64,000 nucleotides of DNA from Podarcis bocagei (Eukaryota). How positions within the stretch are numbered: position 1 is the first letter of the stretch; the number at the start of each line of letters is the position of its first letter. The stretch is taken from the NCBI GenBank assembly GCA_964188305.1, contig OZ076885.1; one strand, 5' to 3'. The notes under the pieces were generated by a model. That model had not been told where the DNA came from and ran no database searches. It worked only from the letters and a program-made list of their open reading frames with translations. Shown piece by piece: positions 1-64,000 of this stretch. A program made the position numbers and the translations under genes.

Positions 1-28
1 CTCTGTGTCTACCACAAAGAAAAAAGGA

Positions 29-435
29 AGGGATGGAAAAATCTATCAATTTCAGTTTTCTCAGTTTCCCATTTCTCTAATCTTAAACTTTGTTCTCTAC
101 ATTTCTGCAACAATTTGCAATTTTTATTTTTTTTTAATCCTCATGAAAGTTCATCAGGACTTTAGTAGGAATTTATCCTAATGAGAACATTTATGCAAGC
201 AACATTCCCAATATAATGCATTTTAGTAGGTTGTTTTCGCAAATATATTCATTTTGATGCACAATTTCCTGTAACATGCATATTTGGAAACATGGTTAAG
301 TTGGAAAACTGCACTGCAGAATTTGGTCAAATACTGGAGGCTAGATGTGTTTCGGTTGGCATATTGTTTTGGAAAGTGTGGACTTGGTAGATTTGCCTTT
401 AAATACAAACTGCATCAATTTCCCTCCTCCCGCCT
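29..435. mobile_element. AT-rich non-autonomous DNA element (MITE), copy 1 of 3
   Basis: Starts agggatgg and ends in a degenerate complement. Shares internal blocks (agttctctacatt, tgcattttt, ctgca..aaaatt, tgtgttt..gtt..tttggaaagtgtg) with 30474-31120 and 42055-42454. Confidence 0.7.
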
Positions 436-1292
436 AACTGCTCTACACTTGGCAGGCTCAACTAGTGGGTTCCATCTAACCTAGAGGCTCATAAGTTGTG
501 TAGGCCTGAGTTACAACAGCTTCTTCTGGATTTTCAAATCACATTAGTGCATTATTTTGTTCCCACGTGTACATTTTTATTGCACCACAAAATCTTTCTC
601 TGAAAGCTTTCTTTGGCCTATTTTAGTTGTGCTACAGAGAGTCAAAAGCTTTGAAGACTGTCTCAAGTGAACCAAAAGAACAATGAACCAAATGAACAAC
701 ACTACACCCCGTCTAGTCACTGATCAGGCCTTAAAAGGGGGTAAGTAACACTGTGGATTTTAAAGAGCAAAAAAGACCAACAAGAAAAAATATATATTTA
801 ACAGTACATCCCCCAGGACAGCGTACTTGCTACAGAAGGCTGTCTGCTCTACTTTTCCTTTTATCAATATTGCCAAGAAAGTAAATTTGTCACTGTAGAG
901 CTGAAAATCTCTCCCAGATCTACTTTAATGTTTCACGCTACGTTTGCAAAACAAGAGTAATAAAAATAATGACACCATTATTACTCTTCCCTCTTTGTTT
1001 TCAGTTCATCACTTGCATATTTGAATAATGAATTATATTCACATTATCTCTACATTCTTGCTCTTGAGTTCCTCTGCTGGCTGAAAGTAAAGCTATTATC
1101 CACTTGTCAGCTCTGAAGAGCCATTCAACATAGCAAGCCAGTGATCCTGACATGCAGATATACTACTATGCAAAATTATCTAGAGTGCAATTTCAAGTCA
1201 TAGAAGAGAAAATTACCAGCCAATGTGTAAATGAATCTTGGCCAGTTGTGAAATATTAAAAACCTCATCTAGGCTGAAATTCAGGATGTTAA

Positions 1293-1311
1293 AGAGAGAG
1301 AGAGAGAGAGA
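1293..1311. repeat. (GA)n microsatellite
   Basis: Direct reading. Confidence 0.9.
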
Positions 1312-1947
1312 ACAGAATTAGTTGTGGATTATAAGGGGCTAATTAATATATTTGTATTTTGCTGACTGGCTTGTCCTGCTAGATCACTGCTTTATTCATT
1401 GCATCTAGTTCTACAAGGGGCGTGTGAACCTACCATGTTTTGTTACCACAGCCTTCTTGATATTTTGAATTTATTATTATTATTAATTAAATTGGTTAGC
1501 AACTTTATCTTGCCCAAGGCAACCCAAATGACTTTATTCATAAGATGAAATGCATTTTAACAGCTCCTTCCCTAACCAGCACCTTGCACACAGCTCTGGT
1601 TTTGTCACATGTGTCTCCACTTATCTGATATATTAATCCTTTTTGTTAAATGCATTGTCAAGATATACACACACCTCCTTTGTCAATTGACCCAAGGATG
1701 TTAAGGGACCCTAACACTTCCTATGGAGTTAGCTTATCATAACTAGTGGAAGACAGCAGGCTTTCAGTTTCAACATTTGAAAGAGCTGGCTTCTGTCACT
1801 TCTACTGAACCCAGAAATCAAAAGATATTCATAGGCCTAAGTCACCCTTAGGGAAAGACCATCCAATACTGTTGCATAACACCATATTAAAACTACTTTA
1901 CTACCTACTATTATGGTAAGAAATTGTTTAGTAAGACCTACAGAGTA

Positions 1948-2289
1948 CAGGTGGTGCTTGTGGGTTAAACCACAGAGCCTAGGGCTTGCCGATCAGAAGG
2001 TCAGAAGTTCGAATCCCCACAATGGGGTGAGCTCCCATTGCTCGTCCCTGCTCCTGCCAACCTAGCAGTTCAAAAGCACAAAAGTGCAAGTAGATAAATA
2101 GGTACTGCTCCAGTGGGAAGGTAAATGGCGTTTCTGTGCACTGCTCTGGTTCACCAGAAGTGGCTTAGTCATGCTGGCCACATGACCTGGAAGCTGTATG
2201 CTGGCTCCCTCGGCCAATAAAGTGAGATGAGCACTGCAACTCCAGAGTCAGCCATGACTGGACATAATGGTCAGGGGTCCCTTTACCTT
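1948..2289 (+). mobile_element. Sauria SINE (Squam1), near full length
   Basis: tRNA-like head with B box gttcgaatccc, diagnostic body (aagtgcaagtagataaataggtac; gtcatgctggccacatgacc) and (acctt)n tail. Flanked by a 9-bp TSD tacagagta at 1939-1947 and 2290-2298. Confidence 0.95.
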
Positions 2290-2400
2290 TACAGAGTAAT
2301 AGGTCTTCTTCACAACTCTACCCCAACTCTATTCTTGTTTACAAAGTCAAAGTTTTAAAAGCCAATTGGTTGCAAAAGAACTGAGAACCACCTATAGTCA

Positions 2401-2507
2401 TCCAGATGTGGCCGAGTCCTCCAGATGTGGCCGAGTTCCAGTTTCTGCCAGTTCCAACCAACATGGCCAATGGTCAGGGATGAGGGCCACAGGTTATCCA
2501 ACCTCTG
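2401..2507. mobile_element. ~130-bp palindromic hAT-type MITE, degraded copy
   Basis: tccagatgt...catggccaatggtcagggatga..gggccacaggtt matches the family best seen at 28219-28353. Contains a 19-bp tandem duplication (2401-2438). Confidence 0.65.
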
Positions 2508-3412
2508 CTATAGGGCTTCCTGTGTTTTCCTTGTAATGGGATTCTAATTTATTTCAGTGCCTCTAGAGTACAAGGCACCTCTGTACATAGCTATTAGCAG
2601 ATCATTAGGAAGTCAACACTCTTTGGCAGCAGTCCCAATGTCTAGTAAGCTTCACTTACTAGAAAGGAAGCCCCATTGAACACTCTTACTTCTTACTTCT
2701 GAGCTAACTCTCATAGGATTGCACAGCTTATGCACTGGCTATGGAAAATGTTGGGTTTTTTTAAAAAGTAAAGATGTATTCCTATTAACCTGTTGATATA
2801 TGAAGCAGGCGAGTTGAGCAGGCTTCTGATTCATTCTTAGTCTGTGAATTGGATTTAGATAATAGATAGACCTAATGCAGCACTTTTCTGATGATAATAT
2901 GTTCAATGTATTTTCAGTATGCCTCCTGACATCAGAACCACTACAGCCTACTTGAACAGGGCTGAGGCAGGACAGAGTTGGGGGCGGGGTGTTGGTGTGC
3001 ATGTGGACATGACAGCAGGAGTGCTAGAATGGCTTTACCAGTATATCTGTGCACCCTAAACCTTGCCACCAACCATGTCCAGTTAAGCTGCTGCTGTGAC
3101 GCTGATGTCAGGAGGGTAGCATTCCCCCCCCCCCCGGCTACTAGTGTGCATTTTTGTAATTAGGTATCATGTTTGCTAATCAATGCATTTCTAGTTTAAA
3201 AGTATGTATTTCTACTTTTTTTTGGGGGGGGGTCTATATTTTGCTGGTTTGTTTTACTTGTTTCTGTTAGGATCTCTGAAGACACTTCTTTGGATCCCCT
3301 GGCACAGACTTCTTTTTGTTTTAAACAGATCTCTGCAGCCATTTATGTCAGCACAAACCTCCTTCCTGGTATAGGATAGTACCAAGGAATAACATTTAAA
3401 CTGATCAACAAA

Positions 3413-3800
3413 ACATAGGAATGTAGATTTGGAAGGGGTCCAGAGACTCATCTAGTCCAGCCCCCTGCAATGCAGGAATCTCAGCTAAAGCATCCATGGC
3501 AGATAGTCATCAAATGTCTGCTTAAAAACCTCCAATGAAGGAGAGTTCACAATCTCCTGAGGGAGTCCATTCCACTGTCAAACAGCTCTTCCTCTCAGAA
3601 AGTTCTTCTTGATGTTTGGTTGCAAGTAACTTGAATCCATTGGATCAAGTCCTATGCCCTGGAGCAGGAGAAAACAAGCGTACTCCATCTTCCACGTGAC
3701 AGCCCTTCGTATATTTGAAGATGGCAACGATATTGCCTCTCGTTCTCTTTTCTAGGGTAAACGTACCCAACTCCCTCAACCATTTCTCATAAGGCATGGC
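3413..3800 (-). mobile_element. CR1 LINE 3' fragment (ORF2 C-terminus plus 3' UTR)
   Basis: ORF 3645-3863 contains PYEKWLRELGTFTLEKRTRGNIVAIFKYTKGCH, the typical CR1 ORF2 motif (YEERLxELGLFSLEKRRLRGD). 3' end reads ggactagatga..ccccttccaa..ctatg on the minus strand. Confidence 0.9.
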
Positions 3801-6369
3801 GATTGGTGAATTTCTGCCATCGATCTTGCACAGGATGTTGCTGTGTGGCAGAATCAATGTCATTGGAATCAGGAGGATGGAAACAGATCTAACACCTCTT
3901 GTTCACAACAAAAGCACACACTGCTTTTGGCCCCCAAATCAGGGTTTCCCTAATTAGGGTCTCCAGCCATAGGAGCCAACTCTTAGGGGCCGAGGGGTCT
4001 CTGCCCCCCCAAAAGTGTTGAGGGGGCTGCCCCCCAATTGATGGGGGTTGTTGATGGGGTAAATGAGAAGCTAGCTGCCAATTCCTATCACCACTGCCAC
4101 TACCACTGGCAAGTAATCCTTGATTGGTTCACAGGCAGACACTACTACCTGTCTGCTTATTCTGCACAGGAAAGTTCCTGGTTCATGTGAGATGAAGTGT
4201 ATGTGCCTCAGCTGACCAGGAGCAGATGTGTGAGTTGCCTCTTTGAGTGTGGCTTGCTGAGGGATCTCCAGACCCCTGTGGGAAAGGAAGGACCAAGTGG
4301 TGGAAGGGGAGCCACCTCCTTCCCTCTTCCCCATTGCCTCAGATAGTACAAAGTCCCCACTCATTGCTTCATGTATTGGGTTAGGATGCTCTGATTTCAT
4401 GGCTTCACAATGCACTATGTGCTTTGATTGGCTGCGCTAACTGTGCTGTCCAGTCAATCAAAGCCCTCACTTCATTGTGAAGTCATGAAGTCTTCATGGT
4501 CTGGGAATGGCAACTGCAATTGTTCTGTCATCTTGTTTTTAAAAACAAACCAACAAGCCCATAATGTAACACTGGAGCGGCATCAGAGAAAACTGGAATC
4601 TTGAAGGCAGAGAGTCAAAAGTGTGCCTCTGAGATGGGATAGCGTTTCTATAGCACAACAAAGTTTTGAGTGTCTGATCCCTGTCCATTCCTTATGGTCC
4701 ATGTGTCCTTTTGATAGGATGCAGTGAAAACAAAACAAAACAGTGCTTCTAGAGACAGAGAAAGACAGTCAGAAGGAGTGCTTGTGTGCTTCTACTTCAC
4801 CAAACAGTCTACTTTTCAGTTGTTAGAGGTTGATGCATTTGCTGCTGCATGTGCAGCAGGTTTCCCCCCCTGAACAGAATAATTTTGCAAGAGGTGGGTG
4901 GGTGCTTAGACATCACCTCTTTCCCCCAAAGTAGGAGAAAATAACTGGAGCCACTCTGTTTTCTTCATGGCACCAATACTTTCCATGGGATAAAAACTGC
5001 TTCTAAGGCATTTCTCTTTCCTACCATGCTGAAATGACAAAAGAGCTGCAGAGAAGCCCCTTAGAAAATAAATCTTTGTAGTTTTCTTGCATGCATGCCA
5101 GTGTTTCTTTCATGGAGCAATTAAATTCTTTACCCAAGGAGATCGGTGGGTAGCTGGGCATGTAAGAACATAGCCACGCACATACACATGTGTGAGCCAA
5201 ATATCTGATAATGCATAAATGTGTATAAATAAACAATAGTCCATCACTCTGCTGCAGATTCCTGGAATGCGTTCCATTTTTTAATTCCAGTTTTAAGGGC
5301 TTTGTGTCCTTGAGGATGCTGCTTCAGACAATAGGGTCCAAGGAGAGAAAGTGATGGCCGGCACAGTAACCACATCTAAACATGCACACACATGTATATA
5401 TTTCCACATCTATCTCAATGTTCTGAGCCACAAATTATTGCAACAAATTAGAAGACAGTCCACACTGAATCGGTGCTATTTGAATTGAATTAGTGTCAGC
5501 CCTGCTACACTCCACTCCCATTAACCTACAAAATTTATGAAGGAACACCGAGAATTAATCTGCAAATATATACTAATTCACACTGACCTTTTTCCAAGCT
5601 GAAGCCCTTTTAGCACTCGCGGTAGGTTTAACATTGCCCTACTGAGTGTTATTACAATGCGCTCAATGGTTGTCCGTAATTACATAATGCAAATGACATT
5701 TGCTTTTTTTGTTTGAGCATATTCCCTCAGATGTTTCCTCCTTTTTATCACACTCCTCGCACATCTGTGTCCCTAAAATGGCAGCGCAAACTCCTCCTCT
5801 TTCAGTCCCCAAGTTTCCCTTTCTCTCTTTGCTGTCTGTCACAGAGAAGCAGAGAGCACTTTAGAATTAGCACGGCTATGACATATCCTTCTGACACAGG
5901 TTATGTTGCCAGCTGGTAGGAACAGGTGTACACTGATTCTTACCATCAAATGGCAACACAGATTTGGCACTCCCCCAACGCACAGGCATGAAAAACCTGT
6001 TCTCTTCACAATTTTTTTTTTTTGGGGGGGGGAGATGAGATTGATGGACTTTTCTTTGACAAAACGTCAAGTGACTGTTCAGTCCCCTTTCCTTTGTCAC
6101 ATTGTTTAGGATTTTTCACCAGGACTTCCTGTGCGCCAGGCAAATGATTCATTCCTTTGTCCATGTTCTTGATCAGATTAAACCTTTGGCAGTAACTGCA
6201 TTAAAGCTGCTGCTTCACAATCCAGTGTTGGAAGGGCTGCATTGATTCCTCAGAAGCCAGCCTGCGCTGCATGCTAAAGAAACTCAGAGGAATGTTTTGC
6301 TTCAAAGGGTAAACATGAATCACAAAAGCATGGCACTGGGATCATTTTCCAACTTCTGCAGAAAATCAG

Positions 6370-6373
<4 letters not shown>

Positions 6374-6414
<41 letters not shown>
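6374..6414. repeat. (GA)n microsatellite
   Basis: Direct reading. Confidence 0.95.
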
Positions 6415-6417
<3 letters not shown>

Positions 6418-6471
6418 TGGTTGTTGTGTTTTAGTGATATAATAAATTCTCCAGGAGGATTAGGGAGTTAA

Positions 6472-6554
6472 GCTGCAATCCTATACATGCTTATCTGGGA
6501 GTAAGTCCCATTGAACACAGTAGGATGTACTTCAGAGTAGATGTGCCTATGATT
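6472..6554. mobile_element. ~85-bp palindromic mini-MITE (gctgcaatcctat..agtaagtcccattgaa..acttctgagta..ataggattgca family)
   Basis: Best-preserved copy. Further degenerate copies near 2630-2725, 10856-10941, 10972-11042, 12265-12335, 12571-12650, 23095-23170, 27309-27603 (split by a SINE) and 49398-49470. Confidence 0.7.
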
Positions 6555-6698
6555 CATGTGAGATGCTCACGCATTACACTCAACAAGTATAACAATCTGT
6601 GCGCCTGTGTACACATAAATAAGTGCAAACTCTTTTGTACAAACATTTGTACACATGGAGAGGTGGTTTGCACCTGTGTTCAGCGTCACATGTGAACA
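6552..6698. mobile_element. degraded MITE with imperfect terminal inverted repeats
   Basis: ttcatgtgagatgct ... agcgtcacatgtgaa; interior rich in tgtaca palindromes. Confidence 0.45.
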
Positions 6699-7587
6699 TG
6701 CCTACTGTCAGTGTACTATCAAGATCTTAGACTGATGGAGGAGAGGAAGGGAAACTCCCATCTGTATTATGTAGGGAACTGATTGTGCAGAAGGTTGTTA
6801 AGTCTTTTCTGCACAATCATTAAATAAAGTGTCGATGCCCTCTCTTGTGTTATTCACAATGCTGTATTTGGCCCAACCTGCCGCTCTGTCCTCTTCTCCC
6901 AACAACTGCATGTTGCATAAAATTGTTTGCAAAGGAGCTTCAATGCATAAGCAGTTGCACACGTGTGAAGCTTCTGCAGGATCTGGCACTCTGTCGCACA
7001 GGTGTTCTGACTTCATGGAGTCCCTACATAGCAGCATACTCTCACAGGTTGGTGTCTTTGTAGAGAATCATGTACTGCACATAGGTGCTGAAGGAAGGAA
7101 GTGCTACGGGGTCCCACTCCCAGTTAAACATAGCATTACCCTTCGCACAAGTAACATGGGAGTGCATGTTATGATTATATACAAACCTATTCAGCAAGTG
7201 CAGCAAGCAATTTTAAAGACTGTATTATGGCACCAATGGCTCCAAGTATTTCCTTTGGGGAAGCCCTTCAACGTTCTGATCAAAGTCCAGTCAAGCACAG
7301 ATGGCTATCTTTTTTCAGACTATGGTATACACATCATATATCCACATGCCTATATAAACCTATGTGTGATATTATTATTTATGCATCCAATATTTCAATC
7401 ATTAGTGAGCTTCTACCAAGGCTGTTTTATGCTCTTGTCTCACAAGCATATCCACAATAACCTAAGGATTGCAATCAATGAGTTTCTTTCATGCTCTTGT
7501 TGCATTGTTATGTATGCTGCTTTTCATTGCATGTATTTTTACCTATTTTTCCAAAATAAAATGCCACTGAGGTTGGATGAGGTAATA

Positions 7588-8015
7588 GGGCCCTGCTAGT
7601 CCAGAGCAAGAAGGCATCTAAGTCCACCATCCTGTTTCTTCCAGTAGTGACCAGCCTCCCTAGTGTCTAGGGGGTACACAAATGAGATATGAAAGCAATC
7701 CCAGTTGTTTGTCTTTAGCAGTTGGTATTCAGAGACACACTGCTTCTGAACATGCATTTTAGCTCCCATTGTTAATAGTTGTTAATATTCTTCTCATCCA
7801 TTGATTTTTCTGGTCCAGCCTTCCCCAATCTGATGCTCCCTAAATATTGTTGGACTTCAGCTTCCAGCAACCCCACCCAATGGGAAGGGATGATGCAAGC
7901 TGCAATTCCAACAATGCTTGGAGGGCATTGGGTTGGGGAAGGCTTCTCGAGTCCCTCTTTTAAAGCCAACTAACTCAACAACCTTTAAGTACACCTTGTA
8001 ACATTAAATACCATA
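7588..8015 (-). mobile_element. CR1 3' fragment interrupted by a palindromic MITE
   Basis: Colinear with the CR1 end at 33487-33848 (catctaagtccaccatcctg; ggtattcagag; cctcttttaaagcca). Confidence 0.7.
7816..7945. mobile_element. ~130-bp palindromic hAT-type MITE
   Basis: TIR cagccttccccaa / ttggggaaggct, nested in the CR1 fragment. Confidence 0.75.
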
Positions 8016-8107
8016 AAATGCCTGACATGTTCTGGCTCATTCATCACTCTCAATGCCCTATTTGAGTGATCAAGGTACACAGGGCAAAGTCAATAAATAG
8101 TTGCACC

Positions 8108-8377
8108 AGGGCTCTTGTCCAAGACATATTGCTGCCTGTGATGCTCCACCACATTGCAAGATAACCTAACTGCCAGTTGAGTCTTACTTCAGCACTGTTG
8201 ATAGAACAGCTTCTTTCACTGCGTCTGAGGGCAACAGTCTAGCTTATGTGAGCACACAGGGCAGCCTGAGTGGCACTCACAATCCTATCCTTCAATAACC
8301 TTCAGCCACTCCCTGCTTCCCATCATCTACTATCTGAGGCTGCTGCCTCACTCTGCCTAATGGTAGTGCTGGCCTTG
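8108..8377. mobile_element. non-autonomous DNA element (cagggc..gccttg ends)
   Basis: End tgaggctgctgcctcactctgcctaatggtagtgctggcc is the reverse complement of gagctggccctaccattagacagagtgaggcag at ~23626; a related end lies at ~54533. Confidence 0.55.
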
Positions 8378-8589
8378 CTCCTACCCCATTTTTACAAGCA
8401 ACTGACAAGGCCCTGGCATACAAGGGATTATGCCACAATTCATGTGCTTTTATTAGTGCCTTTATTATTCAAGAGACTACAGGGGTTACAATACGTTTTT
8501 AAAAAAGGAATACCCTTCAGGCTTCCTGACTGCTTCATTTTCTCCACCCTGTGACCTGAAGCAGCATTTCCTGTTCTTTGGTGCACAAG

Positions 8590-8800
8590 TCTCATGGGGG
8601 ATAAATTTATCAGTGGTTACTAGTCATGATGGCTCTGCGGAACCTCAGCAGTATGCCTACTGAACATCAGTTGCTAGAGAGCAGCAACCAAAGAAGGCTG
8701 TTGCGATCATACTTCCCAGAGGCATATGGTTGGCCACTGTGGTAAACAATGTTGGATGAGATTGACCATAGGTTTAATCCAGCACAGCTCCTGAATGAGG
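8590..8800 (+). mobile_element. CR1 3' UTR fragment
   Basis: Colinear with 34600-34862 and antiparallel to 33487-33760 (gttggccactgtg; ggtttaatccagcacagctc). Confidence 0.65.
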
Positions 8801-9576
8801 TTCTTGCTAGAGTGCTTCCTATTGAATAGGTGAGTCCTAGCAGAGCCTGGGTGATGGATGCTTTGTTCAGCAGAATGGTTGGAGCAACCCAGTTCAGCCA
8901 CTCCCTGGTTGGATAAGCAGGGTATAAGTAATAAATTTGTTGTTGTTCTTGTTGTTGCTTTGATCTTGTGGGAAGCCCTAAGTCTCCTTACCTTTTGCAA
9001 CAGACTCCATGGCTAAAGTTTTTAGACAGGTACAAAGAGGAGAGCATGGTTTGGCTAAAACTGAAACATGTAGCTTTTGGAACCACTCCTGTATCACCAC
9101 CATTGTTTGAGCACTGTAGAGCAAGGAATGAAGCAGTGCTGAAACCTAAACTGAATTAATCATCCAGATGATTTACACTGGGAAGTTACCTGCTTGAAAT
9201 CTCATCAATGACATCAGTGACCAGTGGAGGTAGGAGGGGAGATGGGTCATAAAAGGAAATTGCCACAGTCACCCTTACCTTGCACACCAGCACATCTCCC
9301 TTTAGTTCCCCACCTCTTTCCCATCATCTCAATAAATATATCTGTATTTTAAAAGGAAGGTTCCATAGGCAATTCACGCAGCTGCTGTTCTCTCAGTAAA
9401 ATGACTAAGGTGATTCTCTGAAAATATAATTGGCTTCTCACTTCTGTGTATCGTTGTGCTATTCCATCACCTTTCCCTAACCCAACACCCTCCAGATGTT
9501 TTAGACTACAACTCCCATCAGCCCAAAGCAGCAGCACTCACATTGGATGCAAGTTTTGTGCAGTGCTTTGAAAACT

Positions 9577-9718
9577 GGAATAGGATTAGGACCTTTGGAG
9601 ACCTGGGCTCACTGGGTGACCTTAGGCCAGTCACTGTCTCCCATCGTAACCGACCTCATAGGGTTGTTGTGAGAATAAAACAGGGAGGATGAGAACCTTG
9701 CCCACCATCTTGAGCTCC
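9577..9718 (+). mobile_element. CORE-SINE (MIR/Ther1 or Squam3-like) fragment
   Basis: gggtgaccttaggccagtcact...acctcatagggttgttgtgagaataaa is the MIR/CORE signature. Confidence 0.7.
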
Positions 9719-10218
9719 ATAAATTCATGAATGATTAAATCAGTGGATGAATTAAAACAATATTTAGTTTAACAGATCTGCTGCTAATCTAAAAGGAATG
9801 CTATTTTATTGCTTTTGTGTAGAATAATGATAATTTTAAAAGATGCAAGGGAGAGGCAGAGATCCCCCAAAATGTTGATTTTAATCAGTTGCTCTCTTGC
9901 CATTTCAATTCATGGTACAGCTCAGATGAAAATTTTGTACTATATTCCTTTAGCAGAAAGAAGTTGCTTCAATATTATATCACATTGGTGATTTATTTTG
10001 TTTTAGTATGAGATACTAACATAAAGGGGTATATGTTTACATAAAAGTGCAACACTGAACGAGGTTACAATAGACAAGCATTTGCATAGAAATGCATATA
10101 AGCTTTGTAGCTGTGCTACAAAAACATTTCATCTCTCCTCCTCCAAATAGTTAATTAGGATGCAAATACTGATTATTTTAAGCTTTACAAAGGAGTTCAT
10201 TACATAATAGAGTGGCTG

Positions 10219-10406
10219 NNNNNNNNNNNNNNNNNNNNNNNNNNNNNNNNNNNNNNNNNNNNNNNNNNNNNNNNNNNNNNNNNNNNNNNNNNNNNNNNNN
10301 NNNNNNNNNNNNNNNNNNNNNNNNNNNNNNNNNNNNNNNNNNNNNNNNNNNNNNNNNNNNNNNNNNNNNNNNNNNNNNNNNNNNNNNNNNNNNNNNNNNN
10401 NNNNNN
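10219..10406. other. assembly gap (188 N)
   Basis: Run of N. Confidence 1.
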
Positions 10407-13172
10407 TTTGCCACTGTTCTCAACCAATTATTTTAAATGTCGAATTCTTGATTACTGCTAATATGCAGACTTAAGAAATGTTTAAAAATGATCTATGGAA
10501 ATTATTAAACAAACAATAGGCTTCTTTTTAAAAGCATCTTCAATATGAGCAAATTATCACCATAATTTCAAAAGTCATATGGATTTCTAAATTGCTCCCA
10601 ATTTCAAATATGATACATTTATATAAGGCTAACACTTTTTAAATAATACAGTCACAGAGTTAGTTATTCATCCTTTAAGGTTCCATTGGGGTTCTCATCT
10701 TAACTCGAGACATTTTTTAAAGTGCTGCTAAAGAACTGGTTTTAGCTTGGAACGTATCAGGTGTGGCTGCTATTAATAGAAGAGCTCATTTCAAGCTGGC
10801 TGTACATTCTAGCAAATAAAGGTTTTGCATGCATTTTTCAGATACAGGATTGGAGATGCAGTCCTATGTCCATTTACCAGGGCATGCATTCTACTGAAAC
10901 CAGTGGTATATGCTTCTGAGTAGACTTGTATAGGGTGCACTGTGAATCATTACATGTAAAAGCAGCTTAACAGTGAATTTCTATGCTAAAGTAAGTCCCA
11001 CGGGTTCAAATAAGGCTTACTCCCAGGTAAATGAGTATAGGAGAATAGGATAAGTGAGCCTAAATGCACATCTACCAAGAGGATGTTCGGTTTGATGAAT
11101 GGTATGATGAAGCCACAGAACTAGAGCCATTGTTCAGTCTAGGCAAAAATGGATCAGCTGATGAAAAATGTCTAACCATGACTCCTCTTTGAAATAAAGA
11201 GGCTGATAGCAGTGAACTTTGCCAGGGACAAAGGAGAGGAACAGAGAGATGTGGACCCACCACACTGCTTGCTGAGCTCACTCTCTCCCCCATGTACACG
11301 CCACCAAGAAAGGGGTTGAAAGAGGTTGCAAATCTGCTTTAAAATCACCTATGCTGGTTTAAATGCATTGATGTGAATGCAGAAACTGACTTAAGCATAT
11401 ACAATCTGTGTCACCATAGGATGTGACCAGGTGACCTGTGTGGCTGCTGTCCAAGGTGCTGTTCACAGTTAATGGGCACCTTCAAGACCCACCTGCTATA
11501 CCTTCTTTTGGTTTTTTATCTTTAAACCAAACTAGTATTGGGCAACCCTGCAACTAGAGGGCTGCCCTCTGACAGCCCTTGAAAGAATGGCTACCCTATT
11601 CTCCCACCTAACATTTTTGGCAGCACCAAATCATCTCGTGCTGTGAGCCATAAGGGAGCCAACAGCTGAGCTAAGTCCAGAATCCATTTCCCATCTTTCC
11701 CTTTCCTGATTGGTCACATCAGAAAGGACATGAATGCTACAGGATATGCATGGTGAATGGCAACTGTTCATGTGCTCCGGGTGTGGTTGTGTGTGCAAAC
11801 AGATGGCGACAGGGGGGCGAAGTTCCTGGAAGCTGCCATGTGCATTCCTCTGCCTCTCTTAGAAGGCCACTTCAGATATGAGGTGGAGGTGGCAAAGTGT
11901 CCCCTTGTAGAAATCCTTTGATAGCAGCAGGATCCCCTGGTAAGCTTATAGGTAGTAGTAGGCAGCAGGAACAATGCCATTATCTGCAACAGGGAGCTAT
12001 ACTCCACAGTTCAATTTAATTATCCACAATGCCCTGGTCTAGTATCTCTCAGAGACATTGCAGGGCATTAGAAATGTCAAGTAGCCGTTAGTGATGGTGG
12101 TGGTAGACAAGGCTGAATGTGGAGTTGGAGTTGGCCCAGGCTCTCCAGGGTGCTGCAGCTCCAGTGGCACCTTAAGGATGCAAGCAGTAGGAGTCAAAGT
12201 GGTGAGGCAATGCCACAGATACACCCTCCCAACACTGGCATCACTGCAGCTTACTTGGACAGTGCACACTTAGCCAGCATTGTCCCATTGAACTCAGTGG
12301 GGCTTATTTCTAAGTCAATGGATATAGGATTGCATTGTAAATGTCTTTCTTGCCAGGAGTAATACAGTCTTTACTCAGTCCTTCTCTTAAATATAAGCGA
12401 TGCAGTCAAGTTGTCAACAAAACAGGCCATTGCATGGAAACTGCTGAGTGGAGTCAAGATTGAAAATAACAGGTTGTCTGTCAAACTGACAAAGCTAGTA
12501 CAGATATTGTCTGTCTTGGCATGGACCAGCCCATTATATCATAAAAACAAAACAAATCACAACACCGAGGCTGTAGCTCTATGCAGGCTTATTTGAGAGT
12601 CAGCCCCATTGAGAACAGTGGGATTTAACATCTGAAAAAAGGCATAGGGTTATATATATATTATTCATTTGTTGCATTTATATCCCACATCTACTATTTC
12701 TTTCTCTCACCTAACCTATAGTCTAAATTTCTCCGTCTCTATTCCTTTTTGGGTTTTGTTACAGCATTTCCAATTCCTACAAAGTCCTTTATGATTGGGT
12801 GTGTGTTCCAGCTTGATGTCAGCCCTGTAAACTAGGTTGCAACCATTCCCATTTTATAGATGGGAAACAGAGCAATAATTACTCTATTACAACATGTCTG
12901 TGGCAGAGGAGGAGCCCAGTCTCTCAGACAAAGACTGCAAAGGGTTATAAATGACTTGATCAGGATGATGACCTTGCATAACATCACAAAGCTCTTCAGT
13001 CCTTCCCACCAACAGAAGGTTAAGTAATACACAATTAAGTTCCACATGCTCAGAATCTCTCAATGCAAAGCCCACACAACTAGTAATAAACTTTGGATAA
13101 CTTCATGCTAGTAGTATTGTCTCCATTTGTTACAACAATGTCTAATTTGGTTTGTGAAGCATAAGGATTATA

Positions 13173-13423
13173 GAAGAAGAAGAAGAAGAGTTTGGATTTG
13201 ATATCCCGCCTTTCACTCCCCTTCAGGAGTCTCAAAGCGGCTAACATTCTCCTTTCCCTTCCTCCCCCACAACAAACACTCTGTGAGGTGAGTGGGGCTG
13301 AGAGACTTCACAGAAGTGTGACTGGCCCATGGTCACCCAGCAGCTGCATGTGGAGGAGCGGAGACACGAACCCGGTTTCCCAGATTACGTGACTACCGCT
13401 CTTAACCACTACACCACACTGGC
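13173..13423 (-). mobile_element. Squam3-type (Ther1/MIR-derived) tRNA SINE, full length, (CTT)n tail
   Basis: Minus strand starts gccagtgtggtgtagtggttaagagc (A box), then ggttcgtgtct (B box), CORE gggctgagaga/ctcacctcacagagtgtttgttgtgg and a (ctt)n tail. ttata is duplicated at 13168-13172 and 13424-13428. Confidence 0.9.
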
Positions 13424-25797: not shown

Positions 25798-27330
25798 GCT
25801 TTAGCTGATTATGTGACTAGGGTCTTAGGTAAGATATAGATTTGGCTCCCTATCTTCCCTCCTTAATGCTGATGACCCCAGTCAACAGCCTCTTAACACT
25901 GAAGAGTTATCCATTTTGAAGCACCAATTACAACGAACAACTCTCGGCACCCTTAACAAACTGCCACAGCTGTTTTAAGCTGTATGATGCTGCTGTAAAT
26001 GCAGATATAGTGTAGATGGGGCCTCAAGCTCTGTGTGGTTGCTGGATTCCTGCTGCGCTTTGGATCATGGGGTTGGTATGTTTATTTTGTACCTAAGGAA
26101 CACAAAGAACACGAGGGCACGCGTCTGGCTGAAGCAGAGCACAAAATAGTCTATTTATACAGGACCTAGATCATTATTAAAACAAAACTCCTGCTGGCTT
26201 TGTTGTGAATTTTGCAAGAACTAGGATGGTAGGGCTGAATATTAATAGCTGTTCTGCTCAATGAAAGCCATGTTAACATCCAGAAATGGTTTATTTAGAA
26301 TACCGCTCAAGCCTTTTTCTTCTTCTTTATTTGCTCCTTATGTCTATTTGGGGCACCCCCCTACAATTACTGCTGAAAACAAAGAAATAAGCCTTATCGG
26401 GACTTGGAGCCCAATATCTTTCACCAGCATAGAGGAGATGTTTTGATGATACAGTTTTCATTACTAAAAAATGCTATAGGATAATAAATTAATTCAATGT
26501 TGTGCACTTATCTATTAGACACATTACTACAGAAATATAAAAATGTTAATTATTCATTATCATCCCTGTGATTATTTGTTGCCGCTGATAATTACATTGA
26601 ATGTATTTTATATCAGTAATAACCTTCTGTCTACATTTACGACATATCATATCTGGGGGGCTTGTCAAGCTTTTTCCCCAAAGTCTTTTCTTTATTAAGA
26701 CACAGACCTCAAGAGTACATAACCTTTATGTTGAAGGCAGATTTTTTCCCCTCCTTCATATAAAGAGCAAATATTATAGATTAATTAATCCAATGTGATT
26801 ATAATTTAATCACCCCTCCTCAGTGCTCACTGGGGACTTGGCTGTTATTCAGTGGCTCATTCATATTGTTGTGAAGTATAAGCGCAGGCATAAAAATATT
26901 TGTGCCCTGTTCATTCATGGAACAGCAAACAGAGGTCCGTGGCCCCAATCCCACTTTAGTCACACACAAACTTGGTGTTAAATGTGTTGTCAATCATGCC
27001 GAAAGATGGACGGGAATGCAAAGTTGAAAGAATGTTGGACTGAAGCGCAACGCAGTGCAGACAGAATCCACCCCCACTCCTATGTTCTACCATTCAAAGC
27101 AATGTAGTGCAGACTCCACCCTCCCTCATATATACTCAGGCACATGTGAATTATCTGATTTGTACCAAGATGAGACATGTGAGCAATCTAAAGCTTTTTT
27201 ATGTTTATGAAGCATAAAGAATGAGACCAGTTCTTTTCAAAACCACAGTAATACTTTCAAAACAGTAGAAATCCTTTTACAGCCTGAAACTTTGGTTTCA
27301 ATATTCAGGCTGCAATTCTATATGCACTTA

Positions 27331-27533
27331 AAAAGGTAAAGGGACTCCTGACCGTTAGGTCCAGTCGCGGACGACTCTGGGGTTGCGGCGCTCATCTTGC
27401 TTTACTGGCCGAGGGAGCCGGCGTACAGCTTCCAGGTCATGTGGCCAGCATGACTAAGCCGCTTCTGGCAAACCAAAGCAGCGCATGGAAACACTGTTTA
27501 CCTTCCCACCGGAGCGGTACATATTTATCTACT
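27331..27533 (-). mobile_element. Sauria SINE, 5'-truncated
   Basis: Reverse complement of 2088-2290 with more CpGs retained. TSD tgcactta at 27323-27330 and 27534-27541. Inserted into a mini-MITE. Confidence 0.95.
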
Positions 27534-28218
27534 TGCACTTACTTGGGCATAAATCCCATTTAACTCAGTGAGAGTAACTTCTTACTAAACATGCATAGGG
27601 TTGAATGAAAGGAAGCGCTGTCCTGAGTTTTCCAGCCTTTGGAGGTAACGTGGGCAAGTCTGAGGAGCAGGGCCTTTTCAGTTGTGGCCCCCACTCTATA
27701 GAATTGGTTCCCTCAGGTAGCTTGTCAGACTCATTTTGCTCATTTGTAGTAAAACTGGGAATAAATAACCTTGTTGGTTTTCAGGGTAAGTGTCAGAGAG
27801 TTATGACTGCCTTCAGAAACCTCCCTATTGCAGGCATTGAAGTCTTTTCCACCCTTGCCACTCTGCCACCTGTTGTCCTCAATCAGGAATGACATGCCCC
27901 GGGAATGGGGGGAAATGAGGTCATAAGAGCAGCTGTCTTGTGTCAGACCAAAGGCATATTTAGTCCAGCCTTTGGTTCTAAATGCATTGTGGCCAACCAG
28001 GTGCATATGAAAACCCCACAAGGGGAACATCAGCCCCAACCCCAATGAGAAGGAAAACCTTTGAAAAAATACAACCACTGACAGAAGGACTGGTTGAAGG
28101 TTAAATTCTCCCCTCTCCATTCCACCTTGCTGGCGTGAGTCCAGTAGGGCTTGGATTTGACACCTCGCTGGTCACACTCCCTCTCCCAACAAGGCAGAAC
28201 TGCTACACTAGTGTAAAC

Positions 28219-28353
28219 CAGGGTTAACCAATTTGGTGTCCTCCAGATATTTTGGTCTGCAATTCCCATCAGCCCTGGCCACCATGGTTAACCTTCAGGG
28301 ATGATGGGAATTGTAGTCCACAACATCTGGAGGGCATCATGTTGACTACCCAG
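28219..28353. mobile_element. ~135-bp palindromic hAT-type MITE (reference copy)
   Basis: Self-complementary along its length. 8-bp TSD gtgtaaac/gtataaac. Other copies near 9470-9525, 15550-15648, 20105-20205, 39125-39258, 44986-45093 and 61350-61470. Confidence 0.85.
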
Positions 28354-29574
28354 GTATAAACAAGACAAACCAGGCAGCCAGGTGTATTTTATGTACATAT
28401 CTGCCCCATTCACATATAGAGAGTGCAAGAAACTGTTTAAAGCTGTGTACCAGAGAAAGGGGAGGGGAAGGGAGCTTTGCTTCATTTCTCTGCTTGCTCC
28501 TTTCTGTGTAAAAGGTAGACCTCCATCTCTGTCTCCATATATGAACAGGACAGAGACATTCATGGCTGCCCCACCACATCAACCCCATAGTTTGCAGTGG
28601 GGTTCACTCCAGGCCCATGTTAGCTGGATTGGATCCATTATCTATGTATTACCAAGGCTGTACAGCAGAGTTTAAAACCAATAATTGTCTTGGGTGTTGG
28701 TAGCACTCTTGTGAAACACAATGTTCTCAACCTGTACGTACCTGACCAAAAGCTACATGTCCAAACCTATTTTTATAAAGCCAGAATTTGTTACTCACAG
28801 ATGGAGAATCTCTTTTTCACTCCAGTCTGTCGCGGAAAGAGTGTCTGTTCATGTGTGCATGTGCACATTTCTTGGAATTAAAGCATAGCCACTGGATAAT
28901 TTAAATCTTTAATTTGCAAATATCTGCCAAAATGCTTTCATACTGCTCTCCCTCAGTTTTGTCTTTTTGGAGGAAATGTAAATTTCTGTGCCAGAGACCT
29001 TTGGATAAAGTGTAACTTGTGAGTGCAAATGAAATTACTATTTGATCAAAAAAAAGAAACATTTGGACTGCTAACTCTTGTGACAACAGTGTTTAATTAA
29101 ATGAAGTTTAATATTTTAGAGACTATCTTGTTTGAGGAAGCTAAGCTAATGTTTCATTAATACTTTAGGAGGAAGTCAAAGTTACATGAGATTTAAATTG
29201 CAAAGTCTGTCTTCTTTCATCGCCAAAGCCTATGGAATATATCACTTGGGTTCTAAAAATCATTGTAGTTTCAGTATGTCCCTGACAGAAAACCACATGA
29301 ATGGGATTCCATAATGGAGCATTACCCTGAAAAAATGATAATATTTTTATTAGTGAAATGTAGTTTTGATCAGGGAGGAGTACATGTTGCACCATTGCAC
29401 CTGCACAGCCCCAACCTTACAGCAAATCTCTCTCCCTCCCCCACTGTCATGGTAAATGGCACCATGGCACTGCTGCCTCCCACTACTGTGCCAGCTACCA
29501 CCTTGCCTCAGTGGCAGAGCTACAGGATAGTAGGGTGTGGCTGTCAGCTGGCCCACAGGAGAGGGAAGGGGGAT

Positions 29575-30072
29575 TAGGTCCTGCAGCAGCTCCCCATTTG
29601 TGGAATGCTCTTCCCAAGGAGTTTCAACCTAGCCATTGGCTGATTAAAATTCTATGGCCTTTTAAATGTACTTGTGGGAAGGGTGGCGGCGGCAATTGTT
29701 TTGTTTTCACTTTAATGACTTGTTTTGTGCTTCTGTCCCAGGGGTCAGCAAGGTTTATCTGGCCTGGGCCGGATCGGTCCCACAGAGATCCCTCCGTGGG
29801 CCAGGTCACACGTGCGCCCGCAATTTTCGGCATCTGCACATGCACAAATGCGATTTTCGGCATATGCATGTGCGCAGACATGATTTTCGGTGCCATGGAA
29901 GTGAGTGGGCAACTCAGTTTAGGGGTGGTTTGTGGGCCGGTCAAACGACCTCCGTGGGCTGCTTCCGGCCCATGGGCCTTAGGTTGGTGACCCCTGTTCT
30001 ATCCTGTGTTTTTGTCTTGTGAACTGCCCTGAGATCTTTGGATGAAGGGTGGTATATAAATTTAATAAATAA
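29575..30072 (+). mobile_element. L2-clade LINE 3' end split by a hAT MITE
   Basis: Encodes AAAPHLWNALPKE, the typical L2 ORF2 C-terminal APxLWNxLP motif. Tail gtgaactgccctgagatc..agggtggtatataaatttaataaataa. Confidence 0.75.
29739..29996. mobile_element. hAT (Charlie-like) MITE
   Basis: TIR caggggtcagcaa / ttggtgacccctg. 8-bp TSD ttctgtcc/ttctatcc. Internal ~30-bp tandem repeat containing attttcgg (three units). Confidence 0.9.
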
Positions 30073-30473
30073 TCAACTGAAAATGCAAATAGATTGGGGT
30101 GGGGGTGGCTGGCAGATGGGCAGCTGTGCATGTAGCAGCAGCAGCAGCAAGTGCTCTGGCAATGTTGGAACATGTATAGCATTAGAACTGCTTTAGTGGG
30201 CAGGCTAGGAGGTGCAGAGCTACTATTTAAATCTACTATGAGGGAGAAAGGGCTGACTCTAGCTAATGGGAGGGCTGTCCCTGAATCTGTCAACCCAGAA
30301 ACTAAGGGTCACAGCAAAGAAAGGAGGCGATTTTCTTTCTAATTCAGTGCTGGTACCTCAGGTGTTACCTCATCAGGTGCAATGTGGTTTGGTAGCATTG
30401 CTGTGCCGGTGGCTTCTTGGGGAGGCGGGGAATAGCTGTCCTTAGCCCCTAGCAGAAGCACTGAGTTACATCT

Positions 30474-31120
30474 AGGGATGGGAGAACCTGCCAGTTTTGA
30501 TTTCCCTCACTTTTTCATTTTTCCATGTTCTCCACATTCGTTCGTAATTTTTGTTAAAAAATTCTCATCAAACTTCTTCTGCGTTTTAGTGAGAATGTCT
30601 ACTAATGTAGCCATTTTTGTATGCAATTTCACCTAACTTGCATTTCCCCCCCAAAGCTATTCTCCTTAATATAATGTATTTTTGTACATTCTTTTAATTA
30701 CAGTGGTATCTTGGGTTAAGTACTTAATTCGTTCTGGAGGTCCGTACTTAACCTGAAACTGTTCTTAACCTGAAGCACCACTCTTGCTGCTGCCGTGCCG
30801 CTGTAGAACAATTTCTGTTTTCATCCTGAAGCAAAGTTCTTAACCTGAAGCACTATTTCTGGGTTAGCGGAGTCTATAACCTGAAGCGTATGTAACCTGA
30901 AGTGGTAACCCGAGGTACCACTGTACATATACACACTTTATGCTGCTATGTGCATTTCTGTACATATTACTTGACTGGAGTACTGCTTTGCAAAATTCAG
31001 AGGACTGCAAATTTTAAAGGGGGGGGGCTGTGTTTTGTTTCAGGTTTTTATTTTGGAAAGTGTGAATTAGTTTTAGGCTTGCCTTTCAAAGCAAACTGAA
31101 TCAAATTTGTCTCCATTCCT
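30474..31120. mobile_element. AT-rich MITE, copy 2 (host of a Tc1/mariner MITE)
   Basis: agggatggggagaa ... ttgtctccattcct inverted ends; homologous to 29-435. Confidence 0.75.
30701..30923. mobile_element. Tc1/mariner (pogo/Tigger-like) MITE, copy 1
   Basis: TIR cagtggtatcttgggtta / taacccgaggtaccactg, TA TSD on both sides, repeated taacctgaa motif. Confidence 0.92.
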
Positions 31121-31362
31121 TGTTACCCCAATTCCTCCCACATATAAACACACTTCCTGAAATGTTCATGGGGCTTCAGCCTGCTTTTCATTCCTAAACA
31201 TGAACCATCAAAACAGTCTGTAGTGTTACATCTGAATGTGGGATTTTGTTGAAAGGTAAGGAACTGCCACTTTGGAAAAGCCCTACTTTATGTATGTTGA
31301 ACAGTGGGAGCTTTTAAATTCAGCTTTGAAGAGGGAGTGAGGGTATTCCCAATGTGACTATT

Positions 31363-31374
31363 CACACACACACA

Positions 31375-31410
<36 letters not shown>
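31363..31410. repeat. (CA)n microsatellite
   Basis: Direct reading. Confidence 0.95.
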
Positions 31411-31412
<2 letters not shown>

Positions 31413-31948
31413 GGTTAACAGGTCATCTGAATCCACGCTTCATGAGCTGTGCAGGAAGTCTGTGCAGAGTCGCTTCACAGAATACATTTGGGGGGAAAGA
31501 CACTTTTGTTACTCACTATATTTGAATAGGCTCATTTGCAGGATAGGTCTCCAAATGCTGGTGCGTGTGAGGGTGGAATATTACAGTTAAAGAGCTTTGC
31601 CTGCAGCTATATCCCCGCCCCAAGCTGTGTTTTTGGCAACGTTTTGTAAGTTAAATGTGATTAGGCTGAATCAACATCTGGGTTGGAATCCAAAGGAATA
31701 CTGAGGCAGTAATCTGGATGATGAGAAAAATGACACTACTGAAATGAGCTTTCATTAGACGCTTGTGGGATGCTTAGAAGGATCAGCATGTTACCCATGG
31801 CTGTTGTCATGTCTGTTTTGGCCCCATGTGTTTGGTTCAGTGGGTGCTGCTGAAAAGCAAATAATGTACAACCAACCAATGGTAATAAACCTCTTGTAGA
31901 AGTAGAGTCTACAGCAAAAGATGGACTTCTCCCATTTAAGATTAAAAC

Positions 31949-32026
31949 CATAGCTGTCAATGTTTCCCTTATTTTAAGGGAAATTCCCTTATTCCAAGTA
32001 GGATTCCTCCATAGTTGACAGCTATG
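31949..32026. mobile_element. 78-bp minimal MITE
   Basis: Perfect inverted ends catagctgtcaa / ttgacagctatg (symmetry extends 4 bp into the flanks, aaac/gttt); internal hairpin ttcccttattttaagggaa. Confidence 0.7.
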
Positions 32027-33256
32027 GTTTCAACCAGTCAATGCCTTCCTTTCTCAAGAATCCAGCAGCATTCTGCACCCACAGAGTGCACTCAGTCACC
32101 AGTGGGTTGTTTTTTTTCTTTTCATTCCCTCTGCCCACTGTTAGTTTCTACTTCTGCAAACAGATGTTTTCCCTTGAGGTTTTCCTGGGAGTCCCTCTCT
32201 TGTGTATGGTGCCATTTTGTACTGGCACTCGAAGGACTGAACTCACTTTTTTTGTACAGGAAAAATATTGCTGATATAAGCTCTGATTGCAACCTGAGAA
32301 CTCCAACATGCTTAAAACCATCAATCTCGGGCTCCAATCCTCATCTTATTTATTTAGGCAATAAATAACTTACTTCTATGTTAAGTTGCATAGGATTGTA
32401 CTGCACATGTCTGAGTGACAAAGCATAATAACATCACAACTATGGTTTGAATAACCAGACAAGAGAGCATGGAAGCTGGGGTAGGCATATTATTTACCTT
32501 AGCTACCTAGTTCAAATTCTTTGGGGGGAAATTGCTGCAACATCTCATGATCATTTCATTAAAAAAAAACCTTAGCTGATCTTTTATTTCAGAGGACATT
32601 TGACAAATTCAAAGGGAAGAAATCAGTGGGTGCAGATGGCATGCATTGTAGAGTTTGAAGCTCAAATCTAAAATCATTGATCTTTTAACTAAATTATGCA
32701 GCAACATAAAATAAGCCCCTTTGCTATAAATAAAGAGGCAACTAATGTAACACTTCTTACGAAAAAGAGGATTTGGAACGCAGGAATGTCATCCTGAATT
32801 CTGCTCCTGGGAAATTACTAAACAGCAGTATTAAAATGTGACAGAAGGGGACAGAGTGGCAGAGAGTCTTAAGTGTAAGAAGTGCAGACTGAACCAGTAC
32901 TTGGTTATCTGGAAATAATTCCCACAGAGCTCAAATCACACTTAAATTCAAAGACATTTGCATGGGATTGTGGCCTTAGGTCCGGAAGCCAGCTAGATTT
33001 ATTTCTAAATGCTCTCACTGTTAGGAAACAGGCAGAGCGATCCTAACCTAAGGACAGTATCAGGCCTGCAGCTACATCTCAAGCCTTGCCAGCTCATACT
33101 AACCAAGATGGAAGGTCTTGTATCTGCAGTTCTGCCTTCTTTCTTGCAACACCAGCTGCAAGCTGTTCATAGCTTGAAATGCCCAAGGATTGCACTCCTG
33201 ATGGGAGGGGGAAATGTGTGGACATTGGATTCAAAGGAGCTACAGCTGTCATCAAT

Positions 33257-33257
<1 letters not shown>

Positions 33258-33301
<44 letters not shown>
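33258..33301. repeat. (GT)n microsatellite
   Basis: Direct reading. Confidence 0.95.
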
Positions 33302-33303
<2 letters not shown>

Positions 33304-33486
33304 ATACTATTATATTCCACCAAGGCCACTACCATGGCTTGCAATACCTTCCCCATATAATATTAAACATAAAATTGCAAAACACAGTAAAGCCTGATAT
33401 TCCCCAGGAAACAACCATGTCTTCTACCCAGGGCAGGGGACTGGATGTGCTTTGCCCGACTGGAAGCCTTCAGGCGGTGGCTAGGC

Positions 33487-33848
33487 AACATAAGAAGAGC
33501 CTGTTGAGTCATGTCAATGGCCCATCTCGTTCGCCATCCTGCTCCCATAGTGGCCAGCCAGATTCCTGTGGGAAACTGGCGAGCAGGACCCAAACCCAAG
33601 AGCCCGCTCCTCTCCTGTGGCTTCCAGCAACTGGTATTCAGAAGCATCACTGCCTCCAACTACGGAAGCAAAGCAGAGCCACCAATGCCAGGAGCCACCT
33701 ATAGCCCTCTCCTCCATGAGTTTGTCCAGTCCTCTTTTAAAGCCATCCAGGTTGGTGGCCATTGCTGCCTCCTGTGGAAATGAGGTCCCTAGTTTAAATC
33801 TGCACTGTGTGAAGTGGTACTTTCTTTTATCTGTCCCAGATCTTCCAT
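33487..33848 (-). mobile_element. CR1 LINE 3' end (second CR1 family)
   Basis: ORF 33514-33852 gives TDKRKYHFTQ...MATNLDGFKRGLDKLMEERAI, the CR1 ORF2 terminus. Ends ctcttcttatgtt on the minus strand. Confidence 0.9.
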
Positions 33849-34597
33849 CCATTGGGATACTTTATCTCTTGATTCCCTGCGTTGAAGGAGGGGTTGGACT
33901 AAATGGTTGAACTGCCTTTGCCTTTGCCTAACCTGCTTAGTCAAATCCTCAGTTGGCCCACCCTACAGGAGTTGCATCACTGGTCTGATGGTAAGGAACA
34001 GTGCTCATTTTCCCAAATGCTACGCAGGGTATTTACAAGTCTAGAACCATAGTTATTTTAAATCTTAATTAGTGTTTTCAGTCTCTTTAAGCAGTATCAT
34101 AAAAAATTCCTTGGTGGTGTACAGCTTATAAAAAACGTTTTATACATAAGAATGCAGGCGCCTTTTTAGTAAAAAAAATATGTAATTGCTCTACAAATGT
34201 CATAACCTGTCTGAATGCTAACCGCTCAATAAAAGTTTGTTCTGTCTTCTAAAAAATAGATGCTAATTAATGCTGGATAATAAGAGTTCTGCTGGCTAAG
34301 GATGTTGTTAAATTAAAAATGTACTTGCCGTGTCTCATTTAATCCTATTGTTTTGCTTCCCCATCTGTTTGAGATTGATGTCTCTCATGTATGCTTGGGA
34401 ATGATCTTGGCGCTTGGTTGAGAAAGGCTGAGTTTTCAACTAGGTAGGCTGGGTAAAATAGCAGCCCTGAACATTTGTGAGGATAGATTATGGGCTGCAC
34501 CATGGTCCCTATGCAGCTGTTGTGGGGCAGGGCACCTGCAACTTACATATCTCAACACGTTGCTAAACCATGGAATTGGTTCACACAACACATAGTT

Positions 34598-34862
34598 AAA
34601 CTATGGAATTGCTACCCCAAGATGTAGTGACGGGCAACAACTTTCAAAAGAGGATTTGACAGTAAGGCCATGAGTGGTTACTAGCCATGATAGTTATGTT
34701 CTACCTCCATTGTTGGTGGCAGTAACCTCTGAATACTAGCTGTTGTTGAACTTGGGCTCTGCTTACAGGCTTCCCAAAGGCAACTGGTTGGCCATTGTGA
34801 GCTGGAGATGCTGGAGAAGATGGACCTTTGGCCTGATTGCAACAGGGCTCTCTTTCATTCTT
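34598..34862 (+). mobile_element. CR1 3' end, degraded
   Basis: aaactatggaattgctaccccaagatgtagtgacgggcaacaact..aaaagaggatttgac (LWNxLPQDVV motif) followed by the 3' UTR. Confidence 0.75.
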
Positions 34863-35015
34863 AATCCCTTTAAAAGTCTAGTATAGACAAAGCCGGATAA
34901 AAGATATATGAGTTGAGGGGGAGAGGACTTACTCCAAAAGTTTAGTAAGTCTTGATTCAATATATATCAGGCAGGCCAGACAAAGGCAACTACTTCTGCA
35001 CACAACATGCAATTA

Positions 35016-35064
<49 letters not shown>
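35016..35064. repeat. (TTG)n microsatellite, possibly the tail of an L2-like fragment on the minus strand
   Basis: Direct reading; followed by tataccgccccata..tctcagggcagt. Confidence 0.85.
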
Positions 35065-36249
35065 ATTAAAATGTGTATACCGCCCCATACCTACAGGTCT
35101 CAGGGCAGTTCCCAGATATATGGAAGTCACAGTGGCACTGGCTACCTTTCTCAGATCGGCAATGGTTTCTGGCACTCTGTCGTTCAACAAGAGCCACAAC
35201 AAAATGACTTTTTCTATCTAAATTAGGCTGCTGAAATGAAGGAAATGAACCAAGGCAGAAGCAGCCCTTACCTTGCCAATGCCAGAGCTCTAACATCAGC
35301 AGGGCTGAAAAGGAGGCATGCTGTGGGCAGCCTTGGAGAAGACATTGATCCAAAGGATCCATAACTTTTCCACTTCCCCACCACATACACTTATGAAATA
35401 ACAGGGAGAAAACTATGCTAGCCCTGGAGTTGGTGTAGTGAATTTCCACTCCATTGTTCCCAGCGGGATGAAAATTGTTAAAGAAGAAGAAGGAAAAAGT
35501 AGGAGTAGGGAGCACAAGTGCGAGCACAGGTAAGAAAGAGGCATGGATGAGGTGCTTCCCTCCCTCCACCTCGCTTTTTAGGATTGCAGCCTTAGTTCCT
35601 TTGCTAGGCACAAGCAATAACCTCCATATCCGAATAGGTCATCTTCAGTCTGTCACCTCAGGTGTTCTTATCAACTCAAATATGGTGAGTCTCAATGGGA
35701 TCATTTCCCACATTTTCAGCCATCAGTCACAAACAAAGGCGTCAGGTGATGCACGTGAGCCAGGCCTTAAAGCTTCTCAAAACATGAGCAAGAATATGCA
35801 TAGGCACAGATCCATGGAGATGGACCCTCCAGTGAACTGAATGAAGCATCTACAAGAGCATCAGGCCCACCCTTCCAAAACCAATGACCAAATTAGCCTA
35901 CAGGCAAGTTGGCTAGGAAGTTGAGAAAATCAGACTTGACTATACAAGTTGCAAGTCCACTTGACAGCTGGTAAATCAGTGTTTCCATTTCTCATGTATA
36001 AAATTGAATTAACTGATGAAAAAGAGAAGGGCATGTTGATAGTTTCCCATTGCTATCTGATAGGTTAGGCTATAAATAATAATAAATTAACTTGTGTAGT
36101 TCTATGTAATCTAACTGCTTCAGCGTCAATTACATTAAGATAAGGTCTACCCCTATGAAGAAATCAATGCTGGAGGAGGGCAAGCAAGAGCCCTGGAAAT
36201 TATGAAGCTTTGGCTTATGAGATCTGTCTCAATATATTTCCATTCTGAC

Positions 36250-36790
36250 TCTTCCCACAATCATTTTCTCACCAAAGCCCCAGTGCAGAGGAAATATCTA
36301 TTTCATTACAGCTTATCAATGACTTGTTTTTAAAAAGAAAATCACATTATTTGCCCAACACGAGGGGTCTGGCTGTTTGACCTGAATATATTAAAATATT
36401 GTAATGTTTTGTTACATACCCGAAGATTAAAAAAAAAAAAAGGACATTGCTTATTAGCTTTCCCTTCCATGTCTCTTATAAAGGTTTGTTTGACAGAGCA
36501 TAAGATAGTGGTAAAATCCTAAGGTAAAGGTTAAACTCTGTTTTATTATGTTTACAGGATTTAAAGGGTAAATCAGGAAGTGCTTATTTAACGTTGGAGT
36601 GAAAGTGGTGGATTAGTAACCAGACCGAGACTTAAAAGCAGCCTTAATCCTTAAAAATCTCTGAGGGTGAAAGGTCACTCTTAACACCACATCGGGTAAA
36701 GAATGAAGCAGACTGAAGCTTCTGTTTCATCATTGCCTGACTAATCCACTGAGGAAATGAGCGGCACTGTTTTTGAGCTGGGCAAACGGG
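36250..36790. promoter_or_regulatory. candidate conserved enhancer (K50 homeodomain sites plus nuclear receptor DR1)
   Basis: ggatta 36610-36615, taatcc 36645-36650 and 36742-36747, DR1 gggtga-a-aggtca 36665-36677; repeat-free. Confidence 0.4.
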
Positions 36791-37826
36791 CTGCCAAAAC
36801 TAAGGAAACGCATGGAGAATGAATGGGAAGTAATTAAAGAAGGTTTATTCTCTCTCTGAAATACTGGGGGTGGGGGTGGTAGGAGGGGTTTTAAGAGAGT
36901 GACTTAAAAAAAAAAGCTAGCCTCAATGAATATAAAATGAAATATTTTCACTCTTCTTTCATTCAGTAAACTAAAGTCCTGTCACGCGTCCAGGCTAGAG
37001 GTCAATGCACATGTTTATTCTTGTGGCAGAAGTGTCCTCAAGTCAGTGATGTTCCTATCTAGTTTTCCCCACAGAGAAGCATTTATGGGAAACAAGTCCT
37101 AAGGAAAGTCTAACCAGGCTGGGGGTGTAAATGCCAATGGATAACTGGATTCACTTGGATCCTAGTGGTGGATCTTTCCCACTGACCCAGAAGCAGAATC
37201 TCATCTGGCTCCCAACATCATTGACAGGACAGCAGCCCAGTGAGCCAACTCATAAGGGTGCTATGGACAACGAGGAGAACTGCTTTCATAAATAGATCAT
37301 GATCATGTGGTAGGCGTTGATGCCTTATAGTAGACGGAAAGAACACTAGTAGGCATTTCAGCAGCTCCATGAATCTCAGAGTGGCAGCACCACATATTGG
37401 GAAGGGTGCAGTGCATTTGCAGCGGCAGAAAAATTGCTCCCTCATTCCCCCCTCCAGAAGAAAGACTCAGCTCCATCAGTCAGTTTCTTGGGTGCCATCG
37501 ATCAGCAGAATATAAGGACTTTGGAGATATGTATTCAGATGTATATAAAGGCTGAGAGGTTCGCACACACACACCCCACAACACATGAGAGTGCTCAGAT
37601 TAAGTAACTTCAATAATTTCTTCCTGAATTCGTCTGTATCCAGCTCCCTTCCCTGTTCCTTTCCCCCTTCTGTCCTGTGTCTATTTGTAAGACCAAGGGC
37701 AGAGTTGGTCAGATCATTTGATCTTGCAAGTTCACATCCAAGATTCCATCACAAACATTCATTATTATTTTTTTGAATGAAGCCTTGATCATAATTAGAA
37801 CTGGAGCAGTGTTTTAATTTCCAGTG

Positions 37827-37828
<2 letters not shown>

Positions 37829-37895
<67 letters not shown>

Positions 37896-37963
37896 TATAA
37901 TTTATTACTTATACCCTGCCCATCTGGCTGGGCTTCCCCAGCCACTCTGGGCAGCTTCCAACA
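37829..37963 (-). mobile_element. L2-clade LINE extreme 3' end with long (AAT)n tail
   Basis: (aat)n 37829-37894, then tataccctgcccatctggctgggcttccccagccactctgggcagcttccaaca. The same sequence is captured inside the 56701 and 59461 elements. Confidence 0.8.
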
Positions 37964-40900
37964 AAATGTGTGGTGCAAATGTAATTTATATATGGTTGAA
38001 AAGTGTTTTTTGTTCAAGTGGCTACAGGAGCTGAGCAACTGGGAGGAGGGAATTAGAGATACCTGTCCCCATGCTCGCCCCCTCCCCAGTCTGTCCTGGC
38101 ACTATCCATGGAACCTTAATTCACACATTCTGTGAGCTGTAATTAAGTGAAGGCATTATATATGGGAATCATGACATTTCCATTTCTGGAAAAGTTTCAC
38201 AGCACATCATACCCCGTTTCTTTTAATATTCCCACCTTCAAGTGGCTCCTATCTCAGGTTCAGGGTCTGTAAAAAAGGCAGGAGTAAGATGCAAAGAGCT
38301 TCAACAAAACTTGCTTCTGGGAATAAAGTGTAATAAGTTATATATGAAATGTTTTAGAGTTCACTATTTTCTAAATCTTCCCTCACCTTGTGTAGACAAA
38401 TCTTAACTTTTCCTGCACAATCAATACAAAAAGAAGAAGGCATCCCATATTTCAGCTTCTGGGAACAATCCCCCACCTTCCAATATGAGCAGTCTTTTCA
38501 ATATTTATACCAAGCCAGCCATTATTAAATCACTGGTAAAAAAAGAATAAGAAATCTGCTGTAGTTTCATCATATAAAACGGCACAGACATTCATCTTAT
38601 AAAATTGCCTCACGGAGACTGATGAACAGTGCTTCTTTGGGGCATATAAGGATCTGAATCTTTTTCCTAGCCTAAGGTGCTGATGACGCATTCGGTTGCT
38701 AAGTTATGCAGTTTGGTTCCCCCCCCCCCCTCACAGAACCTGCGGTTAAGCATTATGCTTAGTATGTGTGGTGATGTTATTACTTTTTCTGCTTTAAAAA
38801 ACCTCCCCCCAAATCGCCTGCAGAATGCTTTGGTGAAACAGAAGGACTGTTTTGCTGCACACTTTTCTGATCTTGCAGCTCCTCCGAAGCATTTGCTCTT
38901 GCCTTGCTTTCTCATTTTGATTCCATAGTTTGTTTAATTGATTTTAAAGAGGTGAACTGAAATGGAATAACTTGGAATATATTTGTGTGTTCACTTTACC
39001 AGCACCTCACCTGGCACTGCTGTCCTCTAAAGCCAGATCTTTATCACCATTGTGATAACTGCACAAGTAGAATAGCCATCACACACCAAGCTGGCTAAAA
39101 TCAAACCATTTGAATAAGCACTAGCGATTCCAAATGTAGCACCCTCTAGATGTTTTGAACTACAACTCCCAGGTGCCTCAGCCAGCATGGCCAATGGCCA
39201 TAGATGATGCAAGCTGCTGTCCAACAGCATCTGGAGGGCCACAGTTTGGGTAAGGTTGTCCTAAGCCATAGATCACACCCTTAGCCACAAAAGTGCGTCA
39301 GCTCTTCATCATTCCTGACACTAGAGATATGCACATATAATTTCCAGCTCTTCCTCTTGACCTTGTGTTCCTTCTGTAGCCCACATTCCCTTTCCACCCA
39401 GGTATTTGGATTTTGGAAGCTTCAGAAGATAGCATACTTCATTTCATTCTGTTTTAGTGGGTCCGAAATGCAAATAGTGGGATTTGATTCCCACCCCCAC
39501 CCCTTCTGCTATGTAATTGCTTCTGGGCAGGTGAAATTGGAAGGATCAAACAGAAATAGTTTCCTGCAATGGTGGGCTGAAAGCACAAGAAATGAGAAAC
39601 TGTTATTAATTGCTGCAGAAAGTGGCAGAAAGAGAAATAAATTTTGTATATTTCTTCGAAGGAAAAAGAAATCATTTCTCCCCCCCCCCCAGAGTCTTTA
39701 ATTTCATCTACCTTAAATATATTGTTCATGCAGGTAGAAAACTCTGCTTTCTGAATGTATATTGGACAGAAAATTATATTCAAGAATCTTTATAGTTCCT
39801 GAAATATGACATCCTTTTACTCCACCACACCCTAACAGTAAGGGTCATAATTCACTCAGAAAAAATGATAGCTGGCACCTGTCTTAAAGTTGTTCAGTGA
39901 TTGCATGAGAATTAAAATAAAATTATCTTCTCACCAAAGGAGTTAGCAATTGCTGCAGGCTAAGGCTGAGCAGGAATTAACAATGAATCCTGCATCTGGA
40001 GAATCGCTACACTTTTCAGTGAAATTAGTAACTTCCTTGCAAATTAAATTAATTGCACCAGATATGAAATCTTTATTGGGGGGGGAGAACACTACACACA
40101 CACACTCCCTGTGGAGAATTAAAAATAAATAACAGACTGGCCATTGGAACCTTTCTGCATGCTTCCCCACTGCCATCTTTGGGGTTTTTATTGTCTAACT
40201 CCATCATCAGCAAACAATCATAGGACAAGGCATGACATAACGACCTACTGCACCATCAGTACATCTTAATCCAGGGAATCACACTTCCATGTCAGAAGAT
40301 ACATTGGTGCCAGTTCCTCCTCAGACCAATGGTCCATCAAATATGATGACTTCTGTTGTTGTTGTTTTATGATGGTCCAGTTTGGATGCATGAGAAAGCA
40401 CACAACAGCACAGATGTCTAACCGAGCACTTCTTTCCATGACGTTTGTTGTATCCAGCCACTTAAAGCATAGGGACACCTTCATCAATACAGCATGGTGC
40501 GCATTGTCCATGAATTTGTCCAGTTCTATCTCCAAAACAACTTCTAAAAAAACCCAGAAAGCAAAATAATAAAATAGCACTTCATTTTTCAGCATTAAAG
40601 AGTGTGTTTATTTTACAAATTTATAAACTTCACAGTCTGAAGCCACTGAAGGGGTGTTAATACACCATAAAAACATACAAAAAAATGCAAGTTCTGAAAA
40701 GAAAAGTGTATTCCCAGTTCCTCATCCCCTTGATTTGCATAGATCTCATAAATTTTGGAAGTTTCCAGTGTTGTACTTGAGCAATAATGCTGGGTCTTTT
40801 TTTAAAAAAATGGTTCTGTGCCTTCAGATAGAAAACAAATAGGATGCGTCGTATGCAATTAAGGACCCATTCTGAAAAGCATGGGTCTGAATGGTTTTTC

Positions 40901-41656
40901 GCTTGACTTATGATTTCTAGACATGGATCCGAGCAGTTATGCCTTTGCCTCATCACTTTCCTCTGGAAAACCCACCCACTCTTTAGTGATAAATCAGAAC
41001 AAATGGCAATCCACAGAAAACCTAATTGCTTTTTGTTCCAATTCAATGCTAAATACCTGGTTTCCCAAGGGGGAAGTGGTGGGGGAAACAGAGGTGCGGA
41101 TGAGCCCTAAGTTACACTCAGAGGAGACCCACTTAAATTAATGGACCTAAGTTTCCCATGTCTATTAATTTCAATGGGTCTCTGATCTAGAGAAATAGCA
41201 AAGAGGCCTCTCTTCCTCCTTTGTTGACTGAAAATATACACCAAAGAAATAAATCAAGAGGATCGACAAATTCAGGTGATACGGAGTAAGAGGACTGCCA
41301 CTGACAATATACTACCATGTCCATTTTATTTCACTCTGTGCTACTTTTATTTACTTTATTTTATTCTTTTTCACTGGATTAGACACATCTAGAAAATGGA
41401 TTCTATGTGCTTCTTCTCTTGGTTTCTTCATGCCAGCCATTGGTCATAATAATAAAGATTTGATTCAAATCAATTTTAGATGTGTGAACAACATTGCAAC
41501 AATAATTTTTTTTAAAAAAATTGTATATAAGGTGCCATTTCATTTGATACAACAATACTATTTCATCAGCCAGCAGAGGTTTCCTGCTCACCCAACCTCT
41601 CCTATCCCTGGAGCTCAGCAGCGCACCTTTCTCTCTCCACAAAGGAAATTTAAGGA

Positions 41657-41775
41657 GATAGGAAGCTGCCTCATAGGAGCTTCATGCTATTTGCCCCCAT
41701 CTTGCTGAGAATTGTCTTCTCTGGCAGGCAGCAGCTCTCCAGAGTTTCAGGCAGAGGACTGACTTATCTCCAGCT
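41657..41775 (-). mobile_element. 3' half of tRNA-Ala-type SINE
   Basis: ataggaagctgcct...ggcagcagctctccagagtttcagg is antiparallel to 61600-61708. Confidence 0.65.
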
Positions 41776-42054
41776 TTAAGAGGTATTTTGGTGTTATTAC
41801 AGCCTATTTTAAGCTGCCCTGAGAATCAGTCAGTTGAAAGGGAAAGTTTGAAACTTCAAAATAAAGAAATAAAGGGGATATGCCAGCAAACCAGAGACAC
41901 CCGGCTCATTTTGTCCACGAAGCCTTTTGTCTACAACCCCAACTGGAAAAAAACCAAAGTATGAATATGAAAGTGCCTGCTTGCTTCCATTCAAGCTCTT
42001 TTACTATAAATCTCTGCAAGGGAGAGAATTCTCCCATGTCAGAGAATTCTCCCA

Positions 42055-42454
42055 TGAATCTGTCCATTTCAGTTTCTCTGTTTTCCGTGATTAAGTTCAG
42101 TTCTCTACATTTCCACACCAGTTTGTGATTTTTTAAGAAAAAAGTCTGCATGGAAATCCAGCAACATTTTAGTGTGATTTTTTTTCCTGATAAGCACATC
42201 TTTGTGTGCCATTTTGCCTAATGTACACCCCTTATATAACACAATTTCCACTAATATCTGAATTTTTATGCTCACTTTACCCTACTATACGCATTTTGGT
42301 ACACATTATTTGGCTGGAGAACTGCAGTACAAAATCCAGACAAGTGCAAGTTTTCAAGGGTAGCTGTGTTTTGGTTCTCATGCTCTTTTGGAAAGTGTGA
42401 ATTAGGCAGATTTTCCTATGAATGTGAACTAAATCGAGTTTCTCCCTGCTTCCT
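42055..42454. mobile_element. AT-rich MITE, copy 3
   Basis: Homologous to 29-435 and 30474-31120; preceded by a 16-bp tandem duplication agagaattctcccatg. Confidence 0.7.
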
Positions 42455-42897
42455 AATGCCAGGTATGTGTGCACAACATTGCAAGCTCCATATTTTCTGT
42501 GTGGTCCTCCGGCATTCTCTCCCTGGCCCCCTTTTGCCTTCTGTGGATTATTGGCAACACTCCACAGAGGTGCTTAAACTGGTGAAGAACAATATTATCC
42601 TCATAAAAAGAGGCAAAGCTTGGTTTATAGCAGTGAGTAATCCAATAAAATAGTGAAAGAAAAGCAACAGGCAGGCTCAGCAAATGAAAGCAATGCTTCA
42701 GATTTCTTTCCCCTTAATCGCTGGAATGATGCTGTCATAACACAGCACCCCAAACGTGTCATGCTCAGTAGCAGCAGCAGCAGCAGCAGCCATGGCATGC
42801 CAACAAAGCGTGGTGTGCATCTTTACAGACATCAGGTCATCCTTAATTAAAGCTGGGTAAACCAATTTTGCACTGTTAGTTTGGCAGGAAGCAAAAC

Positions 42898-42903
<6 letters not shown>

Positions 42904-42941
<38 letters not shown>

Positions 42942-42972
42942 GTGTGTGTGTGTGTGTGTGGTGTGTGTGTGT
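42904..42972. repeat. compound (CT)n(GT)n microsatellite
   Basis: Direct reading. Confidence 0.95.
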
Positions 42973-43595
42973 TTATAAAAAGAACAGAACTTATAGCAAA
43001 TCATTTATATATATATAAAAAATGAATTTACATTTGGCAAAGGGGAAAGAGAGTATGACATCAGGAAGAACTGAGTATTGTCTAGTAGGGGCGTGTGTTT
43101 CAAAAGCAGACAAGTACTCAAGGGATCAGATGATCAGCTGGTGTGAACTTGCTGGTATTAAAATGGAAGCTGCATTGATTTGCAGCCATATAAATATTTT
43201 GGGCTCTTGTTGTAATGCATTTCAGGCTGGAATTTCACTGCCAACCATTTTCTACCCTTTTTTGTGTGTGTGTGCCACGCAGCTTGCCATGCTTTTCTTG
43301 CAATTCTGTGGTTTGTTAGTTAAGAAAGTATATTGTGTGTGCACATAGATGTACATACCTGTCCTTACTGGAATGTTTTTGTTTTTTTAAAAAAAGCAAG
43401 TAAATACTCCCTAGACGTCTCACTCATAATGTATGTAAATGAAATCAAGTAGTCATAAAATGATGGTACAGTGTTCTTTCTTTAAATTTTTGTCTTTCAG
43501 TTATGCTGTGTGGATAAACAGCAATGTTTTACAGTTTGTTCATTTTTGGGGGGAGAAAACTTGGATAGGATTAATGCTATTTTGAAATGCCCCCC

Positions 43596-43597
<2 letters not shown>

Positions 43598-43636
<39 letters not shown>
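43598..43636. repeat. (CA)n microsatellite
   Basis: Direct reading. Confidence 0.95.
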
Positions 43637-43639
<3 letters not shown>

Positions 43640-43894
43640 TTTCCAACAAATGTAGACTTTTTCTGCAAAGAACAGAGCAATATAATGTTTGGTCCCAAAT
43701 TGCAATGCTGGACTTCATCCAGAAATCTATTCTTTCATTTTAAGAATCCTGTGTTTGCAAATTAACATTTCCTATAGAAAGAAATACAAAAGCCACGGTT
43801 TTCCTTTAGTCCTGAATATGTCCAGAGCATTGCCAGAAATAATGCTCTACTCATATTCATGACTAAAGGGAAATCATGGCTTTTGGAGAGTTTT

Positions 43895-44580
43895 ATGACA
43901 GGTCTTTTTACGGATCAGTAAGTGGTTAAGAAATGGGAAGCAGACAGTAGAAATAAATGGAGGGCTCCCAACGGAGGGCTGTAGAAAGTGAAGTGCCCCA
44001 AGGATTGGCATTGGGACCAGTGTTTGTTAATTTGTTCATTAACGATCTAGAGTTCAGGGTGAGCAGTGAAGTAGCCATGTTTTCTGATGGTACTGAATTG
44101 TTCAGGGTGGTTTTGAGAAAAGAATTTAGAGAAACCGCGAAAATATCTGCCTCAAATTGGATCAATGCGCAGTCAAATGCCACATGCAGTTCAATGTAAG
44201 CCAGTGTCAATGATGCACACTGAGTCAAGAAATGTCCTAATTTCACTTACACAATAACAAGGTCTGAGCTGGAAGTGATTATCCAGCAGCAAGACCTCGA
44301 GGTCGTAATGAATAGCTCCGTGAAGATCTTGACCCAGTCCATGGCAGCTGTGAAAAGGGCAATTTGCACGTTAGGATAATTAGGAAAAGGATTGAAAATA
44401 AGTAGTATCATTCTACTAATCTATGGTGTGACTACATTTGGAATACTGTGTACAGTCACCTCACCTCAGGTAGATATTGTAGAGATGGAAAAGGTTCTGA
44501 AGACGGTAACCAAAATGATCAATGGGTTGGAACGTATGGGGCTCTTTAGTTTAGAACAAAGGTGAGTAAGGGGGGAATTG
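43895..44580 (+). pseudogene. CR1 ORF2 reverse-transcriptase fragment, degraded
   Basis: ORF 43957-44199: EVPQGLALGPVFVNLFINDLE..SEVAMFSDGTELFRVV corresponds to CR1 GVPQGSVLGPxLFNxFINDL / FADDTKL. Downstream HLEYCVQ and GLFSLE motifs are present. Confidence 0.9.
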
Positions 44581-44985
44581 ATAATAATAATAATAAATTA
44601 TTATTTATATCCCACCCTTCCCAGTTCAGAAAACCGGGCTCAGGGCGGCTAACAACAAATTTAAAACACAACAAAAAACAGCATAAAATACAGCATAAAA
44701 GCTTGAATAACAATAAATTCAAAGTTCAAAAATTCAGTTTGGGGGGAAATCCATCCAATAAACATTAGATGGTCACCAGGGCTAGCTGGCTGAATTAGTC
44801 CTTTTTGGGCCAGCGAGGAGGCCAGGGGAGAATTAGCTGTGGGGTCCCAGAGCGGGTAATCTTCATAAAAAGGGGAGGGGAGGGAAGAGAGGGGAATAAA
44901 AGACCAGGCTAAATTCAAATTGAAAACCAGGCAGAATAGCTTTGTCTTACAGGCCCTTTGGAAGGAGGTTAAATCCTGCAGGGCG
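44581..44985 (-). mobile_element. L2-clade LINE 3' fragment with (AAT)n tail
   Basis: Minus strand reads ALQDLTSFQRACKTKLF (L2-type FxxxxKTxLF end), then a UTR ending gggatataaat(aat)n. Confidence 0.75.
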
Positions 44986-45191
44986 CTCCAGATGTTGCTG
45001 GACTACAACTCTCATTAGCCTGAGTTAATATGGTGAATAGTCAAGGCTGCTGGGAGTTGCAGTCCAACCAAGGGCACCATTTTGGCTACCCTGGGTATAA
45101 ATGATGCAGGGATGACTGGTTAAAAAACTCCACACCCTTAGCCCTGCTACTCCAGTTGAATCTCATCCCTGTCGGACTTACTTTTGAGCAA

Positions 45192-45985
45192 AGCCTCTCC
45201 TCCTTCCGAAGGGGAGGGATTGTGAGTGGGAGACGATTCCCGTGTCACACAGGGGGCATTATGCCCCCTGACCTCTCATCATCACTGGTGTGCCACGCCT
45301 CCCAGTTGTGCACCCAATCGGGTGCCACCGCGGGGGCATGGTTTAGCCGCTCAAATGCAGCCGCGCCAGCTCTCCCCGCCATTGTGCTTCAGATTTTCCA
45401 CGAGTCACCCACCCACCACTCCCTTTAGGGTGTAGCTTCTTGCCCAACCTTGTTATGGGCCCATGGTTGGTCGCCCTGGTTGCCTAGGGGGCCTGGTAGG
45501 AGTTTTTTTCCAATTGGCAAATTGGCACCGGCCTCTTGGTTTTTTTCATCTACCTCGTAGCAATCGCCACAACCTTCTTGGTATTTGGCAGTTAGGCATT
45601 GGAATGTGTTGTTGGTGTATGGAAGGGCAAGGTGTGGCCATTGCCTACCCCGTCATTTATAGGTATTCCGTTAAAGGAATCCGGCGGTCGTGGATCCTGT
45701 CCAATGCCCTGTGTGGTGGGGGGCCATGGCACGACCCTCGGTGACATCAGGGGAGAGCTCATAGTTGTATTTGCATCAACAGGCTCCCCCTACTGGTGGT
45801 TAACCCCTCATCAAACTCACTCCTCTCCGAGTGGGTGGAGTCAAATTTGCTGTGGTCCAATGCCTAAGCCAATACCTTCTCACATGCTGTAATCAATAAA
45901 GTTGTGGCCTTTTCGTGCTCATTAACCTAATATACTGTGTCCACGTGTTTTCATTCCCCAAGTGGGGATCGGGTCCTCGAATCAC
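45192..45985 (+). mobile_element. ~790-bp AA-bounded non-coding element, copy A (possible Ngaro/DIRS-type solo or non-autonomous element)
   Basis: Colinear end to end with 54739-55521. Same termini agcctctcctccttcc ... ggtcctcgaatcac, AA on both sides, aataaa at 45895-45900. Superfamily is inferred. Confidence 0.8.
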
Positions 45986-47911
45986 AAGCATGTGTTAGTG
46001 CACATCCCTCTGCCATTGCCACATCCTCACCTGGTTTGTATGTTGTTGTTTTTTTAAAAAATCCCCTGATCCAAGCGGTCAAAATAAATTACTTTGGCAG
46101 TCTGTCCCATGAACTGCTTGGGGATTCAAACCAGGATGAAAAAGAATACAGCCGCTGCCTATAGAAATTCAAACAAAGAAACTGCAGTTCCCAATTAGTC
46201 CTTAGCATAATTGCCAATGCTGTTCAAGTTGTAACAGGTACACAGGGGATAGACTGCTCGGTGCTATTATTTTATGCTCCTCTTGCTGCACTTACTTTCA
46301 CAACAGCATTCTTTTTCTGTACATCAGGGCCAACATAACCACTGTTTCATTCCAATTTGCTGGTGTCAAGTGGACATGCTTTCATAATTAGGAGGTGTTT
46401 CATCAATATTGAATTTCCGTTGTTGTGTTTTTTAAAAAAAAAATATTGAAGATTTTCTTGGTTGACAGAAGTACATGCCTTGTCTCTTTTTTCAGGTTGT
46501 ACAGTCTTTCTTACAAATCAGTTACATTTGTTGTGAAACATCAGTGTTGAGTACAGTATAAGGTTGGGGAAGAAGAGGAGGGAGAGGAGGAGTGGTGAGG
46601 CTTATATCCTTTTGTATAGTGTACATGTGGGGTTCTGTGTCAGCGTCAACTGGGTAGGTTCTCTTTCTATTCGTTTATTACATTTTCTTGGTGGTGAAAG
46701 GTATTGTGGGGCAGGGTGTGGCTAGTTATCTGTGGTTGGCTGCAGTGGGATTTGCTTGCATTTGTGTGTGTGTGGGGGGGGGCTTGTTGGGTCAGGTAAG
46801 CCAGATTGATTCATATGCTGCTGTCAGTGGATTCTTGTTGTTGTCTTGTTGGGCTGTGTATGTGATAAAGGGGAGCCATTCTATTTGTCCCCACGTCAGT
46901 TTCAGTTTATTGGTTAAGTTTCCCATACAATTTGATACCATTGGTCCATGTTTACTCCTGGCAGCTCTCTCTAGTGTCTGGATATGAGGCTTCTGAGAGG
47001 ACACGGGTTATAAGCTCTTTATAATGTGAGTGGTCATTATTATCTTGGAAGATGTTCAGTAGCTGTCAGTTCTGGGGTGAGTTCTAATACCTGTTTAGTT
47101 ATTTTGCATATCTCTTGTAGGACTGCTGTCCAGAAGGGTTGGATTTGGGGACATTCCCACCACATGTGGTGCAACCTCTCCAACATCTTGGTGGGGTTTC
47201 TGGGTGTATCAGTGCCAGTTTCCATGGTGTTAAGTACTACCTGTAGGTGAGTTTCAGAGTGAGTTCCCTTCTTTGGGCTGATATCGACTTAAAGGGAGGT
47301 TTAGACCACATTCTGATCCATTGGGTGGGGTTCATTTCATAGCCTATGTCGTGCTCCCATTGTTCTTTGATTGTGTCAAGGGTGTTTGTAGGATTTTGGA
47401 GCATGTAGTTGATGGTGTGTTAGCCAAGGTATTTGCGTGTCCCCTAGTTTGTCTTGCATTTCTTGTGTTGGTATGGGTTTGTTGTTTTTGTAGACGCCTT
47501 TTAGACAGTGTAGGCCTTTGGCTTGCCAGGTTTTTATCTGAAGGTTTTGTGCTGCGTGTTGAAATAGTGGGTGATAGGCAAGAGGAGTTAGTGGGGATGG
47601 GGATAGTTTGCCTACTTTTCCCTTCCAGTGTAAACCTGTTCAGTGTTGTGGGGATTTTCTTTAGTTTGCTTTAGAGAAATGGGTATGTTGTTGTGGGGAT
47701 ATTTTTGATGGTATCTATTGTTTCGTCTCGTCTTCTAGAATATATGGGATTATGTGGCGTAATTGGTCGGTGATGTAATATAATTCTATGTTGGGGATTC
47801 ACCATCCTTCTGAGGAGGGGAGTGCAGGTATTTGGGGCTTAATCATGGCTTTTTTGTGGGAAAATAAACAAGTGTAGTTTTTTTCCTGCCACTTCTGCAG
47901 TTGGGTTAGAG

Positions 47912-48189
47912 CAGGGGTCTGCAACCCGCGGCTCCGGAGCCGCATGTGGCTCTTTTACACCTTTGCCGCGGCTCCGTGGTGGATGCTAGCGAGGGGAGGA
48001 GGCGCATTGTGCGCCCCGACACTCCCCACTGTGGCGGGCGCTGTACTGGCTGTGACATCGCATGGGGGCGGTGCGTGCATTAGTCACGCACCGTCCCGAC
48101 GTCACCTTCCCGGTTTTGCGGCTCCCAGTTTTTTTTCTTCGGAAACGTGTCCAAGTGGCTCTTTTTGTCTTAAAGGTTGCAGACCCCTG
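47912..48189. mobile_element. young hAT (Charlie-like) MITE nested in L1
   Basis: Perfect 15-bp TIR caggggtctgcaacc; perfect 8-bp TSD ggttagag (47904-47911, 48190-48197); CpG-rich. Confidence 0.96.
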
Positions 48190-48730
48190 GGTTAGAGGAA
48201 TCCAGATTGGGATGGCATGGAATAAATAGGTTAGTTTTAGGAGGGTGATCATTTTGATCATGGCTATTTTGTCTGAGAGGGTGCAGTTGGTGTTGTTCCA
48301 GTTCCTCAAGTCTCTGTTGATTTGTTGCCACAGGGGCTTGTAATTGTAGAGGCATAGTTTGTTGAGGTTTCTTGTTATTTGAACCTCTAGGTACCTGAAT
48401 TTGGTGCGGCAGAGTGATGTTGGTGAATTCCTTTTGAGATGCAGACGGGGGGGGGGAGTGTTGAAGCACATTGCCTCAGATTTTGCAAAGTTTACTTGTA
48501 GGCCTGACCCCATTGCAGATGTGTTGAGTTCTTTAGTTAGGGTGGTTGTTGTGTTTATGGCGTCTGGTGTTGTGAACATCAGGTCATCTGCAAAGAGCCC
48601 TAGTTTGTAGGTTTTACCTTTTATTTCCACACCCTTGATATTTGGGGCTGCTTGGAGTCGGATTGCTAGGGGTTTTAGGGCCAAGTTGAATAGAAAGAGG
48701 GCATCCTTGTTTTGTGCCTCTTTGTATTGC

Positions 48731-48770
48731 TATAGTATAGTATAGTATAGTATAGTATAGTATAGTATAG
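48731..48770. repeat. (TAGTA)n pentanucleotide microsatellite inside the L1 RT domain
   Basis: Direct reading. Confidence 0.95.
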
Positions 48771-49997
48771 TCCATATTGTTAATTCTGCATTTTGCTGAG
48801 GCTTGGGAGTAAATTTGTTTGAGGGTTTGTAGGAAGTTGGGGCCAAAGTTCATGTTAGTTAATACTGCTAATAGATATTTCCATTCTAAGCAATCAAAGG
48901 CTTTAAGGATGTCTAGGGACATGATTGTCAGCGGGAGTTTGATTGTTTTGCTGTGTTCTGTCAGATTCAGTAGTTCTGTCAGATTCAGTAGATTCCTAAT
49001 GGGGTCTGTTATGTTACAACTGGGGCAAAGCCTGCCTGGTCCAGGGCGATTCGTTTGTGTAGGAAGATTTTTAGGTGGTTAGCCAGGATTGATGTGAATA
49101 TCTTGTAGTCTTGATTTGTCGATGAGATTGGGCAGTATGATTCTATCTTTGAGTGGTTTGGGAATAGAGACTATTTTGGAAAAGGTCTAGGTTTTGGGGA
49201 TGGGCTCCCCTTTTATGCTGTCATTTCATGGGTGGGTCATATAAGACATCAGGGGTTCTTTGAATCTGTTGTAGAATTCTGCTGTATATCCATCCGGGCC
49301 TGGGGCTTTGTGTGGTTTCAGGTTTTTGAGTACCGTCTCTGTTTAACTTAGTGTAGGCATAGTGCCATCTTCTTTGCATTTTCAAAAAGGCCTTAGATTG
49401 CAGCCTTACTTTACAATAAAGTCCAGTAAAATCAGTGGGACTTACTTTAGATTAAGTGTGTACAGGATTCTACTGTTGACGTTCTTCTCTTTAACTTTTA
49501 ATGGATGCAGCATGTTCAGCTGATGATTTCAGCAAGCACTCTGACACATCTTCAAGAACTTCATGTGGGATAATACCTGATTGAGATGGCTAGCCACATG
49601 TAAGTACCACTTGGACTCATTCGTCCCAATGCTTACAGTTATTTGGTCTTGAATTTCATCCCCCAGTATGTTTCCTATTTTCTCCTTGTTGCACAGCCCT
49701 GCAGAAATGCTTCAAAGTCTACCACTGACTTAAGTGATCTCAAATAATTTCAGTATGTTGTTTATTTACCTCTGCTCGGAGTTATTAGCTGCATTGTAAT
49801 TGTATTGTGATTTTAATTGTACGTTATTTTTAAACTTTTGTACATCCCCTTGAGACAGAGATGGGCAGTGGTAGATGACATGTATCAGTTAATTAATTTG
49901 TGTCATCTGCATAAATTGCCACATGGCTGGTCATCTTATTATTATTGACCAGCAATTTGGCCATCCATGTATCAGGCGGTAAATATGGAAGAAGATA

Positions 49998-50239
49998 CAG
50001 TGGTACCTCAGGTTAAATACTTAATTCGTTCTGGAGGTCCGTTCTTAACCTGAAACTGTTCTTAACCTGAAGCACCACCTTAGCTAATGGAGCCTCCTGC
50101 TGCTGCCGCGCCGCCGGAGCACGATTTCTGTTCTCATCCTGAAGCAAAGTCCTTAACCTGAAGCACTATTTCTGGGTTAGCGGAGTCTGTAACCTGAAGT
50201 GTATGTAACCTGAAGTGTATGTAACCTGAGGTACCACTG
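49998..50239. mobile_element. Tc1/mariner (pogo/Tigger-like) MITE, copy 2
   Basis: TIR cagtggtacctcaggtta / taacctgaggtaccactg; TA TSD. Confidence 0.94.
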
Positions 50240-50424
50240 TATTCAGGGCAAAGAAGCTGGAGAAGTAGTGCCTCTGTATGCACTCTTCAAGTGGCAACAT
50301 ATCTTGGCTTACAGTAATGCTCTTTAGTCAGCCTTCTATATTCTCATTTTAAGTCTTTTGTATCTGTCTTGCATCCTGGGAGCTGTATGATTTTCCCCCC
50401 TGCATACAAATATGATAGTCAGCC

Positions 50425-50586
50425 CATAGGACTAGCTAGCTCAGTGTTGACTACACTGGCTGACAGCAACACTCTGGGGTTTCAGTCAGGGTTCCTGGCC
50501 CACCCAGCTGTACCCAGAGGTGCTGAAGACTGATCCTAAGAGCTTCTTCAGGCAAGGCATATGGTTTACCCCTGAGGTACAGCCAT
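50425..50586 (-). mobile_element. tRNA-Ala-type SINE, degraded
   Basis: Antiparallel to 61510-61708 (ctagctcagtgttgactacactggctgacagc..ctctggggtttcag). Confidence 0.6.
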
Positions 50587-52226
50587 TTTGATTTTCTTCA
50601 ACAGGTTATCTTTTCCATTTCACATTCAATCAAGACTAGGTTACTCACTTTAGAATTTATCCATTCTCCATCTTAACTGGTAATCTTTCATCTTTGATCT
50701 CTGTATATTCACCTTCTTTATGGGACTTTTTCAATCAGTCAGTGACTGAATTCCTTTGGTTTTAATTTGGGCATTTCCCTCTTCCTCTCGTTTCAAATTA
50801 TTCTGTATTTTGAGATGGCACACCTTTTGCAGCTTTTGTGTATTATATACAGGACCCAGTTCTGCAGATGCTGAAGAGGAAAAAATGGTCATTGATAGTA
50901 CTATATCAAGTGTTTTTCACCGTAAGTGCGAATAATTATAATAATTACTCATTGAAGTTACTGCCCAAATTTGGGACAATTTCCAAATGAAAATGCTGTG
51001 TTCCATGTCTACATCAGCTGTTGCTTGGCACTCGCTCTTCTTATTAACACGATATGCAAATTATGTTAATTATACAGTGCTTGCAAATTTTAACAGTATC
51101 CTTTAGCCAATTATTGTCCTAGCCCCTGCCTTAGGCTCTCAGCGTTGGCTCGAGGATGACTTGGATTCAGATGACTCACCAGGTGTCTCACGGGACATAG
51201 GGGCCTTCAGCACCTTCTTCTACCCTGCCCTGCCCTGGAGTCATGGCTTTCTCATCACCCTCAGACTCTCATCCATCTTTTCAAGCTCCAGAGCCACACA
51301 GGAGCATATGACTGCAGAATCAGCTACGGGCTCTTTAAAGATTGCATACAGCTCAGGCAAGGATATGATACTGGGAAGCCCTCTGGCAGCCTTCCTAAAC
51401 CTCTAGATCATGCTGAGACTTTAACCAGCAGGACCTTTTAGGAACTGTCCAGGATCCTGATCCAATCCAATCAGCCTTGCCCTTGACATGAGTTGGATGG
51501 GAAGAGGCTTTGGCAATCACTACCATTTCCCCTGCAGGCCCCAAGCCCCAGCAGAATGGAATAATTGTATATTTCAATGTGATATTCAGCCCTGATCAGG
51601 GTCCTTGAGTACATTCAAAGTGGTGTATCCATCTATCTGCCTAACTGTGAATAGTGCCACCATCAATATGTGCACGAATGCATGGTTGTACTCCATATAT
51701 GACACCTACAGTTATCTGGATATCTCCAGTAGTGAAGCCAGGTAGTCTTTTACTACACAATAACAAGGAAAATCGGAGAGGCTGCTGTTTTTGGCCATTC
51801 ATCTCCATTAACACATAGTTCACACAGTCCTGCCCTTATTCACCAACCTTTCTGACTTCTGAGATTTCACCAAGCATTGGCTGTGCACTTAGGGACAAAC
51901 CATGTAGGTGTGGGTGTGTTTTCTTTTTCTTTTTAAAAAAATAAACAATAGTGATCACAACCCTGGTGCACATGATTCCCTCTGCATTGTGGTCCAAGTG
52001 ACAATCACCATTTGCTCTATTTATGAAGTATGTATGTAATGTACCACCCCTTCATAAAATAGGGAAGTTATCATTGGCACCTTGGGCAAGGTGTGATTTT
52101 TACTGGGATGGTAGCATTGGTGGGTGTTCAACTTCATCTCCCTATGTGCCATGACCTTCATAAGGATTAGGCCCCCAGTTGTGATACACACAGACACACA
52201 CACAGAGGGAGGGAGGGGGAGGGAGG

Positions 52227-52261
<35 letters not shown>

Positions 52262-52555
52262 AGCAAAGCTGCTGTAAATACATTCAAACATTTGACCTGT
52301 TGAGTTCGGTCTTCAAAATTTCAAGATTTTATTTATTTATTTATTTATTTATTTTTTCCACAGTCACAGGGGCTAGAAGCCTGCTTTTCTAAGCCAACAT
52401 CCTTTGCAAGTTGTGCCCTGGTCCCCATTCCACATTCAGCACTTTCCCTGCCCTCCCACAGCTCTGACCTTAGAGATTTCCATTTTGCCCAATAGAACGT
52501 GGCCTGGTTTGCTTGTAGGAGCCTCCTACACTTGCTCCGCCTCGATGTCTAGCAT

Positions 52556-52557
<2 letters not shown>

Positions 52558-52604
<47 letters not shown>
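52558..52604. repeat. (CA)n microsatellite
   Basis: Direct reading. Confidence 0.95.
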
Positions 52605-52607
<3 letters not shown>

Positions 52608-53562
52608 GGTTATATATTGAAAGCCTTGCCACATTGCAGGGAGGCCGACATGTGCTGCTTTCTAGTGCCACAATGTCAGTTTCTAGTTGGAATTCGACAT
52701 GCAGCTACCATGGGCACCTTTGAAACGTATTGATTTATATTCAAATGTACCCAGCATAGCTAAGCATGTGGCCTGAGCTGACAAGCAGCCACACTGAAAT
52801 GTTAAGGCAAACATCAGAGAAGAACAAATTTATTCCCGGTGACATTCCCCCCCCCAACTCTGTTTAATGTTTGAAAAGTCTAGAATTATGAAAAAGTTAT
52901 ATGCTTTCATCATTTTGTACATGATCTCTAGCATAGCATAGCGTTTTCTGGTGCTGCAGTGGTGGTGGGGGATGTAAGTATGATTTCATTTTAATAAATC
53001 TCATGTAATGTTTTGATCTCCAATTCTCATGAATCTGATTACTGGGGGGTTTATTGTAGTTGATTTAACAAATCACTTTGAAAAGACTTATTTTTTAAAA
53101 AAAACCTTGCTTGCCCCCCCCCCGGTGCTACTAGCTGAAAGGAGATCATTATAAAATTGAGGGTGGTAGGTATCTAGGTGTAAATTCTGCAGAAACAAGC
53201 CTTGTAAGATGGTACAATGGTTTAAAATGATCAATGGGGTTTTGCAAAACTGTTATGCTTTGTTCTTCTTTGGAAAGAGCTTTATGAAAGGGAGATGACA
53301 CTGGTGTGCCTACACTAGTCTCAGCCCTTCCGATGACCCTCTTATGCTGTGCTAATTCAGCCATGGCTCTGAGGAATGGGTAAGCTTACTGGGGCTGAGG
53401 TGCCACAGGAATCATTGCATTCTTGCTTGTACCCATAAACATGGCTACTTTCCTGCAGATCCCTTTCACAAGTTGTATCTGTATCTCCAATGGGCATAAA
53501 TCAGGAATATGGTTAGCAAGGCATATGTTCTGATGATCACATGGGGGACTGTTTTACTAACC

Positions 53563-53711
53563 TGTCCCATCAACACCAGGATTCCTGCTAGCACAGTGGG
53601 ACTTTCCCCTCTCTCCTCCACTTGCACCTGGCCCTAGAACAGGCATTGGCGGGAGAGATGAGAGGGAAGAAGTCCTATTGCGCTAGCAGTAACCCTTGTG
53701 CTGATGGGACC
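53563..53711. mobile_element. palindromic MITE remnant
   Basis: gtcccatcaacac..tgctagc..ggactt..ccctctc mirrored by gagaggg..aagtcc..gctagca..gtgctgatgggac. Confidence 0.65.
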
Positions 53712-54644
53712 CTAACTTAATGCTATCAATACAGTCATAGTGTGTGTCGTATGGTTCAGTGCCAACACTGCCTTGCTGTAGATCCAGTGCAGACTCTGGC
53801 ATAATTGTGCCTGCCAATCAGCTGGATATCTCAGCTGAGGCTGCACAATTGCCACTGCACGGGTGCAAAAACCAGAAACTGATTGAACACTAGCACATAG
53901 CTTCCTTTCAGCTGCCATATTGATTTAGGAAAGTATAACTAAGTCACAGTGTCAAGAAAAGTTGCTAGCGTTCTCAACAGCATTGCAGGAAGAAAGTGTG
54001 TTGAATTGCTATATTGCTGCCTGATATTGCCCTGACATGCAAGACTTTAAGGAAAATAAAATAAAAAAACCCACTAGGTTTTCACTAATGCCCGTTGGGG
54101 ATGAGCTGTGAGTGTGATTTGATTGATCTTTATGGGCCCAATAAAAATCAGCCCAACTCTTTGTGCAACTGCCAATTCAATGAAAGCAAATATCAGTTGG
54201 AAGCAATGCCGATCCCTTTTTAAGAAATCTTTTACCAGTTTGAAAGAGAAGAATGGATTGCAGGGCAGACATTGCACCAGCCTTGCCCTTCACTGCACAG
54301 CCCCACCTAACCTAGCATTGTTGGCTCACCTTAAGTTTCGTGTACTACACACCCTGGAACAATTCAGTTGCTGGAGAAATGAAATATTGTGATCTGTTGA
54401 TTAGCAACAGAAGAGGGGAAGAAGGGTTGGAGTCACCATAAGGAAAATATGAAAGGGCCACAATTTAGCACTTAGAGGGAGTAATAATGGCTTTGACTTC
54501 TGTCCTCCACAAATGTAATTCATGTCTAAGGGCAGGGCTGGTCCACCCATGAAGCAAGGTAAGGCAGTGGAGGTAGAACACAGCCATTCAGCATTATGAA
54601 ACAGTATATCAACTGTTTTTGAGAGAGGACCTATTCTTCTAGAG

Positions 54645-55616
54645 CAGAGCTTTCCAAACTGTGTGTCATGACACCTTATTGTGTCGGCTGCAGTGTGTAG
54701 GTGTGTCATGCAAATACTCTTATAAGGGGTTTGTTTAAAGCCTCTCCTCCTTCCAGAGGGGAGAAGTTGTGAGTTGAGTGGGAGCCATTTCCTGCGTTGG
54801 CAGGGGGCATTTCGGCCCCTGCTCAGCTGTCCTGGCTGCTGTGTCATGCCCCCTGGCAGCCAGCCAATCAGGCGGAGGCTCAGGGGCAGGGTTTAGCCAC
54901 TCAAATGCGGCTGTGGCAGCACTTCCCTCTCATTGCGCTGCTGGGTTTCATCAGATCACCCACCCTCCCTCCCTTTAGTTAATTGCTTTGTTCTTGACCT
55001 TGCTATGGACCCGTGGTTGGTCGCCTTGGTTGTCCAAGGGACCTGGTAGGAATTTTTATCCAACTGGCAAATTGGCACCAGCCACTTGGTTTTTTGCCTA
55101 CCTCATAGCAAATCGTCACAACTTTTTAGGTATTGGTGGTTAGGCATTGGAATATGTTTGTGTATTGGAGGGCAGGGTGTGGCCATCGCCTACCCCTCCA
55201 CTTTAAAGGAATCCAGCAGTCGTGGATCCTGTCTGACGCACTTGCTGGTGGCTAGGGCCATAGTACGACCCCCGGTGATATCAGGGGGAGCTTTCAGTTG
55301 TATTTGCATCAACAGGCTCCTCCTACTGGTGGTTAACCCTTGTTAGACTCACCCCTTCCTTAGGGGGTGGAGTCACGCTCTGTTGTTTTATCCAATGCCT
55401 AAGCCAATACCTCTCACATGCTGTAATCAATAAAGTTGTGGCCTTTTTTAGCCCATTAACCTAATATACTGCGTCCATGTGTCTTTCTAATCCTCAAGCA
55501 GGTGGCAGGTCCTCGAATCACAATCTCTGGTTTGCTAGTTAAACCAAATCACTGTGTTGCAAAATGATGCATGTCTAAAAAGTGTGTCACCAACCTGAAA
55601 AGTTTGGAAAGCTCTG
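54645..55616. mobile_element. hAT (Charlie-like) MITE split by the AA-bounded element
   Basis: Perfect 16-bp TIR cagagctttccaaact / agtttggaaagctctg. Flanks ttctagag / ctctagac fit the Charlie NTCTAGAN target preference. Confidence 0.9.
54739..55521 (+). mobile_element. AA-bounded element, copy B
   Basis: See copy A at 45192-45985; AA at 54737-54738 and 55522-55523. Confidence 0.8.
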
Positions 55617-56700
55617 CTCTAGACTATCACAATAGAACACATGGGATTTTACAAGAACACTTTGAGAAATAATGTTGTTTGGATTGTTTTAGATATATTC
55701 ACTTCGTATTAAAAAAAAAATCTTATCGAATTCTTACATTGAAAAAATCAAAATATTCCTAAACACCTGATTTTGCAAGAGGACAAAATCATGGTTACTC
55801 AAAACATTTTACTCACAGAAATCCTCTCTGTATACCCAATTGAAGAGTTGAGAGGAAAAACAGGCAAAGTCCACACTAGAATAGGGGTTGTTGGTTTTTT
55901 TTTTGCCAAGTAATAATCCAAAATATTTGGAGGGCACCAGATTGGCAAAAGCTGGCCTAACAGTTGTGCTGACATCTGTGAGGGTCTTCAAATTAAAGCT
56001 TTTCTTGAAAGCCAGTCCAACAATTTGAACTTGCCTTCCTCTCTTTTTTGGTAGGGAAGAAGTTAAGAAATAAGGCTAGGAAAATCCCCACTGTTTGTGA
56101 TATCTACTATAAAACAGCTCCAGGCAGCAACAGTATCTGTCACCCAAATGCTGAGCAGCTTTGCTGCAGTGACAGTGTATTTCCAGATGCTTTTATTTCT
56201 ATTATTTGGAGAGTGAGATGACCGAGATGAACCCATGAAAACTAATGTGTGGACAATCTTCTTTCATTACCTGGCATCCACTCAGCTCTCTGACATCTAA
56301 GAGACACCGGAAACAATTTTCACATCATATTCACTTAGCAGATGAGATGTAAACTGAGCTCCTTGGCGCATGACCTGGAGGTTACACTGTCTGTCGCTGT
56401 ATAGAGATTTCTAAGGAGCACTTGTGCTGCTGTTGCACAGCTGTTTCGGTTTTGGGTGGTGGTTTTTATTCCGGCTCCTCAGCACAACTGGAAGATACAG
56501 TAAGAAATAAAAGTGGCTTTTGCATCTCTGTGATGCAGATTAAGTGGATAAAGGATGCTAACTTCCCCGGCAGACAAAAAGCTGTGTGGAAAAAGCAATA
56601 GGCATACATTACAGGGCAAAGTGGTCATCAGGCACTCTGCTGGAGCAGCAGAATTGGTAGTGTAGGCCAACTGGAAAGTACAGCAGTATGAATGCTATTG

Positions 56701-57048
56701 CATGCACTCCAACATTTCTCCAATGGAAATAGGGACGTCCTATTCAACAACAACAACAATTTTACTATTTATATCCACCCATCTGACTGGGTTGCCCCAG
56801 CCACTCTGGGTGGCTTCCAACATTTATAAAAACATAATAAAACATTAAACATTAAAAAAAACTTCCCTATGCAGGGCTGCCTTTAGATGGCTCTGGGGGT
56901 CAGATAACTCCATACCCTCTAACATTTCTCTGATGAAAATAGGGATGTCCTAGGGAAAAGCAGGACATTCCGGGATAAAATCAGAAACTGGGATGGCTTC
57001 TGTAAATCTGGGACTGACCCTGGAAAATAGGGGCACTTGGAGGGTCTG
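56701..57048. mobile_element. composite TIR element with captured L2 tail, copy 1
   Basis: Left end present twice (56701 and 56911) around an L2 3' fragment. Right end ttggagggtctg; flanks ctattg/ttattg. Confidence 0.8.
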
Positions 57049-57364
57049 TTATTGTATGTCCACAGACCTGGGGAAAAGAAATTAAAAAACACCCAAATCA
57101 CAGAGGTAAAATGTATGGGTACTCATATAAACTAAGAAGAAAAGCAAATCAGGATACAATTAAGCTTGCAAAATCCCTTTTCAGGTTTTTGCAGAAGAAT
57201 GGCGAAATCCAAGAATCCTTGCCAAAGTTTCCATTATTATTTTGTTTGTGTCAGCAAATAATTAAGCCAGATACCATCCAAAGTCCTTCCTGGGTACTTC
57301 AATAGGATGAAAGTAAACGATCTGTTCTGCTCATCTTTGCAAAATTTGCATACAAAAAGAAGAA

Positions 57365-57518
57365 GGCTAGATAGCTCAGTTGGTTAGCGCGTGGTGCTGC
57401 TACGGCCAAGGTTGCAGGTTCAATCCCTTTATGGGACAGCTGTATAATTCTGCATTGCAGAGGGTTGGACTAGATGATCCTCAGGGACCCTTTCAACCTT
57501 TACAACTATGATTCTAAG
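57365..57518 (+). mobile_element. tRNA-Ile-derived SINE with CR1 tail
   Basis: Head resembles tRNA-Ile(AAU) (tagctcagttggttag.gcgtggtgct...gccaaggt.gc.ggttc.atccc). Tail ctgcattgcagagggttggactagatga..ctatgattct matches the CR1 3' end at 3413-3480. Confidence 0.88.
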
Positions 57519-58761
57519 TAGTAATGCTTCTGCTATAGGGATTGAAAAGTGCAGCTGCCATGTTCTTAAAGTGTCAGGTGAACAGGATCAGTGGGAGGAA
57601 GTGATCCACATGTGGCTGTCCAAAATTTTGTTGCCACACTCTCAGTTGAGTACCACTGATATATTCATCATTAGCAGAAAGTCCCTGGGGTTGCTTGTGG
57701 GCGGGGGATGGGAATCAATGTTTTGAAAAAAGTTGTTAAAATTGGTTCAGTTTTGAACAATTCAGTCCACCATCTTGATTCAAAGTGGCATTGAATCATA
57801 CCCAAACACGGGCTCCTTGCAAAATTTGCTTTCAATGTTGTAAAATGCATAGATAACAGAGAAAGAGACAAGCAATTTTCCAAGCTGTATAGTAGCTTCT
57901 GGCTGTTTGATGTGGCTATGCCTGTCATCAAAAGGTCAGTTAGAATCCAAAACCACGTTACTTATGCAGTCATTGGGATCCTGACAAAAATTGTGTCCCT
58001 GTAGCAACCTCTCCATCACTCTAGTCCTCCTGTAACACTTGGAAGTTCTCATTTTGTAGAGCATCACTATCTCATTTTTAGTCTCCTTGCTTCTGCTTCA
58101 CGTTCCCGGGCAGCTGCCATTGAATCAACATGCTTTTCAGCCCTAGAAGTGAATGCTCATTATTTAAAATGTAAGACTAATTACCTAAGGTTAATCTCAT
58201 ACGACAAATTGGCTGAATTAAGCATTTGATGTTGCATGGATTAATTTGACATGTTACTACCGCTACTATAATTTCATATTTATTTTAGTTTCCAACATCA
58301 GGCACCATGAGCTGCACACATGATTGACCAAGCCAGTGAGAAGTAAATGAGCCAGAAAATGCATACAACTATTTTGCTTGTATCGTGATGCTTTCTGCTC
58401 CATAGGAGTTGTGTCTTCAGGTTAGAATTACCAAAGATGACAGGAGAGGACCAAAACACGTGCTCTGTGCTCCATCTCTGAGGACCAGATGGATCAGCAC
58501 ACATTTTTACAAAAAGCCTTGCAGTGCCCAGTGAACTTTCAACATGGTCTTCTGTTGGAACAATCTCAAGAGTAAGTGCAGTACTAGCTAAGATGTTTAA
58601 GACCTGTTGTTACTATTACTCTGGATTCCTTAATCCAATTGCCTCTTAAAGATCCAGACATATACATTTGATATGAATATATGACTATGAGCTATTGATC
58701 AGACAGTCTCTTTCACATCCCACAATAGACATCCTATGGCATGGTGCAGATTTCCGACATA

Positions 58762-58978
58762 TAGTGGTACCTTGGGTTAAGCACTTAATTCATTCTGGAG
58801 GTCCGTTCTTAACCTGAAACTATTATTAACCTGAGGTACCACTTTAGCTAATGGGGCCTCCCGCTGCCGCCACTACGCGATTTCTGTTCTTATCTTGAAG
58901 CAAAGCTCTTAACCTGAGGTATTATTTCTGGGTAGCGGAGTCTGTAACCTGAAGTGTCTGTAACCCGAGGTACCACTG
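58762..58978. mobile_element. Tc1/mariner (pogo/Tigger-like) MITE, copy 3
   Basis: TIR (t)agtggtaccttgggtta / taacccgaggtaccactg; TA TSD. Confidence 0.92.
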
Positions 58979-59460
58979 TATTATTTCAGTAGAAATTATT
59001 GCCATTGCCATCTGTGAAGCAAACGTATAAAGCTTCCCCTATAGGGGAATATGATCCATTGTTTTAAAAAGAGTAACGTATGCCCTCTTGGATTATCACT
59101 AGGTACGCTTTGCCTTTTGTACAGACACCAAAGACTTATCAGAGTGATTATTTGAATTGCATATCTTCTGCAGCCATTCGGCTGCAAACAAAATATAGGG
59201 GAAAGCCTTGTCCTTCCTTTGCAACTTCAGAACTCTGCTCTCCTAAAACGCAGCATCAGCTGCCTGGCCAGGCATCAGCCTGAGTCTCACCTTGCAGCAG
59301 CCCTCGCCATCTGGGAGATCAGTGCTCTCCTCGCAACAGTGCCTGCAGATGGGGACATTGTGTGCATCTTAGCACCAAGTGCAATGCAAGAAGGATCTCC
59401 TCTCTTATAAAGTTATACATTTGATGGGGTCTCCATTGCTGGATATCCAGAACTGGAATG

Positions 59461-59825
59461 CATACCATCCAACATTTCTCTAATGAAAATAAGGATGTCC
59501 TACTCCATAATAATAATAATTTTATTATTTATACCCTACCAATCTGACCGAGCTACCCCAGCCACTCTGGGCAGCTTCCAACACATATAAAAACATTGCA
59601 AATAAAAAAAAAAACTTCCCTATACAGGGCTTCCTTCATATGTCTTCTAAAGGTTGTCTTCTCCTTGGCTTGGGGGTTGCATAACTCCACATCCTCTAGC
59701 ATTTCTCCAATGAACATAAGGATGTCCTTAGGAAAAGTGGGACATTCCGGGTTCTAATCAGAAACTGGGATGGCTTCTGTAATTCTGGGACTGTCCCTGG
59801 AAAATAGGGAGACATGGAGGATCTG
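59461..59825. mobile_element. composite TIR element with captured L2 tail, copy 2
   Basis: Same architecture as 56701-57048 (second left end at ~59688); gaatg duplicated on both flanks. Confidence 0.8.
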
Positions 59826-61509
59826 GAATGAGCTGTCCAGATTGTCAATTAGCATTTTCTTAGGGGCACAGCGGCCAATAGAATAAAACACTCCAAAACC
59901 AGAAAGGTATGGTTGACAACATGGTGACTTACAGCCACGATGACTATTCATATTTATAGATCTATCACAAGCGCATGACAGTGAGAAAAGAATGGATTCA
60001 AAGCTAGGTGTCTTGAGTCCAACGGTGGCCACTAGGCAATCTCTTTTTCTTCCCCAGCCTATCTGTATTTCAAAGGCTTTGTTCATAACATTTTACAATA
60101 TGTTTAGATAGAAAAACTCAGTTCAAATCAGAGTGTAATATTTTAGCAATTATGCATTTTCTTTCTCAGCATCTAATTGTCCTCCCACCAACTTTTTTTC
60201 TCTTTATTGAAAGTGATTTTTGAAGATTAGGTAACCCCTGAGTCGCTGGGTACAGAGCTGAGTGCACACAGAAAGATGAATGCATACAGCTGGTTCTTTA
60301 GAGACAGGAGTGCTAGATTTAAAGGGCTGTGGGGTGTTTTGAACTGTCTTTGTGTTTCTCTTGCTGTCATTGGCTTTGTACGTTTACCCCAATGCTGTCA
60401 CTGGCTTTATATATTTTCTCATACACATGACCTTCCTCCTCCCCGACCCTCAGTACTAATTTCATAACAGCAACACATACCCAAAACATTGGGAGCTGTG
60501 TCGCTGCTGAAAAGATGCATTTAACAGCCTTCTTAGCGAGTTCATCCAGCAATTTCACAGAGGAAAGCCTGCCTAATAGAATTCCCTGGCCACATTTTCA
60601 AAACACATTCCTTCAGTGGCAGTTTGAAGCATATGTTTTTGATAAATTCTTGCTTCAGAAGCAAAGATTGACAGTAAAACCAAAAGCTTTGATAGTTATA
60701 TAAATCGCTAAGTGGTTGCACTGGAAAGTACATTTCAATTAATATGTCACATTGCATCAAGGGTGGCTTAAGGTTGCTGCTTCCTGGCTCTTTAACAGCA
60801 GCATTCAGATTTACCTTAAATCCCTTATATACAATGCAATTAGCTCCTTGGACCCTTCTCTGAATATAGAATTTAAGATCAATCAGGTTAACTAGATTTG
60901 CCAGGTGGCAACCTGGAGACTCCGCCAGCCCCCACCCACACTTTGCTTCTCCCACTCCTAGAAAGCACAGGTCTGAGCTGTTTTCCATTTGTCTCACCTC
61001 TTTCCCCTGGAAAACCTGCTCTTTACTGCAGAATTGGAGCAAACGTCAATCCATGTAAAACCCAGTTGACATTTGCTCCGATTCAGCAGTAAGGTGGGGG
61101 TTTTCATGGGAGGAATTGGTGGGACGTGCTTGTGGACGAGCTCCAAGTTACACCTAGATTCCTGCTCATTACAGACAGTATAGGCCATGTTCTGGCAAAT
61201 TTAAAGTTCACTTATGTAGGCAAAGCTCTCCTTCCTTCCTTCCTTCCTTCTTGGCACCATGTACATAACACTTCTGAGTACAAGAGGACAGCTCCCTGTC
61301 CTAAGGAGCTTACAGCATAAAATTTGACACAAGAGAAATCATAGTGCCTGGACAGCCAACACATGGCCCTCGAGATGTTGTGAACTGGACTCTAAGGACT
61401 ATCAGCCCTAGATAGCATGGTCAGGAATTGACGTAGAATCCAACCGTATCTGAGCATACCAGGTGGGCCCTCCTACAAGAGAGGGCAGGGGAAGACGTGG
61501 AGGCAGAGG

Positions 61510-61708
61510 TATAGCCATTGTTCAGTGGTGGAGCATCTATTTTGCATACTGAAGGTCCCACGTTCAATTCTCAGCATAGGTAAGGATGGGAATGTCCCCT
61601 CCCTAAAACCCTGCAGAGCTGCTGCCAATCAGTCTCAAAAATACTGGGCTAGATGGACCGATGGTCGATGGTCTCACTCAGCATAAGGTAACTTCCTATG
61701 TTCCTATG
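61510..61708 (+). mobile_element. tRNA-Ala-derived SINE with CR1-type tail
   Basis: Head tcagtggtggagcatctattttgcat..gaaggtcccacgttcaatt; tail ctagatggacc..aacttcctatgttcctatg. Confidence 0.8.
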
Positions 61709-61807
61709 TAAGCAGGGATGCAATATGCAGTTTTTTCAGTCTTCGTTACAGGCTGCATTATAGTAGTGCATAGAAACAAAGGGCTTGAGCCAAAGCCTGC
61801 TCTGAGG

Positions 61808-61950
61808 AACATAATAAGAACAATGCTGGTTCAGGTCAAAGGCCCATCTGGTCCAGCAGCATCTTCTTAAGTCAGCAACTAGAAGCCTATGGGAAGCCTG
61901 TAAGCAGGACTTTCCCAGCTGGTGGTTTTTAAAGATATACTGCCTCTGAC
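61808..61950 (-). mobile_element. CR1 3' UTR fragment
   Basis: aacataataagaacaatgctggttcaggtcaaaggcccatctggtccagca is colinear with 33487-33660. Confidence 0.7.
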
Positions 61951-63278
61951 ACCTATTGGGTTAGCTATAGGAACTTTATTCGTTGTTTTCCCCATTTTCC
62001 CCTGTATTGTTTCCCATGTGTGCAAAAGAAGACTGGGGTGTGCAATTCTGGTCTCAAAAACCATTGGAGGGGAGGGAGACACAGCTTGCCTAGGTTACAC
62101 TGATTAAAACAAAAACAGAAAACAGAGCAAATGAGGGTCTGAGTCACAGATTTGCATTTGCAAGCAAGACGTTTAAGGACTGTTTCCTTCTCCGTGAGCC
62201 TGACAACATTTCCTTCATCATTAGAGGTCCTCCTCTTGGTCCTCACCATGTCTTCCACCTGGGGCTAGGCAGGTGATGACTGAAAAAAGGACCATTTCGA
62301 TCATAGTAATGTTTATATAGAATGACCTGCCCAGAGAGGCTCACCTGCCACCCACATTGTTCTTTTGTAGGCTGGGGTTCCAGCATGTTTTATCATTGGT
62401 TTGAATGCTCTTTATAGCTTTGATGGTTTTTAGTAGTTCTTGCTTCAAATTCTTTGTTATTGCTATTGTTGCTGTTATATCCCCACTTCTCTGAATTTTG
62501 CAGTGCAGTTCTCCAGCAAACTGATAAAGAGCTGAATTTAGGACTGAAAAATGAGAAATTAAGAGACTGACAGATTCAACCATTCTTAACTACAGCTACT
62601 ACTACTACTAACAACAACAACAACCACATTAATAAATGCTTTTATTAACATAAAACAATGATAGGGATAACAACAGTAAATAGTTTCTTTAAAAAAACAC
62701 CCCATAGTAGCAAAGAGATAAATATTTATGAAAGTAACTGTTACTAAAAGATGGAACAAAACTAATTTTTTACTTGGCTAATTTGACCTTAAAAAGAAAA
62801 AGAAGACCACCCCACCTCTCAAAGGAACCTTTGAGAAAGCTCTGCATTCCTCGATATTGATTTTGCTAGTTTCTGAGGGAGCTGGTGACTTCAAAGAAGG
62901 CAAAGAATGGATGTCCTTGAGCAAGAGGGGAGGAAAGACATGTGTCACCCTATGCTATTGTCACCGGCACACGCAGATGACCCAGCACAGACCTTGACAG
63001 ACAGGAATCACGGGTTAATATGTTACTGTTGTTGTTTTCACCAGCCTATCTTTCCCAGCAGGTGTCAGTAATGCTAACACTCATGAGACTCCAGATAAAG
63101 AAAATTGGATAAACCGCAAATGAAGGTGGCCCAAAGGTCACACAGGAGTTGGAATTAGCTGCTTGGGGCTTATCCTGTACACGCAGTCCTTATTTCCCTA
63201 CAGTGTTTCAGAGGACAAATATGCATACTTAAGATTCTCAGACTGGCATTAATGGAGCAACTCTTCAGGACCCTTGTG

Positions 63279-63280
<2 letters not shown>

Positions 63281-63332
<52 letters not shown>
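63281..63332. repeat. (CT)n microsatellite
   Basis: Direct reading. Confidence 0.95.
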
Positions 63333-63334
<2 letters not shown>

Positions 63335-64000
63335 ATCACTTCTAAATTAGATTAACCAAACATATTACTGCCTTCACCTGACTCAGCCAGTAAATTAGGA
63401 AACAAGCAAATATGTCAATTTAGATTTCAGTTTGCTGCATTTCCAGATCAGTTTGTGATTTATTTATTTTTTAAAAAGAAAGGTTGTGAACATTTGTCAC
63501 AATTTTAATATTTCTTCTGATATCCACATTTTTGAGTGTAAGGGAGGCAGATAATTAAGACAGGAGATAGTATTCAGGTATTATTTGCTACTTCCTCTGG
63601 GGAAAGCTTGTGGACAGGAGGGCTATCTGAACTGGGAGGGGTATCTAGATTGCTATGGCTGGTGCAAGAACTGGCCACCAACTTTTGTCACTGCTGGCAA
63701 GGTAGGCATGGTGGGATTCTAATAATGGATACTGTTCTATATTTAGGACTCTGTGGAACCACTTCCAGGAGAGGGTGGAAGCACAATGCCTTCCATAGCA
63801 CTGATGACACCTTGGATGGAAAGAACTTCTCTTGCAAGTCAACAACCGCGTAGCCCCGAGAACATTCCCTGGCTCAGCAAGCAAGGTTGAAGGAAACCGA
63901 TCCAAACAAGCAGGACAAGACTGAACCTTTGATAGACTGAAACCTTCTTCTGCATTGACAGTAGCAGCCCCAGGTCAAATAGAACATGAGTAATTTTATC

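What the first reader, a model, noticed from the sequence alone, without database searches (positions are those of the whole stretch)
45190..45987. ~790-bp element with precise AA|...|AA boundaries and no LTR, TIR or poly(A) hallmarks (second copy 54737-55523): candidate tyrosine-recombinase retroelement derivative
Seen: the two diverged copies share exactly the same termini, aa|agcctctcctccttcc ... ggtcctcgaatcac|aa, with unrelated flanks. Both landed inside other repeats, so the empty sites can be rebuilt. Copy A gives ggacttacttttgagc-aa-gcatg, matching the mini-MITE pattern ggacttacttctgagt-aa-a(c/t)atg (e.g. ~23142-23164) with a single AA. Copy B gives gttt-aa-tctctggtttgctag inside an otherwise intact hAT MITE. 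So only AA is duplicated or shared. There is no TG..CA at the true ends, no 4-6 bp integrase TSD, no TIR and no LINE tail, yet there is an AATAAA ~85-90 bp from the 3' end, as in a retroelement terminal repeat. Established: DIRS/Ngaro elements integrate via a tyrosine recombinase without classical TSDs, and Ngaro elements carry split direct repeats (A..B A B). Inference: this is a solo A+B unit or a non-autonomous passenger of such a system, with AA as the crossover core.
Basis: partly seen in the sequence, partly recalled or inferred. Interest (0 to 1): 0.7.

Follow-up and report, generated by a model that had tools for sequence, protein, structure and literature searches.

The report
Solo end unit of Ngaro retrotransposon
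These two 0.8-kb repeats are the lone end piece of a known kind of jumping gene (Ngaro, which likely inserts with a tyrosine recombinase at AA sites) whose full-length relatives sit elsewhere in the same genome, so the feature is an ordinary remnant; only the strict one-sidedness of its AA ends hints at how it likely inserts.

Summary
Both copies are the A2-spacer-B2 end unit of an Ngaro tyrosine-recombinase (YR) retrotransposon. A member with the same kind of ends has the layout A1-interior-B1-A2-spacer-B2, with a single AA at the B1|A2 junction (L129). Young sister families are intact: zinc-finger Gag, RT, RNase H, YR, SGNH, no methyltransferase. No copy has a 4-6 bp TSD (39 of 39). Empty host repeats carry one AA. 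One refinement: the right AA is invariant (123 of 123 insertions) but the left is not (107 of 123; p=1.8e-5), so the right AA is likely the element's and the left the target's. Solo AB units are published (Cafeteria Ngaro; T. cruzi SIRE), and this scan found one before in another genome (e1-9526640). Whether solos arise by A1xA2 recombination after insertion or are inserted directly is open; solos equal or outnumber the B1xB2 product. New member of a known kind; interest 0.25.

The parts
45190..45191 (+). Copy A, left AA: likely the target dinucleotide
   Evidence: left dinucleotide AA in 107 of 123 insertions, others AT/TA/TC/CA/AG/GG/GT
45192..45407 (+). Copy A, repeat A (about 216 bp; equals A1/A2 of full-length elements)
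   Evidence: L129 A1 3131-3348 = A2 8184-8401, 93%; boundary mapped by alignment
45408..45589 (+). Copy A, spacer present only between A2 and B2 (163-168 bp in young sister families)
45495..45554 (+). U-rich internal-loop motif (GGTAGG-U run-stem-U run-CTACC), ENE-like, inside the spacer; function untested
   Evidence: motif seen in 9 of 9 spacers printed; lead from earlier notes e1-9953311, e1-9970803; fold z-score not significant; no Rfam match
45590..45985 (+). Copy A, repeat B (about 400 bp; BLAST start 45586)
   Evidence: follows the SGNH end in 30 of 30 loci; L129 B1 7783-8184 = B2 8584-8986, 97%
45895..45900 (+). AATAAA poly(A)-signal-like hexamer in B
   Evidence: present in both B1 and B2 of 4 of 4 long elements checked
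45986..45987 (+). Copy A, right AA: likely element-borne junction core
   Evidence: AA in 123 of 123 right ends and 36 of 36 internal B1|A2 junctions
54737..54738 (+). Copy B, left AA
54739..54958 (+). Copy B, repeat A
54959..55137 (+). Copy B, spacer with ENE-like motif at 55045-55102
55138..55521 (+). Copy B, repeat B (AATAAA at 55429-55434)
55522..55523 (+). Copy B, right AA
54645..55616 (.). Host hAT-type MITE interrupted by copy B (TIRs CAGAGCTTTCCAAACT; 8-bp flanks TTCTAGAG / CTCTAGAC match 6 of 8)

Best explanation
Each copy is the A-spacer-B end unit of an Ngaro retrotransposon, likely left behind when a full-length element (A1-gag-RT/RH-YR-SGNH-B1-A2-spacer-B2) lost everything between its identical A1 and A2 repeats after insertion. 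Shown: the anatomy, the family link, a single AA at the internal B1|A2 junction and at empty sites, an invariant right AA and a preferred but variable left AA. Inferred: the internal B1|A2 join templates the end-to-end junction of the cDNA; the YR opens that junction just 3' of its AA and joins it just 3' of a genomic dinucleotide that is usually AA (weak upstream preference, purine at -4), so nothing is duplicated; later A1xA2 recombination leaves the solo, and B1xB2 recombination leaves A1-interior-B. Identity as an Ngaro solo unit is about 0.97 likely; the confidence given covers the post-insertion route too.
For: 30 of 30 YR loci fetched carry homology to the element downstream of YR (B-part in all 30, followed by the A/spacer part in most). 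30 of 30 loci found with a query of the SGNH end plus the first ~26 bp of B continue through B at 81-94% identity to copy A. L129 has A1...B1-A2-spacer-B2 and the junction GAACCAC-AA-AGACTC, 76% to copy A. L130 (B 90% to copy A) has a YR frame (PF00589, E 1.3e-4, below cut-off) and an SGNH frame. Young sisters: RVT_1, Phage_integrase over cut-off, GDSL/SGNH, zf-CCCH, repeats 99-100% identical; R-K-HxxR-W-Y residues aligned in 3 of 4 YRs, the fourth (L124) runs on differently at its C-terminus (motif from recall). Empty sites. In the sister family solos are interleaved with full-length units, up to 99.9% identical. Collapse after insertion is seen once: L172 and L173 share flanks at 99.5%, one full, one lacking A2-spacer-B2. 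Published solo AB units: PMC8547959, PMC6681497 (passages). Junction-core model: PMC7192593 (passages).
Against: No full-length element of copy A's own subfamily was found: the exact end-to-start junction pattern gave 0 matches, and the best complete member is 76% identical and internally deleted. Host recombination alone would be expected to favour B1xB2 (about 400 bp, 0.8 kb apart) over A1xA2 (about 215 bp, 6-7 kb apart), yet solos are as common as interior-B ends in this family (212 vs 209 exact matches) and outnumber them in a sister set (38 solo, 5 A-interior-B, 3 unresolved, 21 full); in its youngest cohort (at least 96% to the L126 unit) the split is only 7 solo to 5. The L172/L173 pair could be an assembly collapse and shows B1xB2, not A1xA2.
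Confidence: 0.62

Rival explanations
1. Same element, but solos are made during transposition: a short cDNA or circle holding only B-A2-spacer (from early closure through the B repeat, or excised from a parent copy) carries an intact B|A junction and is integrated by the YR at a new AA site.
For: Solos at 99.1-99.9% identity to full-length units, e.g. 5 solos beside 1 full copy in one young clade. Solos equal or exceed the B1xB2 product. Short A-interior-B elements join the end of A directly to a variable 3' piece of the interior in 10 of 13 directly joined cases, which looks like faulty reverse transcription that was still integrated.
Against: Both routes give identical sequence, so nothing here separates them. 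Identical young repeats recombine fastest (general knowledge of solo LTRs). Long A-interior-B copies may be removed by selection or missed by exact patterns. No permuted A-spacer-B-A-interior-B element was seen among 21 full pairs or 47 YR loci, so free use of any B|A junction is not supported.
Confidence: 0.3
2. An independent non-autonomous passenger that copies itself from solo to solo with borrowed Ngaro proteins (as once argued for T. cruzi SIRE).
For: Thousands of candidates genome-wide (4185 first-look candidates); several solo-rich clades without a sampled full-length member; the unit holds a poly(A) signal and an ENE-like motif.
Against: A solo lacks the internal B1|A2 join needed to rebuild its ends. 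Solos are spread among full-length units in the tree rather than forming one lineage. Full-length sampling was biased to intact YR frames, so older parents are under-sampled.
Confidence: 0.05
3. A solo LTR of a DDE-integrase element, or a non-autonomous Helentron-type rolling-circle element inserting at TT/AA with a terminal hairpin.
For: Poly(A) signal and about 800-bp length resemble an LTR; a small hairpin near the A start and a weak 15-nt inverted match between the ends (I5) resemble Helentron features (recalled).
Against: No TG..CA and no 4-6 bp TSD in 39 of 39 copies; the unit is split into A and B by YR/SGNH coding sequence in long members.
Confidence: 0.02

Closest known systems
Solo AB repeats of Ngaro retrotransposons in Cafeteria burkhardae (PMC8547959, passages read)
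   Same: Isolated A+B units scattered in a genome holding A1-[ORFs]-B1A2B2 elements, attributed to recombination of 5' and 3' repeats.
   Different: Vertebrate host; a 160-180 bp spacer between A and B; AA core and its left/right asymmetry were not in the passages read.
Xenopus Ngaro-like DIRS-53_XT / DIRS-54_XT (PMC9210276, passages read)
   Same: A1...B1 A2 B2 split direct repeats (A 236 bp there, 212-235 bp here), gag, RT/RH, YR plus SGNH ORF, no MT domain.
   Different: B is 152 bp there, 400-435 bp here; 'solo' and 'target site' do not occur in that paper's main text. No sequence comparison was possible (Repbase not available).
SIRE of Trypanosoma cruzi, the A2-B2 region of VIPER (PMC6681497, passages read)
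   Same: A + short exclusive internal piece + B; the origin (remnant or mobile passenger) is left open there too.
   Different: VIPER clade, YR before RT, spacer about 30 bp.
DIRS1-like junction-core integration model (PMC7192593, passages read)
   Same: [quoted passage not shown]
   Different: Trinucleotide and inverted repeats/ICR there; dinucleotide and split direct repeats here, with mismatches found only on the left.

Membership tests
Ngaro YR retrotransposon (parent element) | Split direct repeats A1...B1 A2 B2, internal repeats downstream of YR (PMC4157794, PMC9210276 passages) | tested here: met
   L129 with the finding's end family; young sisters, 31 of 47 YR loci scored cleanly as one left end, one junction, one right end
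Ngaro YR retrotransposon (parent element) | RT/RNase H and tyrosine recombinase on the same strand, no DDE integrase | tested here: met
   RVT_1 and Phage_integrase hits, no integrase hit; tblastn pieces of RT and YR in family-linked loci L124, L130-L138; RNase H read from recalled D-E-D-D motifs, no Pfam RNase H hit
Ngaro YR retrotransposon (parent element) | No methyltransferase domain (separates Ngaro from PAT and DIRS1) | tested here: met
   No MT Pfam hit in 15 ORFs at E<=0.05; the L123 pol ORF ends just after the RNase H motifs and overlaps YR
Ngaro YR retrotransposon (parent element) | SGNH hydrolase ORF after YR (amphibian Ngaro, PMC9210276) | tested here: met
   Lipase_GDSL/GDSL_2 hits in 5 of 5 such ORFs, over cut-off only in L124
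Ngaro YR retrotransposon (parent element) | RT phylogeny inside the Ngaro clade | not testable with these tools
   No reference Ngaro/PAT/DIRS sequences were available; no such tree was built
Solo AB repeat of Ngaro | A followed by B, no coding interior, element-type ends and unrelated flanks | tested here: met
   no tblastn hit of gag/pol/YR/SGNH anywhere in the window
Solo AB repeat of Ngaro | Origin by recombination of 5' and 3' A repeats at the same locus | tested here: inconclusive
   No full/solo allele pair found; 4 of 4 runs laid carry copy A in place, no empty allele seen
Solo LTR (Gypsy/ERV) | TG..CA ends and 4-6 bp TSD | tested here: not met
   0 of 39 copies
DIRS1-like | Inverted terminal repeats and ICR | tested here: not met
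   Repeats in long members are direct
ENE (U-rich internal loop RNA element) | U-rich internal loop closed by stems that binds the poly(A) tail | tested here: inconclusive
   Motif conserved in 9 of 9 spacers with one G-C to A-U swap in the outer stem (by eye); single folds not significant; alignment fold was cut short at the 3' side and showed no compensatory pairs; no Rfam hit; tail binding untestable

The most novel reading that the evidence does not exclude
Vertebrate Ngaro elements integrate by a polar reaction: only the newly built end junction is used, the element always donates the AA at its 3' end, and the target supplies the left dinucleotide. The 0.8-kb A-spacer-B unit and short A-interior-B forms are by-products of reverse transcription that the YR inserts directly, not later deletion scars. 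Families with 99-100% identical repeats in this genome would make this testable.
Probability: 0.3. Interest if true: 0.55.

Novelty: new member of a known kind. Interest (0 to 1): 0.25.

Why it matters
As a feature it is ordinary: a solo remnant of a known retrotransposon group, useful for repeat annotation, because such units are easily mislabelled as solo LTRs or unknown repeats. The modest added value is mechanistic. How split-direct-repeat YR elements integrate is still modelled rather than shown in the papers read. The one-sided mismatch (16 of 123 left, 0 of 123 right), the absence of permuted elements and the high share of solos are constraints on that model, and the young intact sister families offer material to test it. 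[quoted passage not shown]

Tried and rejected
Exact end-to-start junction pattern in the genome: 0 matches; explained by subfamily differences once L129 was found. Search with the 5' 251 bp returned solos or short/deleted copies, no full-length element. One search translated an L060 stretch in a frame that did not show the SGNH motif; the SGNH link rests. Solo-LTR and Helentron readings rejected. Rfam: two weak matches far below gathering score, taken as chance. PDB sequence search of the pol ORF: only weak RT matches, best E 0.0012, none for RNase H. Orthologous empty site: contigs of 4 of the 24 listed runs (organisms A, B, D, E) bridge the left junction in all 4 and the right junction in 3 (X13 not among the listed pieces there); no joint skipping exactly the element was listed, though 140 joints were not shown. 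PMC3783388: none of my five terms occurred. Literature search 'Ngaro' + 'lizard genome' + 'DIRS': 0 papers. Rows dropped before counts: L025, five non-AA 'left' matches were judged by eye to be internal or unrelated motif hits, leaving three true non-AA left ends (L121, L122, L168); L097 (spurious A hit); one of 8 empty-site cases gave overlap -4. No supplements were opened; Repbase/Dfam could not be searched.

Full report
Observation. The two copies are real: 45190-45987 and 54737-55523 align at 76.3% over 816 columns, with the stated ends and unrelated flanks. A search of the own genome (1.6 Gb, unnamed) gave 4185 first-look candidates and 40 scored matches, 84-91% identical apart from the copy itself. 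In 39 copies scored (L025 dropped), the ends were sharp, none was TG..CA, and the longest repeat shared by the two flanks was 0-3 bp. Copy B lies in a hAT-type MITE whose empty copies show one AA at that point in 10 of 11 loci.

Finding the parent. An exact end-to-start junction pattern found nothing. Two loci from a 5'-end search (L036, L060) broke from the element and rejoined it at position 397, after a shared foreign stretch. Searching with that stretch plus the first ~26 bp of B gave 30 loci, all continuing through positions ~397-798 (repeat B) at 81-94% identity; in L113 B is followed at once by the whole unit. Extending it (L129) showed A1 (3131-3348) ... B1 (7783-8184), A2 (8184-8401), spacer, B2 (8584-8986), with the junction GAACCAC-AA-AGACTC. 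L129 is 76% identical to copy A and internally deleted. Closer relatives (B 83-90%) carry decayed RT, YR and SGNH sequence before a single B (L130-L138). Independently, all 30 Phage_integrase loci fetched (of 54 matches) had homology to the element downstream of YR. These are young sister families with A of 212-235 bp, spacer 163-168 bp, B 403-436 bp, an A2-to-B2 unit of 800-816 bp and repeats 99-100% identical. Their ORFs hit zf-CCCH, RVT_1, Phage_integrase and GDSL/SGNH and no methyltransferase; the pol ORF ends after RNase H-like motifs (motifs recalled). That is the Ngaro layout described in PMC9210276 and PMC4157794 (passages). The finding is therefore the A2-spacer-B2 unit: A 45192-45407, spacer to about 45589, B to 45985. 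The window holds no Ngaro coding sequence.

The AA core. The internal B1|A2 junction reads AA in 36 of 36 cases in young elements. Pooling 123 non-redundant insertions of this and the sister families, the right end is AA in 123 and the left in 107; the others are AT 6, TA 4, TC 2, CA, AG, GG, GT (Fisher p 1.8e-5). Within the finding's own family alone the difference is 5 of 39 against 0 of 39 (p 0.055). Non-AA left ends occur in elements whose repeats are 100% identical (L122, L168), so mutation is an unlikely cause. Seven of 8 insertions with a usable empty homologue give a modal overlap of exactly 2 bp. Inference: the element runs AGCC...CACAA and is joined 3' of a target dinucleotide that is usually AA; nothing is duplicated. 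There is a weak preference upstream of the target (purine at -4 in 31 of 39 and 48 of 52 starts) and little downstream. This fits the junction-core model for DIRS elements (PMC7192593, passages), with an added polarity. No permuted element was seen: none of the 21 paired A starts lie 0.8 kb apart (counted from coordinates), and no A1 was preceded by a B end in 47 YR loci.

How solos arise. A1xA2 recombination would leave this unit; B1xB2 would leave A1-interior-B. Both exist. Exact patterns count 212 spacer-to-B and 209 interior-to-B joints in this family (lower bounds, with unequal subfamily coverage). In a sister family 14 of the first 30 of 147 A-spacer joints are solos. Of 88 exact A starts of one sister subgroup, 42 form 21 full elements, and the 46 singles are 38 solos, 5 A-interior-B and 3 unresolved; most of those solos are older, and among those at least 96% identical to the L126 unit the split is 7 solos to 5. 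In a tree of 52 solo and 40 full-length units, solos are interleaved with full units and reach 99.9% identity. One duplicated locus has a full element in one copy and lacks A2-spacer-B2 in the other (L172/L173), which shows collapse after insertion unless it is an assembly error. Against recombination alone: B is longer and closer than A, yet solos are not rarer; and short A-interior-B elements join the end of A directly to a variable 3' interior piece in 10 of 13 directly joined cases among 31 loci examined. I put collapse after insertion at about 0.6, direct insertion at 0.3 and an independent passenger at 0.05. Copy A is present in contigs of 4 of 4 runs laid, from four coded organisms, so it is old and gave no empty allele.

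The spacer. After settling the identity I consulted earlier notes of this scan, which proposed an ENE-like motif before the second poly(A) signal (e1-9953311, e1-9970803). The motif GTAGG-U run-stem-U run-C(C/T)AC is present in 9 of 9 spacers printed and absent from the three stretches before B1 that I printed; AATAAA is in both B copies. Folding energies are not unusual, Rfam has no match, and my alignment fold was cut too short to test the outer stem. It stays a lead. ENEs are known to aid a plant retrotransposon (PMC12501189, search listing only).

Comparison and verdict. Solo AB repeats are described for Cafeteria Ngaro (PMC8547959, passages), and T. cruzi SIRE is the A2-insert-B2 region of VIPER with the same open question of origin (PMC6681497, passages). 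This scan reported a similar solo in another genome (e1-9526640). All testable Ngaro features were met; RT phylogeny against references and Repbase/Dfam could not be tested, and the founding papers were not read. New member of a known kind; interest 0.25. The polar-integration and direct-solo reading is the boldest one left (probability 0.3, interest 0.55).

Noticed in passing
G000, loci L121-L128 and L151-L190: At least three young Ngaro groups with intact ORFs and 99-100% identical repeats; 90 exact B|A junctions for one group. Likely recently active.
   Followed up: partly
L172 (C19:21435100-21445000) and L173 (C19:83873700-83883600): The same insertion in two duplicated segments 62 Mb apart, 99.5% identical; one full-length, one lacking A2-spacer-B2. 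Real collapse or assembly artefact.
   Followed up: partly
G000:C17:23791560 and 23792368: Two B|A junctions 808 bp apart, suggesting a tandem extra A-spacer-B unit.
   Followed up: no
L091-L119 (e.g. L092, L095, L103, L105, L108, L109, L116, L119): Short elements of A joined directly to 119-1167 bp of the interior's 3' end plus B; the break on the A side clusters at about 190-237, the interior break varies.
   Followed up: partly
L183, right end near 8155 (oriented): The right flank of a young element begins AAaagcctct, like the start of the finding's family; possibly inserted at the end of an older solo.
   Followed up: no
L060:1250-2600 and L094: Family pieces nested in or next to each other in opposite orientation.
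   Followed up: no
L122 and L126, about 3600-4450: RT region replaced by or carrying a tandem repeat array in this young subgroup, with YR and SGNH frames intact; possibly a non-autonomous but amplifying variant.
   Followed up: no
window 57364-57493: 130-bp repeat 88% identical to a stretch inside L129's interior, probably an unrelated insertion there.
   Followed up: no
window 30699-30925, 49995-50241, 58759-58971; 2082-2290 / 27332-27540; 56699-57048 / 59459-59825: Other dispersed repeat families in the window, not examined.
   Followed up: no
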